This document shows positions 1-64,000 of a stretch of 64,000 nucleotides of DNA, piece after piece. The DNA comes from Cytophagaceae bacterium (GTDB lineage: Bacteria > Bacteroidota > Bacteroidia > Cytophagales > Spirosomataceae): assembly GCA_947450365.1 (NCBI GenBank), contig CANFVE010000001.1, positions 26,538 to 90,537 on the forward strand, written 5' to 3'. Made by a program: the position numbers and the translations under genes. Every line of letters begins with the position of its first letter. Positions within the stretch are counted from its first letter, which is position 1. The notes under the pieces were generated by a model. The model saw only the letters and a program-made list of their open reading frames with translations, had not been told where the DNA came from and did no database searches.

Positions 1-397
1 TATGTCCACCATGGCCTCTCATTATGACATCGGTCGTTTTGGCGCAGAGCGTTTGAGTTTCTCGGCGCGTCAAGCGGATGTGTTAATGGTCATGGGAACG
101 ATTGCCAAAAAAATGGCTCCTGTCGTGAAGCAAGTGTATTTACAAATGGCGGAACCGCGTTGGGTGTTGTCTGTAGGTGCATGTGCATGTTCGGGAGGTA
201 TTTTTGATACCTATTCGGTGTTGCAGGGCATTGATCGGATTATTCCGGTGGATGTATATGTGCCGGGTTGTCCGCCACGTCCAGAGCAGATTTTGGATGG
301 TTTTATGCAGATTCAGGAATTGGCGAAGAACGAATCGACGCGTCGTCGGAATACGCCTGAATACAAAGCCTTATTGGCTTCTTATGGCATTGAATAA
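1..397 (+). CDS. nuoB: NADH-quinone oxidoreductase subunit B (5'-truncated by window edge)
   Basis: [23 protein letters not shown] and [12 protein letters not shown] motifs; first gene of nuo cluster. Confidence 0.96.
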
Positions 398-405
398 GTG
401 ATAAT

Positions 406-906
406 ATGGAAAATCAACAGATTATAGATGCGCTTCAAAAGCAATTTGGCGAAGAGGCAATTTACGGTATCGGGGAATCTCATGGCATTTTGCAGGTGAC
501 GACTTCGGTGGATAACATCGTTCCGATGCTCCATTTTTTATATGCAGATCCGGTGCTAAAATTTCAATTTTTAACGGATTTGGCGGGGATTCATTTCCCG
601 GATGCGGTGGGCCAAGAATTGGGCGTGATTTATCATGTGCATAGTTTGGAAAATAATGTGCGTTTGTGGATTAAGGCCTATGCGCCGATCGACCGGCCGA
701 ATTTCCCAACCATCACCGGTTTGTATGCGGCGGCCAATTGGATGGAGCGGGAGGCTTTTGATTTTTACGGCATTATTTTCGAGGGTCACCCGAATTTGAC
801 CCGTATTTTGAATGTAGATGACATGGATTATCATCCGATGCGGAAGGAATATCCGTTGGAAGATGCGACGCGTCACGATAAAATTGATGAATTATTTGGC
901 CGATAA
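406..906 (+). CDS. nuoC: NADH-quinone oxidoreductase subunit C
   Basis: ANWMEREAFDFYGI.FEGHP.L.RIL motif, HPMRKEYPL; synteny. Confidence 0.96.
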   Translation: MENQQIIDALQKQFGEEAIYGIGESHGILQVTTSVDNIVPMLHFLYADPVLKFQFLTDLAGIHFPDAVGQELGVIYHVHSLENNVRLWIKAYAPIDRPNFPTITGLYAAANWMEREAFDFYGIIFEGHPNLTRILNVDDMDYHPMRKEYPLEDATRHDKIDELFGR

Positions 907-926
907 ACGCCTAAAAATAAGATGTT

Positions 927-2162
927 ATGTCTGAAATAGCCTTAGTAAATAACCCAAATGTCGGATTAGATAAAACACAAAAAGGGGGACCTTATGTGAA
1001 TGATTTGTCGACCTTAAATTTGGGACCTACGCATCCGGCGACGCATGGTATTTTCCAAAATATCCTAACGATGGATGGGGAAACGATTGTGGATGCGGAA
1101 CAAACGGTGGGATATATCCACCGGGCCTTTGAAAAAATCGCGGAACGTCGTCCATTTTATCAAATTACAACCTTGACGGATCGGATGAATTATTGTTCAT
1201 CGCCGATTAACAACATGGGCTGGCACATGACCGTCGAGAAGTTATTGGGCATCGAAGTGCCGAAGCGTGCGCAATACATGCGGGTGATTATGATGGAGTT
1301 GGCGCGGTTGGCAGATCACATTGTATGTAACTCGATTTTGGCGGTGGACACGGGAGCTTTGACAGGATTTTTGTATGTATATCAGTGGCGTGAGCATATT
1401 TATGAGATTTATGAGGAGATGTGTGGGGCGCGGTTGACGACAAATATGGGTCGTTTTGGAGGGATGGAAAGGGATTTCTCGAAGGTGGCGATTGAAAAAA
1501 TCAAGGTATTGTTGGAAGGATTACCTAAGGGCTTAAAAGAGTTCGAAGGCATGGTCATGCGGAATCGTATTTTCATGGATCGTACGCAAAATGTAGGTGC
1601 TATTTCGGCTGAGCGCGCGTTAAATTATGGCTTTACGGGTCCGAATTTACGGGCTGCGGGGGTGGACTATGATGTACGTTCGTTGAATCCGTATTCGTCC
1701 TATGAGGATTTTGAATTTGATGTGCCGGTGGGAACGAAGGGAGATACCTATGATCGTTTTTTAGTGCGTGAGGAGGAGATGTGGCAGAGTTTGCGGATTA
1801 TTCAGCAGGCCTTGGATAATTTGCCGGAGGGCCCATATCATGCGGATGCGCCGCATTACTATTTGCCGAAGAAGCAGGATGTGTATCACAATATGGAGGC
1901 TTTGATTTACCATTTCAAGATTGTGATGGGCGAAATCGATGCGCCGGTGGGTGAGGTGTATCATTCGGTGGAGGGTGGCAATGGTGAGTTAGGATTTTAT
2001 TTGGTTTCGGATGGAGGGCGGACGCCGTATCGCTTGAAGTTCCGTAGACCAGGTTATATTTATTACCAAGCATTCCCGGAGATGATTAAGGGATCTTCGT
2101 TGTCGGATGCGATTGTGACGATGTCGTCGATGAATGTTATTGCTGGAGAGTTAGATACCTAA
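927..2162 (+). CDS. nuoD: NADH-quinone oxidoreductase subunit D
   Basis: [22 protein letters not shown]-terminal IAGELD. Confidence 0.97.
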
Positions 2163-2165
2163 TAC

Positions 2166-2660
2166 ATGGAAGGAAAGAATCAAATCGTATTTCCGGCTGA
2201 GACGCTGGAATTAGTGGCTAAAATCATTAAACGCTATCCGGAGGGAAAGCAAAAATCGGCTTTATTACCGATTTTACATTTGGCTCAGGCGCAGTGGAGC
2301 TGGTGCAGTCCAGAGGTGATGGATTATGTGGCTTCTTTGCTACATATCAGTTCGGTGGAGGTATATGAGGTGGCTTCGTTTTATACGATGTTCCATTTGG
2401 AACCGGTGGGAGAACATGTGATTGAGTATTGTCGGACGGGTCCTTGTTGTTTAATGGGGGGAGTGGAAGTATATGATCATTTAAAACAACGCTTGGGAAT
2501 TGAGACCGGAGAAACCACGAAAGATGGAAAGTTTACGATCAAAGAGGTGGAGTGTTTAGCGGCCTGTGGTTGGGGACCTGTGTTTCAAATCCGGGAGAAG
2601 TATTATATGCAATTGTCGAAGGAGAAGGTGGATGAAATCATTGATGAATTAAGTAAATAA
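2166..2660 (+). CDS. nuoE: NADH-quinone oxidoreductase subunit E
   Basis: SALLPILH, EVASFYTMF, 2Fe-2S ligands CRTGPC and ECLAACGWGP. Confidence 0.96.
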   Translation: MEGKNQIVFPAETLELVAKIIKRYPEGKQKSALLPILHLAQAQWSWCSPEVMDYVASLLHISSVEVYEVASFYTMFHLEPVGEHVIEYCRTGPCCLMGGVEVYDHLKQRLGIETGETTKDGKFTIKEVECLAACGWGPVFQIREKYYMQLSKEKVDEIIDELSK

Positions 2661-2667
2661 GGCTGGG

Positions 2668-4008
2668 ATGAAGATATTAACCGAACATATAGACGTACCT
2701 CAAATTGAAACCCTAGCGGTTTACAAAAAGAATGGAGGTTACAAGGCGGTCGAGAAAGCCTTGAAAAAAATGACGCCGGATGAAGTGACGGAGGAAGTTA
2801 AAAAGTCAGGCTTACGAGGTCGTGGGGGTGCAGGTTTTCCTGTGGGGATGAAATGGTCCTTTTTGGCGAAGCCGGAAGGAGTGCCTCGTTATTTGGTATG
2901 TAATGCGGATGAATCGGAACCGGGTACCTTTAAGGATCATTATTTGATGTGGAAATCACCTCATACCTTGATTGAAGGGATGATTGTGTCGAGTTATGCC
3001 TTAGGGGCGAACACTTCGTATATCTATGTGCGTGGGGAGTTGATGTATGTGATTAATATATTGGAAAAGGCGATTCAAGAGGCCTATGACCAAGGATTAT
3101 TAGGTAAAAATATTTTAGGATCTGGATATGATTTGGATCTATTTGTCCAACCGGGTGGTGGTGCGTATATCTGTGGGGAGGAAACGGCTTTGTTGGAATC
3201 TTTAGAAGGTAAACGAGGTAACCCACGGAATAAACCTCCCTTTCCTGCGGTGAAGGGGGTTTGGCAATGTCCTACGGTGGTGAATAATGTGGAATCCATC
3301 GCGGCAACGTCTTGGATTGTGAACAACGGAGGGGATGCCTATGCGGCGATTGGCGTAGGAAGAAGTACGGGAACAAAATTAATTTCTGCCTCAGGACACA
3401 TTAAAAAACCGGGTGTTTATGAGATTCCATTGGGAATTACTGTGGAGGAATTTATTTATTCGGATGAGTGGTGTGGAGGAATTCGGGATGGACATAAACT
3501 GAAAGCTGTGGTGGCTGGAGGAAGTTCGGTGCCTATTTTACCGGCGGAAATGATTTTAACTACGGCAACGGGCGAGAAGCGTTTGATGACCTATGAGTCT
3601 TTATCTGATGGTGGATTTGCCACAGGAACGATGTTAGGTTCGGGTGGATTTATTGTGATGGATGAGACGACGTGTATTGTTCATAATACCTTGACTTTTG
3701 CGCGTTTTTATCACCATGAGTCTTGTGGCCAGTGTTCGCCTTGTCGTGAAGGAACGGGTTGGATGGACAAAGTCATTCACCGGATTGAGCATGGAAAGGG
3801 GCGTAAGGAAGATATAGATTTATTGGTGGATGTAGCGAAGAAAATAGAGGGGAATACAATTTGTCCCTTGGGTGATGCGGCGGCGTGGCCGGTGGCAGCG
3901 GCGATTCGTCATTTTAGAGATGAGTTTGAGTGGCATATTGAACATCCGGAATTAGCGACGAAGGAAGGCGCGGTATTTATGCGTCCAGGCGCTAGTTGGG
4001 CTCAATAA
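2668..4008 (+). CDS. nuoF: NADH-quinone oxidoreductase subunit F
   Basis: SGLRGRGGAGFP, NADESEPGT, GAYICGEET, ESCGQCSPCREG. Confidence 0.97.
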   Translation: MKILTEHIDVPQIETLAVYKKNGGYKAVEKALKKMTPDEVTEEVKKSGLRGRGGAGFPVGMKWSFLAKPEGVPRYLVCNADESEPGTFKDHYLMWKSPHTLIEGMIVSSYALGANTSYIYVRGELMYVINILEKAIQEAYDQGLLGKNILGSGYDLDLFVQPGGGAYICGEETALLESLEGKRGNPRNKPPFPAVKGVWQCPTVVNNVESIAATSWIVNNGGDAYAAIGVGRSTGTKLISASGHIKKPGVYEIPLGITVEEFIYSDEWCGGIRDGHKLKAVVAGGSSVPILPAEMILTTATGEKRLMTYESLSDGGFATGTMLGSGGFIVMDETTCIVHNTLTFARFYHHESCGQCSPCREGTGWMDKVIHRIEHGKGRKEDIDLLVDVAKKIEGNTICPLGDAAAWPVAAAIRHFRDEFEWHIEHPELATKEGAVFMRPGASWAQ

Positions 4009-4016
4009 GAAAAAAG

Positions 4017-5168
4017 ATGGCAGCCAAAATTCTGTTTGTCGGGCATGATGCCAATCGCGCGGGGGCACAGTTGGTGCTCTTGCATTGGTTGAAAGCGGAG
4101 GCGGCGCAGGGTAGAAAGGCGTATTTGTTGCTCGAAAAGGGAGGGGAATTGGTTAGCCAATATGAGCGTTATGCGCGGGTATGGGTGTGGCGGAAGGGGC
4201 CGGGCAATATGGAGAAGATTTATAAAAAAATACCTTTCCTCAAACGTGAGGAAAGGATCGACCGGGAACCTAATCGACCTGAAATAGCGGATATGTTGCG
4301 TGATTTCAGAGGTGAAAAGTTCAATCTGATTTTGGGAAATACGGTGGCTTCGTTGGCTTTATTGCAAGAATTGCAAGGATTGCGGGTGCCATTTGGGACC
4401 TATGTTCATGAATTGAGTTTTTCGTTGTCGATGTATGCATCCGAAAAAGACATGAGCTTTTTAGCCACAAAGGTTTCCAAGGTTTTTGGGGTATCCGCCC
4501 AGGTGAATCGTTTATTGGCTGATAAATTCCAAGTGCCTTCGGATCGCTTGTTTTTATTGCCTCCGATTGCGGAATTGGTTAAGTCGAAGGGGACGAAATC
4601 AGGTTTGGTCAAGGAACAATTGGGAATTCCCGCGGAGGCAAAGGTGGTGTTAGGCTGTGGCATGGCGGAATGGCGAAAGGGAACGGATATTTTTGTTCGG
4701 GTGGCGAGGCAGGTTATCCGACAAATGCCAGACGTACATTTTGTCTGGTTGGGTGTCGGTGACAATGTATTTTCAGCTGAATTGCAGGCAGAAAAAGAGG
4801 GTTGGGACGAATGTGGACGTTTGCATTTGGTACCGAATAAAATGGATTCAAAACCTTATTTTGAGGCAATGGATGTCTTTTTCTTGTCATCCAGAGAGGA
4901 TCCTTTTCCGCTCGTGATGTTAGAGGCGGCTTTTCAAGGAAAGCCGATTGTGGGTTTTAAAGGAAGCGGTGGCGTAAATGATTTTTTGAAGGAATTGCCC
5001 GACTTACTCGTGGGCTATTTAGAAGAGGATGAGGCGAAGGAATGTTTGATGAATTGGTTAAAAAAAGACGCTGAAGTCTTAGGGGCTTTGGCAGAAAAAT
5101 TAAAAAATAGTGCCATGAATTATTCGACTGAGCGTTTTGTAGCGCGATGGAACGAAATGGACATATAA
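4017..5168 (+). CDS. GT-B fold glycosyltransferase (GT4-like) inside the nuo operon
   Basis: ILFVGHDANRAGAQL N-terminus; KGTDIF and DVFFLSSREDPFPLVMLEAA (E-x7-E); start placed at ATG 4017 after the nuoF stop. Confidence 0.88.
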   Translation: MAAKILFVGHDANRAGAQLVLLHWLKAEAAQGRKAYLLLEKGGELVSQYERYARVWVWRKGPGNMEKIYKKIPFLKREERIDREPNRPEIADMLRDFRGEKFNLILGNTVASLALLQELQGLRVPFGTYVHELSFSLSMYASEKDMSFLATKVSKVFGVSAQVNRLLADKFQVPSDRLFLLPPIAELVKSKGTKSGLVKEQLGIPAEAKVVLGCGMAEWRKGTDIFVRVARQVIRQMPDVHFVWLGVGDNVFSAELQAEKEGWDECGRLHLVPNKMDSKPYFEAMDVFFLSSREDPFPLVMLEAAFQGKPIVGFKGSGGVNDFLKELPDLLVGYLEEDEAKECLMNWLKKDAEVLGALAEKLKNSAMNYSTERFVARWNEMDI

Positions 5169-5179
5169 ATGTTTGAGAC

Positions 5180-6205
5180 ATGAAAGTAACGATTGACAAC
5201 ATTACGTTAGAGGTTGAACCAGGCACCACGATTATGCAAGCTGCACGTCAAATCGGTCCGGAAATTGCTCCGCCAGCGATGTGTTATTATGAGCCTTTGA
5301 AGGGTTCTGGGGGTAAATGTCGGGCCTGTTTGGTGAAAGTGACCCAGGGTTCGGAGAAAGATCCTCGGCCAATGCCTAAATTGGTTCCGGCCTGTATCAC
5401 AGCGGTTCAAGATGGCATGGTGGTCGAAAACACGGTGAATGAATCTGTGTTGGAAACGAGGAAGGGAATTGTTGAGTTTTTGTTATTAAATCATCCTTTG
5501 GATTGTCCTGTCTGCGACCAAGCGGGCGAATGTCATTTGCAGGATTTTTCATTTGAGCATGGGGTTTCCACGACTCGTACGGCGGAGGAGCGAAATACGT
5601 TTGAGCCGACGGATTTGGGACCAAACATCCAATTGAACATGAATCGCTGTGTGTTATGTTACCGTTGTGTATATACGGCGGATCAAATCACCGACGGTCG
5701 CGTGCATGGCGTGATGTATCGCGGGGATCATGCGGAAATTAGCACCTACATTGAAAAGGCAATTGACAATGATTTTTCAGGAAACGTGATTGATGTATGT
5801 CCGGTGGGCGCATTGACAGACAAGACCTATCGATTCAAAAGCCGTGTATGGTTTTCGAAGCCGGTGGAGGCACATTGTTCCTGTGAGAAATGTTCCGGAA
5901 ATGTGACCTTATGGTACAAAGGGGATGAGGTGATTCGGGTAACGGGTCGTAAAAATGAGTGGGGAGAGGTGATGGAATTTATTTGCAACACTTGTCGGTT
6001 TGATCGCAAGAAAACCTCGGATTGGGTGATTGAGGGACCTACCCAAGTAGCCCGTCATTCTGTGATTTCAGCGAATAAATATGGGGCTAATTTGATTAAG
6101 CCGGCATTCCCGATTGCACAGGCGGCCCGGGATTATAAGTTGATCGATGACGATCGTGACCGTAGTTTTTTACATGAACCTGCGAAAATAGAAGCTAAAA
6201 AATAA
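5180..6205 (+). CDS. nuoG: NADH-quinone oxidoreductase subunit G (short form, Fe-S domains only)
   Basis: CRACLV, LLNHPLDCPVCDQAGEC, RCVLCYRC, DVCPVGALT. Confidence 0.93.
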   Translation: MKVTIDNITLEVEPGTTIMQAARQIGPEIAPPAMCYYEPLKGSGGKCRACLVKVTQGSEKDPRPMPKLVPACITAVQDGMVVENTVNESVLETRKGIVEFLLLNHPLDCPVCDQAGECHLQDFSFEHGVSTTRTAEERNTFEPTDLGPNIQLNMNRCVLCYRCVYTADQITDGRVHGVMYRGDHAEISTYIEKAIDNDFSGNVIDVCPVGALTDKTYRFKSRVWFSKPVEAHCSCEKCSGNVTLWYKGDEVIRVTGRKNEWGEVMEFICNTCRFDRKKTSDWVIEGPTQVARHSVISANKYGANLIKPAFPIAQAARDYKLIDDDRDRSFLHEPAKIEAKK

Positions 6206-6206
6206 G

Positions 6207-7331
6207 ATGAATTTACTAACAGACATATTTCTTGCCAAAGCCGCCTTTATTGGTGTCGTTTTTGCAATTACCTTGGGGATTGCGGCGTATTCCACCTATT
6301 TCGAGCGGAAGATTGCGGCCTTCATGCAGGATCGGATTGGTCCGGATCGCGCGGGTCCTTTTGGGATTTTACAGCCATTGGCTGATGCGGTTAAAATGTT
6401 CATGAAGGAGGATTTTATTCCCGCGAATTCGAATAAGTGGTTGTTCATTGCGGGGCCTTGTTTGTCTATGTTGACGGCCTTGATGACTTCAGCCGTGGTG
6501 CCCTTTGGCGACACGGTGACAGTGGGCGGTGTGACATTTGATTTGCAGGGCATTGATGTGAATATTGGTATTTTGTGGGTGTTTGGGATTGTTTCGTTGG
6601 GCGTTTATGGGATTTTGATTGGGGGTTGGGCATCGAACAATAAGTATTCCTTGTTAGGTGCGATTCGTGCCGCTTCACAAAATATTTCCTATGAATTAGC
6701 CATGGGTTTAGCGATTATCGCGATTCTCTTGTTTACGGGAAGTTTATCGACTAAGGCGATTGTGGAAGGTCAGCAAAATGGGCATTGGAATATTTTTTAC
6801 CAACCGCTCGGCTTTTTAATCTTCATCATTTGTGCTTTTGCCGAATGTAATCGGACGCCATTTGATTTACCCGAATGTGAGACGGAATTGATTGGAGGGT
6901 ATCACACGGAGTATTCGTCGATGAAATTAGGTTTCTATTTATTCGCGGAATACATCAATATGTTTATTTCCGGTGCAGTGATGGCAACATTGTATTTTGG
7001 AGGCTATGATTATCCGGGTGTGGATTTTGTGACGGCGCAATTTGGTAGCACAGTGGCAGGTTTTGTGGGGATGGGAGCTTTGATTGGGAAGGCCTTGATT
7101 TTCGTGTTTATATTCATGTGGGTTCGTTGGACATTGCCACGTTTCCGCTATGACCAATTGATGGGCTTAGGCTGGTCAGGTTTGATTCCTTTGTCGATGT
7201 ACAATGTGGTAGTGACGGCTTTTGGAATATTAATCGGAAAGCCATTTACAGTCGGAATTGCTGGTTTTGCCTTGTTGTTAGTAGGCTTGGTGGTGTATGA
7301 TCAATTATTTGTTAAGAAAAAAATAGCGTAA
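6207..7331 (+). CDS. nuoH: NADH-quinone oxidoreductase subunit H
   Basis: ERKIAAFMQDRIGPDRAGPFG, NRTPFDLPECETELIGGYHTEYS, PRFRYDQLM. Confidence 0.97.
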   Translation: MNLLTDIFLAKAAFIGVVFAITLGIAAYSTYFERKIAAFMQDRIGPDRAGPFGILQPLADAVKMFMKEDFIPANSNKWLFIAGPCLSMLTALMTSAVVPFGDTVTVGGVTFDLQGIDVNIGILWVFGIVSLGVYGILIGGWASNNKYSLLGAIRAASQNISYELAMGLAIIAILLFTGSLSTKAIVEGQQNGHWNIFYQPLGFLIFIICAFAECNRTPFDLPECETELIGGYHTEYSSMKLGFYLFAEYINMFISGAVMATLYFGGYDYPGVDFVTAQFGSTVAGFVGMGALIGKALIFVFIFMWVRWTLPRFRYDQLMGLGWSGLIPLSMYNVVVTAFGILIGKPFTVGIAGFALLLVGLVVYDQLFVKKKIA

Positions 7332-7335
7332 GAAT

Positions 7336-7854
7336 ATGCAATTAAGTAATCGAAAAAAGGTAATGGAACAGGGTGAAATGACCCTGGTGGAGCGTATGTA
7401 CCTTCCGGCGATTGTCGGCGGCATGGCGACGACCTTAAAGCACTTTTTCTCCAAACCGGTCACGATTCGGTATCCGGAGCAGCAGCGGTATTTAGGCCCT
7501 ATTTTTCGGGGACATCATATTTTGAAGAAAGATTCGGAGGGAGCGGAGCGCTGTACGGCCTGTGGTTTATGTGCGGTGGCTTGTCCAGCCGAAGCTATTT
7601 CGATGGTGGCCGAGGAGCGGAAACCGGGTGAGGAAAAATTATACCGGGAAGAGAAATATGCCAAAGTATATGAGATCAATATGCTTCGTTGCATTTTCTG
7701 TGGATTGTGTGAAGAGGCTTGTCCGAAAGAGGCGATTTTCTTGCGTCATGATCAAATGGTTCCTGTATTTAGTAGTCGGGACGAAGTGATTTACGGGAAA
7801 GATAAATTAGTAGAACAAATGGACCAACGCTATTTGCGGGATGGTTGGAAATAA
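7336..7854 (+). CDS. nuoI: NADH-quinone oxidoreductase subunit I
   Basis: two CxxCxxCxxxCP ferredoxin motifs. Confidence 0.96.
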   Translation: MQLSNRKKVMEQGEMTLVERMYLPAIVGGMATTLKHFFSKPVTIRYPEQQRYLGPIFRGHHILKKDSEGAERCTACGLCAVACPAEAISMVAEERKPGEEKLYREEKYAKVYEINMLRCIFCGLCEEACPKEAIFLRHDQMVPVFSSRDEVIYGKDKLVEQMDQRYLRDGWK

Positions 7855-7862
7855 TTAGATAT

Positions 7863-8378
7863 ATGGAAATTTCGTCAATTTGGTATTTTCTTTCTGGATT
7901 AACCTTGCTGAGCGCTCTCATGGTCGTTTTCGCTCGTAATCCGATTCACAGCGTTTTGTATTTAGTCTTTACGTTTTTTTGCATTTCAGGCCATTATGTG
8001 CTTTTGAACGCACAGTTTTTGATGGCGGTGAACATCATCGTATATGCCGGCGCGATTATGGTCTTGTTTTTATTTGTGATTATGATGTTGGATTTAAAGC
8101 GGAACCAACCAGAATCTAAGAGCTCCTTGACCAAATTAGCCGGTTCAGTAGTCGCTGGATCTTTATTGGTTATCATCATCGCCCTGGTGCGTCAAAACAA
8201 TTTACCAGCACCTAGCGAAGGAACTTTTGTGGCGAAAACAGGAATGGTCGAGAATTTAGGTCAATTGTTATACACGGAGTATTTATTACCATTTGAATTA
8301 ATCTCCATCTTATTTTTCGTAGCGATGGTAGGTGCCGTGATGTTAGGAAAGCGCGAAGCGGGGGAACGGAATTTTTAA
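7863..8378 (+). CDS. nuoJ: NADH-quinone oxidoreductase subunit J
   Basis: NPIHSVLYL, IIVYAGAIMVLFLFVIMML, PFELISILF. Confidence 0.95.
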   Translation: MEISSIWYFLSGLTLLSALMVVFARNPIHSVLYLVFTFFCISGHYVLLNAQFLMAVNIIVYAGAIMVLFLFVIMMLDLKRNQPESKSSLTKLAGSVVAGSLLVIIIALVRQNNLPAPSEGTFVAKTGMVENLGQLLYTEYLLPFELISILFFVAMVGAVMLGKREAGERNF

Positions 8379-8399
8379 GCTTTTAACACGGTAAAATAG

Positions 8400-8429
8400 A
8401 AAAGGGATTCTGGTGACAGAATCCCTTTT
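8400..8429. terminator. Bidirectional rho-independent terminator after nuoJ
   Basis: perfect 13-bp stem AAAAGGGATTCTG-gtga-CAGAATCCCTTTT with T/A tracts on both sides, between convergent genes. Confidence 0.88.
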
Positions 8430-8515
8430 TGTTTTCGACTAGATCAATATAGTTCTCAATTCCTAGATGAACTCATTTTTTGAATTAATTGAATTGGTAG
8501 CGGATTTAATTCGTT

Positions 8516-9262
8516 TTATTTTTTCATAGTTTTTGACTTAAAGGCTTTATCGAAAAGGCCAAATTTCATACCTACTTGGCCAGAAAAACCTTTCATGTCG
8601 CTCGTGCTATTTTCGCCAAATGCGGCGCGGTAATTAACGCCTGCAAACAATTTGCCATATTTAAATACATTTAGTTCTAGGTTAACTCCCGGTTGAATTC
8701 CAAATGAACGTGGTCCATTAAATCCGCCAAAAAAATCGTCGTGGTCGTGATCTATCCGGCCGCCTGTTCCACCCGGTTGAGGGCCGTAAGGTAAGGCATT
8801 GGGATTAGCTGTATCCATGATGTACATCATGTCTTGATTTTGTTGGCGAATTGTCCCGATCATCAAAGGGAAACTCACATGAAATAAGGAATTTGCTTTG
8901 GGCGTATATTCCAGCGTCAGGCCGGAGAAACTTTGACGAGCTGCGGGAACGGTATTAATGTTTGGGTCTTCTCGACTCGGCATATTTCCTAAAAAACCTG
9001 CCCCGATGGCCCATTTATTATTCACATGAAAAGCGAAATTCATGCCGGATTGTGTACCTATTTGACCAAACTGAATCAAAGGACTGGCTGTAATTCCCCA
9101 AGATTTTAAACCATTCCCCTTTTTATTGCTGAATAATGTTTTGAGTTGAGTGGAGGAATCAGGTGTGGTTAATTTGGCAGTTTCTTGTGCATGTGTTGCG
9201 AAAACGACAAAGCAGAGGCATAAAATAGTAAGTAGGCGGATTGAATAAAGGGTATAGCGCAT
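8516..9262 (-). CDS. Putative outer-membrane beta-barrel protein
   Basis: signal peptide ending ATHA-Q, amphipathic beta strands, C-terminal GMKFGLF; contains DHDHDD motif. Confidence 0.6.
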   Translation of the reverse strand: MRYTLYSIRLLTILCLCFVVFATHAQETAKLTTPDSSTQLKTLFSNKKGNGLKSWGITASPLIQFGQIGTQSGMNFAFHVNNKWAIGAGFLGNMPSREDPNINTVPAARQSFSGLTLEYTPKANSLFHVSFPLMIGTIRQQNQDMMYIMDTANPNALPYGPQPGGTGGRIDHDHDDFFGGFNGPRSFGIQPGVNLELNVFKYGKLFAGVNYRAAFGENSTSDMKGFSGQVGMKFGLFDKAFKSKTMKK

Positions 9263-9323
9263 GTTGATAGGATTTAATTAGGTCCGAAATCTACAAAAAC
9301 TTTTTCTACAATGCCCTTCTTTT

Positions 9324-9416
9324 CGATGCTTTGTGGGGCGAAGAGGATGAATTCCCTGATTGTGCAGATGATAGCTTTTGTGAGCTTGGATGTCACTTTT
9401 GTTACGTTAGTCGATG
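9324..9416. promoter_or_regulatory. Phased GATG direct repeats, candidate LytTR-type operator
   Basis: GATG at 9324, 9345, 9367, 9389 (spacing 21/22/22) and 9413, in the divergent intergenic region next to a LytTR regulator. Confidence 0.4.
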
Positions 9417-9463
9417 GAATGCACTAATTTGTAGTTTGTGTTTTCAAAATGGTAGCTTATCCC

Positions 9464-9471
9464 TAGTTTTG
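9464..9471 (+). promoter_or_regulatory. Bacteroidota sigma-A -7 element (TAGTTTTG)
   Basis: matches TAnnTTTG 18 nt upstream of the kinase ATG. Confidence 0.45.
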
Positions 9472-9489
9472 TGGACAATAAATTGACCT

Positions 9490-10554
9490 ATGTATCGTAC
9501 GTGGAACATTCCCAAAACCAAATTGACTTTTAAGATTTTATTTAATCTTATTCTTTGGGGATTGTATATCGGTTTACCTCTGTTGAGTCCAGTTCATCAT
9601 GAGCATGAGTTGGAACATCCGCATCCCCATCAAAATCCGGAATTCACCGAGCATATTTGGTTAGAATTATCCACTGTCGTTCCCTTATTTTATTTAATCA
9701 CTTTGGTGCTAGTTCCTTATGTGTTTAAGAAAAAGGGGGTTTGGTATTTTTTTGGATATTTATTTTTGTTGAATCTACTTTTTTTAGGAATTCAAATTGT
9801 GTTAAATAATACCTTATTGGCCTTTGAAGGGCCATTAGAAGAGGGGTTTAATATCAAAGGCTTTTTTCCATTGATTATGATTTCGGGAATTGCCTCTACT
9901 TATGGGCTTTTATTGGAATTTATCGAACGTGAAAGTAAAATTGAGGACCTTCGAAATGAGCAAATGCGCTCTGAGCTTTCTTTTTTACGTTCCCAAATTA
10001 GTCCACATTTCATTTTTAATATATTGAACAGTATCGTGTATTTGATTCGAACAAAAGCGGATAAAAAAGCGGAGGAAGTGACGATTCGATTATCATCTTT
10101 GATGCGCTATATGTTGTATGACTCGGACCAAAGTATGGTTCCGCTCGACCGAGAAGTTGAATATGTTCAAAATTACATCGACCTTCAGCGCATGCGATTT
10201 GAGGACGATGTCCAAATAAACTTTCATGTGACTGGAACGGTGGATGGTTCGATGATAGAACCCATGTTGTTGATTCCTTTTGTGGAAAATGCCTTTAAGC
10301 ATGGGGTCGGATTTGTGCGGGATCCATTTATTCAAGTTAATCTTTCCTTTGAGAAGGGTGTGTTGGATTTTCAGGTGGAAAACAAAATCGGGAAATTGTT
10401 GGAAGATCAAAAGGATGAAAGTTCGGGGATCGGATTAAAGAATGTTTCGCGCCGATTGGAATTATTATATCCCAATAAACACCAGATCGAGGTCAAACAA
10501 AACGAAGCCTTATTTAAGGTTCATTTAAATATGGTATTGCACAAGAAAAAATAA
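9490..10554 (+). CDS. LytS/YehU-family sensor histidine kinase
   Basis: N-terminal TM helices; ELSFLRSQISPHFIFNILNSI, LMRYMLY, YIDLQRMRF, PMLLIPFVENAFKHG, GIGLKNV. Confidence 0.92.
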   Translation: MYRTWNIPKTKLTFKILFNLILWGLYIGLPLLSPVHHEHELEHPHPHQNPEFTEHIWLELSTVVPLFYLITLVLVPYVFKKKGVWYFFGYLFLLNLLFLGIQIVLNNTLLAFEGPLEEGFNIKGFFPLIMISGIASTYGLLLEFIERESKIEDLRNEQMRSELSFLRSQISPHFIFNILNSIVYLIRTKADKKAEEVTIRLSSLMRYMLYDSDQSMVPLDREVEYVQNYIDLQRMRFEDDVQINFHVTGTVDGSMIEPMLLIPFVENAFKHGVGFVRDPFIQVNLSFEKGVLDFQVENKIGKLLEDQKDESSGIGLKNVSRRLELLYPNKHQIEVKQNEALFKVHLNMVLHKKK

Positions 10555-10558
10555 GCAG

Positions 10559-11311
10559 ATGGAAAAGATGAATTGCATGGTGGTAGATGATGAGAAAATG
10601 GGCAGAAGCTTGTTGGAAGAAAATGTAAGCCAACTTCCCTTCCTCAACTTAGTCGCCTCCTGTAAAAATGCCTTTGAGGCCATGGAGCAATTGCAAGCTC
10701 ATTCGATTGATTTGATTTTTTTAGATATTCAGATGCCCGGGATGCTCGGTACCCAATTTCTTCAAACCCTAAAGAAAAAGCCTTTAGTCGTTTTTGTTAC
10801 AGCCTATGATCATTATGCGGTGGAAAGTTACCAACTAGACGTCGTCGATTACTTAATGAAGCCGGTTAGCCTGGAACGCTTCTCATTAGCGGCCAATAAG
10901 GCCTATCATTTGTTTCAACAAGCAAATGTCAGTCCAATCATCCCACCGACTCAATCCGACACGAGTCCGCATGTGGATGTTATCGAGGATTTCTTTTTTG
11001 TGAATGTGGAGTATTCGCTTGTCCGAATTTCCATCCCACAGATCACCCACATCGAAGGCCTAAAGGATTATGTGAAAATTTATTTAGAGGGTGAAAGAAG
11101 ACCTGTTTTAACGAAAGTTACCATGAAATCGCTGGAGGCTAAAGTTCTGCCTCATTTGTTCATGCGAGTGCATAAGTCCTTTATTGTCAATATCCGGAAG
11201 ATTGAGTCGGTGAAACAGCAACGAATCAAAATCGGAACCTTCGATATTCCCGTGAGTGATTCGCATTCCACGGATTTGATGGAAAAATTAAACCTGACGA
11301 GGCCGAGTTAG
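10559..11311 (+). CDS. LytTR-family response regulator
   Basis: receiver VVDDE/FLDIQMP/DYLMKP; C-terminal FMRVHKSFIVN LytTR motif. Confidence 0.93.
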   Translation: MEKMNCMVVDDEKMGRSLLEENVSQLPFLNLVASCKNAFEAMEQLQAHSIDLIFLDIQMPGMLGTQFLQTLKKKPLVVFVTAYDHYAVESYQLDVVDYLMKPVSLERFSLAANKAYHLFQQANVSPIIPPTQSDTSPHVDVIEDFFFVNVEYSLVRISIPQITHIEGLKDYVKIYLEGERRPVLTKVTMKSLEAKVLPHLFMRVHKSFIVNIRKIESVKQQRIKIGTFDIPVSDSHSTDLMEKLNLTRPS

Positions 11312-13293
11312 GGTACCCAAATTTTGATTCCTACCGAAAAGTTTCTTCCTGGAGACGCATTGAAATAGCGTCCTGCTGCGGCATTTAAATCAGGACCGGA
11401 CGAATACGTTTCATTCAGGATATTTTCCGCCGTTGCCCAGGCTTCGTATTTAATTTTGGCTATTTGATGGGCATAAGAGATTTTGGAATGTAGCAAACGA
11501 CTCGCTGGCAATACGTCGGTATTGGCATCATTTAGGAACATATAGTCCATAAATTGGTATTGGCCTGACCAAGAAAATCCGTTGGGATTCGAATAGATGG
11601 CCATAAGGGTATTTTGGAAGGGGCTGGTACCCGTAAGGAAATTGCCCGAGTAGGTTTTTCCAGAGGTGGTATAATCGCTAAATCGGAAATTTTGCCAAGC
11701 CGTATTTTGGATTAGACGTAGGTTTTTATGTGGGTACCAGGTTAGGCTGAGTTCGAGGCCTTGTTGCTTCGTTTGTCCCACATTGGCAAAATAATCTGAG
11801 CCGTCCGCCGCCCGACGAACCACAATCGTCTCGCTTAAATCAAATTGATACACACTTAGATCCCAGCTTAATTTTTTATTGGCCAAATTTCCGCGCCAAG
11901 AGATTTCTTTATTCCACCCTTTTTCGGCTTTCAAATCCGTATTGATGATGCCAGTAGATGGGCGCATTTCGGAGATGCTTGGGGGCGAATAGCCCTGGGA
12001 AATTTTAGCGGAAATACTTTGGAAAGGACTTAATGTACGCAGGATGGCCAATCGTGGAGAGAAAATTAATTCCTGGAAAATGTGCTGGGTAAAATAGCTG
12101 TTCAAACTTCCGGATAAGGTAAATTTCCAATTTTCTAGGGTCGTATATTCCGCTTGTAGGAAGGCAGTGCTTTGTTGGATTTGGGTAGTTTGATTGACTT
12201 GAAGGGTGTCTTTGACACCTTTTTTGTTGCCATAGGTTTGGCTATCGAACTGTCCGATTTGATATTCATAGCCCGCGTCTACTAGGATGGGACCTTTGTA
12301 ATGAAAGACTCCCCGACTGCTAAAATTAGGTTCATTTCTGAATTCATAATTTCGGATGGTTGGGTTTTCGATGGAGTTGAGTTGAAAACTATTCATCCAT
12401 TGATAGGCCCAGGCACTATTGAGTTGGTTCGATACCTGGGTTCCGATCCCGAAGCTTTTGATTTTAAATGTGGCTTGCTGGTCCACCGCACTTTTGAATG
12501 TTCCCGCAGCAGGTCTGGCGGCTTGGGGATTATCTTGGTATTGTTTGAGTGTTAAACCACCGGGGGTTTGGTAGGCTAAATCTCCGTAATAGGTGTTTAG
12601 GTCAAATGCCCCAGAACCATGAAAGCCTCGATGAAATTCGTAGGAAATCCATTGTTTTTTGACGGCGGATTGGACGCGATATCCTTCTTGTTGCCAAAAA
12701 CTCCCAAAAATGCGGTGGTTCTGATTTGGATTTCCAGCTTGATAATCTAAGCTGGTTTTGAGTCCACCGAGTGACATATAGCTCTGCTGCGCGCTTAGTC
12801 GATATGAATCATTCCATGTGCTATTGAATAAAATGGCACCTCCGGTACCTGCGCCATAGATTCCGCCATTGGGTCCTTTGGTCACGACGAGTTGATTAAA
12901 TAATTCGGGTTCCAGGAGCGAAAGATAGGTATTATTCCCTGCGTCGGTAAACGGAATTTGATTCCAGTAAACTTTCACATTTCGAACTCCAAAGGGCGCG
13001 CGGAGTGAACTTCCTCGGATAGCGATTCGATAACTTCCTGGGGATCGTTCCTCCATCCGGATTCCTGCTTGGCCATTAAGCGCTGTCATGAAACTCAATC
13101 CATTGCTTGGATTTAATATTTTTCCTTCTAACGACGTAAAGGCATCCGGGCTATTGAGTTTGCTTCGTTTTTTTTCAAAGAGGTGAACTTGGACCTCATT
13201 TAATTCCGTTGTTTTCAAACTGTCCTGTGCCTGCAAACTGAAAATAAGGAGGATTAGGAAGAATGTGCTGAGTAGAAAAGACTTAAAATTCAT
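11308..13293 (-). CDS. TonB-dependent outer-membrane receptor
   Basis: signal peptide; plug motifs IRGSS, NVKVYWNQIP, VTKGP; barrel ending PGRNFSVGIKIW. Confidence 0.9.
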   Translation of the reverse strand: MNFKSFLLSTFFLILLIFSLQAQDSLKTTELNEVQVHLFEKKRSKLNSPDAFTSLEGKILNPSNGLSFMTALNGQAGIRMEERSPGSYRIAIRGSSLRAPFGVRNVKVYWNQIPFTDAGNNTYLSLLEPELFNQLVVTKGPNGGIYGAGTGGAILFNSTWNDSYRLSAQQSYMSLGGLKTSLDYQAGNPNQNHRIFGSFWQQEGYRVQSAVKKQWISYEFHRGFHGSGAFDLNTYYGDLAYQTPGGLTLKQYQDNPQAARPAAGTFKSAVDQQATFKIKSFGIGTQVSNQLNSAWAYQWMNSFQLNSIENPTIRNYEFRNEPNFSSRGVFHYKGPILVDAGYEYQIGQFDSQTYGNKKGVKDTLQVNQTTQIQQSTAFLQAEYTTLENWKFTLSGSLNSYFTQHIFQELIFSPRLAILRTLSPFQSISAKISQGYSPPSISEMRPSTGIINTDLKAEKGWNKEISWRGNLANKKLSWDLSVYQFDLSETIVVRRAADGSDYFANVGQTKQQGLELSLTWYPHKNLRLIQNTAWQNFRFSDYTTSGKTYSGNFLTGTSPFQNTLMAIYSNPNGFSWSGQYQFMDYMFLNDANTDVLPASRLLHSKISYAHQIAKIKYEAWATAENILNETYSSGPDLNAAAGRYFNASPGRNFSVGIKIWVP

Positions 13294-14056
13294 AGGTGAT
13301 TGCCCCGGAAAGGCTGTTGGCTTGGGAGGCTAAAATGGATTTAGAGCTTTTGTTTTCGGCAGAACCTAAATTCAAGGTTTCAAAAGTGATATGAAATCCG
13401 AACTTTTGATGACGCAAACTTCCTTTGGCTCGATAACTTAAGGTGTTATTTGATACAAGTGATTCATAAGGAATCCCTACATAGGCCCCAAATAGGGTTA
13501 CATCATGAATAATTGGTTCAAAGGCTTGAAATTCTAATGTTTTAATTGATTTTCCAGGTATTTTAAGACCTATTCCGGCAGAAATCCCATGCAATGCATA
13601 TTTTTCTTCCTCTAAATAGGTTGTATTTTTTGAATGAATTCGACGGGCTAAGGACTTCGAATACAAGGAAAGTATCGGATAGAAATTCGGTTTTAATCGG
13701 GTTATTTGGTTCCACATTAAGCCTACTTCCGCTTCTCCTCCTCGATAACTCGCATATAATTCTTCATCCGGACTAATCACTTCGGAATACGAGTTTTTGG
13801 GCTGAATAAATTCGTAGGTTTTGCGATCAGTAATTGCATTTTCGATATTTCCCAAGGCTTTTAGGGCCACGAAAAATTTTCGAGCAGAATTCTTTTTCTG
13901 TACACTTAAGCGAATCGAAAGGTCCCCGGTAAATTCATTTTCATGCCAATTATAGTGGCTTGTGCCAATCCCTGCCTCTAATTTAATTAATTGGGCATTT
14001 ATCGAAATTGGAATAAATCCAAGACAACAAAGTAGAATACTAATTCCTTTTTTCAT
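13283..14056 (-). CDS. Hypothetical exported, probably beta-barrel, protein
   Basis: signal peptide (SINA-Q), beta-rich, ends in aromatic residue (GAITYEF). Confidence 0.55.
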   Translation of the reverse strand: MKKGISILLCCLGFIPISINAQLIKLEAGIGTSHYNWHENEFTGDLSIRLSVQKKNSARKFFVALKALGNIENAITDRKTYEFIQPKNSYSEVISPDEELYASYRGGEAEVGLMWNQITRLKPNFYPILSLYSKSLARRIHSKNTTYLEEEKYALHGISAGIGLKIPGKSIKTLEFQAFEPIIHDVTLFGAYVGIPYESLVSNNTLSYRAKGSLRHQKFGFHITFETLNLGSAENKSSKSILASQANSLSGAITYEF

Positions 14057-14078
14057 TTGACCTTAAATTTATTAATAA

Positions 14079-14837
14079 TTACCAATATTTATCACCTTTT
14101 TTGATGGCAAATCGAATACCCCTGCCAACAATGCCTATGTGATAAAAAAGAGATGAGATGAGACCAAAGTGTTTGCTCAAGACTTTAAATCGTTCGATCC
14201 AAGATTTTTTTAACTGTTGGACCGACGCCCCCCCCATTAAATAATTGCAAATAGGTCGCTCACTTTTTTGGATGATGGACGCAAGTTTAAGGCAAGTAAT
14301 TTCCCAATCTATGTCTGAACTGAGTGCATAATCCAAAGAAAATGCGGGTGCGATAGCTCTTCTCACCACAAAAGCCTGATGGCATATCACCATCCCAAAC
14401 TTGAAATCCTTCCATGATGCCTGTTCAGGCAAGCGATGGGGGGTCACCTCACTTCGTAATCCGATGGCTTGGCCCGCAAGGTTTACAAATTGGGCATCTC
14501 CATAGACGACATCGGGCTTGGATGCTAGGTCTTCCAACAAATAGCTTAGCGAACTAGCATCAAAAAACGTGTCTCCCGCATTCATAAAAAGTACATAATC
14601 TCCATTTGCCATTCGAAGACCTTTGTTCATGGCATCGTAAATGCCTTGGTCTTTTTCAGAGATCAGTTGGTCTATTTTAATCGGGGATTGTTTTAAAAAA
14701 TCTAAAGTGCCGTCTTTCGATCCGCCGTCGATCACGATGTATTCAATCTCCTCCCGATGCCCTTGTTCGGCCAGACTTTGGAGCGTCCGTTCGATGTAGG
14801 CTTCCGCCTGGTAGGTGATGGTGATGATGCTAAGCAT
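14079..14837 (-). CDS. Glycosyltransferase family 2
   Basis: SIITIT, VIDGGSKDGT, GIYDAMNKG, FMNAGD DxD-type motif. Confidence 0.92.
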   Translation of the reverse strand: MLSIITITYQAEAYIERTLQSLAEQGHREEIEYIVIDGGSKDGTLDFLKQSPIKIDQLISEKDQGIYDAMNKGLRMANGDYVLFMNAGDTFFDASSLSYLLEDLASKPDVVYGDAQFVNLAGQAIGLRSEVTPHRLPEQASWKDFKFGMVICHQAFVVRRAIAPAFSLDYALSSDIDWEITCLKLASIIQKSERPICNYLMGGASVQQLKKSWIERFKVLSKHFGLISSLFYHIGIVGRGIRFAIKKGDKYW

Positions 14838-16089
14838 GAGCTATCTCCGAAAGGGCTTTTTGGTAAAAATCAACATGTTTTACTGCCACAAGCTGCTCCG
14901 CGTAGCTATTTTTGGTTTTTTCCCGAGCGGCTTGACTGGCCTCTGGATGATCAAAAACCCATTGGATTCCGGTGGCCAAATCTTTCGCATTCAGGGGCCT
15001 TGCCACATATCCATTGCTTTTATGATCTATCATTTCAGGAATACCTCCGACCTGAAAACCTACGCAAGGCGTTCCACAGGCCATGGCCTCCATGAGGGTA
15101 TTGGGTAAATTTTCTTCCAAGGAGGGGGTGACAAACACATCGGCCGCATTGTAATATTCAGCCATTGTTTTTCCATTGCTTACTTTTCCGACAAGCCTTA
15201 TCGGCAAGGCCAGCGCTTCGAATACAGCTGGCTCATGTACTTCTCCGACAACTAATAGTTCCGCGAATTTTTTGGCCTCTGGATTATTTTTAACCCAGAA
15301 TTCCAGTGCATTTTTCAAATAGGCAAATCCTTTGGCCGGAGCCGAGGCTCGCATGGCAACAAACAAAATGTATTTTTTTTGAATATCTAATCCCAAATTC
15401 GTTTTGATCACCGTTTTTTGGGCCGGAGCAAATTGACGCAAGTTCAGCGCATTGGGAATGCATCGAATGGCGTGGGTGGAAAGAATGCTACTGGCTTTCG
15501 CTTTTTGTTCTAGCCAATGGCTGCAGGTAATTATTTTTAGATTTTCGGATTCGAAGGCCGAATGTTTTTTGCTCCACAAAGAATGCGAAAGATCTGTTTT
15601 GGCGGGCGATTTCAGAAAGGGGCATTGGCCGCAGTTTTGTTCAAATCGGGTGCAAGAACCACTGTGGTGGCAACCGCCTGTAAAGGCCCACATATCATGC
15701 AAGGTCCAAAAAATAGGTTTTCCCATGCTAAGTAATTTTCGAATATCTGAAATACCCAAAAATCCAAAATTCACCCAATGCAAGTGAATAATATCTGCCT
15801 CTAAAAGCGCAGGATGTGTAGAGAGGTTTTGTCCGAAAACACCGGGATTAAATAAAAATCGAATTGATTTGTCGCGCTCATGGAATAGGAAATAGAGGCG
15901 TTCGAGGACGAATCGTAGCCAGGCTAAGGCTTTTTGAAATGAATTTTTCGCCAAATCGGCTGCATCCAAATAAGTTACTTCGTGTCCTGCATTGCGCAGC
16001 GCATCAGCCAATCGTCCACAGGCAATTCCTGCCCCGCCATTTTCTTTATGGTAGCTTAGAAGAACGATACGTAGCGGGTGGATGGCCAT
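14830..16089 (-). CDS. Glycosyltransferase family 4 (WcaC-like)
   Basis: GGAGIAC, IIHLHWVN, WTLHDMWAFTGGCH, PSLEENLPNTLMEAMACG. Confidence 0.9.
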   Translation of the reverse strand: MAIHPLRIVLLSYHKENGGAGIACGRLADALRNAGHEVTYLDAADLAKNSFQKALAWLRFVLERLYFLFHERDKSIRFLFNPGVFGQNLSTHPALLEADIIHLHWVNFGFLGISDIRKLLSMGKPIFWTLHDMWAFTGGCHHSGSCTRFEQNCGQCPFLKSPAKTDLSHSLWSKKHSAFESENLKIITCSHWLEQKAKASSILSTHAIRCIPNALNLRQFAPAQKTVIKTNLGLDIQKKYILFVAMRASAPAKGFAYLKNALEFWVKNNPEAKKFAELLVVGEVHEPAVFEALALPIRLVGKVSNGKTMAEYYNAADVFVTPSLEENLPNTLMEAMACGTPCVGFQVGGIPEMIDHKSNGYVARPLNAKDLATGIQWVFDHPEASQAAREKTKNSYAEQLVAVKHVDFYQKALSEIAHA

Positions 16090-16841
16090 TATTTTTCTGC
16101 CTGAATGAGGATGTAAGGCGCGAAGGCCTTGGTTTGGATGGGGAAAATTTTGAAGAATATTTTAAGGGGGAGCCAACAAGCCGTTTTAAGTATTTTTACC
16201 CACAGGGGCTGTTGTTTTTCATTTTCTAACCACAACATAAATCCACCTGAATAGCTTACCGAGATCTGTTTTAGGCCTAATTTTTCACATTGCCCGTGCA
16301 AAAAATTGATATCCATGCAAGGAATGTGGTGTTTGGCGTAATTTTGAGGATCAAATTGCCGTTGGAACCAGCCATTTAGTCCTCGAAAATTGGGCAAACT
16401 AACAAATAATTGTCCTCCTTTTTTTAAGTATTGAATGTGTTTGGACAGGATTTCTTCGGTATTCGGAAAATGCTCAATGAGGCCATTCGAAATGACTAAA
16501 TCAAACCAATGCAAACCTTGTCCGTCGGGAGCAAATAAATCCTTTTCCCATAGTTCAATCTCTGCGTTTAAATGGTTTGCTTTTTTTAAATCCTCCACGA
16601 TTTTGGGGAGGATGACAAAATCGAGTAGCGTGGATTGAACGCCTAACGCTTGGGTGGCCCAAACGGAATAATAGCCTGGGAAACCACCGATTTCGAGCAG
16701 ATTTTTAACTTGATGTGCCTGAATAGACTGTTTTAATTCACGCGTAAACGGGTAATTGGCAGGAATGGGGAAGGCTAGGCCCACTTTACTCAGCCAGTAA
16801 TTTTTCCAAAAATCGTAGTCGGTTAGCGCTTCTTGTTTCAT
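16089..16841 (-). CDS. Class I SAM-dependent methyltransferase
   Basis: LLEIGGFPG motif I, DLVISNGLIEHF, LKKGG. Confidence 0.82.
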   Translation of the reverse strand: MKQEALTDYDFWKNYWLSKVGLAFPIPANYPFTRELKQSIQAHQVKNLLEIGGFPGYYSVWATQALGVQSTLLDFVILPKIVEDLKKANHLNAEIELWEKDLFAPDGQGLHWFDLVISNGLIEHFPNTEEILSKHIQYLKKGGQLFVSLPNFRGLNGWFQRQFDPQNYAKHHIPCMDINFLHGQCEKLGLKQISVSYSGGFMLWLENEKQQPLWVKILKTACWLPLKIFFKIFPIQTKAFAPYILIQAEK

Positions 16842-18109
16842 TTCTTTTCAAAAATTTCGTGGAGCGTATGGGCGATTCGTTCGGCCGCATGTCCGTCCCA
16901 AAGTGGGGGAATACTGCCTTTTTTGACCTCGCCTGCTAAGATTTTTTCGAGGGCTTGGTAGGTTTTTTGCGGATCTAAATCGGCTAATAATTGGTTTGTG
17001 CCGAGGCTTACGGTCACGGGTCGTTCGGTCGAATCGCGGAAGGTTAAACAAGGGATTCCTAAATAGGTCGTTTCCTCTTGAATACCACCAGAATCGGTTA
17101 AAATAGCTTTGGCGTGACTCATTAATTGAATAAATTCCAAATAACCTAAGGGCTCAGTTAGGATCAGATTAGGAACGGCTTCCATGCGTTTCGTTAATCC
17201 AAATTTATCCATGTGGGCACGTGTGCGTGGGTGGATGGGAAAAACAATGTTGGTTTTTTGGGCGCTGAGTTCCATTAATTCTAGGATGGAATTGAGGCCT
17301 TTTTCGGTGTCAACGTTGGCCGGTCGGTGCATCGTCATCACGATGTAGTCCGAAGTCTGAAGTCCGGAGGCTGGGGTCTGTAGTCCGGAGGCCGGAGTTT
17401 GTAGGCCGGAGGCTGGAGTCTGTAGTCCGGAGGCCGGAGTTTGTAGGCCGGAGGCTGGAGTCTGTAGTCCGGAGGCTGGGGTCTGTAGTCTGGAGGCCGG
17501 AGTTTGTAGGCCGGAGGCCGAAGGCGAAAGGCCTAAGTCGGCGAGGATGGTGCTATTTTTCGCTTTTTCTTGATAGCGTACCAAAGAGTCGATCATGACA
17601 TTGCCGCTGAAAAATACTTTTTCATCGGGCACCCCTTCATTTTTTAAATGGGTGAGGCCACTTTCTTCGGTCACAAATAAATAATTGGCTACTGAATCTG
17701 TCAAAAGTCGGTTTAATTCTTCCGGCATGGTGCGGTCGAAACTTCGAAGTCCCGCTTCCACATGGGCGAGAGGAATTCCCATTTTGATGGCAACCAAGGT
17801 ACATGCGAGGGTCGACGTGACATCGCCTACCACAATAATAAGATCAGGTTTTTCATCCGCCACGATTTTCTCGAAAGCTAGCATGATAAGGGCTGTTACT
17901 TCCGTATGTGAGCCGCCACCGATGCCTAAAAAATAATCAGGTTTGGGTAATTCCAATTGGGTAAAAAACACATCGCTCATTTTGGCATCAAAATGCTGCC
18001 CCGTATGAACGATTTTGGAGGACCAACCCGTTAATTTTTGAATGGCTCGGTGTAATGGAGCGACTTTCATGAAATTGGGCCGCGCCCCGACTACCTGAAT
18101 AACTTTCAT
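16838..18109 (-). CDS. wecB: UDP-N-acetylglucosamine 2-epimerase (non-hydrolysing) with an in-frame tandem-repeat insertion
   Basis: VGARPNFMK, HTGQH, HVEAGLRS, PEELNR, DSGGIQEE, ERPVT; (ASGLQTP)x8 inserted before TMHRPANVD. Confidence 0.95.
   Translation of the reverse strand: MKVIQVVGARPNFMKVAPLHRAIQKLTGWSSKIVHTGQHFDAKMSDVFFTQLELPKPDYFLGIGGGSHTEVTALIMLAFEKIVADEKPDLIIVVGDVTSTLACTLVAIKMGIPLAHVEAGLRSFDRTMPEELNRLLTDSVANYLFVTEESGLTHLKNEGVPDEKVFFSGNVMIDSLVRYQEKAKNSTILADLGLSPSASGLQTPASRLQTPASGLQTPASGLQTPASGLQTPASGLQTPASGLQTPASGLQTSDYIVMTMHRPANVDTEKGLNSILELMELSAQKTNIVFPIHPRTRAHMDKFGLTKRMEAVPNLILTEPLGYLEFIQLMSHAKAILTDSGGIQEETTYLGIPCLTFRDSTERPVTVSLGTNQLLADLDPQKTYQALEKILAGEVKKGSIPPLWDGHAAERIAHTLHEIFEKK
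17348..17536. repeat. Heptamer tandem array (27 x 7 nt, 21-nt higher-order period) inside wecB
   Basis: plus strand reads GTCCGGA/GGCCGGA/GGCTGGA/GTCTGTA/GTTTGTA in register from 17348 to 17536. Confidence 0.97.
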
Positions 18110-18137
18110 TTAAAATATTTGTCGTGGATAATTCCTA

Positions 18138-18169
18138 CAAAGATAAAGGAAAAAGTTAGAAGGCCCGAA
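18138..18169 (-). promoter_or_regulatory. Putative wecB promoter (TTCG-N20-TATCTTTG)
   Basis: -7 box TATCTTTG at 18145-18138; near-consensus -33 TTCG at 18169-18166 within the terminal heptamer of the adjacent array. Confidence 0.5.
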
Positions 18170-18309
18170 GTCCGGAGGCGAAAGGCCGAAGGCATTAGTC
18201 CGGAGGCAAAAGGTGGGAGCCCGGAGGCGATAGGCCGGAGGCATAAGTCCGGAGGCAAAAGGTGGGAGCCCGGAGGCGAAAGGCCGAAGGCATTAGTCCG
18301 GAGGCGAAA
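18163..18309. repeat. Heptamer tandem array (21 x 7 nt, 49-nt higher-order period), left flank of the four-helix-bundle gene
   Basis: GTCCGGA GGCAAAA GGTGGGA GCCCGGA GGCGA(T/A)A GGCCG(G/A)A GGCAT(A/T)A repeated at 18198-18246 and 18247-18295. Confidence 0.95.
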
Positions 18310-18447
18310 GTTAAGTAGTCCGTAGGATTGAGTCGGCAAGTTGAATTTAAAGGATTTGTCAAAATTTCTATTTGGCGTCAAACTAAATTTAAATTATCAA
18401 CATATTGATACAATGAATTTTTTCCTTTTCGTTTTAAAAATTAAACA

Positions 18448-18816
18448 ATGGGGGTCACGAAGTTTGAAGATTTACACGTGTGGCAAAGATCTTTACAAAT
18501 TGCTGTAAAGATTTATCAATTAGTACAATCGAATAGGGATTTTGGATTTAAGGATCAAATTCAACGGGCCGTAACTTCTATTTCAAATAACATCGCAGAA
18601 GGTTTTGACCGAGGGTCTGATCGAGATTTTAAACGATTTTTGTTTATCGCACTTGCTTCTGCAAGTGAGGTACGGTCGCTCGTTCACCTTGGTAGGGAAC
18701 TTGGTTACCTAGATCATGAATCGCATAAACTTCTTGAAAAGGAATTAATTGAAATCAGATATATGATTAATGGCCTATCAAAAACATTAACTCGAACTTC
18801 AGTAAAAAAATTATAG
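18448..18816 (+). CDS. Four-helix-bundle protein (23S rRNA IVP / TIGR02436 family, Avd-like fold)
   Basis: FEDLHVWQRS, DQIQRAVTSISNNIAEGFDR, FKRFLFIALASASEV, LGYL: family hallmark pattern; 122 aa, AT-rich. Confidence 0.9.
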   Translation: MGVTKFEDLHVWQRSLQIAVKIYQLVQSNRDFGFKDQIQRAVTSISNNIAEGFDRGSDRDFKRFLFIALASASEVRSLVHLGRELGYLDHESHKLLEKELIEIRYMINGLSKTLTRTSVKKL

Positions 18817-18874
18817 GTATTTGTTTTCCATTTGATGAATCATGTAAAATACCTACTCGACAAAGAATATTTTT

Positions 18875-19035
18875 TACGGCCTCCGGACTTTCGCCTCCGG
18901 CCTCCGGACTTTCGCCTCCGGCCTCCGGACTTTCGCCTCTGGCCTTCGGACTTTCGCCTCCGGCCTTCGGACTTTCGCCTCCGGCCTCCAGACTTTCGCC
19001 TCCGGCCTCCAGACTTTCGCCTCCAGCCTCCGGCC
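18875..19035. repeat. Heptamer tandem array (23 x 7 nt, 21-nt period), right flank, inverted relative to the left array
   Basis: plus strand (TCCGGAC TTTCGCC TCCGGCC)n = reverse complement of the GTCCGGA/GGCGAAA/GGCCGGA units. Confidence 0.97.
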
Positions 19036-20255
19036 TAACGACTTGCGGCTCTCGAAGAATACCTAAACGCCGCCAAATAATTCCCCAACACCGTATGAAT
19101 ATTAATCTCATTCTCGATGATTTCTCGGGATTTATCACCCATCGTTTTGATCTTGTCAGGCTCATGAAACAGCCAGGTGATTTTGGCAACCAAATCCTCC
19201 AAAGACCCCGATTCAAAATAATGCCCATTGATTCCCTCTTTGACCAAGCGCTTCTCCGTCCCATCCGCCACCGAACAAATCACCGGCTTTCCAAAACACA
19301 TCGCCTCATTAATCGATAAGCCACCCATGCCGGCCAACACATATATGCCCGCCCCCAAACTTATCTTTCCTAATGCCTCGAGTTCATAAATTCCTCCCGA
19401 AAAATGTATATAATCCTCCGCATCCGCGGCCCGAACCTGCGCTTGCAAGGCCGCCATTTCAGGACCATCGCCCACGATTTCCAGCTCCGTTTTTGGAAAT
19501 TTCTTCTTTAGTTCAATCGCCGCCTGGATGAGTAAATCCACTTGTTTCCATTTGACGAGTCGGCCGACGTGCAACAATCGAAACGGATGATGATCCACCG
19601 TGCCCTCTGTTTCTATCTTCTTTAAAACCCTGAAAATTTCATCCGTATCCGGCGAATTGGCCGTCACAAAAACCTTTTCGGAAGGCACCCCATAACTCGC
19701 ATGTAAGGCTCTTGCCTCATCCAGATAGTTAATGTGCGCATCCACAAGATTTGAAAATATGCGCCGAGTTTCTCGCACGATGGCGAATTTCAATTTGGCC
19801 AATATCGAACTACTTTGCTGATGCGCCTGCTGATTTTCCGTGACACCACCCCCCGCAAGATAATAGTCGATCGCTTCTTCGTAATGGGGCACCTGGAATG
19901 GAATTTCCTTGGAAATCAACGCAATGTTTTGCGATCGTAAAAAGCGATACCAAAATGGATAAAAGACAAACGAAACTTGGTAAGGCCAATTGACCATCAA
20001 AATAGTTGGCTTCTCCTGCAGAATCAATTCCCGCAGCCCTTTGAAGAATTTTTTGCCATAATAGGTGGTGTATTCTTCTTGAAAAAAGACCTTAAATTCG
20101 ATGCCCGACTGGCTTTCAAATACCCCTGCTCCCAACGTCGCCCCATTTCCTTTTGGCGCCACAACACAGACTTCCACCCCAAAATCCTTTTGCAATTTGT
20201 TCAAAACCAAATTGTAATAATGGGGCAAACCACCGGCCAACAACATTATCTTCAT
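19035..20255 (-). CDS. Glycosyltransferase family 4
   Basis: LLHVGRLVKWK, VGDGPE, GMGGLSINEAMCFGKPVI. Confidence 0.9.
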   Translation of the reverse strand: MKIMLLAGGLPHYYNLVLNKLQKDFGVEVCVVAPKGNGATLGAGVFESQSGIEFKVFFQEEYTTYYGKKFFKGLRELILQEKPTILMVNWPYQVSFVFYPFWYRFLRSQNIALISKEIPFQVPHYEEAIDYYLAGGGVTENQQAHQQSSSILAKLKFAIVRETRRIFSNLVDAHINYLDEARALHASYGVPSEKVFVTANSPDTDEIFRVLKKIETEGTVDHHPFRLLHVGRLVKWKQVDLLIQAAIELKKKFPKTELEIVGDGPEMAALQAQVRAADAEDYIHFSGGIYELEALGKISLGAGIYVLAGMGGLSINEAMCFGKPVICSVADGTEKRLVKEGINGHYFESGSLEDLVAKITWLFHEPDKIKTMGDKSREIIENEINIHTVLGNYLAAFRYSSRAASR

Positions 20256-21748
20256 TTTTTCAAATACGTTTTAATCATCTCTTCCAAATCAGGCGATAAA
20301 TGCCATATCCAGCCCGCCCCAACAAACAATATTCCTATCACCATACTCCGAACCCCAATATTCATTCCCCAAGACACCCATTTCGCACCCTCTATCACTG
20401 GAATCCATTGGACAATTACATATATCCCTAAACTTACTAAAACAATCAAGGCTGTCTTCCACTCAAAAGGTTGAAGTCCCATTTTTTTCCAGATAAACAG
20501 AAACTTAATCGTATTGTAAATCGCCAACGCCATTAAGGCCGCCAAGGCTGCACCGTTGTACGAATACATTGGGATAAAAATTAAATTCCCAATCACCACA
20601 CACACGGCCAAGACAATGTAAAAAAACAGATCGTAGCGGTAAAATTTTGAATTAATTAAAATCTCAGAATTCAAGCCCGTACCCATGTCGATGATCTTAC
20701 TAATCCCCACCATGAGCACCACCCATTTCCCGGATTCATAAATTTCATGACGCGGGATGATTTGGTAGATAAAGTCCAAATTACACCAAATCAGCAGAAA
20801 CAAAAAGCAGCCGACCAACAATAAATTCAGGGACGATTTTCGATAAATTTCCTCAATTTGCGATGAATCATTTCGTTTCCAGGCTTGGGCCAACAAAGGC
20901 GTACTAATCGCCGCAATCACATTTCGCGGAATGGCAATCATTAAACCCATGCGGGAATTAATATCAAAAATCGCCGTCGTACCCAATCCCCCCGCATAAG
21001 CCGGAAGCATTAATTTTTCGATATGCTGAATCAGCGTAAAACTCGCACCGGCCAATAAGACCCAGCCACCATACGAACACATTTCTTTAAAAATCGGTTG
21101 TTTCAAAAACGAAAAATCTAACCGCGTGTAAAAGCGTTTCAGCTGTTTGATGTACACCAAAAGCCCAATCACCGCCACGACATACGAAAGCGTGATGCAT
21201 TGAATCAGCTCATGAAAACTCAAATATCCCCATCCAAAACCCAAGATTAATACCGCATTCGAAATCCGTAAATACAATTCCCGAATAATCGCCGGAACTA
21301 CAATCCGCAAATGAACCCGAGCATAGGATTCCAACACCGTCATGTATAAATAACATGCCGTCAAGGGAATAATATAATAAAAATAGGCGGGTAATAAGGG
21401 CGAATTTTCTGAATAAATCCGATCAAAAACTTCATGCAAGGACAAATAACCCAATACAAACAAACTCAAACCGAACAGTGGCGCGAGAAGCAAAAAGCCA
21501 AAAAATCCATTATGCTCTTTTTCCGGATTATCGAAATGCGGAAAAAATCGCACCGCGATGTGCGGGATGCCTAATTGCGTGAAGGAAGCGAAAATCAGGG
21601 GGATACTGACTATGGCACCGGCGATGAGGCCAACTTGCGCTTGAGAAAGAAATTGGTTGTATAAAAAGATGACATTAAAGGTGCCAATCGCCGTACCCAA
21701 ATAGGTGACAAGGGAAGCTTTTGCGCTTTGACGAATGACGATACCCAT
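20252..21748 (-). CDS. Polysaccharide flippase (Wzx/MOP superfamily)
   Basis: about 14 hydrophobic segments, LNLIFIP..SYNGAALA-like C-terminal motif, located in glycan cluster. Confidence 0.85.
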   Translation of the reverse strand: MGIVIRQSAKASLVTYLGTAIGTFNVIFLYNQFLSQAQVGLIAGAIVSIPLIFASFTQLGIPHIAVRFFPHFDNPEKEHNGFFGFLLLAPLFGLSLFVLGYLSLHEVFDRIYSENSPLLPAYFYYIIPLTACYLYMTVLESYARVHLRIVVPAIIRELYLRISNAVLILGFGWGYLSFHELIQCITLSYVVAVIGLLVYIKQLKRFYTRLDFSFLKQPIFKEMCSYGGWVLLAGASFTLIQHIEKLMLPAYAGGLGTTAIFDINSRMGLMIAIPRNVIAAISTPLLAQAWKRNDSSQIEEIYRKSSLNLLLVGCFLFLLIWCNLDFIYQIIPRHEIYESGKWVVLMVGISKIIDMGTGLNSEILINSKFYRYDLFFYIVLAVCVVIGNLIFIPMYSYNGAALAALMALAIYNTIKFLFIWKKMGLQPFEWKTALIVLVSLGIYVIVQWIPVIEGAKWVSWGMNIGVRSMVIGILFVGAGWIWHLSPDLEEMIKTYLKK

Positions 21749-21803
21749 AGATGTGTTCGGTGTATTTTACAAAAATACACAATTGGTCGGCAATGGGATG
21801 GAA

Positions 21804-22904
21804 TTAAAGGAGACTTTTTAGTTTTTGTGCTTGTTGGGCTAGCTCATAATGCGCCAACATATGCCTGCGCGCCGCATTTCCCATTTTTTCCCGCAACACC
21901 CCATCCTCAGCTAAGCGAATCAAGGCCTCACCCATCGCTTGCACATCATGTTCTTTCACCAAAATTCCCGTTTCTCCATCCACCACTGCCTCAGGAATTC
22001 CCGCATGTCGGGTAGATACGATAGGTAGGGCACAGGCGGAAGCCTCTAGAATGGAATTCGGAGTTCCTTCTGAATCGCCGGAAGGAGTTATGACGGAATG
22101 TTGGATGAAGACATCGGCCTGTTGAAGTGCTGAAAGGATGGCCTCGGGACTTTGTTGGCCTCGAAATAAGACTGATTTTTCAAGCCCATGTTCTTGGACA
22201 TATTGTTTCACCTCTTCCCACAATTCTCCATCGCCAATCATCGTGAATTTGGCCTCTGGAAATTTTTGCAAGAGAATTTCAAAGGATTGAATGCTAGCCA
22301 TGGGAGCCTTTTTTGCCGTGAATCGACCGACGGAAATGAGGTTAAAATCTTTCGATGCTATTTTTTCAGTAGAAGGTCTAAATTTTTCGAGGTCTACTCC
22401 GTAGGGCACGACGCGTAAATTCTGAAGGCGTCCGCAAACAGATTCAATGTCTCTTTTCATGACTTGAGACACTACGATGATGGCTTTGGCTTGTTGAGCC
22501 ATACGGATGTAGGATGAGCCATAGGACTCGATCGTCCTTTTCTCACTCGCGTCAAAGCCGTGAAAATGAACGGAAAAGGGAATATTTGTCTCCATGCAAG
22601 CTTGCATGATGTGCGTACCCAAGGGTCCATAATTGGCCAACACTGCCTCGATCTGGTTTTTCTGCAGGTATTTTTTTAGAAAATACGTATAGATTTTTTG
22701 ATAGATTGATGGAACCAAATTCCGCAAGGTGCCTCGAATGGCTAATAGGCTTAGTGGTAAGGGATATAGGGAGCCCCCTCCGAAGAAGCGGGAGGGTTGC
22801 CAACCTTCATACAGCACCGCAAAGGGCTTCAATTGCTTGATCTGCTGATCAATGAATGTTTCAGAATACGAAAAGAAATTCGAGCGGGCGACGAGTAATT
22901 TCAT
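21804..22904 (-). CDS. Glycosyltransferase family 4 (WcaL-like)
   Basis: SETFI, HFHGFDAS, VGRFTAKK, SEGTPNSILEASACALPIVSTRHAGIPEAV. Confidence 0.9.
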   Translation of the reverse strand: MKLLVARSNFFSYSETFIDQQIKQLKPFAVLYEGWQPSRFFGGGSLYPLPLSLLAIRGTLRNLVPSIYQKIYTYFLKKYLQKNQIEAVLANYGPLGTHIMQACMETNIPFSVHFHGFDASEKRTIESYGSSYIRMAQQAKAIIVVSQVMKRDIESVCGRLQNLRVVPYGVDLEKFRPSTEKIASKDFNLISVGRFTAKKAPMASIQSFEILLQKFPEAKFTMIGDGELWEEVKQYVQEHGLEKSVLFRGQQSPEAILSALQQADVFIQHSVITPSGDSEGTPNSILEASACALPIVSTRHAGIPEAVVDGETGILVKEHDVQAMGEALIRLAEDGVLREKMGNAARRHMLAHYELAQQAQKLKSLL

Positions 22905-23603
22905 TTATTTTTTAGCCACCAAGATGAAGGTACATGCATCCTGGTTTCGGGTTTTGGCTAGGGTTATTTTATCGAAAAAGATAATGAGTGGCTGCATGAT
23001 CAGCGCCCAAATAAAACGTAAAGGACGTGGAATTTTGAATAAAATGCCGTCTTGAAAGAGTTGGAGTCCCATAGCGGACCGGCCCAAAATGCCTTCAAAA
23101 TACACCACTTCGAAACCTGCTTCCTTGACGATTTTTTGTAAGCCGGTTGAGGTCCATCGCCAATAATCCGTTGGGTCCGGATGAAACATCCAATATCCAT
23201 GCGTCGAAAGGATTAATTTTCCACCGGGTTGGAGGATTCGATAGGCTTCTTGTAGATATTGCGTAGGATTTTCTACATGTTCGAGCACTTGGGTCGAAAG
23301 GACAAAGCCCACACTTTCCTTGGGCATATCGATTTGTCCTTCGGGATTAATCGTCACATCGGCTTTGGTATTGAGTGCTAAATCGAGGCCGATGTATTGT
23401 TCGACAAAGGGGTCAAATAAGGGTTGGTATGGCTTATTGCCACACCCATAATCCGCGAGTAATTGATGCGGTGCGTTTTTGACGAAAAGGGTGATGACCT
23501 TTTCGAGTTGTCGGCGCAATTCATGTAGATAATAATATCGCGCAGACATGCGCCCCCAGATTTTGGGATAAAGTCGTTCGATTCCTGCTTCTCTGCTTTC
23601 CAT
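22905..23603 (-). CDS. Class I SAM-dependent methyltransferase
   Basis: ADYGCG motif I, STQVLEHV, RILQPGG, HPDPTDYWRWT. Confidence 0.85.
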   Translation of the reverse strand: MESREAGIERLYPKIWGRMSARYYYLHELRRQLEKVITLFVKNAPHQLLADYGCGNKPYQPLFDPFVEQYIGLDLALNTKADVTINPEGQIDMPKESVGFVLSTQVLEHVENPTQYLQEAYRILQPGGKLILSTHGYWMFHPDPTDYWRWTSTGLQKIVKEAGFEVVYFEGILGRSAMGLQLFQDGILFKIPRPLRFIWALIMQPLIIFFDKITLAKTRNQDACTFILVAKK

Positions 23604-23607
23604 GGGT

Positions 23608-24723
23608 TTATTGGCCTGTTATCCGACTGAATTCGATTAATGAGTTTTTGTATTCCAAATATTCTTTGGCCACTTGCGCATATTTTCGTGCTTTGGCCGT
23701 ATCTCCATTTTTTTGAGCAATTCGAATCAATCCTAAATAGGAAAGTCCGCGAATGTCCTTGGTAAATCGTTCTTCCCAAGGGTAGCTTAATGATTTCAAA
23801 TATAAGGATTCTGCAGCATTTAGGTTGTGGTTTTCGAATTCTTCCCGCATGGCCCGAAAGGTCGCGGCACTTCCAATGAAATAAGGGGACTTTGATTTTT
23901 CTAATAGGTCGCAATAAGCCTCAGCCCCTTCGAAATTCCCCGTGAGGCTTAATAATTCGGCGCGCTGCAACACATATAACTGATTATTTGGGTGGGCTTT
24001 GATTAATTCCAAACTAAATGGAAGTGCTTTTGCTGGCGTACCTTCATATTTATTATAAATGTACCCGAGGTAAAATAGGGATTCATTTTTGACAAAAACC
24101 GCTTTTTTAGTTCCTGATTCAAGATAAGAAAGGCCTTGTTTTTTGTTTCCATCTTCGAAAAACCACATGAGGGGTTTAATGATGGGGTGGATTTCGGGAT
24201 ACGAGATGCGGTAATATTTATAAACGCCAGACGCGTAGTAAAATTCGGGTTGGTTTTCCGTGTTTTTTAGCCCGATTTTCATAAATGAATAGGCCTTTTT
24301 TGCATAATTAACCGCCTTGAAAAAATTTTGGTTATCAGCTTCAAACCCGGCTAAAAACCCAAGGGATGCGGTGCAGAAAAAGGCAGCTTCTAGGTCTTGT
24401 TCGTTTTTATTGTATTGGGTCATTGAAAGAGAAAAGGCTTTTTCGAGGAGATGGACGTATTGTTGGCCGATCGCCACATGGTCTTTCAAGGGAAAATACT
24501 GCTGTTCCATTTGCATGGCGGCGAGTAAATATCCCGCGGGATGTTTGGGGTATTTAGCCCGCAAGCTGGCGAATTGCTGACCCGCTTCTTTGAATTCGTA
24601 GGAATACAAATGCTGCAGGCCTGTTGTGATTGAATTTTTGGCTTGGGCATCCTGAAGTAATTGCCCGAAAAACGGATAAGGCAATAAAACTAAAAATAGA
24701 ATCAAAATCCGAGCCATCCACAT
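23608..24723 (-). CDS. Exported TPR-like alpha-helical repeat protein
   Basis: signal peptide; helical repeats (YPKHPAGY, AVNYAKKAY, HPNNQLY); start could be 24717. Confidence 0.6.
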   Translation of the reverse strand: MWMARILILFLVLLPYPFFGQLLQDAQAKNSITTGLQHLYSYEFKEAGQQFASLRAKYPKHPAGYLLAAMQMEQQYFPLKDHVAIGQQYVHLLEKAFSLSMTQYNKNEQDLEAAFFCTASLGFLAGFEADNQNFFKAVNYAKKAYSFMKIGLKNTENQPEFYYASGVYKYYRISYPEIHPIIKPLMWFFEDGNKKQGLSYLESGTKKAVFVKNESLFYLGYIYNKYEGTPAKALPFSLELIKAHPNNQLYVLQRAELLSLTGNFEGAEAYCDLLEKSKSPYFIGSAATFRAMREEFENHNLNAAESLYLKSLSYPWEERFTKDIRGLSYLGLIRIAQKNGDTAKARKYAQVAKEYLEYKNSLIEFSRITGQ

Positions 24724-24735
24724 AAAATTGAATTG

Positions 24736-24743
24736 CAAAAATA
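24736..24743 (-). promoter_or_regulatory. Bacteroidota -7 element (TATTTTTG)
   Basis: TAnnTTTG-C just upstream of the 24723 start. Confidence 0.5.
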
Positions 24744-24810
24744 GGCAAGCGCTGTGGTTTTTGGGTCTAATTTTTTACATTTGTTTAATTCTTTTTTTCA
24801 TTCGCCTTTC

Positions 24811-26046
24811 ATGATTTCATATCAAACATTTACCTTGGCCAATGGCCTCCAAGTGATCGTTCACGAAGATCCGAGCACCACCCTAGCTGTGATGGATGTG
24901 ATTTATGATGTGGGGTCGCGGGATGAGGATCCGGAACGGACGGGATTTGCACATTTGTTTGAGCATTTGATGTTTGGAGGTTCGGCGAATATTCCGAATT
25001 ACGATGCGCCATTGCAACAAGTCGGCGGTGAAAACAATGCCTTCACCACGCCAGATTTAACCAATTATTACATTTCGGTCCCTTATCAAAATATTGAAAC
25101 CGCTTTTTGGTTAGAATCGGATCGCATGATGCAATTGGCCTTTAATGCGCAGTCTTTGGAAGTCCAACGAAAAGTGGTCATCGAAGAATTTAAACAACGC
25201 TATTTAAATCAGCCTTATGGTGATGTGTGGTTGAAATTCCGCCCGTTGATCTACGAAAAACATCCCTATCGCTGGCCGACCATCGGTGCTGAAATCAAGC
25301 ACATCGAAGAGGCGCAGATGGACGATGTCAAAGCCTTTTTTAATCGGTATTATGTGCCCAGCAATGCCATTTTAGTGGTGGCCGGCAAAGTTAGCTTTGA
25401 CCAAGTCAAAGCCTTAACAGAAAAATGGTTTGGGCCGATTCCGGGAGGAGAAAAGCCGCTTCGAAAATTACCTGTGGAGTCGGTTCAGACGGTTGACCGG
25501 CGCATGGAAATCGTAGCCCAAGTGCCTTCTAACCGAATTTATAAAGCTTATCCCGTGGTAGGTAGGTATGCGGATGGTTACCATGCCGTGGATATGTTGG
25601 CCGATTTAATGGGCCGAAATGAGTCTTCTTTTTTGTATGAAAAATTAGTGCAAAATGCACGTGTTTTTGATTCGATTTCGGCTTCCCAAACCGGTTCGAC
25701 GGATCCGGGGTTATTGATTATCTCGGGCCAAGTGGCCGATGGTCAATCAATAGATGCAGCCGAAAAAGCCTTGGATGAGGCGATTGCGCAATTTGTCTCG
25801 CATGAATTTTTGGAGGAGGATTTGAAGCGGGTGAAGAATCAGGGCGAGGCGAGTTTGGTTTTTGGGGAGGTAGAAGTGTTGAATCGCGCGATGAATTTAG
25901 CGATGGCCGCCAATGCGGGCCATGTGAATTATGTGAATGAGGAGGCGGAAAAAATTGGGCAAGTGACGATGGAAGAGGTGAATTTTTGGGCGAAGAAAAT
26001 TTTTGTTGAGGGAAAATCAAATACCTTGTTGTATAAAAAGAGTTAA
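24811..26046 (+). CDS. M16 family (pitrilysin-like) zinc peptidase
   Basis: inverted zinc motif HLFEH, NAFT, VVIEE; start at ATG 24811. Confidence 0.92.
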   Translation: MISYQTFTLANGLQVIVHEDPSTTLAVMDVIYDVGSRDEDPERTGFAHLFEHLMFGGSANIPNYDAPLQQVGGENNAFTTPDLTNYYISVPYQNIETAFWLESDRMMQLAFNAQSLEVQRKVVIEEFKQRYLNQPYGDVWLKFRPLIYEKHPYRWPTIGAEIKHIEEAQMDDVKAFFNRYYVPSNAILVVAGKVSFDQVKALTEKWFGPIPGGEKPLRKLPVESVQTVDRRMEIVAQVPSNRIYKAYPVVGRYADGYHAVDMLADLMGRNESSFLYEKLVQNARVFDSISASQTGSTDPGLLIISGQVADGQSIDAAEKALDEAIAQFVSHEFLEEDLKRVKNQGEASLVFGEVEVLNRAMNLAMAANAGHVNYVNEEAEKIGQVTMEEVNFWAKKIFVEGKSNTLLYKKS

Positions 26047-26047
26047 T

Positions 26048-26530
26048 ATGAACATACGGGTAGGTCAAGGATACGATGTGCATCAATGGGTTTCAGGTCG
26101 TCCCTGTATTTTGGGGGGTATTGAAATTCCGTCAGACAAGGGCCCGATGGGCCACTCGGATGCGGATGTCGTATGTCATGTGCTTTGCGAAGCTTTGTTA
26201 GGTGCTGCGAATATGCGCAATATCGGTTTTCATTTTTCCGACAAGGATCCTCAGTGGAAAGGTGTGGCGAGTACGAAATTACTGGCACGTGTGATGGAGA
26301 TGTTGCGCGAATCAGGCTGGGAATTGGGGAATGCTGACGTGACGGTGGTCTTGGATCAGCCTAAATTAAATGCACACATTCCAGCCATGAAAGAAAATTT
26401 AGCTGAAGTGATGGGGGTCGAGGGGAATCAAATATCGATTAAAGCGACCACATCTGAGGGAATCGGATTTGTTGGCAGAGGCGAAGGTATTTCGGCCATG
26501 GCCGTGGCTTTAATTCAAAAGAATTCATGA
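26048..26530 (+). CDS. ispF: 2-C-methyl-D-erythritol 2,4-cyclodiphosphate synthase
   Basis: RVGQGYDVH, GHSDADV, IKATTSEG. Confidence 0.94.
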   Translation: MNIRVGQGYDVHQWVSGRPCILGGIEIPSDKGPMGHSDADVVCHVLCEALLGAANMRNIGFHFSDKDPQWKGVASTKLLARVMEMLRESGWELGNADVTVVLDQPKLNAHIPAMKENLAEVMGVEGNQISIKATTSEGIGFVGRGEGISAMAVALIQKNS

Positions 26531-28788
26531 AACCAATAGCGATCGATTTAGAAAAAGAGCGAATTGAGATCTTGAAAAGATATCGAAAGCTTTTGCGTAC
26601 CGCTAAACCCTACTTGAAGGATGATGATGCCAAACAAATCAAAAGGGCATTTCTATTGTCCGCCGAGGCGCATAAAGATATGCGTCGAAAATCCGGCGAG
26701 CCCTATATTTATCATCCCTTGGCCGTCGCCCAAATATGCGTGGAGGAAATCGGATTGGGTACCACATCGATTATTTCGGCTTTGATGCATGATGTGGTCG
26801 AGGATACGAATACGACGTTATTGGATATTGAAAAGGAGTTTGGTCCCAAGATTGCCTCGATCATTGATGGCTTGACAAAGATTGCGGGGACCTTTGATTA
26901 TGGGACATCCCAACAGGCCGAGAATTTCCGGAAGATGTTGTTGACCCTCTCGGATGATATTCGGGTGATTTTGATCAAATTGGCCGATCGCTTGCATAAC
27001 ATGCGGACCTTGAGTTCGATGGCGAAGGAAAAGCAATTGAAAATCGCCTCTGAAACGATTTATTTATATGCGCCTTTGGCTCATCGCCTGGGATTGAATG
27101 CGATCAAATCTGAGTTAGAAGATTTAGGTTTAAAGTATACGGAGCCAGAAGCTTATCGAGAGATTGCGCATAAATTGATGGAAAATAAGCGCAATCGGGA
27201 GAGTTTTGTGGAGCATTTTATTCGGCCGATTAAGAAATCCTTGGATGAGCGGAGTTTGGCCTATACGATTAAAGGCCGACCTAAATCCATTTATTCGATT
27301 TATAATAAATTGAAAAAAGGCAATACGGCCTTTGATAAAATTTATGATTTGTTTGCGGTGCGCGTGGTGTTGGATGTGCCTTTGGAACGGGAGAAATCCG
27401 ATTGTTGGGAAGTGTACAGCATCGTAACGGATCATTATCGACCGAATCCGAGTCGTTTAAAAGACTGGGTTTCTACCCCCAAATCCAATGGATATGAATC
27501 TTTGCACACGACCGTCATGAGTTTGCCTTATGGCAGTGACAAAGAGGGGCGCTGGGTAGAAGTGCAAATTCGGACAAAGCGGATGGATGAGATTGCGGAG
27601 AAGGGGGTTGCCGCGCATTTTAAATACAAGGGCACAGATACACGAACGAATCAGGCTTTCGAATCCTGGTTGTCGCAGGTTCGGGAGGCGCTGGAATCGA
27701 ATGACAAAACCCAGTCGGCCGTCGAATTAGTTGATGATATTAAAAATTCCTTGTACCATGAGGAGGTGTTCGTGTTTACGCCCAAGGGAAAATTGATTGT
27801 CCTGCAATCGGGTTCTACGGCCTTGGATTTTGCATTTGAGATTCATTCGGAAGTGGGAGCAAAGTGTATTGGGGCGAAGGTGGGGGGCAAATTGGTTCCA
27901 CTGTCACATAAGTTACAGAATGGGGATCAGATTGAGATTTTGACTTCCTCGAAACAAAAGCCTTCTGAAGATTGGTTGCGCATTGTGTATACGACGAAGG
28001 CAAAGGCGCGGATTAAGGATTTTATCAAGGAGGAGAATAAATCGCATTTGATTAAGGGGCGAGATATGATTGAGGCGCGTTTGAAGCATTTGGGATATCC
28101 GACGTTGACGCTGGAATTGACGAATCAGTTGCGGGCTTATTTTAATGCGAAAGATGCGAATGATTTGTTCTATCGATTTGGGAAAGTGTATATTCCCATA
28201 GAGCAGTTGAAGCACTGGAAATCCGACAAGGAGATGCATGAGCGGAAGCAGGCGGAGAAGTCGATTCAGGCCCCGATTATCGATAGTAAATCCTTCCGAA
28301 AGGAAATGCAGCAATATCATAAGGATCGCAAGGAGTCGGATATTTTGTTGATCGGAGAGGATATGGACAAGGTCGATTATACGTTGGCGAAGTGTTGTAA
28401 TCCGATTTCGGGCGATGAGGTGTTTGGATTTGTGACGATTAATGAGGGAATTAAGATTCACCGGACGGGTTGTCCGAACTCGCCGGAATTATTGTCGCGG
28501 CATGGGGACCGGGTGATCAAGGCGCAGTGGACGAGTCAGATTGCGATGTCGTTTATCGTGGAATTGGTGATTCGGGGGATAGACCGAGTGGGATTGGTGA
28601 ATGACGTGACGCGGGTTATTTCGGATGAGTTACAGGTGAATATTACTGCATTGACGATTGGGGTGAAGGATGGTTTGTTTGAGGGGAAGATTTCATTGAT
28701 GATTCAAGATACGGTTCATTTGGAATCCTTGGTGACGGAGTTGGAGCAAGTGACCGGCGTGATCGAGGTGGCGAGGGAGGAAATTTAG
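26527..28788 (+). CDS. relA: Bifunctional (p)ppGpp synthetase/hydrolase (long RSH)
   Basis: HDVVED hydrolase motif, RLHNMRT, GRPKSIYSIY, NGYESLHTT, TGS, CCNPI and ACT domains. Confidence 0.95.
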   Translation: MKPIAIDLEKERIEILKRYRKLLRTAKPYLKDDDAKQIKRAFLLSAEAHKDMRRKSGEPYIYHPLAVAQICVEEIGLGTTSIISALMHDVVEDTNTTLLDIEKEFGPKIASIIDGLTKIAGTFDYGTSQQAENFRKMLLTLSDDIRVILIKLADRLHNMRTLSSMAKEKQLKIASETIYLYAPLAHRLGLNAIKSELEDLGLKYTEPEAYREIAHKLMENKRNRESFVEHFIRPIKKSLDERSLAYTIKGRPKSIYSIYNKLKKGNTAFDKIYDLFAVRVVLDVPLEREKSDCWEVYSIVTDHYRPNPSRLKDWVSTPKSNGYESLHTTVMSLPYGSDKEGRWVEVQIRTKRMDEIAEKGVAAHFKYKGTDTRTNQAFESWLSQVREALESNDKTQSAVELVDDIKNSLYHEEVFVFTPKGKLIVLQSGSTALDFAFEIHSEVGAKCIGAKVGGKLVPLSHKLQNGDQIEILTSSKQKPSEDWLRIVYTTKAKARIKDFIKEENKSHLIKGRDMIEARLKHLGYPTLTLELTNQLRAYFNAKDANDLFYRFGKVYIPIEQLKHWKSDKEMHERKQAEKSIQAPIIDSKSFRKEMQQYHKDRKESDILLIGEDMDKVDYTLAKCCNPISGDEVFGFVTINEGIKIHRTGCPNSPELLSRHGDRVIKAQWTSQIAMSFIVELVIRGIDRVGLVNDVTRVISDELQVNITALTIGVKDGLFEGKISLMIQDTVHLESLVTELEQVTGVIEVAREEI

Positions 28789-28834
28789 TATTTTTCATAA
28801 TTTATAGCTTATTTTACGTCGTTTTTTTCGTTAG

Positions 28835-29320
28835 ATGTCCGCAGCCATAGAGAAGTTTGATTCAGTAAAAAAGATTTTCACAGCTTATTTGGAAAATAAG
28901 GGCTTGCGGAAGACTCCAGAGCGTTTTGCGATCTTAGAGGAGATTTATTTGCGGGATGATCATTTTGATGTGGAGGAACTGTATATCTCGATGAAAAACA
29001 AGAAATATCAGGTGTCTCGTGCGACGGTTTACAATACCTTAGATGTGTTAGTGGAATGTGATTTGGTGGTCAAACATCAATTTGGGCGGAATCAGGCGCA
29101 GTTTGAAAAGTCCTATGGTCGGCGTCAGCATGATCACTTAATCTGTACGGACTGTCACAAAGTGACCGAGTTTTGTGATCCACGGGTACAGACGATACAG
29201 AGTTTAGTCGGGGAGATGTTGCAATTTAATGTGATGCATCATTCCTTGATTTTTTATGGATCATGTACAAAGAAAAATTGTGAGTCGCGGGATCAGTACC
29301 AGGCTCGAAATCAGGAATAA
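28835..29320 (+). CDS. fur: Fur-family transcriptional regulator
   Basis: [31 protein letters not shown]. Confidence 0.9.
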
Positions 29321-29342
29321 TTTACGTTTATAAAAATTTATT

Positions 29343-30626
29343 ATGGCAGTTGATGTATTATTAGGCTTACAATGGGGTGACGAAGGCAAGGGAAAAATTG
29401 TGGACGTGTTGGCTCCTCGTTACCAAGTGGTGGCGCGTTTTCAAGGGGGACCTAATGCGGGTCATACACTTGAATTTGATGGTTTTAAGCATGTGTTGCA
29501 TCAAATTCCTTCGGGGATTTTTCGCCAAGAGGTTCAAAATATCATCGGAAACGGCGTGGTGTTGGATCCGATTATCTTCAAGAAGGAGATTGAGGGGTTG
29601 GCGCATTTCAACTTGGACCTTCGCAAAAATTTAGAGATTTCAAAAAAGGCTTCCATCATTTTACCGACGCACCGTTTGTTAGACGCGGCTTATGAAAAAG
29701 CGAAAGGGGATGCGAAAATTGGCTCGACTTTGAAGGGAATTGGACCTACGTATACGGATAAAATTTCACGTCAAGGATTGCGTGTCGGAGACATGATTTC
29801 CCCTTCATTTCCTGAAAAATATCAAGCATTAGTGGATCGTCACAAGGCGATTTTGGATGTATATAAGTTTGAATATGATTTAGCGGCGGCGGAAAAAGAG
29901 TTTTTTGCGGCGGTTGAGTTCATGAAGGAATTTCATTTGGTAGATTCTGAATATTCGGTGAATCAGGCGATTAGTGCAGGCAAAACGATTTTGGCGGAGG
30001 GAGCACAAGGCTCGCTTTTGGACGTCGATTTTGGTTCTTATCCCTTTGTGACATCCTCCAATACGATTACGGCTGGGGCCTGTACGGGTTTAGGTGTGGC
30101 GCCTAAGAACATTGGCGAGGTGTATGGGATTTTTAAGGCCTATGCTACGCGGGTGGGTTCGGGACCATTCCCGACGGAATTGGAAGATGAAGTAGGTGAG
30201 CGGATGCGTCAGGAGGGACGGGAGTTTGGTTCGACGACCGGTCGGCCACGTCGCTGCGGATGGATCGATTTGCCGGCGCTAAAATATGCGATGATGATTA
30301 ATGGGGTGACTCAGTTGATCATGATGAAGGCGGATGTTTTGAATATTTTTGAAGACATTTTGGTATGTACGGCCTATGAAATGCCAGATGGTACGGTGAC
30401 GGATCAAATTCCATTTGAGATTACAGATATCAAGGTAAAACCGATTTATGAGACGTTGAAGGGCTGGCATTGTTCGTTAGAGGGCATGCGTCATTTTGAG
30501 GAATTGCCGGCAGAATTATCAACGTATATTCAGTTTTTGGAGAAGCATTTGAATTTGCCGATTAACTTTATCTCAACGGGTCCAGATCGCGAGGCTTGTG
30601 TGCTTCGTGGCTTGTTGGCCAATTAA
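29343..30626 (+). CDS. purA: Adenylosuccinate synthetase
   Basis: GLQWGDEGKGK, QGGPNAGHT, TTGRPRRCGW. Confidence 0.98.
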   Translation: MAVDVLLGLQWGDEGKGKIVDVLAPRYQVVARFQGGPNAGHTLEFDGFKHVLHQIPSGIFRQEVQNIIGNGVVLDPIIFKKEIEGLAHFNLDLRKNLEISKKASIILPTHRLLDAAYEKAKGDAKIGSTLKGIGPTYTDKISRQGLRVGDMISPSFPEKYQALVDRHKAILDVYKFEYDLAAAEKEFFAAVEFMKEFHLVDSEYSVNQAISAGKTILAEGAQGSLLDVDFGSYPFVTSSNTITAGACTGLGVAPKNIGEVYGIFKAYATRVGSGPFPTELEDEVGERMRQEGREFGSTTGRPRRCGWIDLPALKYAMMINGVTQLIMMKADVLNIFEDILVCTAYEMPDGTVTDQIPFEITDIKVKPIYETLKGWHCSLEGMRHFEELPAELSTYIQFLEKHLNLPINFISTGPDREACVLRGLLAN

Positions 30627-30628
30627 TT

Positions 30629-31384
30629 ATGCCTCAGGAATCCATTCATTTAGCGGATTTATATAAACACGATGAGATTTATTGGGTCCCAGCAGATCGA
30701 ATGTTGTTTGATTCTGTGGAGTCTCCTGCTGGGCTAGATGCCAAGGAGGCGGATGCTCCAGCTTCATCGACTACGGGTATCGACCCTGTTTCGGAAGTGG
30801 ATCTTACTCAGCCTGGGTCCACGCTTGGAGACATGACTACTGAAGGGACTGTTACGGTTGAGCCTGGGTCTGCTCCGGCTGAAAATTCAGCGAGAGGCTC
30901 AGCGCATGTGGAATCCATTCCTTCCGTTTTAGGTCAAACGCCTACTTTGGAAGTTTCAAAGCCTATTGGACAAGCGGCGGATTCGTTTGAACATGAGCCA
31001 ACGTTGGATGCGGAGGCTTCGCCAAAACCAGTGATTCCAACGACGACCTGGTTGGTCATCGGGGATTTATCCGGCGCGGAACGTGGCCGTTTGCAATTGA
31101 TATTCGCAGCTCCTCCCATGTTATTATCTGAGCAGGATTGGGCTATTTATACGCCCGGGGCAAATGAGCCGTCGTTATCAGCCTTCATCGCACAGGCGTC
31201 AAATAAGAAATTGATCTTTCTAGGTCAACAGCCAGCGGTTTGGCAATCGGATTTTCAGGTGACAGAAATTGTCCAACAAGCTGATAAATTAATCTATTTT
31301 TTCCCACGCTTATTATCCACCTTAACGGATGCAGAAAAATCCTTAAAACTGGTTTTTTGGAACGCAATAAAGGACATGAAATAG
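30629..31384 (+). CDS. Hypothetical protein with acidic P/S/T/A-rich low-complexity linker
   Basis: open frame directly after purA; residues ~25-140 low complexity, globular C-terminus ending LKLVFWNAIK. Confidence 0.6.
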   Translation: MPQESIHLADLYKHDEIYWVPADRMLFDSVESPAGLDAKEADAPASSTTGIDPVSEVDLTQPGSTLGDMTTEGTVTVEPGSAPAENSARGSAHVESIPSVLGQTPTLEVSKPIGQAADSFEHEPTLDAEASPKPVIPTTTWLVIGDLSGAERGRLQLIFAAPPMLLSEQDWAIYTPGANEPSLSAFIAQASNKKLIFLGQQPAVWQSDFQVTEIVQQADKLIYFFPRLLSTLTDAEKSLKLVFWNAIKDMK

Positions 31385-31430
31385 CGTTTTTTCTGCGCTA
31401 CCTTTGGCAAAGCTTTAAGCTTTGCCAAAG

Positions 31431-32435
31431 TTAAGCCAGGAAAGACAACGAGGCCAAAGGACTCACATCTTGCCCACAAAACTCCCCAGCTTCCGCTTTA
31501 AAATGTGCCGCCATCGCAATCATTCCCGCGTTATCTGTGCAGTAGGAAAAAGCAGGAATAAAAACATCCCAACCTTGTTTAGCGCCCATTTCCTGAATCC
31601 TCGTCCGTAAACCCGAATTCGCCGAAACACCCCCAGCGATGGCTATTTGTTTACAGCCTGTTTGACTCATCGCCTTCTTCACTTTACGCAATAATATCTC
31701 GATCAGCGTTTTTTGAACCGATGCGCAAATATCCGCCTTGTTTTCCTCGATAAAATTTGGATTCAACGCCACCTGCTTTTGTAGGAAATACAAAATCGAG
31801 GTTTTGATTCCCGAAAAAGAAAAATTCAAGCCTGGTATTTCCCCCATCGGAAAAGGAAAACGATCTGGGTTCCCTTCCTTCGCCAATTTATCGATCAGCG
31901 GTCCGCCCGGATAAGGCAATCCGATCAATTTTGCCGTTTTATCAAAAGCCTCACCCACCGCATCATCCAGCGTTTCGCCGATGATTTCCATATCCAAGGC
32001 ACTTTTCACCCAGACCAATTGGGTATGTCCCCCACTCACCGTCAAACATAAAAAGGGAAATGCAGGCCGCGGTTCCTCGATAAAATGGGCCAATACGTGC
32101 GCTTGCATGTGATTTACATCGATTAAGGGAATGTTCAAGCTCAGCGCAAGCGCTTTGGCAAAAGATGTTCCGATCATCAGGGCGCCCAACAAACCCGGCC
32201 CCCGCGTAAACGCAATGGCATTCAAGTCATTTTTGTTTATATTTGCTTTTTGCAGCGCTTCTTGAACGACAGGAATGATGGATTTTTGATGAGCCCTGCT
32301 GGCTAATTCTGGAACGACACCGCCCCACTCGGTATGAATGAGCTGGGTCGAAATGACGTTCGAACGAAGTTCTCCGTGGACCATCACAGCCGCAGAGGTT
32401 TCGTCACAAGAAGATTCGATGGCCAGAAGGATCAT
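31431..32435 (-). CDS. tsaD: tRNA N6-adenosine threonylcarbamoyltransferase
   Basis: LAIESSCDET, VNHMQAH, LTVSGGHT, DDAVGEAFDK, CTDNAGMI. Confidence 0.97.
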   Translation of the reverse strand: MILLAIESSCDETSAAVMVHGELRSNVISTQLIHTEWGGVVPELASRAHQKSIIPVVQEALQKANINKNDLNAIAFTRGPGLLGALMIGTSFAKALALSLNIPLIDVNHMQAHVLAHFIEEPRPAFPFLCLTVSGGHTQLVWVKSALDMEIIGETLDDAVGEAFDKTAKLIGLPYPGGPLIDKLAKEGNPDRFPFPMGEIPGLNFSFSGIKTSILYFLQKQVALNPNFIEENKADICASVQKTLIEILLRKVKKAMSQTGCKQIAIAGGVSANSGLRTRIQEMGAKQGWDVFIPAFSYCTDNAGMIAMAAHFKAEAGEFCGQDVSPLASLSFLA

Positions 32436-32450
32436 GTCAAAAATTATTTG

Positions 32451-32458
32451 CAAAAATA
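32451..32458 (-). promoter_or_regulatory. Bacteroidota -7 element for tsaD (TATTTTTG)
   Basis: TAnnTTTG-C 15 nt upstream of ATG 32435. Confidence 0.5.
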
Positions 32459-32501
32459 AGGCAAATTAAACCGATTTCGGTTTTTTTCTTAAAAAGAAAA
32501 A

Positions 32502-35500
32502 ATGGTAAAATACCTAAAAATCTTCGCCAAATCAGTCCTATACGGATTAGTGGGGATTTTTTTGCTGATTTTTACCATCATCTTGCTCCTGCGGGCCCCA
32601 AGTAATCAGACCCTTCTCGCCCAATATTTTTCTCCTAAAATCGAAAAGGCGATCGGTTATCCATTAAGCGTCAAAGGAATTCAATTGAAGTTTTTCGACG
32701 AAGTGAGCTTCTGGGGACTCCGTGTCCAAGACCCCTGGGGCAAAGACATGATTTACATCGAACGATTGGATATTAACTTCAATCTCAGCGATTTATTTCT
32801 TCAAGGCTCCAAGCCCACAATGGAATATACTCGTTTACTCCGTCCACGCGTCCATTTAATCCTTGAAAAAAAATCGGGTAAGATTAATATGAACGAGTTT
32901 ATCGACCGACTCGTCCTTTGGTTAAGCGCCGAAAAACCAAAAATTCCCACAGAATCCGCCATCTTTAAAATTCAAAGCGCCGAAGTAGTGGATGGCACAT
33001 TTTTACTGGATGATGAACAAGAAAAAAACCTTTCCTCCTCCACGCATTTTGATATTTCGCACTTTTCGTTCGTGAAAATTAACGCAAAAGTGAATGATTT
33101 TTATGTCAAAGGTGACACCATCGGCCTACAAACCATTGGACTTCAAACGATCGACCCTGCCAGCGGTTTTCATGTTAAAAAATTAGATACGCATTTCATG
33201 ATTTGCGAGAAGCAAATGCGTTTTGACCAATTGGACCTTCGATTCAATGACTCCTTTTTAAAAGACCAAGTCGTCATGAATTACCGTGATTTAGACGATT
33301 TGACCCAATGGATTCCGAAAGTTCGTATGGTTGCCAATTTAAAAAAGAGCCAAGTGAAAGGCGAGGACGTCAGTCGGTTCATCGAAGCGATGAGTCCCTA
33401 CAAAGGCATGTATCGACTAAACGGATTGGTGGATGGCACGGTGGCCAATTTGGGATTGAAAAATTTCGAATTAGCATTCGGTCAAAACTCCGTGCTGCGG
33501 GGTGATTTTAATTTCAAAGGCCTGCCCAATATCGATAAAACGCAAATGGATTTTGATATGAAAAAATCCTTGTTTTTACCCAAAGACCTGGCCATTTTTA
33601 TCAGTTCATCCGCTGCAAGTAAAATGCAAATTTTAGGTCCTGTGGCCTTTGAAGGAAATTTTCATGGGACGAATCAGCGATTTAGGACGCTGGGTAAATT
33701 GAATACGGGGCTGGGTTATTTGGAGGGCGATGTGCGCATGGATCTCAAGGATTCTATGTCGCTTTCCGGCTATGAGGGGGGGGTCAAATTACGGAAATTT
33801 CAATTGGGTAAACTCCTTGATTTGCAGGAATATTTGGGAAATATTGATTTGGAAGGAAAAATTAAAGGCCACGGATTTTCTAAAAAATCGGCGCAAGTCG
33901 ATTTCGACGGCAAAGTCTCCGAAATTCATTTCAATCAATATGCATACAAACGCGTTAGTTTTAAAGGTAATTTCCAGCGGCAGATGTTTAAAGGGGCTGT
34001 GTCCGTGCGGGATTCTAACCTGATCGCATCGATGGAAGGCGAAATCAATTTGCAACCTGCCAAAGCCAGTTATCTTTTAAACGGCCATATTGAACATGCG
34101 CATTTGGAGAAACTAAAACTCATGAAAGAGGCGGTTCAGGTCAGTAGTGGTTTTGAATTAGACTTACGATTTACCTCCGTGGATGATTTGTTGGGCCGCG
34201 CGATTTTCACTGATTTGAATATTCAAAAACCAGGTATGCAAGATCTGCCCATCGGCTTAGTCTCTTTTTCAGCCAATAAAAACTTTAATGGAGATCGACA
34301 TTATCAACTTAATTCCGATTTGATTTCCGTAGATATGAAGGGCGATTTTATTCCGAGTCGGATGCAGAGTGACCTCCAACAAGTCTGGCAAGAATATGCC
34401 TTGTTTTTCCAGAAACCAGAAAATGAGCGCCAGAAATATTACGCTTCCAGAACCTATGATACCGAGCGGAAATATCAAGCCGATTTTACCATCATTTGCC
34501 ACCAGGCCGCGCCTATTTTAAGTCGTTTTTATCCCTCATTGGGCATCGGGAAAAACACTGTTTTCTCGGGCAATATCTCGAAAGGTCGGACCCTAGCCTT
34601 GAGTTTGGAATCCTATCCAGACACCTTGGTTTTCGGCGGATATCGCTTTTATCAATCGGTTTTCTCCTTGCAGAGTTCGAAGTTTTTAGGAGGGCCAGAG
34701 GTGTCGTCAAGCTTGGTTTTTCAGTCGAGACGCCAACAATTAAATTTCCTCAGCCCCACCGAAAACTTTAAATTAAACGCCCTTTGGGACCAGGATAAAA
34801 TCAATTTCGGTTTAGACTTTAAACAACAAGGCGAAGACAATTTGGCCCATTTCGGAGGTAATTGGAAATTCGAAAAAGATGGACTTTCGCTCCGATTTAA
34901 GGATTCCTACATGAAGATTTTAGGCCAAGATTGGGCGATCGATCCAGAGAATAAAATCACGATAAAGGGCCAAGAATGGAAAGCGGAGCAAGTATTGATT
35001 TCAAATAAAAAACAATCAATTTCGCTCCAAGGTAGCCTGTCGATGGACTCCACGGAAACCTTAAAATTGCGCGCGAATAAGTTTCAATTAGCCACCCTAG
35101 GACCGCTTTTTGCGATCAAAGCCGTGGGAGAATTAAACGCGGAAGTAAGTATTCAAAACTGGTACCAAAATACCCGCCTGGATTCATGGTTGATCATCGA
35201 TTCCCTTCGCCTAAATAAATTTTACATGGGCAATTTCCAGGGGGTTGGTACTTATTTGGCCGAATCCCAATTGATGGATTTGAACTACCATTTAAATCGC
35301 TTTGGCGAATCCGTGATGACCATTAGCGGTGCTTATAAACCCTATGCGGAAACGGATAAATTGAACATCAAAGCGGAATTGAACAAGACAAATCTCGGAA
35401 TTCTAGAACCTTTTACGGAGGGTGTTTTTTCGGGTTTATCGGGAGAGGCCTCGGGTGAATTACGGATTGGGGGCTCGGTGGATGACCCGAATCTTCAAGG

Positions 35501-36971
35501 TCGGATCGTAGTCCAAAAAGGAAAAGTTAATTTCGATTACCTAAATACAGCCGTCAATGTGTCTGATACCGTGGTTTTTCAAGGCCGGCAAATCATAGGT
35601 AAAAATTGGACACTGAAAGACAATGACGGCAACGTGGCGAAATTAAATGCCAAAGTTAATTTTCCAAAAGGCAAGCCTTTTGAGATGTCCTTATCTGCCG
35701 ATCTAACCCGCTATAAAATCTTAAATACGCAACGAAGCCCAAGCTCCTTTTATTTCGGAACGGGGATCGCCAGTGGCTTATTTCAAATGGACGGAACGCT
35801 TCAGGATTTGCGGATTTCGGGTAATTTAAAAAGCGAACGAGGAACCAAATTATACATTCCACTTGACCGTGATTTTGCCAGCACGGATGAACAAGATTAT
35901 GAGTTTTTAAGTGAAAGTTTGAAGACTGTTTCCGATGAAAAACTGGCGAAAAAAACAGAATCGACTGACGTTCCCATTTCCCTCGACCTCACCTTAAACT
36001 TAAATCCAGACGCCTATGGCGAGGTGCAGTTCGATAGCAAAAAAGGAGATGTCATGCGCGTCTATGGTACCGGGGGGATTAAGATGACCCTGGATAAAAA
36101 AGGTGATTTTAGGATGAATGGCGATTATGCCATCGACCAAGGGGATTATACCTTTACGCTGCAGAATTTGATTAATAAGAAATTTGCGATTCAGCGGGGA
36201 TCTAAAATCTCCTGGAAAGGCGATCCCTTGGATGCGAATGTGGACATCAAAGCGGTTTATACTCAATATGCTTCTTTGTTTCCGATCTTGTTGGATACGA
36301 CCAACAAAGGGAATTTGCCCGAGTTTAAACGTCGCTACCCTGTCGATGTAACGATTAATTTACAAAACCGTTTGTTGTCGCCAAATGTCTCCTTTGATAT
36401 TGGTATTCGGGATTATCCGAAAGACATGACCTTGAATGGGGCGGTGACGGCATTTACGAATCGGATAAAGACGGACGAGCAGGAGTTGACCCGCCAAGTA
36501 AGTAACGTCTTATTATTCGGCCAGCTCGTTTCTCCATTCGGGGGAAGTGGTGTTGCCTTGGGGAATTTGGTGGGTAATTTCACGGAGATGTTGTCGAACC
36601 AGCTGAGTAATTTGGCTTCGCAGATTAATAAGGATTTGAACATCGATGTGTATTTGGGTGGGGGGTCTTTGACACAGGATATTCTGACCAACTTACAATT
36701 GCGAGCCTCCTATAACGTGAATAATCGCCTGCGCATTTCCCGCAGTGGTGGTTTTACTGATGCTCGAAATCAGACGAGTCCACAGATTTTACTGGGTGAC
36801 TGGGCGCTGGAATGGTTCGTGAAACGGGATGGAAGTTTGCGGGCGAAGACCTATAACCGAAACGTGCAAACCACCTTATTGGGTTCCTTGAACTCCTACC
36901 AAATCAATCAGACCTTTGGGGCGAGTCTTGTCTTCAATAAGAGTTTTAATTCTTTCTGGGGTACCAAATAA
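32502..36971 (+). CDS. tamB: Translocation/assembly module TamB (AsmA-like) protein
   Basis: N-terminal TM anchor, long beta-taco-like body, C-terminal DUF490-like region (GDYAIDQGDYTF, GSKISWKGDPLDA). Confidence 0.85.
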   Translation: MVKYLKIFAKSVLYGLVGIFLLIFTIILLLRAPSNQTLLAQYFSPKIEKAIGYPLSVKGIQLKFFDEVSFWGLRVQDPWGKDMIYIERLDINFNLSDLFLQGSKPTMEYTRLLRPRVHLILEKKSGKINMNEFIDRLVLWLSAEKPKIPTESAIFKIQSAEVVDGTFLLDDEQEKNLSSSTHFDISHFSFVKINAKVNDFYVKGDTIGLQTIGLQTIDPASGFHVKKLDTHFMICEKQMRFDQLDLRFNDSFLKDQVVMNYRDLDDLTQWIPKVRMVANLKKSQVKGEDVSRFIEAMSPYKGMYRLNGLVDGTVANLGLKNFELAFGQNSVLRGDFNFKGLPNIDKTQMDFDMKKSLFLPKDLAIFISSSAASKMQILGPVAFEGNFHGTNQRFRTLGKLNTGLGYLEGDVRMDLKDSMSLSGYEGGVKLRKFQLGKLLDLQEYLGNIDLEGKIKGHGFSKKSAQVDFDGKVSEIHFNQYAYKRVSFKGNFQRQMFKGAVSVRDSNLIASMEGEINLQPAKASYLLNGHIEHAHLEKLKLMKEAVQVSSGFELDLRFTSVDDLLGRAIFTDLNIQKPGMQDLPIGLVSFSANKNFNGDRHYQLNSDLISVDMKGDFIPSRMQSDLQQVWQEYALFFQKPENERQKYYASRTYDTERKYQADFTIICHQAAPILSRFYPSLGIGKNTVFSGNISKGRTLALSLESYPDTLVFGGYRFYQSVFSLQSSKFLGGPEVSSSLVFQSRRQQLNFLSPTENFKLNALWDQDKINFGLDFKQQGEDNLAHFGGNWKFEKDGLSLRFKDSYMKILGQDWAIDPENKITIKGQEWKAEQVLISNKKQSISLQGSLSMDSTETLKLRANKFQLATLGPLFAIKAVGELNAEVSIQNWYQNTRLDSWLIIDSLRLNKFYMGNFQGVGTYLAESQLMDLNYHLNRFGESVMTISGAYKPYAETDKLNIKAELNKTNLGILEPFTEGVFSGLSGEASGELRIGGSVDDPNLQGRIVVQKGKVNFDYLNTAVNVSDTVVFQGRQIIGKNWTLKDNDGNVAKLNAKVNFPKGKPFEMSLSADLTRYKILNTQRSPSSFYFGTGIASGLFQMDGTLQDLRISGNLKSERGTKLYIPLDRDFASTDEQDYEFLSESLKTVSDEKLAKKTESTDVPISLDLTLNLNPDAYGEVQFDSKKGDVMRVYGTGGIKMTLDKKGDFRMNGDYAIDQGDYTFTLQNLINKKFAIQRGSKISWKGDPLDANVDIKAVYTQYASLFPILLDTTNKGNLPEFKRRYPVDVTINLQNRLLSPNVSFDIGIRDYPKDMTLNGAVTAFTNRIKTDEQELTRQVSNVLLFGQLVSPFGGSGVALGNLVGNFTEMLSNQLSNLASQINKDLNIDVYLGGGSLTQDILTNLQLRASYNVNNRLRISRSGGFTDARNQTSPQILLGDWALEWFVKRDGSLRAKTYNRNVQTTLLGSLNSYQINQTFGASLVFNKSFNSFWGTK

Positions 36972-36998
36972 AAAAAGCCGCTGGTCGGCGGCTTTTTT
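36971..36998. terminator. Bidirectional rho-independent terminator
   Basis: AAAAAAGCCGC-tggtcg-GCGGCTTTTTT between convergent genes. Confidence 0.88.
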
Positions 36999-37017
36999 CG
37001 TATAGGCTTCATTCGAA

Positions 37018-37959
37018 TTATTTTACTTCAAAACTTCCTGTTCCGATCGCAAAACCCTCTGAATATAATTCAACCGTATATTTTCCTGGCTTGTATGCCA
37101 CACCCCCGCGAGGGTATAAGAAACTAACTTCTTGGTTATCATTTGAATAGGTAACGGTTTGCTTCGCGGTGAAAGGAATTTCTTTTCCGCCTTGGTTGAT
37201 TTTTCCAGAACCATTGGCTTCATCCGCTAAGGTCGCGCCTTCGCCATCCAATACGCGAACGTAAATGATTTTGTTTTCCAATTTGGTGATTGGGTTTGTG
37301 GCCAAATTAAAAGCAATTTTTAATTTATCGATGCGTTTGCCATTCAAACGCGCACGATCTGTTTCTTTTCCTTTGGCATTCACGGCTAGGATGCGGATAT
37401 TTTGGGCTTTTAAGGCAGCAGCAATGCTAACTTTGCGGGCTAATTCTTTGTTCTTCGCCGCTACTTCCGAAAGCGTATCAGCTAGGGTTTTGTTTTGGGT
37501 TTTTAAGCCCGTGTTTTCTGTGTTCAGGCTTTGATTCTGAGTCGTTAACACTTGGTTGTTTTCAGTCAAAATGCCGTTTTGTTTTTTCAATTCAACGATG
37601 TCAGCATCTTTTTGAACCAAAAATCCGTCGTATTCCTTGATTTTTGCCTCATAGGATTCGATGGTGGCGTGGTTTGCTTTTTTCAAGGAAGCTTTGTCTT
37701 GTTCCAATTGAGCTTTTAGGGCCTCTAAATCGGCTACTTGACCGCCTAAGGCTTTGATTTCGGCGATTTTGTTGTCTAATTGGGTCGAAATTGAATCTAA
37801 TTTCGTGCGGGTATTTGCCAATTCCGTCGCTTTTTCCTCGATGGAAACGGCTTGTTCTTTGGTTAATTGATTCGATCTGAAGTACAAAACGCCTAACACA
37901 GCGGTTAAAAGCGCGAGCACAATCAGGGCTACTTTGGAGGTGTTGTTATTGGATTCCAT
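37018..37959 (-). CDS. Membrane-anchored coiled-coil protein with C-terminal beta-sandwich domain
   Basis: one N-terminal TM helix, heptad-rich segment of about 150 aa, C-terminal GKYTVELYSEG. Confidence 0.7.
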   Translation of the reverse strand: MESNNNTSKVALIVLALLTAVLGVLYFRSNQLTKEQAVSIEEKATELANTRTKLDSISTQLDNKIAEIKALGGQVADLEALKAQLEQDKASLKKANHATIESYEAKIKEYDGFLVQKDADIVELKKQNGILTENNQVLTTQNQSLNTENTGLKTQNKTLADTLSEVAAKNKELARKVSIAAALKAQNIRILAVNAKGKETDRARLNGKRIDKLKIAFNLATNPITKLENKIIYVRVLDGEGATLADEANGSGKINQGGKEIPFTAKQTVTYSNDNQEVSFLYPRGGVAYKPGKYTVELYSEGFAIGTGSFEVK

Positions 37960-37991
37960 TATTATTTTTTAAGGGTTTAATTAGTTAGCGG

Positions 37992-37999
37992 CAAAATTA
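37992..37999 (-). promoter_or_regulatory. Bacteroidota -7 element (TAATTTTG)
   Basis: TAnnTTTG-C upstream of ATG 37959. Confidence 0.45.
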
Positions 38000-38067
38000 C
38001 AATAAATTAATGGGAATAGACCTTTTAAAGCACATTTTGGTTAATTTGCGAGACAAAACGAAAAAAT

Positions 38068-39648
38068 ATGCCTACGTATGACTTTATTGTCATCGGTTCT
38101 GGAATTGCAGGATTGTCTTATACGGCTAAAATAGCTACGTATTTTGAGGAGCGCCAACAACCTGTCAAGATCGCAGTCATCACCAAAACGATCGCCGAAG
38201 AAACCAATACCAAATATGCCCAAGGGGGTATCGCCGCGGTATGGGACCAAGAGGATTCATTTGAAAAGCATATTCAAGATACCTTGGTCGCAGGGGATTT
38301 TTTAAGCGATCCGGCCGTGGTGGACATCGTGGTGCGAGAGGCGCCGGAACGATTAAAGGAACTTATTTCGTATGGAACGGATTTTGATCGTCGGGCCGAC
38401 GGAAGCTTTGATCTCGTCAAAGAAGGTGGGCATTCCGATAAACGTATCTTGCATTACAAAGATTCTACCGGGAATGAAATTGAGCGGGCCTTATTAGCCA
38501 AAGTTAAGTCTTTCACCTCCGTCGATTTTTTCACCCATTATTTTGCGGTGGATTTGATTACCCAACATCATCTGGGCGAAAAAGTCACCAAAGACACCCC
38601 CGATAAGAAGTGTTTTGGCGTATATGTGTTGAATTTAAAAACCCAAAAAGTAGAGACTTTTTTGGGAAAAACGACTTTATTAGCCACCGGCGGAATCGGC
38701 CAGGTGTATCAGTCGACCACCAATCCGAAAATCGCCACCGGCGATGGAATTGCCATGGCTTATCGGGCCAAAGGCTTTGTGCAAGGCATGGAATTCATCC
38801 AATTTCATCCCACAGCTTTATATAATCCAGGCAAAAAGCCCAGTTTCTTAATTTCCGAAGCTGTTCGCGGTCATGGGGGTATTTTGAAAAATCAAGATGG
38901 ATCCACCTTCATGGAAAAGTATGATGCGCGCTTGTCCTTGGCCCCACGGGATATTGTGGCCCGGGCGATTGACTCAGAAATGAAAAGACAAGGAACGGAT
39001 CATGTGTTTTTAGATACGCGGCATTTAGCCAAAGAGGAAATTTTGCAACATTTTCCGATGATTTATGCCCATTGCTTGAAGGAACTGGGCATTGATATGT
39101 CGGAGGAAATGATTCCCGTAGTACCCGCCCAGCATTATTTATGTGGGGGAATTATCGTGGATGAATTTAGTCGGACAAATATCCATCATTTATATGCCGC
39201 CGGTGAATGTTCTCATACAGGTTTACATGGAGCGAATCGTTTGGCCTCGAATAGTTTATTGGAAGCCATTGTGTACGCACATCGGGCCTTTGAGAAATCA
39301 GTGGAGGAATTTGGGACGCAGGTGATGCCGGCGAACATCCCGGATTGGAATGACGATGGCACCCGAAATCCAGAGGAATTGGTTTTGGTGACGGAAATGG
39401 CAAAGGAATTGGAATCGATAATGTCGAATTACGTGGGAATTGTTCGGACGGACCGTCGACTCAAACGCGCCTATGACCGTTTGGAATTAATCTATATCGA
39501 GCACGAAGAATTATACAAACAATCTAAAATCACCGTACCGCTTTGTGAACTACGAAACATGATCAATGTCGCGTATTTAATCATTAAGCACGCCCGCGCC
39601 CAACGAGAAAACAAGGGATTACATTATAATCTAGATTTGATTTCGTAG
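38068..39648 (+). CDS. nadB: L-aspartate oxidase
   Basis: GSGIAGL, YAQGGIAAV, EGGHS, QFHPT, SEAVRG, GLHGANRLASNSLLE. Confidence 0.96.
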   Translation: MPTYDFIVIGSGIAGLSYTAKIATYFEERQQPVKIAVITKTIAEETNTKYAQGGIAAVWDQEDSFEKHIQDTLVAGDFLSDPAVVDIVVREAPERLKELISYGTDFDRRADGSFDLVKEGGHSDKRILHYKDSTGNEIERALLAKVKSFTSVDFFTHYFAVDLITQHHLGEKVTKDTPDKKCFGVYVLNLKTQKVETFLGKTTLLATGGIGQVYQSTTNPKIATGDGIAMAYRAKGFVQGMEFIQFHPTALYNPGKKPSFLISEAVRGHGGILKNQDGSTFMEKYDARLSLAPRDIVARAIDSEMKRQGTDHVFLDTRHLAKEEILQHFPMIYAHCLKELGIDMSEEMIPVVPAQHYLCGGIIVDEFSRTNIHHLYAAGECSHTGLHGANRLASNSLLEAIVYAHRAFEKSVEEFGTQVMPANIPDWNDDGTRNPEELVLVTEMAKELESIMSNYVGIVRTDRRLKRAYDRLELIYIEHEELYKQSKITVPLCELRNMINVAYLIIKHARAQRENKGLHYNLDLIS

Positions 39649-40257
39649 GTAGGTTACCACCACATCCAAACCCTTTTCAAAGTGATGGTTATTCGGAATC
39701 ACGATGTCGCAACTCCGTTTATGTGGCCGAATGAATTCCTCGTAGGTGGGTTTTACGTGGTATTTCCAGCGGTACATCACGTCTTGTAAATCATATCCGC
39801 GTTCTTCATTGTCGCGTTTGATGCGGCGCTTTAATTTGATTTTATCCTGCGCGTCGATGAAAATTTTCAAATCCAATAAGTTGGCTACCTCCGGAAAATG
39901 AAAGACAAAAATTCCTTCCACGACCAATATTTTTCGAGGATGGAAATGCAACATGGCCGGTACTTTTTCGGAATTATTAAAGGTATATTCCTCACGGGAA
40001 ACGATTTCGCCCCCACGCAATTTTTGAATATCGGCGGCAAAGGCCGCGTCATCGATGGCCCCGGGTAGGTCGAAATTCTCGATGCCGTTGTGGTCTTTGG
40101 TTTGTTGGTCTTTTGGGCGGTAATAATTGTCCTGCGACAATAGGCAAATGTCATCTTGGGCAAATTGCTCCATGAGCCGACTTAAAAACAAGGTTTTTCC
40201 TGAGGCGCTGCCGCCGGTAATGCCAATGATGAAGGGACGCTCAATGCTAGAAGACAT
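39631..40257 (-). CDS. udk: Uridine kinase
   Basis: GITGGSASGKT P-loop, QDNYY, NFDLP, VEGIF, RRIKRD..ERG. Confidence 0.9.
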   Translation of the reverse strand: MSSSIERPFIIGITGGSASGKTLFLSRLMEQFAQDDICLLSQDNYYRPKDQQTKDHNGIENFDLPGAIDDAAFAADIQKLRGGEIVSREEYTFNNSEKVPAMLHFHPRKILVVEGIFVFHFPEVANLLDLKIFIDAQDKIKLKRRIKRDNEERGYDLQDVMYRWKYHVKPTYEEFIRPHKRSCDIVIPNNHHFEKGLDVVVTYLRNQI

Positions 40258-40293
40258 GTCAATCAATTAAGCTACAAAGGTGCTAAATGGCTT

Positions 40294-40896
40294 TCATTTT
40301 TCAAATCGGAAATAGCTCGCTTTTTCGTCTTTTTTCGTTTTTGCTTGGAATTGAAAGCCATATTTTCCCATCAGGTCAATTAATTCTTGTTCGAAAAACA
40401 GCACATTCCCACATTCCGCATGGACCTGATGGGGCATGCTTGCTATTTCCTCCTCGATGAAAATTTGGCCTCCTGGTTTACAGATCCTATACATTTCCTG
40501 AACCGCTTTTTCCCGCGGCTCAAATTCATGAAAACTATTAAAGAGAAAAATGACATCGGCTTCCTGATCAGGCAGACTAGTTTTTTCGGCGGATTCTAAG
40601 CGAAATTCGATGCTGGTGGCCAGCGGTTTATTGAATACTTTTTCAAAATACACCAAGGTTTCTTGTACGTCATATTCGTTTAAAACAGCCGGATTAGGGT
40701 CGATGAGGTGAAGGTGTTGGGCGGGTTTTTGGTGCATGAGTTGGACCTCCCACCAGCCCGCGCCGCAGCCGAATGAGACCACCGTAGCACCTGAATTCCA
40801 ATCGATAAGTTCGAGTAAATCCTTCATATCTTGGCAAATTATGGATAATTCAGGAAGGGTGCTATATTTGGGGCTATTAATCAGATGATATGGCAA
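40294..40896 (-). CDS. Class I SAM-dependent methyltransferase
   Basis: SFGCGAG, NSFHEF, RICKPGG. Confidence 0.78.
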   Translation of the reverse strand: MPYHLINSPKYSTLPELSIICQDMKDLLELIDWNSGATVVSFGCGAGWWEVQLMHQKPAQHLHLIDPNPAVLNEYDVQETLVYFEKVFNKPLATSIEFRLESAEKTSLPDQEADVIFLFNSFHEFEPREKAVQEMYRICKPGGQIFIEEEIASMPHQVHAECGNVLFFEQELIDLMGKYGFQFQAKTKKDEKASYFRFEK

Positions 40897-41375
40897 ATTT
40901 TATAGCTCCGACGGCCTCCGTGATGGGACGTGTGTTTATCGGAAAAGATGTTTCGATTTGGTATGGGGCTGTGATTCGAGCGGATGTGGAGGAGATTCAT
41001 TTAGGGGATGCGTGCAACATTCAGGATAATGCCGTTTTGCATGCGGATGAAGGAGATAAAACGATCATTGGTCCTCGGGTGACGGTCGGTCATTCGGCGA
41101 TAGTCCATGGGGCAGAGGTAGGAGAGGGCTCCTTGATCGGGATGCATGCGACGGTGTTAAATCGGGCCAAAATAGGTAAATTTTGTTTGATTGGCGCACA
41201 TGCCTTGGTTACTGAAGGAATGCAGATTCCGGATTATTCATTGGTGTTGGGGATGCCTGCGAAGGTGGTAAAAATGCTTTCGGCGGAACAGATTGAGCGC
41301 TTGAAACACGGGTCCGAACATTATGTGGAAATGGGAGCTCGTCATTTGGCGGGAGAATTTCCATTAATTCATTAA
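40890..41375 (+). CDS. Gamma carbonic anhydrase family (YrdA-like hexapeptide repeat) protein
   Basis: IWYGAVIRAD, NIQDNAVLH, TVGHSAIVHG. Confidence 0.92.
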   Translation: MANFIAPTASVMGRVFIGKDVSIWYGAVIRADVEEIHLGDACNIQDNAVLHADEGDKTIIGPRVTVGHSAIVHGAEVGEGSLIGMHATVLNRAKIGKFCLIGAHALVTEGMQIPDYSLVLGMPAKVVKMLSAEQIERLKHGSEHYVEMGARHLAGEFPLIH

Positions 41376-41376
41376 G

Positions 41377-41829
41377 ATGCTACAACTCATACTCATACGC
41401 CACGCGGATGCGGGGCCCTATACCTTGCCGGATGAGGCGAGGCCGGTGTCGAAAAAAGGTTTTCAGGAATTGGACATTTTGCGGGATTATTTGCTTCAAA
41501 AAAAATCTCCCAAAGGCCTTTGGTTAGTTTCAGGGGCAGTTCGAACGCGGGAAACGGCGGAATATTTGTTGGAAAAAATAGATCCGATTCAGGTGCACAG
41601 CGACATTGAATGGTACCACACGTCGGGTCAGGTATATTTGGAAAAAATCAGGGAACAGGTTGAACCTGTTTTATATATGGTGGCGCATAACCCGAGTATT
41701 TCTTATGTCGCAAGTCATTTTTTAGGCGAAAGCATTCACATGGATACCGCTTCTTCCGTACATTTGTGCTGGCCGAATGCCGACGCGTGGAACGAGGTCA
41801 TAGCAGGTTCAGCGTCTTTAATGCCTTAG
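41377..41829 (+). CDS. sixA: Histidine phosphatase, SixA-like
   Basis: LILIRHADA, SGAVRTRETA, AHNPSIS. Confidence 0.8.
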   Translation: MLQLILIRHADAGPYTLPDEARPVSKKGFQELDILRDYLLQKKSPKGLWLVSGAVRTRETAEYLLEKIDPIQVHSDIEWYHTSGQVYLEKIREQVEPVLYMVAHNPSISYVASHFLGESIHMDTASSVHLCWPNADAWNEVIAGSASLMP

Positions 41830-41839
41830 CATGTTTGTT

Positions 41840-41968
41840 ATGAACAAAAACCGAATGATTTTTCGTTGGATTCTGATCCTTTTTACGGTGCTCATGGTGC
41901 TCTTAGCCATCGACATGGCGCGAAATACCACTGCGCCTTGGAATAAGAAAAAACATCAAGTAAAATAA
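41840..41968 (+). CDS. Small single-pass membrane protein (42 aa), absent from the ORF track
   Basis: MNKNRMIFRWILILFTVLMVLLAIDMARNTTAPWNKKKHQVK; fills the gap between sixA and the convergent gene; alternative ATG at 41831. Confidence 0.7.
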   Translation: MNKNRMIFRWILILFTVLMVLLAIDMARNTTAPWNKKKHQVK

Positions 41969-41971
41969 ATC

Positions 41972-42493
41972 CTATAGGACGGATTCGATATGCTTCAAAT
42001 GATGTGTGCAATGCCAGGCATAAATCCCTAAGACACGGTCTAATCGATAGGTAATTCCCCGCTCCGGGTGAAAATACGTTTTTGCCCAATCCGATTCTTG
42101 CATCGTTTTCATCAAATACACCCAGCGAAGGTGCACGTATTTGACACCTTCCACCGACCACTCTAAGGGCGCTTCGTCACCATCCGGCATATGCGCCCAA
42201 TCGTTTTCAGAATAAGGTTTAATGCTCGGATTTTCCTCCGTTAAGGCCATTTTGAAACGGATGTAACTATTCATGTGGCTGTCAAACATGTGGTGAACGA
42301 CTTGGCGGGCGGACCAACTACCCGGCCGATAGGCCTTCGACATATACTCTTTCGAAGCTCCTGAAACCAAATCAGCCAATTCCGCCGGAAAACGCTCAAT
42401 CGTTTCGATCCAAGTGGCGCGTAATTCAGGACTAATGACGTCCGGGGCGGAAAATTTTCCGATGGGGTATTGGAGGGGATTTAATGCTTCCAT
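41972..42493 (-). CDS. yfiT: YfiT/BstA-family bacillithiol transferase (DinB superfamily)
   Basis: LQYPIG, YRPGSWSARQVVHHMFDSH, AWHCTHHLKHI. Confidence 0.88.
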   Translation of the reverse strand: MEALNPLQYPIGKFSAPDVISPELRATWIETIERFPAELADLVSGASKEYMSKAYRPGSWSARQVVHHMFDSHMNSYIRFKMALTEENPSIKPYSENDWAHMPDGDEAPLEWSVEGVKYVHLRWVYLMKTMQESDWAKTYFHPERGITYRLDRVLGIYAWHCTHHLKHIESVL

Positions 42494-44203
42494 TTAAACG
42501 ATGGTATAAAATGCCGTAATATCTTTAGCTGCCTGACGCGTATGTGCGATGAGCGGATGAATCCCGCTATGAAGGGAGTCCAATAATTCTTTGAAACTGT
42601 CTTTTGTCAAATGGGCCACATGCAGTGGTACGGCTACTTCGCCTTCTTCCACCTCCATGGGCGTGCAAACGCGATAAGCAATGTTTCCCTGAGATGCCAA
42701 TTCGATGAGTTTTGCCTTCGTATCTTGGAAGGATTGTTCAAATGCCTCGGGTGTTTCGCCGCTGATTTCTAACACGATGGGTTCTTGATTTGCTTTTTCG
42801 GCTAAGGTCGATTTAATCGCCTGATCTAACTGAGCTAAAAGATTTCGGAATGCGTGGTAATTTTTGCCTGCTTTCATGCGTTCACGAATGGATTGACGGA
42901 TGAAATAGGTAATTGAATCCGTAACATTTAGGCCGATTTCCGCGGTTTGTTTGAAAATCAAGGAGCTCGGTGACATGCCCGGAATGGTGTTCGGGTCATG
43001 TAAAACCACCACCCCTTCTGGCGTTAAAAATCCATCAATGCGTGTACAAACACCAAAACCTAAATCATCAAAGGCTTGTTTGACTTGTGCTTGAATTTGT
43101 TGGAGATGCGCCAAACTCGCGTCCATCGGGATGCGTTTCCGGGTAGCTTTGGATTTGTATTTGGCATTAAAATCGAAGACTTCGACGGACTCGTCGATGA
43201 CAATTTCAGTTGGTGGCAACGCGACAGAATCGCCTTTGGGGGTTTGAATCACGCCGCAACTAAACTCTGCCCCATTCACAAATGCCTCCAATAATATTTC
43301 ATCCTCCGAGTGAATCGAATGAATGCTGGCTTTGGTGACACTTTGTTTGAAATAAGCTTGTAAAGCAGGTAATAGGTCGGCGGGATGGGCGTATAATTCT
43401 TGTTGGAATACAACTGGAAACCCAATTCCTTCGTCTAGATTGGCCATTTTTTGCAACAAATCGACTTGATCAGATTCGCTGTAGGTCGACCACGTTTGAC
43501 GATATATTTCACTAATAAAAAGACATTTTTTGATCGCCTGGTCAAAGTCCTCAATGGAATCTTTTTTCACAAAGGCGAGGCCGATGGAGGATCCTTGGTG
43601 GGGTGCTTTGGCGACAAATGGAATGCCGATTTCCTTTTTGATTTGTTCAAAAAGCGTTTCGCGGCCATATTTTTCGTAGTCATCGCGCTTGAGGACAAAG
43701 AATTTTTTGTCGAGGCCGACGCTTTTTTTCAACCACTCGTTTTGTTTCGATTTATCAATTCCGATCGCCGAACCAAGGACGCCTGGTCCTGAGTACGGAA
43801 TTCCGTACCATTCCATGAGGCCTTGGATGCTTCCATCTTCGGCGCCAGGTCCATGCATGGCGATGAAGGCGAAATCAATGTATTCTTTGAATTGTTCCGG
43901 TCTGATTCGCGTACCTATTTCCTGAAGGATCGCCTCATATTCGGAAGGGCTTAGGGAAGCTAGGGATTCGATATAAACGGAAAATGGGGCTGTTTGGTAG
44001 GATGCGGGTGGGAAAAATTCCCGGATGGATTCTTTGAAAATTAATTCGGGATGGATTCGGATGAAATTTCCTAGGCTATCGACAAAAATGGGGATAGGGC
44101 TGAATAAGGCTTTGTTGATATGAGCCATGGCCGTTTTTCCGCCGGCGAAACTGATTTCGCGTTCACGTGCTGGACCGCCAAAAAATATTCCTATTCGCAT
44201 CAT
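42494..44203 (-). CDS. ddl: D-alanine--D-alanine ligase family protein (extended, ~569 aa)
   Basis: RIGIFFGGPAREREIS, MHGPGAEDGSIQG, QGSSIG, FDFNAKY, PNTIPGM; ATGA overlap with the upstream NifU-like gene. Confidence 0.88.
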   Translation of the reverse strand: MMRIGIFFGGPAREREISFAGGKTAMAHINKALFSPIPIFVDSLGNFIRIHPELIFKESIREFFPPASYQTAPFSVYIESLASLSPSEYEAILQEIGTRIRPEQFKEYIDFAFIAMHGPGAEDGSIQGLMEWYGIPYSGPGVLGSAIGIDKSKQNEWLKKSVGLDKKFFVLKRDDYEKYGRETLFEQIKKEIGIPFVAKAPHQGSSIGLAFVKKDSIEDFDQAIKKCLFISEIYRQTWSTYSESDQVDLLQKMANLDEGIGFPVVFQQELYAHPADLLPALQAYFKQSVTKASIHSIHSEDEILLEAFVNGAEFSCGVIQTPKGDSVALPPTEIVIDESVEVFDFNAKYKSKATRKRIPMDASLAHLQQIQAQVKQAFDDLGFGVCTRIDGFLTPEGVVVLHDPNTIPGMSPSSLIFKQTAEIGLNVTDSITYFIRQSIRERMKAGKNYHAFRNLLAQLDQAIKSTLAEKANQEPIVLEISGETPEAFEQSFQDTKAKLIELASQGNIAYRVCTPMEVEEGEVAVPLHVAHLTKDSFKELLDSLHSGIHPLIAHTRQAAKDITAFYTIV

Positions 44204-44442
44204 ACTTTTATTTCTTCTACGGACATGATTTCGGGAACTTCTCTTCGGATGGCTTCTTCGACGCCGGCCCGAAAGGTCATGTCGGACATATTGCAAGATT
44301 TACAATTACCTACTAAGGCCAAACGCAAGGTATTCTCAGGTGTAATTTCCACGATTTCCACATTGCCGCCGTCGGCCACTAAATAGGGACGAATGGAGTC
44401 AAGGGCATGTTGGACTTTCGAAAAGAGTGGGTGGTTTTCCAT
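44200..44442 (-). CDS. NifU/NfuA C-terminal domain protein
   Basis: IRPYLVADGGNVEI, LVGNCKSC CxxC motif. Confidence 0.9.
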   Translation of the reverse strand: MENHPLFSKVQHALDSIRPYLVADGGNVEIVEITPENTLRLALVGNCKSCNMSDMTFRAGVEEAIRREVPEIMSVEEIKV

Positions 44443-44446
44443 GGAA

Positions 44447-45526
44447 TTAAGCGAGTGATTTGGCATTGGTGATTGCAATTTGTTGGGCTAAATTTTCCGC
44501 GATGTGCATGAATGCTTCGGCACTTGGGCCGGCGTCTGCTGCGATCGGTTTTCCTTCGTCGCCTGCTTCTCGAATCGCCTGAATTAATGGCACTTCGCCT
44601 AAAAATGGCACTTTGTATTTTTCGGCCAAACTTTTTCCTCCGTCTTTGCCGAACAAATAATATTTATTGTCTGGTAATTCAGCCGGGGTGAAGTAGGACA
44701 TGTTTTCAACAAGCCCTAAAAGAGGCACATTGATTCCGGATTGATTGAAAAATTGTAAACCTTTGGTTGCGTCAGATAATGCTACTTTTTGAGGAGTAGT
44801 GACGATGACCGCACCGGTTAATTTAATTAGTTGGACTAACGTTAAATGGATATCCGAAGTTCCCGGAGGTAAATCGATGAGTAAATAATCCAATTCGCCC
44901 CAATTTGTATCTCCAAAAAACTGGCGTAAGGCTTGCGTCATCATCGGTCCTCGCCAAGGCACAGGACTTTCGGATGGAGCTAAAAAGCCCATGGAAATCA
45001 TTTTGATGCCATATTGCATAATCGGTTGGATTCGATTTTTGCCGTCGATTTCTTCGACTAATGGTTGTAAATCCTCTGCCCCAAACATCACGGGGATGGA
45101 AGGGCCGGAGATGTCAGCATCTAAAATACCTACTTTGGCGCCTGATTTTTTAAGGGCCATGGCCAGGTTAGCCGTCACGGTGGATTTTCCCACCCCGCCT
45201 TTTCCGGAGGCAACGGCAATCACATTTTTTACTCCAGGAATGAGTGGTTCGGAACTACGTAAACCAGTTACTTCGGCAGTCATTTGAATCGTGATTTTTA
45301 CATCTGGATGCACCAACTTGTGAATTGCATCCTCACAATCTTGCCTGATTTTTTCTTTTAATGGACAGGCAGGTGTTGTTAAAACGACCGTAAATCGCAC
45401 TTCGCCGATCCCTAATTCCACATCTTTAATCATCCCTAAGGTGACTAAATCCTTTTTTAAATCCGGCTCTTGAACGGTACTTAATGCACCTATGATCAGT
45501 TCTTTACTTATGCTTAATTCGCCCAT
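44447..45526 (-). CDS. mrp: Mrp/NBP35 (ApbC) Fe-S cluster carrier ATPase
   Basis: DUF59 N-terminus (LTTPACPLK), SGKGGVGKST, DLPPGTSD, GLVENMS. Confidence 0.95.
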   Translation of the reverse strand: MGELSISKELIIGALSTVQEPDLKKDLVTLGMIKDVELGIGEVRFTVVLTTPACPLKEKIRQDCEDAIHKLVHPDVKITIQMTAEVTGLRSSEPLIPGVKNVIAVASGKGGVGKSTVTANLAMALKKSGAKVGILDADISGPSIPVMFGAEDLQPLVEEIDGKNRIQPIMQYGIKMISMGFLAPSESPVPWRGPMMTQALRQFFGDTNWGELDYLLIDLPPGTSDIHLTLVQLIKLTGAVIVTTPQKVALSDATKGLQFFNQSGINVPLLGLVENMSYFTPAELPDNKYYLFGKDGGKSLAEKYKVPFLGEVPLIQAIREAGDEGKPIAADAGPSAEAFMHIAENLAQQIAITNAKSLA

Positions 45527-45573
45527 GTCTTAAATTTCTCCATTCAAACCTCAAATATACGGTTTTTTGATGT

Positions 45574-46542
45574 TTATATAGAATCTTGTTTGGCATTAAT
45601 TTTGGCTTGCCATGACGACAAATCAATCCCCTCAAATTGCTTTGTTAGTTTCGAAAATGCAGTTTGTATGCTTGCATGATGTAATTTGATTTTTGTCGGA
45701 TGGGGGCGGTGATCCAGCATGTGCGCAAGACTTTGCCAGGCCGAATCCAGTTCCGTTAATTCGGTGGAAAAATAGCTTTCTTTCGTTTTTTGATAGATAT
45801 AATCCTGTGCCTGTTTCGATGGGTGGATTAAATCGCTTTCGTAAAATCGATAATCGCGTAATTCGTCCAACATGATTTCGTAGGCCGGAAAATATCCCAC
45901 ATGCGCATATTTTTTACATAGGGAATCGGCCAATACGCGCAACAAGGATTTCGATAAGGCATTTTCAGGTATACCTTCTTTGGTATGACGGACCGGCGAA
46001 ACGGTCAAAATCACACGAATACCAGGATTTTCATGCTTGATTTTATCGAGCGCCTGCTCCATGGCTTGACTCATCTCATCCAAGCTCGACAGGCTCTTCG
46101 TAAACCTAGAAGAAGCTTGTTTATGACAATTACCTATGGATTTATTTAGATGTTTGTCGAAATGCTGAAACGAAGTTCCAAATGTGAGAATAAGCCAGTC
46201 AGCTTGTTGGAGAAAAATTCGGCATGATTCCTGTGTTTTTCGGATTTCATCGCAAAGGAGATCGGGGGAGGAATGGGTAAATCGAGAGGAGAAATCGGGG
46301 TGATTGAAAAAACCTTGATGTTCGTAGCAGTCGGTGGGAATGGGTGGGGTAAAATTGAGCAGTCGGGCGAGGGTGCAGGGATGAAAAATGGTGCCGAGCG
46401 GTTGATTTAGTACCTGGATGGGCAGGTTTTCCAGGCGGGTTCCCAAGTTTTCAGCGAAACAAGAGCCCATGCTGATCACCCGACTTGTATGGGTGATTTT
46501 GTCGGGTGATGCAGGAATGGGGAAAGAGGTATGAAGGAGCAT
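45574..46542 (-). CDS. GSCFA domain protein (SGNH-like)
   Basis: MGSCFAENL, TVSPVRH, YFPAYEIMLDELRDYRFY..DLIHPS. Confidence 0.9.
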   Translation of the reverse strand: MLLHTSFPIPASPDKITHTSRVISMGSCFAENLGTRLENLPIQVLNQPLGTIFHPCTLARLLNFTPPIPTDCYEHQGFFNHPDFSSRFTHSSPDLLCDEIRKTQESCRIFLQQADWLILTFGTSFQHFDKHLNKSIGNCHKQASSRFTKSLSSLDEMSQAMEQALDKIKHENPGIRVILTVSPVRHTKEGIPENALSKSLLRVLADSLCKKYAHVGYFPAYEIMLDELRDYRFYESDLIHPSKQAQDYIYQKTKESYFSTELTELDSAWQSLAHMLDHRPHPTKIKLHHASIQTAFSKLTKQFEGIDLSSWQAKINAKQDSI

Positions 46543-46544
46543 GA

Positions 46545-48299
46545 TTATTGTTTTGCTGCCCAGCGGTCCATTTTTTGTTCTAAAATATCCAAGGACATGT
46601 TTCCGTCTTTGAGGAGTTCGTCGTGGAAATTGGATAATTTGAATTTGCTGCCTAGTTGTTTAGCCAAGCGTTCTCTGATTTCTCGGATTTTCAGTGCCCC
46701 GATTTTATAGCTCAATGCTTGTGCTGGGATGGCCATATAGCGTTCGATTTCGGCAGTGGCGCCCTGTTCGCTGATGGGTTCGTTGGCCATCATATAGGCA
46801 ATGGCCTCTTCGCGGCTCATGTTTTTGGAGTGCATCCCGGCGTCCACGACAAGTCGAATCGCCCGGTGAATTTCATCGCCTAATGCGCCCATGTATTGGT
46901 ATGGATCCGTGTAAAGACCTAATTCTTTGCCTAAACTTTCCGTATATAGGGCCCATCCTTCTGCGTAGGCCGAATTTCCGCCAAAACGACGGAATTTCGG
47001 TAGACTTTTATTTTCCTGTTGGATGCTAATTTGGTAATGATGCCCTGGAATCGCTTCGTGTAGGAAAAGACTTTCCATGCCGCTGGTGACATTGAATTTA
47101 CTTGCATCCAGAATAGGTACATAAAAAATACCGGGTCGGTTACTTTCTTCGGAACCTTGGAAATATTCGGCGGAAGCGGAGGCTGCCCGGAAGGCTTCGG
47201 TTTGGCGAATCTCAAAGGGTGTTTTCGGGGTTTTGCCAAACATATTTTTCAAAGAAGGTTCCATTTTTTTATGAATTGCATGAAAAGCGGCGAGTACCTC
47301 GGCTGGTGTTTTGTAGGGATAGAAGGATGGATCCGTTTTCATGTGTTCGAAAAATGCGGGCAGATCGCCTTTGAAACCCACTTTATTTTTCGTGTTTTCC
47401 ATTTCGGTGCGGATGCGTTTCACTTCGGCCAAACCGGTTTCGTAGATTTCCTGCGCGGGTTTCCGGGTGGTGGTCATGGCTTCGATGAGGTATTCGTAAT
47501 AGGCGGCGCCATTGGGAAGCGCGCCGATGCCTGAACTTTTCCGGCCTTTTGGCAGGTATTCATTTTTCATGAAGGTGGATAGACGGGCATAGGCTGGAAG
47601 AATTTCTTCTTGGATTTTTTTCGTGTATTCGGCGGTGAATTGTGCTTTGTCGCTAGCTGAGAATTCTTTCGGAAATTGCTTCAAAGGGCCATAAAAGGTG
47701 CTCTCTTTAATGTCTTTGACTTGGAATGCGTCTAATTGCGGAATGATTTTTTGAATCAAAGCGCTTGGAAGTACGTAATTCGCGGCGATGCCTTTGCGGA
47801 AATAGACGATGGAACTATCTAGGTACTGTGCTCCTACGGACATCCGTTTCGCCCAGTTTTCGTAGTCTTTTTTCGTGGCAAAGGGTTGAATCACCGAGCC
47901 GCTGCCTAATTGCGCAAAGAGGAGATGAAAGCCATAAAACTGGTTAAGTGGAATGAGGTTGTCTGGAAAGCTGAGGCCTTTTTGACTTAATTCGAGATCG
48001 CGTTTTAGGATATCATAGGAAATTTGATCGTTTTCGTCGAGGTTATCTCGGGAAATGGATTCGAGGGATTTTTGGGTGGCGTCGACCAGGGATTTGACTT
48101 TAGCGCGGTGGGCGTCGGTGAAATCGATAGTGAGTTGGTCATTAAATCGGTTATCGCCGTTCGAGGTGGCGGACACGGGATTTAATTTAAGTTGTTCCTC
48201 GTAATAGGTGTCAATGAGTGTGGCTAAATCAGCCTTTTGGTCTTTTTTTTGGCATCCCATGGCGATGAGGATGCAGGCGAAGAGGAGTATTTTTTTCAT
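46545..48299 (-). CDS. DUF885 family lipoprotein (putative metallopeptidase)
   Basis: lipobox IAMGC; HEAIPGHH, EGWALY, PAQALSYKIG. Confidence 0.9.
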   Translation of the reverse strand: MKKILLFACILIAMGCQKKDQKADLATLIDTYYEEQLKLNPVSATSNGDNRFNDQLTIDFTDAHRAKVKSLVDATQKSLESISRDNLDENDQISYDILKRDLELSQKGLSFPDNLIPLNQFYGFHLLFAQLGSGSVIQPFATKKDYENWAKRMSVGAQYLDSSIVYFRKGIAANYVLPSALIQKIIPQLDAFQVKDIKESTFYGPLKQFPKEFSASDKAQFTAEYTKKIQEEILPAYARLSTFMKNEYLPKGRKSSGIGALPNGAAYYEYLIEAMTTTRKPAQEIYETGLAEVKRIRTEMENTKNKVGFKGDLPAFFEHMKTDPSFYPYKTPAEVLAAFHAIHKKMEPSLKNMFGKTPKTPFEIRQTEAFRAASASAEYFQGSEESNRPGIFYVPILDASKFNVTSGMESLFLHEAIPGHHYQISIQQENKSLPKFRRFGGNSAYAEGWALYTESLGKELGLYTDPYQYMGALGDEIHRAIRLVVDAGMHSKNMSREEAIAYMMANEPISEQGATAEIERYMAIPAQALSYKIGALKIREIRERLAKQLGSKFKLSNFHDELLKDGNMSLDILEQKMDRWAAKQ

Positions 48300-48420
48300 G
48301 ATGATGATGGTTAGTGAGCAATTTACATTTTTTTGGAGAGACACAAAAATTGTGTCTGAATGGGATTTTTTCTATTTTTAAGCAGCATTTATAGTCAAGA
48401 CACCTAAGAAAAATAAATTT

Positions 48421-51069
48421 ATGTCAGAATTGGGAGCCGAGCGGGCGCGATTAAAGCTACGAAATGATAATAAGGGTTGGAAAAAGTGGGGTCCCTATCT
48501 GACTGAGCGCCAATGGGGTACGGTTCGGGAGGATTATTCTGCCCATGGAAATGCTTGGGGGTCTACGACGCATGATATGGCGCGTTCCAAGGCCTATCGC
48601 TGGGGTGAAGAGGGAATCGGGGGGATATCGGATAATAAGCAGCATGTGTGTTTTGCTTTTTCTTTTTGGAATCATCGGGATCATATTTTAAAGGAGCGGT
48701 TTTTTGGATTGACGGGAGCGGAATCGAATCATGGCGAGGACGTGAAGGAATTGTATTATTATTTGGATTCTACGCCGACGCATTCCTATCAAAAAATGCT
48801 TTATAAATATCCGCATGCGACATTTCCATATGAAAAATTGATCGAGGAAAGTCGGAAGCGTTCGCGCTTGGAGCCTGAATATGAATTATTGGACACAGGG
48901 ATTTTTGATCGGGATGAGTATTTTGACATCACGATGGAATATGCGAAAGGGGATGAGCAAGATATATTAATTCAGGTCACGGTGGAAAATCGCGGGAAGG
49001 TTGCGGCACCGATCACGGTATTGCCTACGATTTGGTACCGAAATACGTGGTGCTGGGGCTATGAAAATTACAAATATAAGCCCTTGTTGACCGGCGTGGG
49101 TCATTCGTTTATTGAGGTGGATCATCGCTCGGTGGGGCGATTTAAGTTATATGCGGAAGAGGCGGATGAGTTTTTGTTTTGTGACAATGAGACGAATTTT
49201 GCACGTTTACATCAATCACCGAACTTATCGCATTTCACCAAAGATGGAATCAATGACTATGTGGTCAATAAAAATAAGCATGCTGTCAATCCGAATCATA
49301 TCGGGACAAAGGCGGCTGCGAAATATACGGTGAAGATTCCGCCGGGGGGTAAAAAGGTGTTTCGTTTGCGTTTGGTGGATCATACGATTAGTCAGCCATT
49401 TGCGGATTTTGATGAGATTTTTGCATTGAGATTACGGGAGGCGGATGAATTTTATGCGGATATGCAGGAGGGGATTGAGGATCCGGGATTATTGTCTTTG
49501 CAGCGGCAGTCGTATGCGGGGATGTTGTGGACGAAGCAGTGGTATTATTACAATGTTTTTGAGTGGATCAAAGGTGATCCGGCGATGCCGAAGCCGGATT
49601 CGAATCGGAAATTTGGTCGGAATAGTACCTGGCGGCATATGTATACGGCAAATATTTTGTCGATGCCGGATACATGGGAATATCCGTGGTTTGCGGCGTG
49701 GGATTTGGCGTTTCATACCTTGCCTTTGGCGCGCTTGGATCCGGATTTTGCGAAGCGTCAATTGGCGGTTATTTTGCGGGAGTATTACATGCATCCGAAT
49801 GGGCAGATACCGGCCTATGAGTGGTCGTTTTCGGATGTGAATCCGCCGGTGCATGCGTGGGCGACGTGGAAGGTCTATGAGATAGATAAGCAGATGAATG
49901 GGGGGAAAGGGGACGTGGTGTTTTTGGAGCGGATATTTCATAAGTTGTTGTTGAATTTTACCTGGTGGGTGAATTTGAAGGATGAGGGTGGGAATAATAT
50001 TTTTGGGGGTGGATTTTTGGGGATGGATAATATTGGGGTGTTTGATCGGTCGGCGACCTTGCCGACGGGCGGGCATTTGGAGCAGGCGGATGGAACGGGC
50101 TGGATGGCGATGTATTCCTTGAATATGTTGCGGATTGCGTGTGAGATTGCGATTGAGAATCCGGTGTATCAAGATATGGCGTCGAAGTTTTTTGAGCATT
50201 TCTTGCACATTGCGGGGGCGATGCAGGCGATTGGGGGGGAGAAGTTGAATTTATGGGATGAGGATGATCAGTTTTATTATGATATGTTGCATAAGGAGGA
50301 TGGGAGTGCGATGTTGTTGAAGGTGCGATCGATGGTGGGATTGATTCCATTGTTTGCGGTGGAGGTGTTGACGACGGATATGTTGGACAAATTGCCGGCA
50401 TTTAAGCGTCGGGTGGAGTGGGTGTTGAACAATCGGCCGGATTTGGCGAATTTGGTTTCGCGTTGGTATGAGCCGGGGAAGGGGGAGAGTCGCTTGTTGT
50501 CCATTTTGCGGGGGCATCGGATGAAGATGATATTGAAGCGGATGTTTGATGAGACGGAGTTTTTGTCGGATTATGGGATTCGGTCTTTGTCGAAATACCA
50601 CAAGGAAAATCCTTACAAATTTGTGTTTGATGGGGGTTCGGTGCAGGTGGATTATACGCCGGCGGAGTCGACGGGGGATATGTTTGGGGGGAATTCGAAT
50701 TGGCGTGGGCCGATTTGGTTTCCGATGAATTATTTGATTTTGGATTCATTGTCGAAGTTTTCGGATTATTATGGCACGGATTATGAGGTGGAATTTCCGA
50801 CAAATTCTGGTCACATGATGAACATTAAAGATGCGGCGGCGGGTGTTTCGCAGCGTTTATTGGCTATGTTTTTGCCTGACAAACATGGTAAAATTCCGAT
50901 GTATGGGGAATATGATAAAATGCAAAAGGACCCTAATTTCAAAGAAAATCATTTGTTTTTTGAATATTTCGATGGGGATACGGGAAAGGGATTGGGAGCG
51001 AATCACCAAACGGGATGGACGGGTTTGATTTCGGAGATTATTCGTCAATTGTATGGTAAGAAGGGTTAA
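48421..51069 (+). CDS. MGH1-like glucosidase, glycoside hydrolase family 63
   Basis: WGPYLTERQWGTVREDYS, WEYPWFAAWDLAFH, GGFLGMDNIG, NWRGPIW, HQTGWTG. Confidence 0.87.
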   Translation: MSELGAERARLKLRNDNKGWKKWGPYLTERQWGTVREDYSAHGNAWGSTTHDMARSKAYRWGEEGIGGISDNKQHVCFAFSFWNHRDHILKERFFGLTGAESNHGEDVKELYYYLDSTPTHSYQKMLYKYPHATFPYEKLIEESRKRSRLEPEYELLDTGIFDRDEYFDITMEYAKGDEQDILIQVTVENRGKVAAPITVLPTIWYRNTWCWGYENYKYKPLLTGVGHSFIEVDHRSVGRFKLYAEEADEFLFCDNETNFARLHQSPNLSHFTKDGINDYVVNKNKHAVNPNHIGTKAAAKYTVKIPPGGKKVFRLRLVDHTISQPFADFDEIFALRLREADEFYADMQEGIEDPGLLSLQRQSYAGMLWTKQWYYYNVFEWIKGDPAMPKPDSNRKFGRNSTWRHMYTANILSMPDTWEYPWFAAWDLAFHTLPLARLDPDFAKRQLAVILREYYMHPNGQIPAYEWSFSDVNPPVHAWATWKVYEIDKQMNGGKGDVVFLERIFHKLLLNFTWWVNLKDEGGNNIFGGGFLGMDNIGVFDRSATLPTGGHLEQADGTGWMAMYSLNMLRIACEIAIENPVYQDMASKFFEHFLHIAGAMQAIGGEKLNLWDEDDQFYYDMLHKEDGSAMLLKVRSMVGLIPLFAVEVLTTDMLDKLPAFKRRVEWVLNNRPDLANLVSRWYEPGKGESRLLSILRGHRMKMILKRMFDETEFLSDYGIRSLSKYHKENPYKFVFDGGSVQVDYTPAESTGDMFGGNSNWRGPIWFPMNYLILDSLSKFSDYYGTDYEVEFPTNSGHMMNIKDAAAGVSQRLLAMFLPDKHGKIPMYGEYDKMQKDPNFKENHLFFEYFDGDTGKGLGANHQTGWTGLISEIIRQLYGKKG

Positions 51070-51238
51070 GTTCGTTTGCGGTTTCGTTTTTTCGGTTTCA
51101 GGAGGATAGCTTGTAACCGTTTCTTCAGTAAATCGACGTCGGAATGTTGATGCATGTGGACAAGATTAGCCTTTGGAGGGGATTATTTTTGAGGAGGGTT
51201 TAGGTATAAATGGATTTCTAAAAAATAGAAAGGAAAAA

Positions 51239-51706
51239 ATGACAGCAGATGAAAATTTTGAGGCTTTGGGTTTGGTTTTGCCACCTGCGCCAAAACCGTT
51301 AGGGGTATACAAGCCGGGATTACGGGTGGATCATTTTTATTATGTGTCGGGGCATGGGCCGGTGATGTCAGATGGAAATTTGATTATTGGCCGGGTCGGC
51401 GAGGAGCTGGATATGGAGGCTGGGAAATTGGCGGCTCAGCAGGTGGGTTTAACGATATTGGCTACTTTGAAAGCACAATTGGGATCTTTGAATAAGATTA
51501 AACGCGTGGTGAAGGTATTGGGGATGGTGAATTGCACTTCGGATTTTGGTCGGCATCCCTATGTGATAAATGGGTGTTCGGAATTATTTGCAAAGGTTTG
51601 GGGGGAAGAAAACGGAATTGGTGTTCGCAGTGCGGTGGGGATGGGTACTTTGCCTGATAATATTCCGGTGGAAATTGAGGTGGTGTTTGAATTAGCATTG
51701 CCTTAG
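51239..51706 (+). CDS. RidA/YjgF family protein
   Basis: YVSGHGP, VKVLGMVN, INGCSEL, RSAVGM, PVEIE. Confidence 0.88.
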   Translation: MTADENFEALGLVLPPAPKPLGVYKPGLRVDHFYYVSGHGPVMSDGNLIIGRVGEELDMEAGKLAAQQVGLTILATLKAQLGSLNKIKRVVKVLGMVNCTSDFGRHPYVINGCSELFAKVWGEENGIGVRSAVGMGTLPDNIPVEIEVVFELALP

Positions 51707-51756
51707 GTACTAGCTCCGCCTTAGGAAATGGCTCGTCTCTAGCTTTGTCTCCGCTC

Positions 51757-51883
51757 TACCTTTGTCAATCCTTGCCGGTTTGACAAAGGTAAGTCGGGAA
51801 AATAGATTAATCAAATCACTTAGTTGATCATTTAATCCTAATCTTTCCTAGCTTTGTCAAACCGGGAAGGATTGACAAAGCTA
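51757..51883. repeat. Pair of 35-bp REP-like palindromes
   Basis: TACCTTTGTCAATCCTTGCCGGTTTGACAAAGGTA (51757-51791) and TAGCTTTGTCAAACCGGGAAGGATTGACAAAGCTA (51849-51883); cores are reverse complements with one mismatch. Confidence 0.85.
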
Positions 51884-51910
51884 AGTCGTGGGGACCATAA
51901 AGTCAAACCA

Positions 51911-52897
51911 CTAAACTGATATTTTCAGCATTGCCTTTAAGGCTTTGTAGGCCGGAACGCGAATCGATTCTTCCAGGTGGATTTCAGGTAATTCGTAATA
52001 CAGCGCATTGTACAATTTCTCCAAGGTATTCATTTTCATGTAGGGACATTCGGAGCAAGCGCATGTGTTTTGCTCATTCGAAGGAGCCGGAATCAAATGT
52101 TTATGAGGCACCGCATGTTTCATTTTGTGCAAAATACCTGCTTCGGTGGCCACGATGAAGGTTGAGGCAGAAGATGTTTCGACGAATTTTAACAAAGCCG
52201 TCGTTGAACCCACATAATCCGCTTCTTTCAAAATGACTTCTTTGCATTCAGGATGAGCAATCAACAACGCATCCGGGTATTCCGCCTTCAAAATCGCTAA
52301 TTTCTCTAACGAAATATCGATATGCACCATGCATGCCCCTTCCCACAAAATCAAATCGCGACCCGTTTTATGCGCCACATAGCGGCCTAAATTCGCATCC
52401 GGTGCAAAAATAATTTCCCGATCTGCAGGAATCGATTCGACGATTTGCACGGCATTGGACGACGTACAAATAATGTCCGTCATCGCCTTAATTTCGGCAG
52501 AACAATTGATATACGAAACCACCAAAGCCTCTGGATGTGCCGCCTTGAGCGCTGCAAATTCCGCCACCGGAACCGAATCCGCCAGCGAACAGCCCGCATT
52601 GAAATCAGGTACGACCACTTTTTGGGATGGATTTAAGATTTTTGCTGTTTCCCCCATGAAATGTACCCCGCAAAAAACAATTAAATCGGCCTCTGTCTTT
52701 TCCGCCGCCTGAGATAAACCCAAGGAATCACCCACATAATCCGCTAATTCTTGAATTTCTCCATCGACATAATAATGGGCTAAAATCACCGCATTTTTTT
52801 CCTTTTTCAAACGAAGGATTTCAGTGATTAATTCAGCGCCTTTGGGCGTTGAACGGGCGATATACCCGACAGCCGTAGCTTCTTCTGTTAAATTCAT
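51911..52897 (-). CDS. nadA: Quinolinate synthase
   Basis: ILAHYY, GDSLGL, FCGVHFMGET, GCSLAD, YINCSA, CPYMK. Confidence 0.96.
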   Translation of the reverse strand: MNLTEEATAVGYIARSTPKGAELITEILRLKKEKNAVILAHYYVDGEIQELADYVGDSLGLSQAAEKTEADLIVFCGVHFMGETAKILNPSQKVVVPDFNAGCSLADSVPVAEFAALKAAHPEALVVSYINCSAEIKAMTDIICTSSNAVQIVESIPADREIIFAPDANLGRYVAHKTGRDLILWEGACMVHIDISLEKLAILKAEYPDALLIAHPECKEVILKEADYVGSTTALLKFVETSSASTFIVATEAGILHKMKHAVPHKHLIPAPSNEQNTCACSECPYMKMNTLEKLYNALYYELPEIHLEESIRVPAYKALKAMLKISV

Positions 52898-53748
52898 ATC
52901 GCTTTTAAGCTTAAGTCCAAACTTTTTACTTGATGAGTCAGCGCACCCACCGAAATATAATCCACCCCCGTTTCCGCATAGGCACGGAGACTTTGTTCCG
53001 TAATTCCTCCCGAGGCTTCCGTGATGAAGCGTCCATCGATTTTTCGAATCGCATCCCGGAGACGAGCCGGACTAAAATTGTCCAACATTACGCGTTGGAT
53101 TCCCCCGATCGCCAAAACTTCCTCCAATTCCGCCTCATTTCGCACCTCTATCTCAATCGCCAAAGGTTCTGCCAACGCCCCATTGTATTCAAATGCCTTT
53201 CGTAAAGCCGCCTCGATCCCCCCCGCAAAATCCACATGGTTATCTTTGATTAAAATCATATCAAACAAAGCATATCGATGATTTTCCGCGCCTCCAATTT
53301 TACAGGCCCATTTTTCCGCTAAGCGAAAATTAGGGGTCGTTTTACGGGTATCTAATAATTTGGTCCGAGTTCCCTCTATTATTTTAACTAAAGAGCGCGT
53401 ATAGGTCGCGATGCCTGACATACGTTGCATACAATTTAAGACCAAACGTTCCGCTTTTAATATGGATTGGGCTAATCCGCGTACTTCTAATACCACTTGA
53501 CCCGGCTCGATCCATGTTCCATCGGATAGGAATACTTGTATGTCTAACTTGGCATCCACTTCCTTGAAAATGGCCAATGCCAATTCTACCCCTGCCAACA
53601 CCCCTCGATCTTTCACCAACAAGGCCGCACCCCCTACGGCATCCGCAGGTACGGTAGCTAAGGAAGTATGATCCCCTGAACCCACATCTTCCCGTAATGC
53701 TTCTTGTATAAAATGCCGAATGTTGGTTTCCGATAAATATGCGTACAT
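52894..53748 (-). CDS. nadC: Nicotinate-nucleotide diphosphorylase (quinolinate phosphoribosyltransferase)
   Basis: ERLVLN..QRMSGIAT, DTRKTTP, HR..L.D.ILIKDNH, MLDNF, EASGGI, ISVGALTH. Confidence 0.96.
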   Translation of the reverse strand: MYAYLSETNIRHFIQEALREDVGSGDHTSLATVPADAVGGAALLVKDRGVLAGVELALAIFKEVDAKLDIQVFLSDGTWIEPGQVVLEVRGLAQSILKAERLVLNCMQRMSGIATYTRSLVKIIEGTRTKLLDTRKTTPNFRLAEKWACKIGGAENHRYALFDMILIKDNHVDFAGGIEAALRKAFEYNGALAEPLAIEIEVRNEAELEEVLAIGGIQRVMLDNFSPARLRDAIRKIDGRFITEASGGITEQSLRAYAETGVDYISVGALTHQVKSLDLSLKAI

Positions 53749-53767
53749 GTTGCTGAATTTGCGAAGC

Positions 53768-53775
53768 CAAATTTA
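53768..53775 (-). promoter_or_regulatory. -7 element for nadC-nadA (TAAATTTG)
   Basis: TAnnTTTG on the minus strand 19 nt upstream of nadC ATG. Confidence 0.5.
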
Positions 53776-53803
53776 CGAATTAAAATCTTAGCCCGCGAAG
53801 AAA

Positions 53804-53833
53804 TTGATTTCTAAAAAAAATATCCTATTTTTG
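53804..53833 (+). promoter_or_regulatory. Bacteroidota promoter TTG-N19-TATTTTTG
   Basis: TTG 53804-53806, TATTTTTG-C 53826-53833, upstream of ORF 53843 and secDF. Confidence 0.55.
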
Positions 53834-53842
53834 CCTCCTATC

Positions 53843-54178
53843 ATGCAAAACAAAGTCAAGATATTTCAATTAATCCTGTTCATTCCCGTGCTTTTTTGGC
53901 TCGTGGCAAAACCGATTACACTTTTTTCGGCCGAAAAAACAGCGATTAAAACAGAAAAGAAAGGACTTCCTGCGAAAGCGACGGTGTATGCGGAACAGCA
54001 TGTGTACCAAGTTAGTTCTACGCCACAGGTGGATTTCCCAACTGATTTTGTGTTTACTTCCTTGCCAACACTCTCGTTGGAAAAATTACAGAAATCCATC
54101 AAATTGCCCTCGATTATTCATAGGACGCAATTTATGCGCATTTTATTAACTCAATTTATTGCCACCCTGGCGCCCTGA
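53843..54178 (+). CDS. Small hypothetical protein with N-terminal hydrophobic segment, upstream of secDF
   Basis: open frame with TM/signal-like stretch LILFIPVLFWLVA; ATG 9 nt after the -7 box. Confidence 0.55.
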   Translation: MQNKVKIFQLILFIPVLFWLVAKPITLFSAEKTAIKTEKKGLPAKATVYAEQHVYQVSSTPQVDFPTDFVFTSLPTLSLEKLQKSIKLPSIIHRTQFMRILLTQFIATLAP

Positions 54179-54234
54179 TGCGAGGCATTTCCTCCATTAT
54201 TTTTTTCTAATTTTCAATTTTTTAATTTCATATC

Positions 54235-57162
54235 ATGCGTTACAAAAGTGCCATTATTTGGCTGTCTACGATTATTTCAGCCCTATGTATTTTCTTTCTT
54301 TCCTTTTCATGGAAAGCAGATCAATTAAGAGATCAAGCCAATGCCTATGCGACGAGCAAGGACGGTACCTATGATCCTGCGAAACGTTTACACTTCATTG
54401 ATTCTCTTTGGAAACAACCTGTTTATTTGGGTTATACGTTCCAAGAGGTAACTCAATACGCCTTGCACAAAGGCTTGGACTTAGAAGGCGGTTTGCATGC
54501 GGTCTTAGAAGTTTCTCCTGTAGAAATTTTGCGTGCCCTTTCTGGAAAGAGCAATGATCCTAATTTTGAAAAGGCCTTGGCGCAAGCGAGTGCTAAATTA
54601 GCGTCTTCCAACAAGCCGTTTAATGAATTATTTTATGAGGAATTTGCTTCGGTAGCACCCAATCAGACATTGGCTTCTGTCTTTGCGAACTCGGTGAATC
54701 GTGGAAAAATTAGTTCTACTTCGTCGGATTCACAAGTGAAAAAGGTAATTGATGCAGAGATTGATGGGGCTGTGGATCGGGTGTACAAGATTATTCAAGC
54801 GCGTATTGATAAATTTGGGGTTGCGAATCCAAACATCCAACGGTTGCCAGGATCTAACCGTATCCAAGTGGAATTACCAGGAGTTGATAATCCAGAGCGT
54901 GCTCGTAAATTATTGTCTGGCGCGGCGAAATTAGAGTTTATCGAGTGTTTTGAATTGAATGAATATGGTACAGGCTTGAATGCATTAGGTGCCTTATTGG
55001 ATCAAGAAGCGAAGTCGCCAGCAGTGGCGGCTGCGGCTGCGGCTCCGGCGGCGAAGGATACTGAGACGAATTCATTGGCTTCTCAATTAGCGAAACCAGC
55101 GGCCAAGGATTCTGGCAAGGCAAAAGCTGATACATCAGCAGGTTCGGCATTGACAAAATTATTCTTGCCATTGGGTAATGGCATTGGGGTATATCGGAAA
55201 GATACGGCGCGGGTGAATGCATTGTTCCGTCGGGCAGATGTGAAAGCATTTTTCCCTGCGAATTTGTCATTTGCGTGGGCTGCGAAAGGAATTCCTGCGA
55301 CCAATGGAGATGAGATTTTAACTTTAGAGGCTTTGAAAAAAGCGGAAGGTCAGTCGGCGCCTTTGGAAGGAGATGTGATTACGGATGCGGCGCAAGATTT
55401 TGATCAAGGTGGTCGTGCGGAAGTGACGATGGCGATGAATGGAACGGGAGCTCGGATATGGAAAAACTTGACGGGTGCGAATGTGGGCCGTCGGATTGCG
55501 ATTGTGTTGGATGGCTATGTGTATTCAGCGCCAGTGATCAATGGTGAGATTGGTGGAGGTCGTTCTTCGATTTCAGGAAGTTTCACGGTGGAAGAGGCGA
55601 AGGATTTAGCGAACGTGTTGAAGGCTGGTAAATTACCTGCGCCGACTCGTATCGTGGAAGATGCGTTTATCGGACCTTCTTTAGGAGCGGAGTCGATTAA
55701 TCAAGGCTATATGTCCATGGCCTTTGGCCTGTTATTGGTCATCGTGTTTATGGTGGGATATTATGGCACACCGGGATGGATGGCGAATTTGGCCTTGTTC
55801 TTTAACTTATTCTTTATTGCGGGTGTATTAGTTCAAATCCAAGCGGCCTTGACTTTGCCGGGTATCGCGGGTATCGTGCTGACGTTGGGTATGGCGGTGG
55901 ATGCGAACGTGTTGATTAATGAGCGTATTCGGGAGGAATTGCATAAAGGAAAGGGCTTGCTCGAATCGATTCAATTGGGATATGAGAAGGCGTTAAGTGC
56001 GATTTTGGATGGTAACATTACGACGATTTTGGTGGGTGTTATTTTGATTATTTTCGGTTCTGGATCGGTGAAAGGATTTGGGGTGACTTTATGTATTGGT
56101 TTGGTGACGTCGGTATTTACGGCAGTGTACATATCCCATATCTTGATTGATTGGATGGCGAAACGTGCGATTAAGGCAGGTAAGGAGAAGGAGATGACGT
56201 TTGAGACATTCATTTCACGTGATTTGTTCAAAGGCATGAATTTCGATTTCATTGGCAAGCGTAAATATTCGTATGTATTCTCGTGGGCCTTGATTTTGAT
56301 TGGTGCGGTGGTATTATTTATGCAAGGTGGATTTAATTTGGGGGTTGACTTCAAAGGAGGTCGTTCCTATGTGGTGGAATTTGCCCAACCGGTCGAAGCG
56401 GGTAAGGTAAAAGAGGCTTTATCAGATGATTTTAAAGGCAAGGGCGTGGAGGTAAAAACCTTTAATGGTGCGAGCAAATTAAAAATAACGACAGCATATT
56501 TGGTTGAAGATGAGTCGATTACGGCGAATGGAACGGTTCGTAAGGCTTTAGAAAATGGGTTGAAGGAATTTGCGGGGAATTCGCCGACGATCGTTTCGGA
56601 ATCCAAGGTGGGTGCGACGGTTGCGGATGATATTTTGATGCAGTCGTTTGTGTCGATTTTCTATGCCTTGATCGCGATTTTCATTTATATTTTGATTCGT
56701 TTCCGCAAGTGGCAATATTCATTAGGAGGTATTGTGGCTTTGTTGCACGATACCTTGGTGGTATTGGGTATGGTTGGAATTGTTCGTTTGTTTGGTTTCG
56801 AGTTAGAGGTAGACCAAGTATTTATTGCGGCGATTTTGACAGTGATTGGATATTCGATTAATGATACGGTGGTTGTATTTGACCGTATTCGGGAGGAAAT
56901 CGGAATTAATCCGGATTTAGGCAATAAGGAATTGATGATTAAGACGATAAATGAATCGATTAATCATACGATGTCGAGAACGGTGATGACGGCGACGACT
57001 GTATTTTTGGTGGTGACGGTGTTGTTGTTTTTCGGTGGAGATGTATTGCGTGGATTCTCTTTTGCGATGTTTGTTGGGGTTGTTTTTGGTGCATATTCTT
57101 CTATTTTTGTAGCGGCGCCCATTGTGATTGACTTCGCTTCGAAACCTAAAACAAAGAAATAA
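54235..57162 (+). CDS. secDF: Protein translocase subunit SecDF (fused)
   Basis: GLDLEGG, GMAVDANVLINERIREE, LGVDFKGG, GYSINDTVVVFDRIRE, GAYSSIFVAAP. Confidence 0.97.
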   Translation: MRYKSAIIWLSTIISALCIFFLSFSWKADQLRDQANAYATSKDGTYDPAKRLHFIDSLWKQPVYLGYTFQEVTQYALHKGLDLEGGLHAVLEVSPVEILRALSGKSNDPNFEKALAQASAKLASSNKPFNELFYEEFASVAPNQTLASVFANSVNRGKISSTSSDSQVKKVIDAEIDGAVDRVYKIIQARIDKFGVANPNIQRLPGSNRIQVELPGVDNPERARKLLSGAAKLEFIECFELNEYGTGLNALGALLDQEAKSPAVAAAAAAPAAKDTETNSLASQLAKPAAKDSGKAKADTSAGSALTKLFLPLGNGIGVYRKDTARVNALFRRADVKAFFPANLSFAWAAKGIPATNGDEILTLEALKKAEGQSAPLEGDVITDAAQDFDQGGRAEVTMAMNGTGARIWKNLTGANVGRRIAIVLDGYVYSAPVINGEIGGGRSSISGSFTVEEAKDLANVLKAGKLPAPTRIVEDAFIGPSLGAESINQGYMSMAFGLLLVIVFMVGYYGTPGWMANLALFFNLFFIAGVLVQIQAALTLPGIAGIVLTLGMAVDANVLINERIREELHKGKGLLESIQLGYEKALSAILDGNITTILVGVILIIFGSGSVKGFGVTLCIGLVTSVFTAVYISHILIDWMAKRAIKAGKEKEMTFETFISRDLFKGMNFDFIGKRKYSYVFSWALILIGAVVLFMQGGFNLGVDFKGGRSYVVEFAQPVEAGKVKEALSDDFKGKGVEVKTFNGASKLKITTAYLVEDESITANGTVRKALENGLKEFAGNSPTIVSESKVGATVADDILMQSFVSIFYALIAIFIYILIRFRKWQYSLGGIVALLHDTLVVLGMVGIVRLFGFELEVDQVFIAAILTVIGYSINDTVVVFDRIREEIGINPDLGNKELMIKTINESINHTMSRTVMTATTVFLVVTVLLFFGGDVLRGFSFAMFVGVVFGAYSSIFVAAPIVIDFASKPKTKK

Positions 57163-57167
57163 GGTTG

Positions 57168-57197
57168 ATGCCGGCGGTCTGAATGGGTTGCCGGCAT
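57168..57197 (+). terminator. Possible terminator hairpin after secDF
   Basis: ATGCCGGC...GCCGGCAT stem extended by G-U pairs, weak T tract. Confidence 0.45.
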
Positions 57198-57223
57198 TTA
57201 TATTTCATCTTAAATTTATAACT

Positions 57224-58672
57224 ATGGACAACAGTATTTGGAGAAAAAAACCAATGCATATGTTTGAGCAAGACATGCAAAAAAGTGAGCTCAAGCGTGT
57301 ATTAGGTAAATGGAGTTTAACGGCGATTGGGATTGGGGCGATTATTGGGGGTGGAGTGTTCGTGTTAACGGGAACGGCGGCGCATTATCATGCGGGTCCG
57401 GCATTGGCGATATCATTTGTGATTGCGGGTATTGGCTGTATTTTTGCGGCATTGTGTTATGCGGAATTTGCAGCGATGTTGCCCGTAGAAGGAAGCGCGT
57501 ATGCGTATGCGTATGGAACGGTGGGTGAGTTATTTGCATGGATTATTGGTTGGGGATTGATTTTGGAATATGCGATGGGTGCGATGACGGTGGCGGTGAG
57601 TTGGTCTGGCTATTTCAATAAGCTCTTGCATCTCTTTGGGATACATTTACCTGAAAATTTAACGAATGATCCAGTTTCATATGGGGGTGCTGCGGTGAAT
57701 TTACCGGCTTTGGTGATTGTGTGGTTTGTGACTTGGATTTTGGTGAAGGGGATTAAGGAGGCTGCGAGCGCGAACAATTTGATCGTTGTGTTAAAGGTAG
57801 CGGTGATTTTGTTTGTGATTATTATGGGTGCTTTTTATATTGATGTAGCGAACTGGACTCCGTTTATTCCGGAGGAGACTTTGGTGCAACATGAAAGTGG
57901 AGAGATGCTTCCGGCCTATGGTTGGGGGGGTATTATTTCAGGAGCATCGGCTATTTTCTTTGCCTATATTGGTTTTGATGCAGTATCCACGCAGGCAGGA
58001 GAGGCGATAAATCCGAAGAAAGATATGCCTTTTGCGATTATAGCATCTTTGTTGATTTGTACGGTTTTGTACATTGCGGTTTCCTTGGTTTTGACGGGTA
58101 TGCTGAATTACAAAGACATTACGGGAGATGCGTTGAAGGCGCCTGTGGCGTTTGCGTTTGATGTGGCGGGCCAACCGTGGGCTGTGTTTGTGATTACGGC
58201 AGCGGCGACGGCGGGATTGTTATCGGTGATGTTGGTGATGATGTTAGGTCAAACCCGGGTTTTCTTGGGGATGGCGAAAGATGGTTTATTGCCAAAATTC
58301 TTTGCTGAGGTACATCCTACGTTTAAAACGCCGTGGAAGTCGACGATTTTAGTGGGGGCCGTGGTATCGATTGTCGCTGGTTTTACGCCGATTTCTTTAT
58401 TAGGCGACATGACCAGTTTTGGCACCTTGTTTGCCTTTACGATGGTTTGTTTGGCGGTATGGATATTGCGTTTTCGGGATCCGAATCGGGATCGTCCGTT
58501 TAAAGTTTCGGGCTTAAATATCATTGCACCGTTGGGCATTATTGTGAATACCTTTTTGATTTTGAATTTGGGTCGGACCGCGCAGGTGTTTGCGTTGATC
58601 TGGTTGTTTTTTGGTTTGTTTGTATATTTCTTATACGGCCGGCCGAAGTCGCATTTAAACACGCGAGTGTAA
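57224..58672 (+). CDS. Amino-acid permease (APC/cationic amino acid transporter family)
   Basis: GIGAIIGGGVF, LCYAEFA, GSAYAY, AYIGFDAVST, GDMTSFGTL. Confidence 0.93.
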   Translation: MDNSIWRKKPMHMFEQDMQKSELKRVLGKWSLTAIGIGAIIGGGVFVLTGTAAHYHAGPALAISFVIAGIGCIFAALCYAEFAAMLPVEGSAYAYAYGTVGELFAWIIGWGLILEYAMGAMTVAVSWSGYFNKLLHLFGIHLPENLTNDPVSYGGAAVNLPALVIVWFVTWILVKGIKEAASANNLIVVLKVAVILFVIIMGAFYIDVANWTPFIPEETLVQHESGEMLPAYGWGGIISGASAIFFAYIGFDAVSTQAGEAINPKKDMPFAIIASLLICTVLYIAVSLVLTGMLNYKDITGDALKAPVAFAFDVAGQPWAVFVITAAATAGLLSVMLVMMLGQTRVFLGMAKDGLLPKFFAEVHPTFKTPWKSTILVGAVVSIVAGFTPISLLGDMTSFGTLFAFTMVCLAVWILRFRDPNRDRPFKVSGLNIIAPLGIIVNTFLILNLGRTAQVFALIWLFFGLFVYFLYGRPKSHLNTRV

Positions 58673-58676
58673 TAGG

Positions 58677-58705
58677 AAAAGCCTCCGATTCGGGGGCTTT
58701 TTTTT
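58677..58705 (+). terminator. Rho-independent terminator
   Basis: AAAAGCCTCCG-att-CGGGGGCTTTTTTTT after the permease stop. Confidence 0.82.
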
Positions 58706-58713
58706 GGGTGTGG

Positions 58714-59003
58714 TCTTTGGCAATCCTTTTCGATACGATTTGGGCGGGATCTTTGGCAATCCTTTTCGATACGATTTGGGCGGGATCTTTGGCAATCCTT
58801 GCCAATGAAATAGGAGGACATTTGGGAATGGCGAGGTTTGCCAAAGCCAACCTGGCGGGATTTACCTTTGTCAAACCTTGAACCTTTCGTGCTTTAGGAC
58901 TTGCCAGGTTTAGGATTGACAAAGGGGCGGGATTTACCTTTGTCAAACCTTAATACTTTCGTGTTTTAGGACTCGCCAGGTTTAGGATTGACAAAGGGGC
59001 GGA
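58714..59003. repeat. Composite REP/BIME-like cluster: 36-bp x2.4, one 60-bp palindrome, 72-bp x2
   Basis: identical 36-mers at 58714 and 58750; 60-bp CTTTGGCAATCCTT..AGGTTTGCCAAAG at 58787-58846; 72-bp units at 58854 and 58926 with arms CCTTTGTCAAACCT/AGGATTGACAAAGG. Confidence 0.9.
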
Positions 59004-59031
59004 CCCATGTACATTTCTCAAGATTTTGGCG

Positions 59032-59039
59032 TATTTTTG
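59032..59039 (+). promoter_or_regulatory. -7 element for prfC (TATTTTTG)
   Basis: TAnnTTTG 17 nt upstream of prfC ATG. Confidence 0.45.
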
Positions 59040-59056
59040 TGGCTTGAAAAGACATT

Positions 59057-60649
59057 ATGCAGAAGCTTGAAGCTGAAATTGCCAAACGAAGGACCTTTGG
59101 AATTATCTCTCACCCGGATGCGGGGAAAACAACCTTAACGGAGAAATTGCTCCTTTTTGGGGGAGCGATTCAGACGGCCGGTGCGGTAAAATCGAATAAG
59201 ATTAAGAAAGGTGCGACGTCCGATTTTATGGAAATCGAACGACAAAGAGGAATTTCCGTGGCGACTTCCGTGATGACCTTCGAATACAACGATGTAAAAA
59301 TCAATATCCTGGATACGCCAGGGCACAAGGATTTTGCCGAAGATACGTATCGTACCTTGACGGCAGTGGATTCGGTGATTTTAGTGATTGATTGCGTGAA
59401 GGGGGTGGAGGAACAGACGGAGCGATTGATGGAGGTGTGTCGGATGCGTAAAACGCCTGTGATTATTTTCATCAATAAAATGGATCGCGAGGGTCGAAAC
59501 CCATTTGATCTATTAGATGAATTGGAACAAAAATTAGGGATTTCAGTGCGGCCTTTGACTTGGCCGATTAATATGGGGCAGAATTTCAAGGGGGTATATC
59601 ATTTGTTGGATCGCTCGTTAAACCTCTTTTCGGCCAATAAAACGAAGATTGAAAAGAATGTTGTTTCAGTGGATATTGCAAGTGAGGAATTGGATGCACG
59701 GGTAGGCGAGCGGGATGCGGCCCAATTGCGGGAAGATGTGGATTTAGTCGAGGGTGTTTATGAGCCATTTGATCGGTCAGATTATTTGTCTGCTGATTTA
59801 GCACCGGTGTTTTTCGGTTCGGCGGTGAATAATTTTGGGATTCAGGAGTTGTTGGACACCTTTACGAAGATTGCGCCATCGACCCAGCCGCGGGGAACGG
59901 ATATCCGTTTGGTCCAACCCGAAGAGAAAAAATTCACAGGTTTTGTGTTTAAAATTCATGCGAATTTGGATCCCAAACATCGGGATCGGATCGCATTTTT
60001 ACGGATTTGTTCAGGGGTGTTTCATCGGAATACATTTTACCAACATATTCGACTGAAGAAAAATGTCCGTTTTGCCAATCCATATAATTTTATGGCCCAA
60101 GACAAGGAAGTTGTGGAAGAAGGATTTCCAGGGGATGTAATTGGTTTATATGATACGGGAACGTTTAAGATAGGGGATACATTGACCGAGGGCGAGGTCT
60201 TGAATTATCAAGGAATTCCGAGTTTTTCGCCGGAGATTTTTAAGGAATTGATCAATTTGGATCCGATGAAATCGAAGCAATTGGAAAAAGGAATCGACCA
60301 ATTGACCGATGAGGGCGTGGCTCAATTATTTACCCAACCGCAACTCGGAAATCGAAAAATCGTGGGTACCGTGGGAGATTTGCAATATGAAGTGATTCAA
60401 TATCGCTTGGAACATGAATATGGGGCGAAATGTCGGTTTGATGGGATGTCGGTGACCAAAGCCTGCTGGATTACCTCCGAAGACACCAAAAAATTACAAG
60501 AATTTGTACGTCTAAAAGGCCAAAACATCGCACAAGACAAGGATGGAAATTATGTCTTTTTGGCGGAATCTGATTGGATTTTACGGATGAATCAAACGAA
60601 TAATCCGGAGATCGAATTTCATTTTACGTCGGAGTTTAAATTGGCCTAA
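59057..60649 (+). CDS. prfC: Peptide chain release factor 3
   Basis: [46 protein letters not shown]. Confidence 0.97.
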
Positions 60650-60669
60650 GGGAGGGCCTTTGGGTGCCC

Positions 60670-60729
60670 CTTTGGCAATCCTTACCAATTCAGCTCGAAG
60701 ATTTTTTAGACTGGCAAGGTTTGCCAAAG
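60670..60729. repeat. 60-bp REP-like palindrome
   Basis: CTTTGGCAATCCTTACCA...TGGCAAGGTTTGCCAAAG; same length and arms as 58787-58846, different centre. Confidence 0.82.
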
Positions 60730-60745
60730 CTTGCAAAAGGAATTC

Positions 60746-62488
60746 CTACACCAAATTCAAATCCCTTTGAATCATTTTCACCTTTTCCTGTAAATTCACA
60801 AAAGTCGAATCGAACTCCGCCGCGGAAGCAAGAGGCGCATTCACCGATACATAAAATTTAATCTTGGGCTCTGTACCCGAAGGGCGCGCAGAGACCTTGG
60901 AACCATCCGCTAAAATCAACTGAATCACATTCGATGATTCGATGCCCCGACCTTCCACAATCACACTTACTTCCCCCGTCACTAAATCAGTCGACGTCAA
61001 GCCTTCATAATCCAATACCCGAACTGGTTTCGAACCCGCCACAGATGCAGGGACATTTGAGCGCAAATTGATCATCATTTGCTTAATTTCTTCCGCTCCA
61101 GCTTTCCCTTTTTTGGTCAACGAAATCAGCCCCTCATAATAAAAATTATTTTCCATGTACATCTCGGCCAAGAAATCGAACAAGGACAATCCCTGATCCT
61201 TCGCATAAGCCGTCAATTCCGCGATCATCGCACAGGAGGCCACGGCATCTTTATCACGCACCGCATCACCAATCAAATAGCCATAGGATTCCTCCCCTCC
61301 GCCCAAGAATTTCTCCTGGCCCTCCAACTCCCGAATCACCTGCGCAATAAATTTAAATCCGGTTAATGTATTGTAACATGGTACTCCCTTTTTCGCACAC
61401 ATTTGATCTATTAAATCGGTTGTTACGATAGTCTTGGCCACAAATTCATTGCCCTGTAATGGACTCACTTTCAACAAATAATAAATAATCAAACTCGCCA
61501 TTTGATTCCCATTCAATAATTGCCATTCGCCTGATGGCCCCTTCACCGCCGCCCCCACACGGTCCGCATCCGGATCCGTCGCAATGACCAAATCCGCATC
61601 CAATTCCTTCGCCTTCGCTAATGCCAACGTCATCGCCTCTTTTTCTTCGGGATTTGGATAAATGACTGTTGGGAAATTCCCATTCGGCTCCGCCTGTTCC
61701 GCTACTACGTGTACCGCCTCGAATCCTAAACTCGCCAAAGCCTTGGGTACCAAGGTAATACCCGTTCCATGAATGGGAGAAAAGACGATTTTAAGATCTT
61801 TTTGGCGTTTAATGACTTCTGGTTGCCGACAATTCGTTCGTATCGTTGCCAAATAGGCCTCATCAATCGACACGTCCAACCAATGCAATAAGTCAGGATT
61901 TCCCTCGAACTTAATCTCTGTAATACTTTGTATTGCCTGTACTTCCGCAACAATATTTTTATCATGCGGCGCGACCACCTGGGATCCGTCAGCCCAATAG
62001 GCCTTATACCCATTGTACTCCTTCGGATTGTGTGATGCGGTAATGACTAACCCAGCTTGACAACCTAAATGCCGCACGGTAAAGGACAATTGGGGCGTAG
62101 GCCTAAGCGCGGGAAATAAATAAACCTCGATGCCATTTGCCGTAAAAATATCAGCTGCAATCCGTGTAAATTCAGGGGAATTATTCCGAGAATCATGGGC
62201 TATCGCTACCTTAATTGACTGCCCTGGAAGTGATTTTAGCAGATAATTGGCAAATCCTTGCGTCGCAGCACCCACCGTGTAGCGATTCATTCGATTGCAT
62301 CCCACACCCATTTCGCCACGCATGCCTCCGGTTCCGAATTCCAAGGATTTATAAAATGAATCTGTTAAGGTTATTTGGTCCTCTTTTTCGATCAATTCCT
62401 GAATAATGGATTTCGTATCTGCATCATAAGGGCCTGTAAGCCATTGGTCGATGTTTTGTTGAGTACTTGGGTCGAATTGTAGAGACAT
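60746..62488 (-). CDS. pgm: Phospho-sugar mutase (phosphoglucomutase/phosphomannomutase)
   Basis: FGTGGMRG, ITASHNP active-site serine, TDPDADR metal loop, RPSGTEPKIKFY. Confidence 0.94.
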   Translation of the reverse strand: MSLQFDPSTQQNIDQWLTGPYDADTKSIIQELIEKEDQITLTDSFYKSLEFGTGGMRGEMGVGCNRMNRYTVGAATQGFANYLLKSLPGQSIKVAIAHDSRNNSPEFTRIAADIFTANGIEVYLFPALRPTPQLSFTVRHLGCQAGLVITASHNPKEYNGYKAYWADGSQVVAPHDKNIVAEVQAIQSITEIKFEGNPDLLHWLDVSIDEAYLATIRTNCRQPEVIKRQKDLKIVFSPIHGTGITLVPKALASLGFEAVHVVAEQAEPNGNFPTVIYPNPEEKEAMTLALAKAKELDADLVIATDPDADRVGAAVKGPSGEWQLLNGNQMASLIIYYLLKVSPLQGNEFVAKTIVTTDLIDQMCAKKGVPCYNTLTGFKFIAQVIRELEGQEKFLGGGEESYGYLIGDAVRDKDAVASCAMIAELTAYAKDQGLSLFDFLAEMYMENNFYYEGLISLTKKGKAGAEEIKQMMINLRSNVPASVAGSKPVRVLDYEGLTSTDLVTGEVSVIVEGRGIESSNVIQLILADGSKVSARPSGTEPKIKFYVSVNAPLASAAEFDSTFVNLQEKVKMIQRDLNLV

Positions 62489-62523
62489 GGATGTATGTGC
62501 TGGATTTCTATAAAAAAATTTAG

Positions 62524-62531
62524 CAAAGATA
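62524..62531 (-). promoter_or_regulatory. -7 element for pgm (TATCTTTG)
   Basis: TAnnTTTG-C upstream of ATG 62488. Confidence 0.5.
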
Positions 62532-62651
62532 ATTTTTAATTGGTTTTTAAAGGCCGACAATAAGTTATAATTTTATTTTTCATCGCTGATTAGAAGTAGT
62601 TTTAGATTTTTTATAAATATAGCTCACGCATTTAATTGGAATTGTTTTTCT

Positions 62652-63398
62652 ATGGACAGTAATTATTACAAAGATTATTTTGAATTGGAGCGGAGGAATT
62701 GGTGGTTTTTAGCGCGCAAAGAAATTATTTTATCGCAGGTTGAAAAATTATACAAGTCCAAAGGTGAACCCTTAAAAATAATCAATGTAGGGGTTGCCAC
62801 AGGCGCCACAAGTGAAATGCTTGCCGCTTTTGGTCAAGTAACATCCATCGAATACGAACAAGCTTGTATCGATTTTACCAAAACTAAAATTAATATCGAT
62901 ATCGAATTAGGTACGATTTTAGATATCAAATATCCCAACGAAACCTTCGATTTGGTCTGCGCTTTTGACGTCATCGAGCATGTCGAAAATGACCAAAAAG
63001 CTGCCTCCGAATTGTCTAGAATTTGTAAGACAGGAGGTCATGTATTCATCACCGTTCCTGCATTTATGAGTATTTGGAGTCACCACGATGTGATTAATCA
63101 CCACGTGAAACGCTATGTGATTTCAGAAATTCATGACTTGTTTTCCGATAGCCTGACTACGAAATACGTGTCGTATTATAATTTTTTCCTTTCGATGCCC
63201 ATTTTTATCGTTCGGTTTTTTGATCGATTATTACCAGGTTTTATCAAACGAAAAAATACAAATTCCGATTTTGACGTAGTTTCGAATCCTATTTTAAATC
63301 AACTATTGTATCGAATTTTTCTCTTTGAAAAAGGCATTATCAACACCAAAAAACGCTTTCCTTTTGGGGTATCTATTATTGGGATTTGGCAAAAATAA
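62652..63398 (+). CDS. Class I SAM-dependent methyltransferase (AT-rich)
   Basis: ERRNWWF..RK, INVGVATG, DLVCAFDVIEH, TVPAF..IWSHHD..NHH.KRY. Confidence 0.85.
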   Translation: MDSNYYKDYFELERRNWWFLARKEIILSQVEKLYKSKGEPLKIINVGVATGATSEMLAAFGQVTSIEYEQACIDFTKTKINIDIELGTILDIKYPNETFDLVCAFDVIEHVENDQKAASELSRICKTGGHVFITVPAFMSIWSHHDVINHHVKRYVISEIHDLFSDSLTTKYVSYYNFFLSMPIFIVRFFDRLLPGFIKRKNTNSDFDVVSNPILNQLLYRIFLFEKGIINTKKRFPFGVSIIGIWQK

Positions 63399-63438
63399 TC
63401 GCGTAGGATTTTCTGTAGGCCTTAAAGCACGTATTTTT

Positions 63439-64000
63439 TTAGAGTACCTTGCTTGTGATTTCGCCCTCAAAAACTTTAACGGCCGGACCCGTTAAGAAAA
63501 TATTTGTAAATCCATCTTGGGCATTTCCTTCAAACGAAACGGATAATTGACCTCCAAGGGTTTGGATTTGAATAGGGCTCTGTTGGCCCAATTTTTCCGC
63601 CGCACACAAGGCCGCCGCCGTTACACCCGTGCCACAGGAATAGGTTTCATCTTCCACACCTCGCTCGTAGGTGCGCACAAAAAGACCATTTTGACCTAAA
63701 TCTTGAACAAAGTTTACATTGGTCCCCCCTTGTTCCGCAAACGCATCGGAATATCGGATTTCAGCTCCGGCGTTTCGAACATCGTATGACTGAACATCCT
63801 CGCAGAAGCGTACATAATGTGGGGAACCGGTATTTGTGAAGTGGTCTTGGTTGATCTGAGAAATTTCAGATACATTTTGCATCTGCAAAGAGATCACCTC
63901 CTGGCTAATGAGGGCTGTATGTGGGCCGTCCACGGCAATAAAATTAGTTTTACCCGCTACAATGCCTAAATCCGCCGCAAAACGTACAAGGCAACGTCCT
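63439..64000 (-). CDS. dapF: Diaminopimelate epimerase (5'-truncated by window edge)
   Basis: GRC remnant of CGNGGRC at the edge, NTGSPH, NVNF, RTYERGVEDETYSCGTG, GPAVKVFEG. Confidence 0.93.
   Translation of the reverse strand, partial: GRCLVRFAADLGIVAGKTNFIAVDGPHTALISQEVISLQMQNVSEISQINQDHFTNTGSPHYVRFCEDVQSYDVRNAGAEIRYSDAFAEQGGTNVNFVQDLGQNGLFVRTYERGVEDETYSCGTGVTAAALCAAEKLGQQSPIQIQTLGGQLSVSFEGNAQDGFTNIFLTGPAVKVFEGEITSKVL

Follow-up and report, generated by a model that had tools for sequence, protein, structure and literature searches.

A four-helix-bundle gene between inverted heptamer arrays in a glycan operon resembles a free-standing 23S rRNA intervening sequence

In an operon of an Aquirufa-like member of the Bacteroidota, a small four-helix-bundle (4HB) gene lies antisense to both of its neighbours, a glycosyltransferase gene and wecB, and is enclosed by tandem arrays of seven-nucleotide units. 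What kind of element do the gene and its arrays form, and what might the protein do with the repeats? We analysed the locus within a 64-kb stretch of DNA, referred to here as the window. The relevant features are:

16838-18109, minus strand: wecB, non-hydrolysing UDP-GlcNAc 2-epimerase (TIGR00236, 7.4e-94; PF02350, 2e-99), host of array A1 and downstream operon neighbour of the cassette
17347-17530, in frame in wecB (minus strand): array A1 (Tandem Repeats Finder, TRF, period 21 or 63, score 239-264)
18137-18149, minus strand: wecB promoter-like box, CCTTTATCTTTGT, which fits the Bacteroidetes -7 promoter consensus TAnnTTTG
18159-18310, plus strand: array A2, the upstream arm (TRF period 49 or 28, score 250)
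18311-18447, plus strand: AT-rich spacer from A2 to the start codon, a candidate promoter or operator
18448-18816, plus strand: 4HB gene, 122 aa, of the S23p or 23S rRNA intervening sequence (IVS) protein family (PF05635, TIGR02436)
18877-19037, plus strand: array A3, the downstream arm (TRF period 21, 94% matches, score 272)
19035-20255, minus strand: GT1-family glycosyltransferase gene (PF00534, 2.5e-26), upstream operon neighbour

The preliminary description of this DNA counted 71 heptamer units in three arrays, two of them inverted around the 4HB gene and the third in frame in wecB, with no comparable array elsewhere in the window. Our recount agrees on each point. A1, A2 and A3 hold 26.3, 21.7 and 23.0 units (about 71 in sum), and the only other sizeable tandem repeat found by TRF in the 64 kb is an unrelated 36/72-nt pair at 58703-59002. 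The spans reported by TRF are 17347-17520 for A1 and 18877-19033 for A3. A2 comprises about 22 heptamers (AGTCCGG AGGCGAA AGGCCGA AGGCATT and so on) and is purine-rich on the sense strand of the 4HB gene. In A3 the 21-nt unit CGGCCTC CGGACTT TCGCCTC, which reverse-complements the A2 type, is present 7.5 times; the array ends where the stop codon of the glycosyltransferase gene lies. As reverse complements of each other, A2 and A3 form arms of 98-113 nt that are 71-77% complementary; A1 belongs to the same unit family and is oriented like A2. The GC content is 0.64-0.68 in the arrays, 0.44 in the window and 0.36 in the 4HB gene. Allowing at most one mismatch, TCCGGAGGC has 51 matches versus 11.3 ± 3.6 expected, a number reached in 0 of 100 shuffles, and 27 of the 51 fall inside the three arrays. 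A CRISPR array, with repeats of about 25-40 nt and unique spacers, is rejected: the units are 7 nt long and contiguous, without spacers.

The enclosed gene, of which the window contains one copy, belongs to the family to which it had been assigned. It matches PF05635 (1.5e-32; 112.4 bits, curated cut-off 33.8) and TIGR02436 (4.4e-33; 113.8 bits, cut-off 24). An AlphaFold model of the monomer (pLDDT 90.1) places helices at residues 10-26, 32-54, 58-84 and 90-114. In Foldseek, the model reaches TM-scores of 0.84 to 2GSC, 0.77 to 2RLD and 0.75 to Avd (4DWL), and it is also paired with the Avd chains in the diversity-generating retroelement (DGR) ribonucleoprotein structures 8UBE and 8UB7. The structures 2GSC and 2RLD, each with five chains, are matched at the sequence level as well (1.3e-12 and 1.2e-6). 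Between two strains, 7 of 7 nucleotide differences in the gene are synonymous against a flank divergence of 9-10%, which shows that the protein is under purifying selection. The depth over the gene is 0-3.5 in one run labelled RNA-seq, available as contigs only.

The region 18123-19037, which we call the cassette, lies between the glycosyltransferase gene, whose stop codon abuts A3, and the wecB promoter. Promoter-like boxes of the CCTTTATCTTTGT type also precede wecB in two relatives (L115 and L120), both hemE and engB in locus L023, and both genes in L138. Because the box is kept in relatives that lack the cassette, it is host DNA and marks the left limit of the cassette. Within the spacer lie a palindrome, ATCAACATATTGAT (18396-18409), and an ATCGTTT-like box that is conserved; the spacer motif ATCA-N6-TGATACAAT is kept in the window, L023 and L024 despite a protein identity of about 59%. 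Judged from these sequence features, the spacer is a candidate promoter or operator of the 4HB gene's own. Members of this clade have 140-290 nt between the upstream array and the start codon, including the promoter-like region, so that the gene's own mRNA may lack the 5' arm. In agreement with the preliminary description, which had noted neither a transposase nor a reverse transcriptase, our search of the 64 kb found no transposase, integrase or reverse transcriptase.

The best reading of the layout is that the 4HB gene, placed between A2 and A3, is the loop of a very long hairpin whose arms are inverted tandem arrays of ~7-nt units. For the RNA of both strands, folding predictions give an interrupted stem of ~150 nt in which A2 pairs with A3 around the ORF (folding energy, plus strand, z = -10.8; minus strand, z = -12.7). 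The mismatches between the arms have no G:U-wobble bias on either strand (48 vs 67), and 55% are transversions. On both counts, the similarity of the arms looks as if it is kept at the DNA level or through recognition of a shared motif, not by selection for RNA pairing. The segment 16500-19800 has no match to rRNA or any other Rfam family. One of the annotated plasmid loci described below, L134 from Azospirillum, is a 23S rRNA gene (RF02541) with an IVS that holds the ORF between inverted heptamers of the GAGGACG and GTCTTCT types. The link to rRNA is better than the preliminary description supposed: this is a true 23S IVS with the same inverted heptamer arrays. In the Coxiella IVS, terminal inverted repeats form a stem that is cut by RNase III in vitro, and a variable number of heptamers lies upstream of the S23p ORF (PMC4990558).

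The arrangement recurs far from this operon, around homologous genes of several phyla. Aquirufa homologues (~59% identical) are located at engB-hemE and are bracketed by inverted AGTCCGR / CGGACT arrays. In diverse, Bacteroidota-like metagenome loci, an inverted-repeat score of at least 30, used as the threshold, is found for 48 of 65 4HB genes and for 2 of 86 non-4HB genes from these loci (Fisher, 2e-22); against shifted controls the counts are 48/66 and 2/171. The earlier proposal that gene and arrays form one unit is thus borne out. Nearly all arms consist of tandem arrays in which the period is 7 or 9 and the core is AAAGT(C/T), and array periods of 7, 9, 14, 16 and 21 nt stand out near 4HB genes. 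Tandem repeats cover 19.7% of the sequence within 250 nt of 4HB genes versus 2.0% elsewhere. Both AAAGT and AAGTC show a 10-12-fold enrichment, which lies on the sense strand before the gene and on the antisense strand after it, and the upstream sense strand is purine-rich (0.61). Some loci have arrays without the AAGT core (GAGGGAC, GGGAAAA and AGGAATT units), and solo arrays of the same unit type occur 0.4-2 kb from 4HB genes. A bare hairpin leaves both the conserved, fixed-polarity AAAGT(C/T) core and the solo arrays with the cassette unit type unexplained.

For 18 of 61 loci, the upstream arm finds its best partner in the downstream arm of its own locus. Among the 10 annotated plasmid loci that we examined (Nostoc, Anabaena, Calothrix, Pseudanabaena, Picosynechococcus, Riemerella and Azospirillum), every 4HB gene has flanking arrays; the two arrays of Pseudanabaena are direct, not inverted. 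Other contexts of 4HB genes are engB/hemE, cas6/cas4, cas10/cmr3, nrdB/nrdA and the inside of 23S rRNA, and the glycan-locus context that had been anticipated is therefore not general. The subfamily is nearly absent from viral contigs (1 locus).

Alignment of orthologous loci, suggested earlier as a way to find empty sites, reveals the block as present, absent or flipped among relatives. One contig joins 18122 to 19020 and has neither gene nor arrays, except for two heptamers, and there are relatives without the 4HB gene at glycosyltransferase-wecB. In the window's genome the cassette occupies this site and is absent from engB-hemE, while sister species have the opposite distribution; its orientation is flipped between L023 and L024. 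The copy number of A2 differs among strains L001-L007, and A3 comprises ~7.5, 6.5 or 2 units, as counted in short-read assemblies, which can collapse repeats or give wrong repeat sizes. The glycosyltransferase-wecB intergenic region is hypervariable within one species (L118 vs L127), and the empty sites L118, L119 and L138 contain gene-less inverted heptamer arrays and small palindromes. Neither the 18122/19020 junction nor the filled and empty engB-hemE sites show a target-site duplication.

The array in wecB encodes about eight in-frame copies of GLQTPAS and, compared with solved epimerase structures, constitutes a pure insertion. One contig omits 147 nt of it. The heptapeptide repeat is found genus-wide in 0 to ~11 copies, and Aquirufa wecB products vary in length between 365 and 444 aa, with 7-aa steps. 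The preliminary description saw in the locus a means of diversifying surface-glycan genes, which over-reads the evidence: the wecB repeat varies across the genus and is present also where no cassette adjoins. The unit types of cassette and wecB arrays agree in the two species compared. In A. antheringensis, where the two are ~19 kb apart on one contig, both have GACTAGC, GACTATC and GACTAGT units; in the window species, both have GCCTCCG plus GACTnnn units. The wecB array may be a solo array of the cassette unit family that has grown from a native GACTTCGGACT seed. It would be tolerated in frame because three heptamers equal seven codons in an inter-domain loop.

On balance, we consider it somewhat probable that the cassette at 18123-19037 represents, in free-standing form, the element of ORF-bearing 23S rRNA IVSs. 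The cassette would be transcribed from its own promoter or through read-through of the host operon, after which the arms would pair. Cleavage of the paired stem by RNase III would then release the cassette RNA from the transcript of the host operon. The removal of the cassette RNA in this way could explain why the cassette is tolerated in rRNA genes and tightly packed operons. The arms would lengthen and shorten by slippage, recombination or gene conversion at the DNA level would keep them alike, and exchange between them could invert the cassette. The most likely targets of the 4HB oligomer are the arrays or the hairpin, by analogy with the structurally related Avd, which binds RNA within DGR complexes. 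The polar AAAGT(C/T) core and the cassette/wecB unit match in two species suggest that the protein may bind, seed or expand the arrays. Against the hairpin reading stand the lack of a wobble bias in the arm mismatches, the distance of the upstream array from the start codon, the antisense placement of the gene, the fixed-polarity core, the solo arrays and the direct arrays of Pseudanabaena.

A possible account, to which we give distinctly less credence, makes the hairpin secondary. Each subunit of the 4HB ring would bind one AAAGT(C/T)-type unit of single-stranded RNA or DNA, in the way the TRAP protein binds spaced triplets, and the arrays would be cis elements for autoregulation or self-propagation, like the inverted REP of RAYT genes. 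It is favoured by a core motif and polarity that are kept while the rest of the unit drifts, by the purine-rich upstream strand, and by an arm similarity that is not RNA-compensatory in kind. The agreement of unit types between separate arrays of one genome, the nearby solo arrays and the resemblance of the fold to Avd, including its chains in DGR ribonucleoproteins, point the same way. However, the predicted four-helix fold alone does not establish sequence-specific binding, the within-genome agreement comes from two species and has gene conversion as an equally good explanation, and the AAGT core is missing at some loci. The purine-rich 5' arms, moreover, often resemble ribosome-binding sequences (GGAGG, AGGAG), a likeness that would account for the polarity with no need for protein binding. 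This account and the hairpin cassette can coexist.

It is improbable that the locus is a contingency locus, in which slippage-prone repeats are selected to vary glycan-gene expression or linker length and the 4HB gene is a passenger. While the 7-aa steps of wecB across the genus, the hypervariable intergenic region within a species and the heptanucleotide repeats reported to drive phase variation of H. influenzae hmw1A (PMC8262952, PMC12721329) fit such a locus, the arrays accompany the 4HB gene into engB-hemE, cas operons, nrdB-nrdA and 23S rRNA, and other genes in the same loci have none. Nor would wecB be switched on and off, since 21-nt units keep the reading frame. Still harder to accept is a neutral origin, with template switching and slippage generating inverted arrays at hairpin-prone spots into which 4HB genes preferentially insert. 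The gene-less arrays and palindromes at empty sites and the solo arrays would follow from it, but the insertion preference would need its own explanation, the array polarity is fixed relative to the gene, the same layout is found inside rRNA helices, and the empty-site contig is free of arrays and gene, two heptamers aside. Scarcely credible is templated synthesis of the arrays, similar to telomerase or DGRs, by the Avd-like protein and a reverse transcriptase encoded elsewhere. Only the Avd-like fold and the genome-specific unit types speak for it. Neither the 64 kb nor the listed flanks of related loci contain a reverse transcriptase, a template/variable repeat pair or an integrase, and viral contigs hold a single locus of the subfamily. 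The preliminary description had placed a catalytic reverse-transcriptase partner in trans; nothing points to such an enzyme.

There is also a wider reading, which we regard as unlikely: 4HB genes and inverted arrays would be one ancient, self-contained element in several phyla, whose protein recognises a genome-specific repeat of 7-9 nt, its own, and helps that repeat to persist or spread. If true, the 23S rRNA IVSs, the 4HB genes in cas, nrd and glycan operons, the wecB repeat and at least part of the cyanobacterial short tandemly repeated repetitive (STRR) heptamer arrays would be products of one system. The recurrence of the gene with inverted arrays opens the PF05635/TIGR02436 family to testing.

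The cassette shares features with several known systems. The DGR accessory protein Avd has the four-helix-bundle fold predicted for the 4HB protein (TM-score 0.75 to 4DWL), at a sequence identity of only 9-12%. DGRs possess a reverse transcriptase and a template/variable repeat pair, neither of which is near the 4HB gene; a DGR is rejected, as the 64 kb contain no reverse-transcriptase domain and the arrays are the only repeats near the gene. Similar to REP/RAYT systems, a single gene lies between inverted copies of a short repeat with further occurrences in the genome, and long inverted arms of tandem short units are also known from the foldback elements of Drosophila. In contrast to RAYTs, foldback elements and MITEs, the 4HB gene has no recognisable HUH or DDE transposase, the filled and empty junctions show no target-site duplication, and the copy number per genome is low where visible. 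A transposon, MITE or foldback element is accordingly rejected, with no transposase, no target-site duplication and one 4HB copy in the window.

The canonical units of STRR arrays have AGTC as their core. [quoted passage not shown] The STRRs of cyanobacteria are intergenic, hairpin-capable tandem arrays of 7-bp units with unknown function (PMC2670836). Unit length and hairpin potential agree with the arrays described here, while the unit sequences differ, and STRRs are defined in heterocystous cyanobacteria, whereas the host here is an Aquirufa-like member of the Bacteroidota. The cyanobacterial 4HB genes examined carry flanking heptamer arrays. At H. influenzae hmw1A, 7-nt repeats in variable number likewise lie upstream of a gene, and one report presents a 5'-UTR RNA element targeted by RNase III as essential for phase variation there (PMC12721329). 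The hmw1A locus has a single array, without an inverted partner, an enclosed ORF or a 4HB gene.

From the ORF-bearing 23S rRNA IVSs of Leptospira, Coxiella, Azospirillum and others, the cassette differs in that protein-coding genes lie on both of its sides and that its ORF runs antisense to the host operon, where the IVS ORF is sense to the rRNA. Its arms measure ~150 nt, compared with 28 bp in Coxiella, and unlike the IVSs it appears to have its own promoter region. Common to both are the S23p / PF05635 protein family, an ORF enclosed by complementary, stem-forming termini, and heptamers beside the ORF, which vary in number in Coxiella and form inverted arrays in Azospirillum.

Two heptamer arrays, A2 and A3, bracket a gene for a four-helix-bundle (4HB) protein whose neighbours, a GT1 glycosyltransferase gene (GT) and wecB, are both on the opposite strand. 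A third array, A1, is in frame in wecB. The features of this region are listed below, with array periods from Tandem Repeats Finder.

16838-18109, minus strand: wecB, polysaccharide cluster
17347-17520: array A1, within wecB, period 21 or 63
18159-18310: array A2, upstream of the 4HB gene, period 49 or 28
18448-18816, plus strand: 4HB gene, match to PF05635/TIGR02436
18877-19033: array A3, downstream of the 4HB gene, period 21, 94% matches
19035-20255, minus strand: GT1 glycosyltransferase gene, polysaccharide cluster

Cut into 7-mers, A1, A2 and A3 comprise 26, 22 and 23 units, with the sequences AGTCTGT AGTCCGG AGGCYGG (A1), AGTCCGG AGGCGAA AGGCCGA AGGCATT (A2) and CGGCCTC CGGACTT TCGCCTC (A3). 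A2 and A3 are reverse complements of each other; A1 runs in the same direction as A2. GC content is 0.64-0.68 in the arrays, 0.44 over the whole window and 0.36 in the enclosed 4HB gene. With at most one mismatch, TCCGGAGGC matches 51 times in the window (11.3 expected), and 27 of the 51 matches lie within the arrays. Tandem Repeats Finder, the 7-mer counts and the PF05635/TIGR02436 match confirm in all details the three arrays and the 4HB gene reported in the preliminary description. The predicted protein structure (pLDDT 90) has four helices and superposes on the S23p structures 2GSC (TM 0.84) and 2RLD (TM 0.77) and on Avd (4DWL, TM 0.75). We know of no function of PF05635/TIGR02436 proteins outside DGRs.

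No transposase, integrase or reverse transcriptase was found within the 64-kb window, as had been stated for transposases and reverse transcriptases, and no Rfam family matched the region of the cassette, i.e. the 4HB gene with its inverted arrays. A CRISPR reading was rejected because the array units are 7 nt long and contiguous, without spacers. A DGR was rejected as well, since the 64 kb contain no reverse-transcriptase domain and the only repeats near the gene are the arrays. Apart from the arrays, the 64 kb contain only one pair of large tandem repeats, unrelated to them, at 58703-59002. The pair occupies the spacer that separates an amino-acid permease gene from prfC and consists of a 36-nt unit in 2.7 copies (TTTGGGCGGGATCTTTGGCAATCCTTTTCGATACGA) and a 72-nt unit in 2.1 copies with an internal palindrome, CCTTTGTCAAACC...GGATTGACAAAGG. 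Their TTTGGCAATCCTT core is similar to a duplicated segment in the GT-wecB filler of another locus (L120). A further GT1-family glycosyltransferase gene (4017-5168, 383 aa) is located within the NADH dehydrogenase (nuo) operon, flanked by the genes of the 51-kDa subunit and the Fer2/NADH-G subunit (gene calls in the window's own genome, L138, and in L139).

The association of gene and arrays recurs in other genomes. Outside the window species, the nearest 4HB homologues (~59% identical) are found in freshwater Aquirufa between engB and hemE. They are also bracketed by arrays, with AGTCCGA/AGTCCGG upstream and the reverse complement downstream. The arms of A. antheringensis are nearly pure heptamers, with ~17 copies of TAGTCGC/TAGTCGA upstream and 11-15 copies of GACTAGC/GACTATC/GACTAGT downstream. 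A metagenome scan yielded 80 loci with homologues 42-58% identical, for which an inverted-repeat score was obtained by aligning the upstream flank of the gene with the reverse complement of the downstream flank. Using 350-nt flanks, the score was at least 30 in 48 of 66 4HB loci and in 2 of 171 shifted controls; using 250-nt flanks, it reached this value for 48/65 4HB genes and 2/86 other predicted genes of the same loci (Fisher 2e-22). The arms of these loci are tandem arrays in almost every case. Upstream units include AAAGTCTGT, AAAGTTTAT, AGTCGAA, AGTCAAA, AAAGTAC, AGGAATT, GAGGGAC, GGTGGAAAA and CAGTGGG, and the complements are found downstream. Tandem repeats cover 19.7% of the bases within 250 nt of the 4HB genes and 2.0% of those elsewhere, and the autocorrelation has peaks at 7, 9, 14, 16 and 21 nt. 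AAAGT and AAGTC are enriched 10-12-fold on the upstream sense strand and the downstream antisense strand, and not in the reverse arrangement. The unit varies between loci, while both arms within one locus match: the best partner was the locus's own downstream arm in 18 of 61 cases (~1 by chance).

Annotated plasmids carried arrays next to the 4HB gene in all ten loci examined. Examples of upstream and downstream units in annotated sequences are:

Nostoc sp. ATCC 53789 plasmid: GGGAAAA upstream, CCCTTTTC downstream
Anabaena sp. 90: AGGTGAC and AGGGAAC heptamers over ~270 nt upstream, CTGTCAC downstream; between cas6 and cas4
Nostoc edaphicum: AGTAGGG upstream, TCCCTAC downstream; antisense, between nrdB and nrdA
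Picosynechococcus: AGGAGATA upstream, ATCTCCTA downstream; between cas10 and cmr3
Riemerella: GGTTTAA upstream, TAAACCT downstream

The exceptions are Pseudanabaena, where the arrays are direct, and Nostoc PCC 7120, where both 4HB copies have a downstream array only and transposase genes are annotated nearby. Together, the gene comparison (48/65 against 2/86) and the plasmid loci (10/10) extend well beyond the window the proposal that gene and arrays form one unit. Cassettes also occur in clusters, since two metagenome contigs each carry three 4HB genes within ~5 kb with arrays between them (L038, 1009-4231; L063, 1229-5806). A scan of 185,579 species genomes for AGGCRAAAGKCCGRAGGCNNNAGKC returned 15 single matches, mostly chance matches in GC-rich genomes, and the only one with a small 7-mer array, in a Bacteroidetes MAG (L008), has no 4HB gene. 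The exact unit is therefore lineage-specific, and tracing of the family has to rely on the gene. Among 2.9 million viral contigs a single weak 4HB locus was found, and a phage-gene reading was rejected on this basis.

Independent assemblies of the window species encode an identical 4HB protein and differ in the size of the arrays. A3 has ~7.5, 6.5 or 2 units; the A2 copies of L006 and L007 are short, those of L004 and L005 long and rearranged. Short reads underlie most of these assemblies, and repeat sizes may therefore be wrong. Between the window and L004, the 4HB gene differs at 7 nucleotides, all synonymous, compared with 9-10% divergence of the non-coding flanks, indicating purifying selection on the protein. 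Placing public contigs on the region revealed three joints. In one contig 18122 is joined directly to 19020, with the gene and both arrays gone and two heptamers left; in contigs of two other runs the cassette is replaced by 237 unrelated bases; and one contig lacks 147 nt of A1, equal to seven 21-nt units. Contigs of a run labelled RNA-seq (X23) gave a depth of 0-3.5 over the 4HB gene.

In relatives whose wecB is 78-85% identical, the GT-wecB spacer contains no 4HB gene. It is hypervariable (91-310 nt), often with short or gene-less inverted arrays. Within A. antheringensis, the spacers of two strains (L118, 3903-4001; L127, 1362-1501) are wholly unlike: in one there are inverted heptamers of GAGAGTA type without a gene, in the other CAGTGGA/AGTCCG units and, after them, repeated AACTTTG boxes. 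In the window's own genome (L138, an exact match to the window start), the engB-hemE spacer (2387-2569, ~6.5 kb upstream of the window start) is 183 nt long and empty of the cassette. It contains only two divergent promoter boxes and, between them, a small palindrome, GGCGCAGT..ACTGCGCC (sequence GGCGCAGTAGCCCGACTGCGCC). Sister species carry the cassette at engB-hemE, and occupancy of the two spacers is therefore reciprocal between species. No target-site duplication was seen at the 18122/19020 junction or at the filled and empty engB-hemE sites. ACAAAG(G/A)TAAGG was considered as an outer terminal inverted repeat and rejected: it corresponds to TAnnTTTG boxes, which are kept at empty sites and belong to the flanking genes wecB, hemE and engB. 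TAnnTTTG is the Bacteroidetes -7 promoter consensus. The cassette at engB-hemE points toward hemE in L023, L025 and L123 and toward engB in L024 and L049, as expected if the inverted arms recombine. Where its ORF runs back through the downstream array, hemE is called with 376 aa, otherwise with 342-343 aa (L025-L034 versus L023 and L123); this difference is an annotation artefact caused by the array.

Across Aquirufa, WecB length varies between 365 and 444 aa in seven-residue steps, owing to 0 to ~11 copies of a heptapeptide repeat directly after ...DLGL; in the window, A1 accounts for about eight copies of GLQTPAS. The site is at the junction of the two domains, and solved epimerase structures lack residues there. 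Zero-copy alleles read CTTCAGACTTCGGACTAC and contain two GACT cores 7 nt apart. This genus-wide copy range and the cores at zero-copy alleles indicate that the wecB array is old and independent of an adjacent cassette. Its units nevertheless track those of the cassette of the same species in two species. In A. antheringensis, GACTAGC, GACTAGT, GACTATC and GACTATT, together with GACTCCC, match the cassette, which lies on the same contig at a distance of ~19 kb. The cassette and the wecB array of the window species both have GCCTCCG and GACTnnn units and share the 14-mer AGTCCGGAGGCYGG. The match is real, but a sample of two species cannot tell gene conversion from trans-acting specificity. In cassette-less relatives, the best inverted match of the GT-wecB intergenic arrays was at or overlapping the wecB array site in 5/5 loci, with weak scores of 18-27 against a median of 15-16, and this pairing was dropped as a basis.

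One 4HB match, in Azospirillum lipoferum 4B, lies inside a 23S rRNA gene (Rfam RF02541, 2155 bits; plasmid AZO_p2, record 13192-15939). It is the ORF of an intervening sequence (IVS), absent from the features listed for the record, and is flanked by heptamer arrays in inverted orientation, TCAGAGGACGGATGACAGAGGACGGAGGACAG and its complement, at distances of 20 nt (upstream) and 29 nt (downstream). In the Coxiella IVS, an S23p ORF lies between terminal inverted repeats, which form a stem cleaved by RNase III in vitro, and variable-number tandem heptamers (GACAGAT) are found directly upstream of the ORF (PMC4990558). Since both layouts match, the window element shares the architecture of ORF-bearing IVSs; its copy sits outside rRNA. 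Judged from sequence, the rRNA IVS is one instance of a 4HB gene within inverted arrays.

In the predicted RNA fold of either strand, A2 pairs with A3, and the resulting long stem, which has interruptions, encloses the ORF. The plus strand has an MFE of -344 kcal/mol (shuffles, -258 +/- 8; z = -10.8), and for the minus strand z is -12.7. We lean, by a small margin over even chances, towards a free-standing hairpin cassette of the IVS type. Homology with the IVS makes cutting of the stem by RNase III the most economical reading, and such cutting would let the cassette reside inside rRNA and tight operons. The contexts cas6-cas4, cas10-cmr3, nrdB-nrdA, GT-wecB and gmk-nadD fit this reading; the last is listed for Flavobacterium columnare in a gene table of PMC5524665. 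Three observations count against a pure RNA stem: in a G:U wobble test for RNA-level selection, arm mismatches are mostly transversions without wobble bias; there is conservation of the AAAGT(C/T) core and of the purine-rich polarity; and in this clade A2 is separated from the start codon by a promoter-like region. They favour homogenisation at the DNA level, recognition of the repeat by a protein, or both, and such a protein is most plausibly the 4HB oligomer itself. The polarity could also be explained by the frequent similarity of the purine-rich 5' arm to a ribosome-binding sequence (GGAGG, AGGAG). Array binding by the 4HB protein would be a second layer compatible with the hairpin cassette, and we consider it less likely than not. 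Phase variation, a neutral origin and a retroelement are given low probability.

PF05635/TIGR02436 proteins have been puzzling since the 1993 description of ORF-bearing rRNA IVSs (Ralph and McClelland 1993, as cited in PMC4990558). ORF-bearing IVS elements, Avd and the heptamers beside the Coxiella ORF are already known. Free-standing 4HB genes of several phyla are systematically bracketed by inverted 7-9-nt arrays with a polar core. In the literature searched, with most subscription journals outside its coverage, neither this layout nor the rRNA IVS as one case of it is described. The 4HB gene is accompanied by a cis architecture that is conserved: ~7-nt units in inverted arrays, with an AAAGT(C/T)-type core of fixed polarity. 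A "hypothetical protein" thereby becomes a defined element whose parts can be tested: arms, loop ORF, RNase III cutting and array binding. This architecture may explain why 4HB genes sit unharmed in rRNA genes and tight operons. In practice, gene callers read through the arrays, as for hemE, and arrays produce length-variable proteins such as WecB.

4HB genes with arrays are found inside CRISPR-Cas operons of three plasmids (Anabaena sp. 90 pANA02, L132; Pseudanabaena pPg_01, L133; a Picosynechococcus plasmid, L137). The order is cas6-4HB-cas4 in two of them, type I-D in Anabaena (annotated cas1d), and cas10-4HB-cmr3, type III-B. Such insertions may explain why "23S rRNA IVP" is listed among CRISPR-associated domains in a figure legend of PMC10910872. 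Cyanobacterial STRR are 7-bp, hairpin-forming repeats of unknown function (PMC2670836); the arrays match them in unit length and hairpin potential and differ from them in unit sequence. A tie between the two is a possible lead, and 4HB cassettes are possibly the origin of the STRR heptamers.

Follow-up and report, generated by a model that had tools for sequence, protein, structure and literature searches.

The window, by which we mean the whole 64,000-nt stretch of DNA that was analyzed, comes from a freshwater Aquirufa-like bacterium. On its reverse strand, from 16838 to 18109, it carries a 423-amino-acid open reading frame, insert included, that HMM and AlphaFold matches predict to be wecB, the gene for a non-hydrolyzing UDP-GlcNAc 2-epimerase. 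PF02350 matched this frame strongly (E 2e-99, 333 bits against a cutoff of 30.6), with the insert splitting the match into two stretches, and the TIGR00236 wecB equivalog model gave the protein 314.9 bits, well over its cutoff of 210.15. Solved homologues found by a PDB sequence search covered residues 2 to 194 and 248 to 418 and nothing between. An earlier note on this DNA had described the catalytic motifs as intact, and all five (GDVTSTLA, HVEAGLRSF, MPEELNR, HRPANVD, and DSGGIQEE) are present and align with those of 8sxv. The motifs GD..ST, HVEAGLR, PEE.NR, HR, and DSGG.QEE were invariant in 52 homologues, and we take the catalytic and UDP-binding roles of their residues to be those given in the literature on E. 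coli WecB. The note had also placed a repeat at about residue 192, just before the conserved HR motif, which agrees with the residues at which LGLSPSA (192), DYIVMTMHR (254), and HRPANVD (261) begin. Since the top solved homologues by sequence were UDP-2,3-diacetamido-2,3-dideoxy-glucuronic acid 2-epimerases (E 8e-85) and an archaeal UDP-GlcNAc 2-epimerase, the exact substrate of this WecB is not certain from such comparisons.

A putative Bacteroidota -7 promoter box for wecB (TAnnTTTG), TATCTTTG, lies on the reverse strand at 18138 to 18145, directly downstream of an intergenic heptamer array. Our proposal follows the Bacteroidetes consensus in the literature; in all close relatives, CCTT(T)ATCTTTGTA is kept 28 to 40 nt upstream of the wecB ATG. 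The adjoining array (18159 to 18310; CCGGAGG CGAAAGG CCGAAGG ...), detected by TRF with a 49-nt superunit, has the same family and orientation as the array inside wecB, and its counterpart in locus L207 is 417 nt long. It separates wecB from a forward-strand gene (18448 to 18816) for a 122-amino-acid four-helix-bundle/23S rRNA-IVS protein (PF05635, E 1.5e-32; TIGR02436, 114 bits). This gene has been inserted between a glycosyltransferase gene and wecB; it is present in L081 and L207 and was found in 0 of 80 genome loci of relatives. The glycosyltransferase gene itself, of the GT1 family (19035 to 20255, reverse strand; PF00534, E 2.5e-26), lies upstream of wecB and is its conserved neighbor in relatives, within a polysaccharide cluster. 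The second heptamer array (18877 to 19051; CGGCCTC CGGACTT TCGCCTC; 7.5 copies of 21 nt, TRF score 272) overlaps at its end the stop and last codons of that gene. It is inverted relative to the array at 18159 to 18310 and can pair with it over 115 bp, with a dG of -216 kcal/mol versus -135 ± 6.5 kcal/mol in shuffles. The rest of the window, 62 kb, yielded no heptamer array; that all three lie so close together, in 1.7 kb, suggests a local process beyond simple slippage.

The repeat array and the loop it encodes

Inside wecB, the heptamer register and TRF define an in-frame tandem array of 27 heptamers (17345 to 17533, reverse strand), equal to nine 21-nt units or 189 nt, nine being the assembly's count for an array within which short-read Logan contigs break; no Nanopore or PacBio run turned up in searches. 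On the coding strand the register runs from 17533 down to 17345, and the peptide reads GLSPSAS, then seven GLQTPAS-type units (one of them RLQTPAS), then GLQTSDY. A 28th heptamer, CGACTTA, lies at 17534 to 17540. The earlier note had put the array at 17348 to 17536, which is right in length and 3 nt off in coordinates; its account of 27 heptamers spanning 189 nt, in frame and heptamer-derived, is borne out by the register and the periodicity. Comparison with outgroups and with a related allele of the 84-nt ancestral length (L086/P0038) identified 168 nt as extra (17366 to 17533, reverse strand; 56 codons, residues 195 to 250), and these 56 residues sit just ahead of the DYIVMTMHR strand. The final unit (17345 to 17365, GLQTSDY) is native sequence, as seen from the GGCCTTC AGACTTC GGACTAC of L086/P0038.

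The periodicity of the array is far above chance. Self-identity was 0.66 at an offset of 7 nt and 0.79 to 0.82 at offsets of 21, 42, and 63 nt, and fell to 0.15 to 0.29 at offsets of 1 to 6 and 8 to 10 nt; TRF scored 239 at period 21 and 264 at period 63. The longest exact run was 6 nt at offset 7 and 59 nt at offset 42 (identity, 0.82). Because adjacent heptamers are 66% alike, and sequences at the 21-, 42-, and 63-nt offsets are about 80% alike with exact runs of up to 59 nt, slippage is expected in 21-nt steps.

The heptamer core, xGMCTxx, was seen in all three codon phases. Its positions 4, 5, and 7 were invariant in 47 to 56 of 56 units, even where they fall at third codon positions, and other third positions were polymorphic. 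A dN/dS-like ratio of about 0.5 between units indicates that the peptide is under weak constraint only. This ratio may also be a sign that the loop has some use, as may the fact that decayed inserts have been kept for long. Heptamers containing TAG never occupy the codon phase in which a stop would be read, in line with the previous suggestion that the 21-nt superperiod reflects a constraint on the reading frame.

We modeled the protein, as the earlier note had proposed. In the AlphaFold model the mean pLDDT was 71, low mainly in the insert, where residues 197 to 248 had a pLDDT of 22 to 24 and no secondary structure. A beta-bridge between residues 194-195 and 250-251 shuts the base of the loop, making it a closed excursion. 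Foldseek matched the model to 8sxw, 4nes, and 1f6d at a probability of 1.00 (target TM, 0.76 to 0.87), and the window WecB is accordingly modeled as two Rossmann-like domains in a GT-B-like epimerase fold. The insert, rich in Ser, Gly, Leu, Gln, Thr, Pro, and Ala, is thus a predicted disordered loop on an otherwise normal epimerase fold, where it connects the helix that ends the inter-domain segment with the beta-strand that opens the C-terminal Rossmann-like domain.

Length alleles and related repeats in other genomes

We compared 136 distinct related wecB loci, 75 of them expanded (Aquirufa clade), grouped by average-linkage clustering of ungapped flank distances. The segment before DYIVMTMHR measured 84 nt in every outgroup, 99 to 315 nt in the 75 Aquirufa-clade loci, and 336 nt on one further truncated contig. 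The length of this segment, the comparison that the earlier note had called for, is therefore variable across strains (84 to 336 nt among loci). A frame mismatch between the flanks was seen in 0 of the 136 loci, a count drawn from consensus assemblies, which favor the majority, functional allele and which rare out-of-frame variants within populations could escape.

Among strains whose flanks differ by an amino acid distance of no more than 0.02 (2%), the segments were 189, 252, 252, 252, 294, 315, and 336 nt, corresponding to 6, 9, 9, 9, 11, 12, and 13 units of 21 nt. In these close strains GLSPSAS always came first and GLQTSDY always last, with the internal units reordered. At a flank distance of 0.04 (4%), L086/P0038 has 84 nt, one unit, and no insert; it is a 367-amino-acid protein reading DLGLQTSDYIVM. 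The earlier note had calculated that removal of 56 residues would leave a WecB of normal length, 367 residues, and this natural allele is exactly that protein. As it gets by with 84 nt only, the insert is dispensable. Alleles in the window lineage thus span 1 to 13 units, and natural alleles differ by 21-nt (7-amino-acid) steps, so the idea that such steps alter only the length of the loop holds. WecB of cultured Aquirufa antheringensis isolates measures 386, 393, or 400 amino acids, and lineages with decayed repeats (e.g., 381-amino-acid alleles) showed no further length variation. Taken together, the unit is a multiple of 3, its copy number is polymorphic in close strains, and the flanks are conserved, as in a coding VNTR.

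The same site in WecB has received other DNA. In a sister lineage, 12 loci hold one to three in-frame copies of a REP palindrome, GAAAATAGACGCGAAGTATCGCGTCTCTAC, which also occurs in intergenic spacers beside a RAYT-like ORF. For this ORF (in L020), NF047646 gave an E value of 2e-16 and 60 bits, below its cutoff of 80; the PDB match to 4er8 was weak (E 0.087), and a Pfam search returned no match. The window array is not itself an RPE/REP-type element; it is a direct tandem repeat and not a palindrome, a feature found only in the sister-lineage insert.

Relatives of the heptamers occur elsewhere. The arrays at 18159 to 18310 and 18877 to 19051 both belong to the family of the wecB heptamers. 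In an Aquirufa-clade MAG a different contig carries an intergenic CGACTAG array, and a genome-collection scan for six GACT cores spaced 7 nt apart found, among the matches listed, arrays in many Cyanobacteria and Bacteroidota. The same kind of scan with GCCTCCGGNCTNNNGCCTCCGG gave, among the matches listed, only chance matches in high-GC genomes. A protein search with the repeat peptide returned five short or unrelated proteins only; it missed the WecB alleles themselves and is uninformative on other genes.

Explanations for the array

The wecB feature is, we believe, probably a coding minisatellite (VNTR) that stays in frame and occupies a permissive loop; three diverged heptamers of a GMCT-core family make up its 21-nt unit. 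It looks like tolerated repeat DNA, not an on/off switch. Slipped-strand mispairing or unequal recombination, at offsets of 21, 42, or 63 nt, would account for the length changes. Slips of 7 or 14 nt would be rare, neighboring heptamers being too unlike, and would be purged since they destroy the enzyme. The array peptide would be a tolerated passenger with little or no function; from the geometry of Rossmann folds, the permissive loop should lie at a strand end, away from the catalytic cleft.

It is unlikely, in our judgment, that the array is an adaptive rheostat, in which a disordered loop where two domains join would, through its length, adjust the activity or stability of WecB, the closure of its domains, or its binding to partners, with selection maintaining different unit numbers in different niches. 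The position of the insert, where the inter-domain segment meets the C-terminal domain, would suit this role, as would a unit-level dN/dS of about 0.5 and not 1 and the persistence of inserts over long evolutionary times, even once their repeats have decayed. However, the sequence of the insert is set by the DNA heptamer core and not by the peptide; this one site holds peptides as different as SGLQTPA, SRLSTAD, and the REP-encoded DLENRREVSRLY, and close relatives do with insert-free alleles.

We give little credence to a broader proposal, that GMCT-core arrays are made and homogenized not by generic polymerase slippage but by a dedicated, sequence-aware process common to Aquirufa, other Bacteroidota, and Cyanobacteria. 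In that case the WecB loop would serve as a natural in-frame reporter of the process, and selection may in addition use the length of the loop as a rheostat for the supply of surface-glycan precursor. Two observations fit such a process: between species with flanks up to about 18% apart, the core is kept at synonymous positions, and the same WecB loop has been colonized by two unrelated repeat families.

The earlier note had raised phase variation as a possibility, with gain or loss of 1 or 2 heptamers shifting wecB out of frame. As a contingency locus, wecB would be toggled off and on, and a surface polysaccharide containing ManNAc would vary with it. Some pathogens do use heptanucleotide tracts for phase variation, the 7-nt subunit of the array is not a multiple of 3, and the polysaccharide gene cluster around wecB also encodes glycosyltransferases and a methyltransferase. 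Nevertheless, we consider this very unlikely. With 0 of 136 distinct loci out of frame (75 expanded), the rule of three puts OFF alleles below about 4% among consensus alleles, and close strains differ in length only by multiples of 21 nt. Tracts known to be phase variable consist of near-perfect repeats, whereas in the wecB array no near-perfect tandem unit of a length indivisible by 3 was found and the well-conserved periods are 21, 42, and 63 nt; adjacent heptamers that are 66% identical, with exact runs of at most 6 nt, make a poor substrate for a 7-nt slip, whereas offset 42 offers 59-nt runs. A phase-variable annotation of wecB is unsupported, given imperfect 7-nt units and no OFF alleles among the 136 loci.

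A role at the level of DNA is similarly improbable, to about the same degree. In this scheme the wecB region would be rearranged or silenced through the three neighboring arrays, serving either as substrates for recombination or inversion or as regulatory elements. Their arrangement invites the idea, as all three lie within 1.7 kb, the wecB array and 18159 to 18310 are direct repeats, 18877 to 19051 is inverted to both, and the two intergenic arrays can form the 115-bp pairing given above. Yet the longest exact matches of the wecB array to the other two are 13 and 17 nt, and matches of this size fall below the usual minimum for efficient homologous recombination; on these grounds we rejected a recombination or inversion switch as the main explanation. 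Among about 160 loci no contig was rearranged save L260, a low-coverage contig that diverges past the array and is probably chimeric, and wecB arrays also occur in strains that have neither the flanking arrays nor the four-helix-bundle gene.

Short-read mis-assembly of the array or its length, to which breaks of Logan contigs within it, several metagenome contigs ending at or near arrays, and an array (189 nt) longer than a typical read might point, is very improbable and was rejected, since independent assemblies from different samples and assemblers all have arrays here with first and last units alike and internal units differing, pure-culture Aquirufa genomes have 2 to 5 units that single reads can span, and every array is in frame, which random mis-assembly does not guarantee.

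Comparison with known repeat systems

The coding-VNTR reading replaces a tempting but unsupported phase-variable annotation with a natural series of 1 to 13 units in one loop. This allele series is a ready-made experiment on how well a GT-B-type epimerase tolerates disordered insertion, and it offers a marker that can tell strains apart at high resolution within the Aquirufa populations of freshwater metagenomes.

Simple-sequence-repeat phase variation is exemplified by heptanucleotide tracts in Neisseria pgl genes and tetranucleotide tracts in Haemophilus. The wecB array resembles these as a tandem repeat with a 7-nt subperiod inside a glycan-biosynthesis gene. It differs in that its units are imperfect at 7 nt, OFF alleles were absent from the 136 loci, and natural length differences come only in 21-nt steps.

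Rickettsia palindromic elements (RPE) are selfish repeats carried in frame by protein-coding genes at permissive surface sites. As with RPE, repeat DNA of an apparently dispersed family is borne in frame by a conserved protein without destroying it, and the sister lineage has a true palindromic REP in the same WecB loop, a parallel in free-living Bacteroidota to the in-frame elements of Rickettsia. Unlike RPE, the window insert is a tandem array whose length is set by the number of units, and no transposition is implied.

Heptanucleotide long simple-sequence repeats are described in PMC4679880 and PMC4692102 (with Mrazek et al. 2007 as cited there) and include the cyanobacterial STRR type, GGGAATC of Xanthomonas and Nostoc, and TAACTGA of Beggiatoaceae, Cyanobacteria, and Bacteroidetes. 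TAACTGA repeats within ORFs have been described as giving heptapeptide repeats in a stop-free frame. The arrays described here share with these the 7-nt period, the variable copy number, a location that, for most of the arrays found, is intergenic and near gene starts and stops, occurrence in Bacteroidota and Cyanobacteria, and heptapeptide repeats when a stop-free frame is read, as for TAACTGA in ORFs. They differ in their GMCT core (GGCCTCC, GGACTAC, CGACTAG), and the wecB array, turned into a 21-nt superunit, is in addition embedded centrally in a conserved enzyme. The array shows how heptanucleotide families, which are poorly understood and usually intergenic, can enter coding sequence by way of a three-heptamer, 21-nt unit.

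Bacterial coding-region VNTRs are likewise similar in having an effective unit (here 21 nt) that keeps the frame, a copy number that varies in close strains (6 to 13), and conserved flanks. The wecB array departs from them in that three diverged heptamers form its unit and in that the protein which carries it, a conserved cytoplasmic sugar-nucleotide epimerase, is neither secreted nor a surface protein.

wecB and its heptamer array

The window's nearest relatives were Aquirufa species and Cytophagaceae MAGs of lake and river origin, and the sequencing runs containing its sequence were freshwater metagenomes. wecB (16838..18109, minus strand; called by ORF, Pfam, and NCBIfam) encodes a 423-aa non-hydrolysing UDP-GlcNAc 2-epimerase. 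It sits within a polysaccharide gene cluster, with a GT1-family glycosyltransferase upstream and a methyltransferase, then GT4, then GT2, downstream. The window protein scored 315 bits against TIGR00236 (the wecB equivalog; cutoff, 210), and its PF02350 match (E 2e-99) was split in two stretches. Solved homologues covered residues 2-194 and 248-418, leaving the gap between them unaligned. The same alignment confirmed that the catalytic motifs survive the insert: GDVTSTLA, HVEAGLRSF, MPEELNR, HRPANVD, and DSGGIQEE were all intact. The nearest solved structures by sequence were Thermus UDP-2,3-diacetamido-2,3-dideoxy-glucuronic acid 2-epimerases (E 8e-85) and an archaeal UDP-GlcNAc 2-epimerase, with E. 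coli WecB far behind (E 3e-52). Given these closest homologues, the physiological substrate may be other than plain UDP-GlcNAc.

Read in heptamer register on the coding (minus) strand, the array runs from 17533 down to 17345 as 27 heptamers, or nine 21-nt units: GLSPSAS, seven of GLQTPAS type (one being RLQTPAS), and a final GLQTSDY. Self-identity was 0.66 at offset 7, 0.79-0.82 at offsets 21, 42, and 63, and 0.15-0.29 at the remaining small offsets; TRF scores were 239-264. The register, self-identity, and TRF results bear out the array described in the earlier note, whose coordinates were off by 3 nt.

Natural alleles and the WecB loop

We compared alleles as the DNA flanked by GNVMID and (T)MHRPAN, which served as conserved anchors. 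A complete-flank filter left 136 distinct loci out of 80 from genomes (a single locus for each GTDB species) and 79 from metagenomes. In this set the segment was 84 nt in 58 loci, comprising all outgroups (Arcicella, Flectobacillus, and the A. beregesia/nivalisilvae clade) and some Aquirufa, and 99-315 nt in 75 loci; its length was divisible by 3, with both flanks in one frame, in every locus. The longest segment, 336 nt, lay beyond these 75 on a truncated contig, L207. Database WecB lengths climbed by 7 aa (365/367, 372/374, 379/381, 386, 393, 400/402, 423, 437, and 444), and cultured A. antheringensis strains had proteins of 386, 393, and 400 aa. Length differences among close strains were multiples of 21 nt without exception.

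Arrays of 6, 9, 9, 9, 11, 12, and 13 units occurred in the lineage of the window itself, where flanks lie at an amino-acid distance <=0.02. All began with GLSPSAS and ended with GLQTSDY, while internal units were reordered; fixed ends with a reshuffled interior are the usual minisatellite signature. The normal-length, 367-aa WecB predicted for removal of the insert was found in nature: the relative L086/P0038 (distance 0.04) has one native-length unit only (GGCCTTC AGACTTC GGACTAC), and for this reason the insert is dispensable. Another relative, at distance 0.03 (L001 and >25 protein clusters of 381 aa), carried three decayed units, its length otherwise constant. Many A. antheringensis-like alleles (L046, L008, L002, L211, L212, and L216; proteins P0046, P0050, P0062, and others) also held an irregular 24-nt unit within the array (…ATAAERQL…; DNA CGACTGA CGCAGAGCGG CAACTAG), a 3-nt insertion propagated with the repeat to give proteins of 380, 387, 394, and 401 aa.

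Structure modelling, which had been suggested as a check, gave a predicted disordered loop on an otherwise normal epimerase fold. The AlphaFold model, built from 52 homologues, had a mean pLDDT of 71; residues 197-248 fell at 22-24 without secondary structure. A small predicted beta-bridge (194-195 with 250-251) closes the loop base just before strand 255-259 (YIVMT), and the remainder resembled epimerases 8sxw, 4nes, and 1f6d (target TM, 0.76-0.87). Rossmann-like folds bind ligands at the C-terminal ends of strands. Because the first strand of the C-terminal Rossmann-like domain receives the insert at its N-terminal end, we infer that the loop is directed away from the cleft.

In 12 sister-lineage loci, the same site held 1-3 in-frame copies of the palindrome GAAAATAGACGCGAAGTATCGCGTCTCTAC, encoding DLENRREVSRLY-type peptides. 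The REP-type form is GTAGAGACGCGATACTTCGCGTCTCTAC, and the loop carriers are L012 (3597-3690), L014 (3123-3215), L016, L023, L223, L227, L228, L230, L231, L233, L234, and L236. The identical palindrome also lies in the wecB upstream spacers of L020 (2170-2270 and 2845-2950), L022 (2924), and L051 (2829 and 2921). In L020 the copies flank a 167-aa ORF (2274-2777, minus strand) that matched the REP-associated tyrosine transposase (RAYT) model NF047646 at E 2e-16 and 60 bits, under the cutoff of 80. Two unrelated repeat families have thus settled in one WecB loop, and nothing argues more strongly for a loop that is simply permissive.

We consider it likely that the array is an in-frame coding VNTR. 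It would originate from a heptanucleotide repeat family, and slippage or unequal exchange would alter its length at 21-, 42-, or 63-nt offsets, with selection for intact WecB filtering the variants and the insert peptide forming a disordered, tolerated loop. That loop length instead serves as an adaptive rheostat seems to us improbable.

Reading frame and DNA-level character

On/off phase variation of wecB, proposed in the earlier note, was unsupported, and we regard such a switch as very unlikely. None of the 75 expanded alleles was out of frame, a count resting on assembled consensus alleles, as short-read Logan contigs of the relevant runs end inside the array and a search for long-read runs returned none. 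A 7-nt slip requires pairing of adjacent heptamers, and here these were only 66% identical, with <=6 consecutive identical bases; at the 42-nt offset exact identity extended over 59 nt. A single metagenome contig, L260 (2125 onward; coverage about 3.8), carried wecB with a 2-unit array and then unrelated sequence after …DYIVMTMH. It departs from wecB 15 nt past the array, which itself carries no frameshift; L260 is probably a chimeric assembly, the alternative being a real disruption of wecB.

All expanded alleles in the clade shared the heptamer core xGMCTxx (GGCCTCC/GGACTAC/AGACTCC in the window lineage; CGACTAG/CGACTCC in A. antheringensis). The 84-nt alleles of the Aquirufa clade also showed it (CGACTTA GGACTTC AGACTTC GGACTAC), and the outgroups lacked it. 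In 56 units taken from six strains, positions 4, 5, and 7 of the heptamer were near-invariant in all three codon phases, including third codon positions 12, 18, and 21, while third positions 3, 6, 9, and 15 were highly polymorphic. Since these core positions are near-invariant even at third codon positions and the dN/dS-like ratio between units was about 0.5, what shapes the repeat acts chiefly on the DNA, and the peptide is under only weak constraint. Heptamers with TAG were confined to the two codon phases where TAG is not read as a codon, which explains the 21-nt superperiod within the gene and upholds its suggested link to the reading frame.

Outer arrays and comparison with known systems

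Intergenic arrays of the same family lie at 18159-18310 and 18877-19051, and an Aquirufa-clade MAG also carried the family on a different contig. That the wecB array and its neighbours form a recombination substrate is again very doubtful, as exact matches between them reached only 13-17 nt. An assembly artefact is the least credible reading of all.

The outer arrays are inverted and able to pair over 115 bp (dG -216 versus -135 +/- 6.5 for shuffles; z -12). Between them lies a 122-aa four-helix-bundle/23S rRNA-IVS-family gene (PF05635, TIGR02436; 18448-18816, plus strand), found in the window, L081, and L207 only and missing from 80 species-level relatives. The array upstream of wecB was length-polymorphic in close strains: 417 nt in L207 (579-995) versus about 150 nt in the window (18159-18310) and L081 (3799-3942). 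At 19035-19051 the other array overlaps the glycosyltransferase stop and last codons (…RAASR*), and in relatives a short CCGGAGG-type array begins at that stop codon. In relatives without the four-helix-bundle gene, a hairpin-forming dispersed element, CCTTTGGCAAACCTTAAAGTTTGCCAAAGG then GAGACGCGAAAGCGTC, fills the glycosyltransferase-wecB spacer (L083, 960-1010; L085, 105-170; L029, 1600-1700; L086, 1985-2090). Window 58703-59002 has related tandem repeats of 36 nt and 72 nt that include CTTTGGCAATCC / CTTTGTCAAACC. Three arrays adjoin in an intergenic stretch (2450-2750) of L315, another contig of the MAG that includes L025: one of AGTCCGAAG type, one of AGTTGTC, and one of CGACTAG/CGACTGA that is inverted. 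Beyond the wecB locus, too, heptamer arrays of several dialects thus cluster and form inverted pairs.

Within the library searched, no paper connected Aquirufa to tandem repeats. Neither coding VNTRs nor families of heptanucleotide SSRs are new; the wecB array is a new, well-documented member of this kind, with a three-heptamer unit midway in a conserved cytoplasmic enzyme and a natural series of 1-13 units. At 18159-19051 the array-gene-array layout is like that of an rRNA intervening sequence or of a small mobile cassette. GACT-core heptamer arrays were common in Cyanobacteria and Bacteroidota among the matches listed in a collection scan. Among the long SSRs of many bacteria, heptanucleotide repeats are the class that is over-represented; most are intergenic, and in an open frame they yield heptapeptide repeats (PMC4679880; PMC4692102), as described for TAACTGA repeats within ORFs (PMC4679880). 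The wecB array family agrees with this published pattern (PMC4679880, PMC4692102).

Follow-up and report, generated by a model that had tools for sequence, protein, structure and literature searches.

1. Introduction

Intervening sequences (IVSs) that carry an open reading frame (ORF) interrupt the 23S rRNA of Coxiella burnetii, Leptospira and others (PMC4990558). The Coxiella IVS lies in helix 45 and contains an S23p ORF, the 5′ side of this ORF is occupied by GACAGAT heptamers that vary in copy number, and the terminal stem of the IVS is cut by RNase III (PMC4990558). Tandem repeats of the same unit length have a different setting in Haemophilus influenzae, where 7-bp repeats lie within the promoter region of hmw1A and hmw2A and their number correlates with the level of mRNA (PMC2424069). 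The sigma-A promoters of Bacteroidota, for their part, are characterized by TTTG at −33 and TAnnTTTG at −7, and it has been noted that the −33 motif was not recovered by RNA-seq in F. johnsoniae (as stated in PMC7366714).

Here we consider a stretch of 64,000 nucleotides from the genome of a Cytophagaceae bacterium (hereafter the window), in which a long array of tandem heptamers adjoins the promoter of wecB. An earlier note on this DNA had proposed that the terminal unit of the array supplies the −33 box of that promoter and that the array may modulate transcription of the wecB operon, much as the Haemophilus repeats tune the hmw genes. What emerges from the analysis is that the array is one of two mirror-image repeat arms framing a small four-helix-bundle gene and that, while it adjoins the wecB promoter, nothing shows it to be a part of that promoter. 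We regard it as likely that an IVS-like cassette lies antisense between a glycosyltransferase gene and wecB, with the array as its upstream arm, and under this reading the “promoter repeat” becomes one arm of a defined element.

2. Comparison with Described Systems

With the ORF-bearing rRNA IVSs the element shares its ORF family (PF05635/S23p), the stem-forming terminal inverted repeats that enclose the ORF, the tandem heptamers 5′ of the ORF (in the IVSs, of a copy number that varies between strains), and a sporadic distribution that suggests horizontal acquisition (PMC4990558). It differs in its location, which is the defining trait of the IVSs: it lies antisense in a protein-coding polysaccharide operon and not in helix 9, 25 or 45 of the 23S rRNA. 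Moreover, its arms consist of whole heptamer arrays of ~150 nt, as against a stem of 28 bp in the IVS, and a role of RNase III at this locus is proposed by analogy.

The likeness to the hmw repeats is that of tandem 7-bp units found upstream of a surface-polysaccharide or adhesin-type gene, in arrays that may likewise vary in length. However, the hmw unit is homogeneous and sits inside the promoter region, whereas the units in the window are heterogeneous and lie upstream of the core promoter, and the array in the window also has a complementary partner array 560 nt away.

The STRR of cyanobacteria are intergenic tandem heptamer repeats as well, and are comparable to the array in the window. 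For the TAACTGA repeats of Beggiatoaceae, Cyanobacteria and Bacteroidetes (PMC4679880) and the GGGNATC repeats (PMC4692102), the relevant passages of the two reports likewise describe intergenic tandem heptamers with lineage-specific units, which form long arrays in some Bacteroidetes and are missing from the orthologous spacer of close relatives, but in these same passages there is no mention of a PF05635 gene framed by a pair of inverted arrays. Our literature search for a link between a PF05635/S23 protein and heptamers returned only papers on DGRs and the Coxiella IVS paper, and no description of such a cassette outside rRNA. The element ties together three things that have long been unexplained: the intervening sequences of 23S rRNA, the four-helix-bundle family PF05635, of which Avd is a member, and the heptamer repeats of bacteria.

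3. Organization of the Locus

The features of the region are given in Table 1.

Table 1. Features of the region between wecB and the glycosyltransferase gene, in coordinates of the window.
Feature	Coordinates	Strand	Remarks
wecB (UDP-GlcNAc 2-epimerase)	16838..18109	−	Pfam
Third array, with the unit family and polarity of the left arm	17347..17542	+	In frame within wecB, (LQTPASG)n
Conserved wecB core promoter block	18138..18158	−	TAACTTTTTCCTT, then probable −7 box TATCTTTG (18145–18138); in 15/19 relatives
Degenerate, out-of-register terminal unit	18159..18168	+	Junction with ancestral sequence; homology to array-free relatives stops at 18158
TTCG proposed as −33 box	18166..18169	−	No better than chance
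Left (upstream) arm of the IVP cassette	18169..18315	+	21 in-register AGKCNNN-type heptamers; pairs with the right arm along its full length
Two tandem 49-nt (7 × 7) blocks	18198..18295	+	46/49 identical; partial third copy at 18172–18197
Cassette leader (~135 nt)	18311..18447	+	Palindrome TATCAACATATTGATACAAT at 18395–18414
23S_rRNA_IVP (PF05635) four-helix-bundle gene, 122 aa	18448..18816	+	Pfam E 1.5e-32, profile 1–106/106; 2GSC, 2RLD
Right (downstream) arm	18877..19046	.	~24 NNNGMCT heptamers, 21-nt period
GT4-family glycosyltransferase gene, upstream in the operon	19035..20255	−	Pfam

On the plus strand, the left array reads as NNNAGKC heptamers from 18159 onward, and the 21 in-register heptamers described in the earlier note are found in strict register at 18169–18315, the unit at 18159–18168 being one base off that register. 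The 49-mers at 18198–18246 and 18247–18295, which had been called near-identical, indeed agree at 46 of 49 positions; each is made up of seven different words, so the units of the array are heterogeneous, and TRF reports the array at 18172–18310 with a period of 49, 2.8 copies, 92% matches and a score of 250. The earlier note was also correct in setting this period apart from that of the other two arrays, for both of which TRF gives 21 nt: the right array (18877–19033) has 7.5 copies at 94%, and the third array (17354–17518) has 7.9 copies at 84%, with a 63-nt period at 89% in addition. All three arrays are far above chance expectation. The suggestion that each of them expanded locally and independently is supported by their different higher-order periods (49, 21 and 21/63 nt), and by the homologue of the right-arm start in the sister genome G030, which has about 7 units of different wording as compared with 24 in the window. 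The 49-nt period itself probably reflects a recent tandem duplication of a seven-unit block and not a feature of pairing, because shuffling the order of the units leaves the pairing energy unchanged (Section 4).

The PF05635 gene (hereafter the IVP gene) is present as a single copy in the window’s genome (2.66 Mb), and it is antisense to both the flanking glycosyltransferase gene and wecB. At the far end of the cassette, the terminal units of the right arm (AGTCGTT AGGCCGG) form the last codons of the glycosyltransferase gene together with its TAG stop (19035–19046). This junction is common to the sister genome G030; a second sister genome, G043, has a different and shorter C-terminus.

The palindrome in the leader, TATCAACATATTGATA, is followed by CAAT and lies ~35–50 nt 5′ of the IVP start codon. 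The arrangement TATCA-N6-7-TGATA(CAAT) is also found 5′ of IVP genes with three other arm types (loci L021, L024, L028–L030, L032–L035 and L038), and is absent upstream of IVP genes of the AGTCGCT type; the palindrome may serve the IVP gene as an operator or promoter.

We also considered whether wecB might have an N-terminal extension that runs through the array, and rejected this reading: the wecB frame is closed by a stop codon 5′ of its ATG (18109), and the ORF of 91 aa at 18106–18381 is in another frame. Rfam gave no match within 17200–19200.

4. Pairing of the Two Arms

When the sequence from 18150 to 19055 is folded to its minimum free energy, each strand separately, the left arm pairs solely with the right arm and neither arm pairs with itself; the plus strand forms 113 bp in this way and the minus strand 125 bp. 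The predicted stem spans 18161/19036 to 18315/18883, and thus encloses exactly the inserted DNA. The duplex energy of the two arms is −210 kcal/mol, compared with −120 ± 8 for shuffled arms. If only the order of the heptamer units is shuffled, the energy is −217 ± 8 kcal/mol, and since this kind of shuffling is without effect, the complementarity resides in the family of units as such. The arms are therefore complementary at the level of the unit and can form one imperfect stem of ~150 bp around the ORF, with ~76% Watson–Crick pairs across 143 aligned positions, a value below that of most relatives. Among the mismatches between arms in the wider sample of loci (Section 6), G-U and A-C combinations number 117 versus 95, without strand bias, and so do not specifically indicate that the sense RNA is under selection. 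Conservation of the AGK core, at a spacing of strictly 7 nt, exceeds what pairing alone would demand.

5. Presence and Absence of the Cassette

The distance from the glycosyltransferase stop codon to the wecB ATG is 91 nt in G043, 312 nt in G030 and 925 nt in the window’s genome. Over the 5′ region of wecB and its upstream block, G043 is 88% identical to the window and G030 is 91% identical, and on the wecB side the homology to both stops at 18158, which is the edge of the array. The gap in G030 holds unrelated hairpin elements and a short array whose homologue is the beginning of the right arm, and nothing else. In the window, the cassette takes up all of the gap between the stop codon of the glycosyltransferase gene and a point ~13–20 nt upstream of the wecB −7 box. 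No IVP gene is present in any of the 19 wecB loci fetched from relatives. A scan of genome contigs with the WecB N-terminus, in which the nearest named genera were Arcicella and Runella, returned one 90% match, a Bacteroidota MAG, that is likewise free of the cassette.

A second site is provided by hemE. Twelve of the IVP loci that were fetched from relatives have the cassette between hemE and a divergent gene, and in the window’s genome this site is empty (G000:C1:19940–20010, ~6.5 kb before the start of the window; G000 is the window’s own genome). By its presence and absence at the glycosyltransferase–wecB and hemE sites, the cassette is shown to be an accessory insert whose presence varies with the site and with the species. 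In the window’s genome, with the hemE site empty, only 45 nt lie between the divergent promoter blocks, AGGAAAAAA...CAAAGGTA on one side and ATTTTTTCCT-TATATTTG on the other, and this spacer holds a small hairpin, GGCGCAGT...ACTGCGCC.

6. The Same Architecture in Other IVP Loci

All 18 IVP loci that were fetched from the genus, representing three or more genomic contexts, share the arm–ORF–arm layout, the downstream array of each being complementary in type to the upstream one. The words that make up the arms vary by lineage (AGTCGCT; AGTCCGAAGGG...; TTAGTC with GC hairpins; TAGACGC/TGGACGT), and the arms of a given locus covary: when every arm is scored for complementarity against every other, the matrix is block-diagonal by arm type, with scores of 17–88 within a type, 7–28 (mostly 7–19) across types, and about 8–13 for shuffles. 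The IVP proteins encoded at genus loci with CCGGAGG-type arms have a similarity of 56–60% to the protein of the window, and those with arms of other types 49–52%.

Beyond the genus, PF05635 genes are found in 92 of 121 genomes sampled evenly across the phylum, and arm complementarity is above that of every shuffle in 23 of the 30 IVP loci returned from this sample and in 51 of 67 testable loci from metagenomes, counts that describe a pattern and do not amount to a statistical test, as related genomes are not independent. The IVP relatives from metagenomes are 43–58% identical, and that scan contained none above 58% and hence no strain-level relative. Seven nucleotides is the dominant period in 33 of 50 loci, while some arms have a period of 8–9 nt. 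An AGT/AGG-type arm lies 5′ of the ORF in 47 of 51 loci, the four exceptions having units of the AGAC type. The median arm length in the wider sample is 31 nt, about one fifth of that of the ~150-nt arms in the window, and arms of such unusual length make the genus a good system in which to study arm function. Two homologues with solved structures, 2GSC and 2RLD, contain five chains of one sequence each.

In three of the genus relatives (L032–L034), the upstream arm starts directly at the start codon of the divergent neighbour (...GAGTCAT followed by ATTTAGTC...), and the leader and promoter of the neighbouring gene must therefore lie in or beyond the array.

7. The wecB Promoter

The sequence TATCTTTG, about 28–29 nt before the wecB ATG (18109), is probably the −7 box of the wecB promoter. 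It is a perfect TAnnTTTG, and TTTCCYTATCTTTGT is conserved ~29 nt upstream of the wecB ATG in 15 of 19 relatives, including those with short spacers. The resemblance to the Bacteroidota sigma-A promoter does not extend to −33, where TTTG is found at wecB neither here nor in the relatives, and the motif is barely enriched in this genome. The 4-mers at spacers of 19–21 in the window are TCGG, TTCG and CTTC, and the position is taken by CCTT or CCCT in the array-free relatives. The arrangement that the earlier note described on the minus strand, TTCG-N20-TATCTTTG, is present (18169–18166 and 18145–18138), and its −7 half is credible in view of the conservation in 15/19 relatives. As for the other half, the identification of TTCG as the −33 box did not survive, since this 4-mer is at chance level and relatives have CCTT/CCCT in its place.

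The level expected by chance comes from 452 TAnnTTTG sites placed before ORFs in the window’s genome, taken as candidate promoters. TTTG occurs at a spacer of 19–21 in 6% of them (controls, 2–4%) and TTG in 13%; with at most one mismatch, TTTG occurs in 30%, versus 14–31% at control offsets, and in 21% of three-position windows inside the array itself. A search of the same candidates for a −33 motif at a fixed position returned only a weak enrichment of TTG/TTTG at spacers of 18–20. Upstream of TAnnTTTG, the 452 sites also show an A/T-rich signal with a period of ~10–11 nt, whose peaks, counted from the T of the box, lie near −6, −17, −28 and −38.

In filled hemE sites, each of the two −7 boxes has an array ending only 9–10 nt away from it, so that −33 is occupied by TTTC/CTTT in one arm type and by TCGA/TAGC/CTAG in another, as compared with CCCG in the empty site of the window’s genome. 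On this evidence, the region upstream of about −10 to −20 is free to take any of these sequences in promoters of the genus. Unrelated arrays have replaced everything upstream of this limit at several promoters, which amounts to a natural experiment on Bacteroidota promoters, and which argues that a −33 box is dispensable at the array-bearing promoters of the genus.

At wecB, all of the array is found 5′ of position −20 and of the ancestral block at 18138–18158, which is fixed, and a gain or loss of internal units would therefore leave the spacing between −33 and −7 unchanged. With the array outside the core promoter and the geometry indifferent to the number of units, the idea that array length tunes the wecB operon in the manner of hmw finds no footing here, and an effect of the array on wecB transcription seems unlikely. 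The conservation of the block instead suggests that wecB is transcribed from its own promoter, TTTTTCCTT-TATCTTTG; most likely wecB has kept this promoter and the array is its neighbour.

8. A Proposed Explanation and Its Alternatives

In the explanation that we favour, the cassette consists, in order, of an (AGKCNNN)n arm, a leader of ~135 nt, the PF05635 ORF and an (NNNGMCT)n arm. The arrays would grow by local block duplication until they reach constrained sequence; here they would be bounded by the stop codon of the glycosyltransferase gene and by the wecB core promoter, and at other loci by start or stop codons. TTCG would then be incidental, the array having grown up to the edge of the constrained promoter block. 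It is roughly an even bet that the paired arms act on RNA in the way that 23S rRNA intervening sequences do: a read-through transcript of either strand could fold the cassette into a stem-loop that is excisable by a double-strand RNase (RNase III), and excision by RNase III would separate the glycosyltransferase and wecB messages. The arms would work as a stem, and RNA is the likeliest level, at about even odds, because of the precedent within the family, the Coxiella 23S rRNA IVS (PMC4990558).

The explanation in which the terminal heptamer supplies the wecB −33 box and the length of the array tunes the operon, as in Haemophilus hmw, appears very unlikely. To its credit, TTCG-N20-TATCTTTG is present with a conserved −7 box, anything that RNA polymerase contacts upstream of about −20 is array, and the level of hmwA mRNA does correlate with the number of 7-bp repeats (PMC2424069). 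But the array-free relatives have CCTT/CCCT at −33; TTTG is found at N19–21 in only 6% of the 452 candidates, with near-matches equally common at control offsets; the motif was not recovered in F. johnsoniae RNA-seq (per PMC7366714); across −33, two unrelated types of array, or none at all, are tolerated at the hemE promoter and at the divergent promoter beside it; and, at wecB, the −33/−7 geometry is unaffected by the number of internal units, which are heterogeneous and so a poor substrate for slippage. Already disfavoured, and highly improbable, is the view that mere coincidence has placed the array, as a slippage-prone intergenic heptamer repeat of the ordinary STRR kind, beside the IVP gene. 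Arrays of heptamers that lack such a gene do exist elsewhere in this genome and in relatives, and heptamer repeats are known from Cyanobacteria, Beggiatoaceae and some Bacteroidetes (PMC4679880, PMC4692102), but coincidence is hard to reconcile with paired complementary arms in 18/18 genus, 23/30 phylum and 51/67 metagenome IVP loci, or with the covariation of the arms by locus type.

A stem may also matter as DNA. If the arms were to act as single-stranded DNA hairpins or cruciforms in insertion, excision or recombination, in an attC-like or REP-like fashion, the RNA stem would be a by-product; we consider this unlikely. Filled and empty sites at two loci (glycosyltransferase–wecB and hemE), the solo arm left in G030, the gene-less hairpin of like units at G000:C19:320–545, the lack of a G-U bias and the fixed polarity of the arms relative to the ORF would all fit. 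However, neither a recombinase nor a transposase gene is found within the cassette or next to it, target-site duplications and fixed junctions are not apparent, the distance from array to −7 box is 9–10 nt at hemE but ~13–20 nt at wecB, and differences in arm type between species at one site could also be due to turnover in place. It has also to be considered that the heptamers are iterated binding sites, or products, of an IVP pentamer or of a host factor, with complementarity being secondary, which we judge to be distinctly unlikely. Avd, a relative within the PF05635 family, binds nucleic acid, and this counts for such a role, as do the recurrence of an AGT/AGK core at 7-nt spacing in widely diverged cassettes whose other positions vary, the polarity fixed in 47/51 loci, and the five chains of one sequence in each of 2GSC and 2RLD. 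The way in which arm type tracks IVP similarity in the genus loci points in the same direction, but linkage alone accounts for it, and the 8–9-nt periods of some arms do not sit well with iterated sites. In its boldest form, which we think doubtful, PF05635 proteins would be the missing protein partner of bacterial heptamer repeats: an IVP pentamer would recognise, and perhaps generate or spread, AGK-core arrays, with the arms serving as its substrate in cis. Seeding by this family of units might then account for the in-frame array of wecB, the gene-less hairpin of contig C19 and the arrays at contig ends, each expanding until it met a coding or core-promoter constraint.

9. Related Arrays and Hairpins

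Arrays of the window’s unit family that have no IVP gene are found at G000:C19:320–690, G000:C43:1–167, G000:C56:7022–7090 and G000:C23:7390–7426. The part of the first that covers C19:320–545 is an inverted pair with a spacer of ~35 nt, forming a hairpin without a gene, and the array on C43 has a 14-nt period and ends its contig. One IVP-less array of this family abuts a TATATTTG −7 box.

Repeats of other kinds are present as well. At 58703–59002, the window contains REP-like hairpins built on TTTGGCAATCC...GGATTGCCAAAG, arranged in tandem units of 36 and 72 nt, and the same hairpins recur in the glycosyltransferase–wecB spacers of relatives (L002, L014, L015 and L019), where further short GC hairpins, GAGACGCGAA...CGCGTCTC and CCCTAGGCTAAAGCCTAGGG, are also found. 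Just past the end of the window, at G000:C1:96143–96359, lies an unrelated array with a period of 21/42/84 nt and the unit GATGTCAGCTGTATTCGTTTC.

Follow-up and report, generated by a model that had tools for sequence, protein, structure and literature searches.

A PF05635 gene between inverted heptamer arrays in a freshwater Aquirufa bacterium: a putative DNA-level cassette

Why does a small gene of the 23S rRNA intervening-sequence protein family lie between two protein-coding genes, enclosed by repeat arrays that are complementary to each other, and is this arrangement kept for the sake of an RNA or as a DNA element? The question is raised by a 122-aa PF05635/TIGR02436 gene at 18448-18816 (plus strand), located between GT4 and wecB, sugar-pathway genes of a freshwater Aquirufa bacterium. 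All positions refer to the window, which is the whole stretch of 64,000 nucleotides of DNA that was analysed. The surroundings form a glycan-synthesis cluster with glycosyltransferases, an epimerase and a methyltransferase, and the parts of the locus are the following.

17347-17535, plus strand: third array, inside wecB and in frame (ASGLQTP eight times on the minus strand), with the orientation and vocabulary of the left arm.
18138-18145, minus strand: wecB -7 promoter box of the Bacteroidota type, TATCTTTG, just beyond the cassette; host DNA, not insert.
18159-18334, plus strand: left arm, tandem AG-phased heptamers (AGTCCGG AGGCGAA AGGCCGA AGGCATT ...) with degenerate inner units, delimited by the repeats and the edge of homology.
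18335-18447, plus strand: interior 5' leader with the motif ATTATCAACATATTGATACAAT at 18393-18414, then TCGTTT...AATTAAACAATG, recognised by alignment with hemE-site cassettes.
18448-18816, plus strand: PF05635 gene for a four-helix-bundle protein (23S_rRNA_IVP; TIGR02436), recognised by profile and PDB matches.
18817-18874, plus strand: interior 3' spacer with a 9-bp hairpin, TAGGTATTT...AAATACCTA, evident in the sequence and in the predicted fold, and an A/T-rich tail before the right arm.
18875-19034, plus strand: right arm, a 21-nt unit (CGGCCTCCGGACTTTCGCCTC) present in 7.5 copies, which reads AGGCGAA AGTCCGG AGGCCGG on the complementary strand.
19035-19037, minus strand: GT4 stop codon TAG (CTA on the plus strand), end of the GT4 glycosyltransferase ORF at 19035-20255 (minus strand).

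An earlier sequence-only reading of this DNA had assigned the encoded protein to the 23S intervening-sequence family, and this assignment is borne out by a Pfam scan (PF05635, E = 1.5e-32, with 112 bits exceeding the cut-off of 33.8), by a TIGR02436 match with E = 4.4e-33 and by the PDB matches 2gsc (E = 1.3e-12) and 2rld, of which 2gsc, XCC0516 from Xanthomonas campestris, is the closest solved structure. The gene is present as a single copy in the source genome, and the nucleotide differences between diverged strains, all synonymous (7/7, with 0 non-synonymous), indicate that it is under selection. The solved relatives of the protein are pentameric, and we know of no catalytic activity of the four-helix-bundle protein. 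The same superfamily includes Avd, the accessory protein of diversity-generating retroelements, a small four-helix bundle that is a pentamer and binds nucleic acid with a partner enzyme. A diversity-generating retroelement was ruled out here, as PF00078 had no match genome-wide (genome 93.6% complete) and no pair of template and variable repeats was found. The gene is antisense to both neighbours, GT4 and wecB, an arrangement seen in 0 of 77 other family loci. Its leader motif is kept in eight group A congener loci at the hemE site, with proteins just 58-60% identical, and the leader is a candidate promoter or operator. Since this conserved leader is interior to the left arm, the gene's own mRNA probably does not include that arm. 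A consensus scan of 18050-19150 returned no sigma-70 promoter or intrinsic terminator, Bacteroidota promoters being outside the model of that scan, and no Rfam family, rRNA families included, matched in the window at gathering thresholds. The TATCTTTG box of wecB is found in most of the longer GT4-wecB spacers of congeners, with or without an insert, and is missing from spacers of 27-32 nt and from several others.

Tandem Repeats Finder describes the left array (18159/18172-18310) as a 49-nt higher-order unit of 7 heptamers in 2.8 copies with 92% matches, degenerate units continuing to about 18334, and the right array (18877-19033) as 7.5 copies of its 21-nt unit with 94%. The interior between the arrays, 18311-18874, measures 564 nt, and the outer edge of the left arm adjoins the wecB promoter region. 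The array inside wecB (17354-17520) has 7.9 copies of a 21-nt unit, and repeat-derived inserts in the same wecB loop also occur in congeners without a cassette. As proposed earlier, the arrays are mutually complementary and inverted: the units common to both arms (AGTCCGG, AGGCGAA and AGGCCGG/AGGCCGA) stand in opposite orientation, and over 75-113 nt the two arrays show 71-77% complementarity. Gapped local alignment of the arms gave at best 108 matches and 35 mismatches, with a score of 84 (shuffles average 17.8, z = 28.8), and the direct-orientation control reached a score of 18. Because the order of the units differs between the arms, with a 49-nt and a 21-nt period, a helix between them would be regularly interrupted. 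It had also been noted that the GT4 stop codon marks the start of the right array and that the last GT4 codons are heptamer-like, and indeed 19035-19037 lies directly beside the last right-array unit and is preceded by AGTCGTT in heptamer register. The stop codon of GT4 shares the heptamer register of the right arm, and GTTAG (18155-18159), at the left arm's outer edge, is its mirror image. Heptamer runs in many congeners begin at this same stop codon (TAGTCGC..., TAGTCAG..., TAGTCCGG...). Among assemblies with an identical protein the arms range from about 470/45 to 56/139 nt, lengths taken from metagenomes assembled from short reads, in which arrays may be partly collapsed, and both arms vary independently. 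The comparison shows that the arms change fast and independently, by gain and loss of whole units.

A long stem-loop enclosing the gene, the central proposal of the sequence-only reading, is predicted for both strands. Even random sequences reached -120 to -140 kcal/mol in RNAduplex (300 x 300 nt), which could not discriminate, and local alignment against shuffles and full folds were used instead. In minimum free energy folds of 18140-19060, 128 (plus strand) and 134 (minus strand) pairs connect the left and the right array, with energies of -343 and -350 kcal/mol and z = -12.7 and -14.5, respectively (20 dinucleotide shuffles each). There are almost no intra-array pairs, and hairpins within the arrays thus do not dominate the fold. 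The suggestion that the right array may pair with either the left array or that in wecB agrees with folds including wecB, in which 86-92 pairs join the right array to the left one and 57-59 pairs join it to the array in wecB. In long folds of the minus strand, the wecB array and the left arm compete for the right arm.

Such a fold could mean that the cassette is an RNA-level intervening sequence, with arms kept for pairing in the host transcript and a stem that RNase III cuts, removing the cassette RNA from the operon message and releasing or limiting the mRNA of the gene. The helix predicted on both strands and the presence of rnc, the RNase III gene, in the host genome are consistent with this, as are the family and build, shared with the 23S intervening sequences, which are RNase III substrates (PMC4990558). 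Of 77 family loci, 50 have the gene co-oriented between co-directional genes, with spacers of about 80 and 59 nt that leave little room for a promoter of its own, and in most family loci the inverted repeats of the arms are tight against the ORF. Against these points stand the antisense orientation at the present locus, the conserved promoter that wecB has of its own, and the interior position of the leader. In addition, the arm lengths are unmatched between strains, 470 versus 45 nt in the extreme, so that the predicted stem, because the arms vary independently, ranges from 44 to 124 bp. Arm mismatches compatible with wobble pairing number 23 in the sense and 22 in the antisense direction and transversions dominate (48), which gives no signal for either RNA strand. 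We therefore regard it as rather doubtful that the arms are kept for an RNA helix. The earlier analogy with intervening sequences is apt as regards the build, and the independently varying lengths and the lack of wobble bias give no sign of arms tuned for an RNA helix.

Comparison with relatives indicates that the approximately 875 bp from the end of GT4 to the promoter of wecB are one inserted unit, the edges of which are the outer edges of the arrays. The PF05635 gene is present in none of 80 wecB loci, and in 39 other Aquirufa junctions with synteny the GT4-wecB spacer measures 27-2099 nt and is in all cases without the gene. Homology with the spacers of relatives is confined to the promoter and ends at about 18160, and in the two closest relatives no cassette remnants were found in the spacer, where the alignment is limited to the wecB promoter and a single one-sided array with related vocabulary. 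Among the loci compared, the cassette occupies the GT4-wecB site only in this species. Congeners have a homologous cassette beside hemE, a site that is empty in the source genome, and these cassettes have both the heptamer vocabulary and the leader motif in common with the cassette in the window. With an identity of only 58-60% between the protein in the window and those at the hemE site, a recent intragenomic hop is not indicated, nor is there an identical second copy pointing to recent movement of the single-copy gene. Mobility is thus deduced from presence and absence between species only. The Pfam scan detected no transposase, recombinase or nuclease domain in the cassette or its neighbours, the cassette giving PF05635 only, and no target-site duplication was seen, the flanks AAAGGAAAAAGTTAG and CTAACGACTTGCGGC being without direct duplication. 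An IS element or a MITE was considered and rejected, with neither a transposase domain nor a target-site duplication at hand.

In one congener (L024) the interior is inverted at the orthologous hemE site between arms left in place, so that inversion has occurred at least once in the genus. This bears on the possibility of an invertible DNA switch, in which recombination between the arms would flip the gene or its leader promoter and alter expression of the four-helix-bundle gene or of wecB/GT4, in the manner of a phase-variable surface polysaccharide locus. In favour of it, the length of the inverted arms suffices for homologous recombination, the locus belongs to a glycan-synthesis cluster and the orientation of the gene is unusual here. 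However, all six further assemblies of this species that were compared have the orientation of the window, seven in total, which makes a frequently flipping switch unlikely; the inverted congener differs by 15-17% in its protein and the event is therefore old; no recombinase gene is adjacent; and the wecB promoter lies outside the invertible part. An invertible switch is for these reasons very unlikely, and an invertase-driven one was rejected on the single orientation and the absence of a nearby recombinase. The earlier suggestion that the arrays act as terminal inverted repeats or inversion substrates gains comparative support from the insertion bounded by the outer array edges and from the one flipped interior.

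The build is not peculiar to this locus. Inverted arms with locus-specific units were found in 10/10 genus loci examined, and in 50 of 73 related loci from different phyla the flanking inverted repeat scored above all 60 shuffles (median z 6.3), with direct-orientation scores at shuffle level. Periodic upstream arms (n=33) have a period of 7 or 14 in 20 cases and of 15 in 11, and the vocabulary of the arms tracks the protein lineage. Gene-in-hairpin is the rule for the PF05635 family. Besides the cassette, the source genome has one clear gene-less inverted array of like vocabulary (contig C19, 317-690) and three small or one-sided arrays, and one relative (G005) has about 27 array sites and a single strong copy of the gene. 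Within the genus, arrays are present in 14/14 genomes with a strong PF05635 match and in 0/5 without. In a survey of 151 genomes from 86 genera of the order, heptamer arrays were confined to genomes with PF05635, 35/35 versus 0/45 without it, a test made with one heptamer vocabulary in an order where PF05635 is common (70% of genomes). The one-sided Fisher p is 5e-7, and 7e-5 when the set is restricted to genomes of 2.4 Mb or more, both statistics ignoring kinship.

These distributions weigh against the view that there is no unit at all, that is, that the arrays are ordinary slippage-prone simple repeats or host 3'-end hairpins lying by chance around an unrelated small gene. Heptamer runs and gene-less hairpins at the GT4 stop codon in many gene-less congeners would agree with such a view, and so would the arrays inside wecB and elsewhere and the description of heptamer arrays and inverted pairs without a link to a gene (PMC4692102, PMC4679880). 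Yet chance would hardly produce the inverted arrangement in so many loci across phyla, with locus-specific complementary units and a direct-repeat control at chance level, nor a vocabulary that follows the protein lineage, nor the absence of arrays from every gene-less genome examined. We consider a chance association highly improbable.

The reading that we prefer, with a probability of roughly 0.55, is that of a DNA-level, evolutionarily mobile cassette, the protein of which is probably a partner to these arrays, in a relation similar to that of RAYT and REPINs. The cassette would move as DNA on evolutionary time scales, with the arms as its long terminal inverted repeats, and the 122-aa protein may act in trans, recognising, keeping or spreading heptamer arrays. 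As the four-helix-bundle protein is without known catalysis, this repeat-maintenance role is proposed by analogy. Any transcript across both arms, which at this locus could arise only by GT4 read-through, would form 44-134 bp of dsRNA, and its cutting by the host RNase III is plausible. Such a cut would part the messages on either side, much as happens with 23S intervening sequences, and would be a consequence that makes the insertion tolerable and not the target of selection on arm lengths.

More tentatively, and with our doubts outweighing our confidence, PF05635 proteins in general might be dedicated trans-acting partners of bacterial heptamer arrays. A 'master' cassette would then seed and maintain gene-less arrays and hairpins genome-wide, including in-frame ones as in wecB, the classical 23S intervening sequences would be cassettes that landed in rRNA hairpin loops, and the whole would be a second, non-HUH counterpart of RAYT-REPIN. 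The locus and its relatives in any case link a protein family whose role has been open since the early 1990s with heptamer arrays described repeatedly so far without a mechanism, the basis of the link being the regular inverted-array build, a vocabulary co-inherited with the protein lineage and arrays only in gene-bearing genomes. If the link is causal, this would be a new kind of gene-plus-repeat system and would explain the location of intervening sequences in rRNA hairpin loops. In Aquirufa there are natural variants in which the arms are long or short, the interior is flipped, the site is empty or a hairpin lacks the gene, and there are also cultured strains, among which A. avitistagni OSTEICH-129V and A. 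echingensis PLAD-142S6K have the cassette and A. esocilacus HETE-83D has a gene copy shortened by a stop codon.

In the literature on the protein family and on heptamers no paper describing the unit was found, PMC4990558, PMC4692102 and PMC4679880 being the nearest. The intervening sequence of Coxiella burnetii (helix 45) has a 28-bp stem cut by RNase III and an S23p/PF05635 ORF (PMC4990558). The 23S intervening sequences of Coxiella and Leptospira resemble the cassette in the protein family, in an ORF placed within a stem of terminal complementary sequences (PMC4990558), and in a patchy distribution between lineages, mobility being suspected and never demonstrated. In contrast to them, the cassette lies between protein-coding genes and not in a 23S rRNA helix (9, 25 or 45), its arms are heptamer arrays of 150-170 nt instead of a 28-bp stem, and its gene is antisense to the surrounding genes. 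Heptamer arrays are known as GGGAATC arrays and inverted pairs in Xanthomonas (PMC4692102) and as TAACTGA direct repeats in Beggiatoaceae, Cyanobacteria and Bacteroidetes (PMC4679880); a text check limited to the terms 23S, 'four helix' and 'intervening' found none of them in either paper. The arrays described here resemble those in that 7-nt units are repeated in tandem between genes, in variable copy number, often near gene ends and often in inverted pairs that converge, and differ in bracketing a PF05635 gene with which they co-occur across genomes. With regard to REPIN-RAYT systems (PMC3116915, PMC3337134), the cassette differs in its protein, a four-helix bundle of about 120 aa without the HUH/Y1 (IS200-like) transposase domain and with a putative action on the repeats, and in its repeats, which are tandem heptamer arrays and not palindromes of 20-40 bp. 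Like REPIN-RAYT, it has a gene in single copy with a short repeat in inverted orientation on its two sides, and the vocabulary of the repeat is lineage-specific. The likeness may extend to dispersed gene-less pairs that depend on the gene, as the source genome has one clear gene-less inverted array and, in the genomes compared, the repeats were found only where the gene is present.

In the assembly that contains the window (2.66 Mb, 42.5% G+C), gene calls and Pfam matches indicate a glycan-synthesis cluster on the minus strand, and a cassette consisting of an ORF for a 122-aa protein and two inverted heptamer arrays lies within it between a GT4 glycosyltransferase gene and wecB. The features are as follows.

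Features of the locus and of a related array elsewhere in the same genome (arrays in the window delimited by Tandem Repeats Finder)
16838-18109, minus strand: wecB (UDP-GlcNAc 2-epimerase); beyond it a methyltransferase gene and then another GT4 gene, also on the minus strand
17354-17520: third array, within wecB
18138-18145, minus strand: -7 box of the wecB promoter (TATCTTTG), shared by most longer spacers of congeners
18159/18172-18310: left array, 49-nt unit of seven heptamers
18448-18816, plus strand: ORF, PF05635 (E = 1.5e-32), TIGR02436 "four helix bundle protein"
18877-19033: right array, 21-nt unit, 7.5 copies
19035-20255, minus strand: GT4 glycosyltransferase
C19:317-690 (another contig of this genome, outside the window): gene-less inverted heptamer array, directly after a 5S rRNA gene and its terminator

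A genome-wide search found this ORF as the single PF05635 gene. The closest solved structures of its product are 2gsc (Xanthomonas campestris XCC0516, E = 1.3e-12) and 2rld, both deposited with five chains. An assignment as the Avd protein of a diversity-generating retroelement was considered and rejected, as no reverse transcriptase was found in the genome.

Read on the plus strand, the left array runs AGTCCGG AGGCGAA AGGCCGA AGGCATT and further units; reverse-complementing AGGCGAA AGTCCGG AGGCCGG yields the unit of the right array. Complementarity between the arrays is 71-77%, their best local alignment (z = 28.8 versus shuffles) comprises 108 matches and 35 mismatches, and the direct-orientation control stays at chance level, which bears out a sequence-only reading according to which the right array is built from reverse complements of left-array units. 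That reading had also placed the start of the right array at the GT4 stop codon and described the last GT4 codons as heptamer-like; indeed, the array ends at 19034 next to the stop codon at 19035-19037, and the terminal codons AGT CGT TAG are in heptamer register. As the outermost bases of the arms are mutually inverted (GTTAG at 18155-18159, CTAAC at 19035-19039), the terminal inverted repeat includes the TAG of GT4. In congeners, too, heptamer runs open with the stop codon (TAGTC...).

Minimum free energy structures of 18140-19060 are dominated on both strands by a single long interrupted helix between the arrays, of 128 pairs for the plus strand and 134 for the minus strand (-343 and -350 kcal/mol; z = -12.7 and -14.5, each versus 20 dinucleotide shuffles). 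Pairing within arrays is negligible because each arm is either purine-rich or pyrimidine-rich, and thus the proposed stem-loop is predicted as a stable inter-array helix and not as a set of local hairpins. When wecB was included in the fold, pairing of the right arm was divided, with 86-92 pairs to the left arm and 57-59 to the wecB array.

Inverted arms flank the gene in all 10 genus loci examined, and their units are specific to each locus, yet the same on both sides of the gene (for example AGTCCGAAGGGAAAG, AGTCGCT, CAGTGGG/CAGTCGT, and TTAGTCGTGACTGCGTC). At 73 family loci, which come from Bacteroidota, Patescibacteria (candidate phyla radiation), and further lineages, each upstream flank was compared with the reverse-complemented downstream flank, and the score was set against 60 shuffles. 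The flank inverted repeat exceeded all 60 shuffles at 50 of the 73 loci (median z 6.3) and generally lay close against the ORF, and direct-orientation scores were at shuffle level. Among 33 periodic upstream arms, the period was 7 or 14 in 20 cases and 15 in 11. The gene was co-oriented with both neighbors at 50 of 77 family loci, divergent on one side at 14, and convergent on the other side at 13; as none was antisense to both, the orientation of the gene in the window, where it is antisense to GT4 and to wecB, is unusual.

GT4-wecB synteny is conserved in the genus, related loci being taken from Aquirufa-labelled records, and the spacer measures 27-2099 nt in 39 other loci. No PF05635 gene was found at any of 80 wecB loci. 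Alignment of the window's spacer with those of the closest relatives (GT4 94-95% identical) is confined to the wecB promoter, and homology stops at the left arm's outer edge (about 18160). In many congeners the GT4 stop codon is the start of heptamer runs or of complete gene-less hairpins (TAGTCGCTAGTCGC..., TAGTCAGTGGTCAG...), and the closest relative has TAGTCCGGAGACAGAAGGCAGGAGGC... at this point. From these comparisons we conclude that the cassette at GT4-wecB is an insertion.

In eleven other Aquirufa loci a cassette is located between a divergent upstream gene and hemE. The hemE-site proteins form three groups, each with a separate arm vocabulary, and the window protein is 58-60% identical to one of them, group A. 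As the AGTCCGG/AGG vocabulary and the leader ATTATCAnnnnnnTGATACAAT...TCGTTT...AATAAAnnnATG are common to the window and group A cassettes, homology extends beyond the ORF to the whole unit. In the genome of the window, the hemE site (C1:19917-20033, some 6.5 kb ahead of the window) is empty of a cassette, and between its two divergent promoter boxes there is only a 44-nt filler, which includes a small hairpin. In one congener (JBJOIV010000086.1) the interior of the hemE-site cassette is inverted between two arms whose orientation to the flanking DNA is unchanged, which is the expected product of a putative recombination between the arms. The hemE-site gene of Aquirufa esocilacus HETE-83D (NZ_JBBKXX010000003.1) has a premature stop (95 aa versus 122) between intact arms, and this copy is possibly decaying.

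Nine contigs encode the identical protein, and the six listed (L182-L187) carry it at the same site in the same orientation. Left and right arms measure about 150/160 nt in the window and L183, 150/139 nt in L182, 470/45 nt in L184 and L185, and 56/139 nt in L186 and L187, although array lengths may be collapsed in these short-read assemblies. The two lengths change independently between assemblies, so that the predicted left-right stem ranges from 44 to 124 bp. Between two diverged strain groups (L184 versus the window, 18448-20255) the ORF shows 7 differences, all synonymous (1.9% of positions), and the neighboring GT4 differs by 8.2% and the cassette leader by 10%. These data indicate that the gene is under purifying selection and the arms are free to change; the ORF in this pair would be either unusually conserved or recently exchanged between strains.

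The gene-less array at C19:317-690 uses the cassette's vocabulary (AGGCCGA AGTCCGA AGGCATA ... / ...GCCTCCGGACTTCGGCC), and its right arm is broken by a palindrome, TTTGGCAAACC...GGATTGCCAAA. Small arrays occur at three further places in this genome. Contig C43 opens (1-167) with a heptamer pair, ACTCCGGCCTTCTG, repeated 11.9 times as a 14-nt unit, and a one-sided array lies at C56:7000-7100, about 200 nt from the contig end; as contigs seem to break off at arrays of this kind, the number of arrays in this genome is probably underestimated. A four-unit heptamer pattern (AGKC every 7 nt) was found in all 14 genomes of the genus with a strong protein match and in none of the 5 without one, and in one relative about 27 array sites accompany a single strong gene copy. 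In an order-wide set of 151 genomes from 86 genera, PF05635 is present in 106, including all 27 pattern-positive genomes. At least three hits of the pattern or its reversed form occurred in 35 genomes, all with PF05635, versus none of the 45 without it (Fisher one-sided p = 5e-7, and 7e-5 when restricted to genomes of 2.4 Mb or more), in a test that covers one heptamer vocabulary and has no phylogenetic correction. This co-occurrence points to a tie between protein and heptamer arrays at the genome level.

The sequence-only reading had proposed an mRNA-level analogue of an intervening sequence, possibly an RNase III substrate, and this interpretation is partly supported. Folding predicts its stem-loop, and in build the cassette compares well with intervening sequences: that of Coxiella combines a PF05635 ORF with a 28-bp stem and RNase III, its mobility being only suspected (PMC4990558). 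The host encodes RNase III and, given the known action of this enzyme and the Coxiella and Leptospira intervening sequences (PMC4990558), RNA holding both arms should be cut, which makes processing of cassette transcripts plausible. In the window, both arms would share a transcript only by GT4 read-through; wecB has its own promoter, and the conserved leader of the gene lies inside the left arm. Arm mismatches at the five strongest loci comprise 23 of the G-U wobble type in sense and 22 in antisense, besides 48 transversions. On neither strand do they suggest that an RNA helix is under selection. The gathered evidence (the insertion, growth and shrinkage of the arms, an inverted interior, gene-less derivatives, and the tie between protein and arrays) points to behavior at the DNA level.

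Other repeats were observed at these places. A second family, tandem in the window at 58703-59002 (palindromes like TTTGGCAATCCttccaGGTTTGCCAAAG, in many cases with GAGACGCGnnnGCGTC after them), recurs in the GT4-wecB spacers of six congener loci (L116, L118, L126, L128, L130, L152), so that the intergenic site gathers several repeat kinds. A WecB surface loop (17347-17535) carries in-frame inserts from different repeat families in different species, with heptamers such as CGACTAG/CGACTCC or the palindrome GAGACGCG...CGCGTCTC in congener loci L103-L106, L109, L113, L115, L117, and L120. As such inserts also occur in species without an adjacent cassette, the loop is a recurrent landing place for the genome's small repeats.

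Text searches of the literature found no description of a gene-plus-arrays unit. Among the nearest papers, heptameric GGGAATC arrays with 70-75 inverted pairs are described in Xanthomonas (PMC4692102) and TAACTGA direct repeats in Beggiatoaceae, Cyanobacteria, and Bacteroidetes (PMC4679880); the terms "23S", "four helix", and "intervening" were not found in these two texts. The closest analogue in logic is the REPIN-RAYT system (PMC3116915, PMC3337134), whose protein differs from that encoded in the window.
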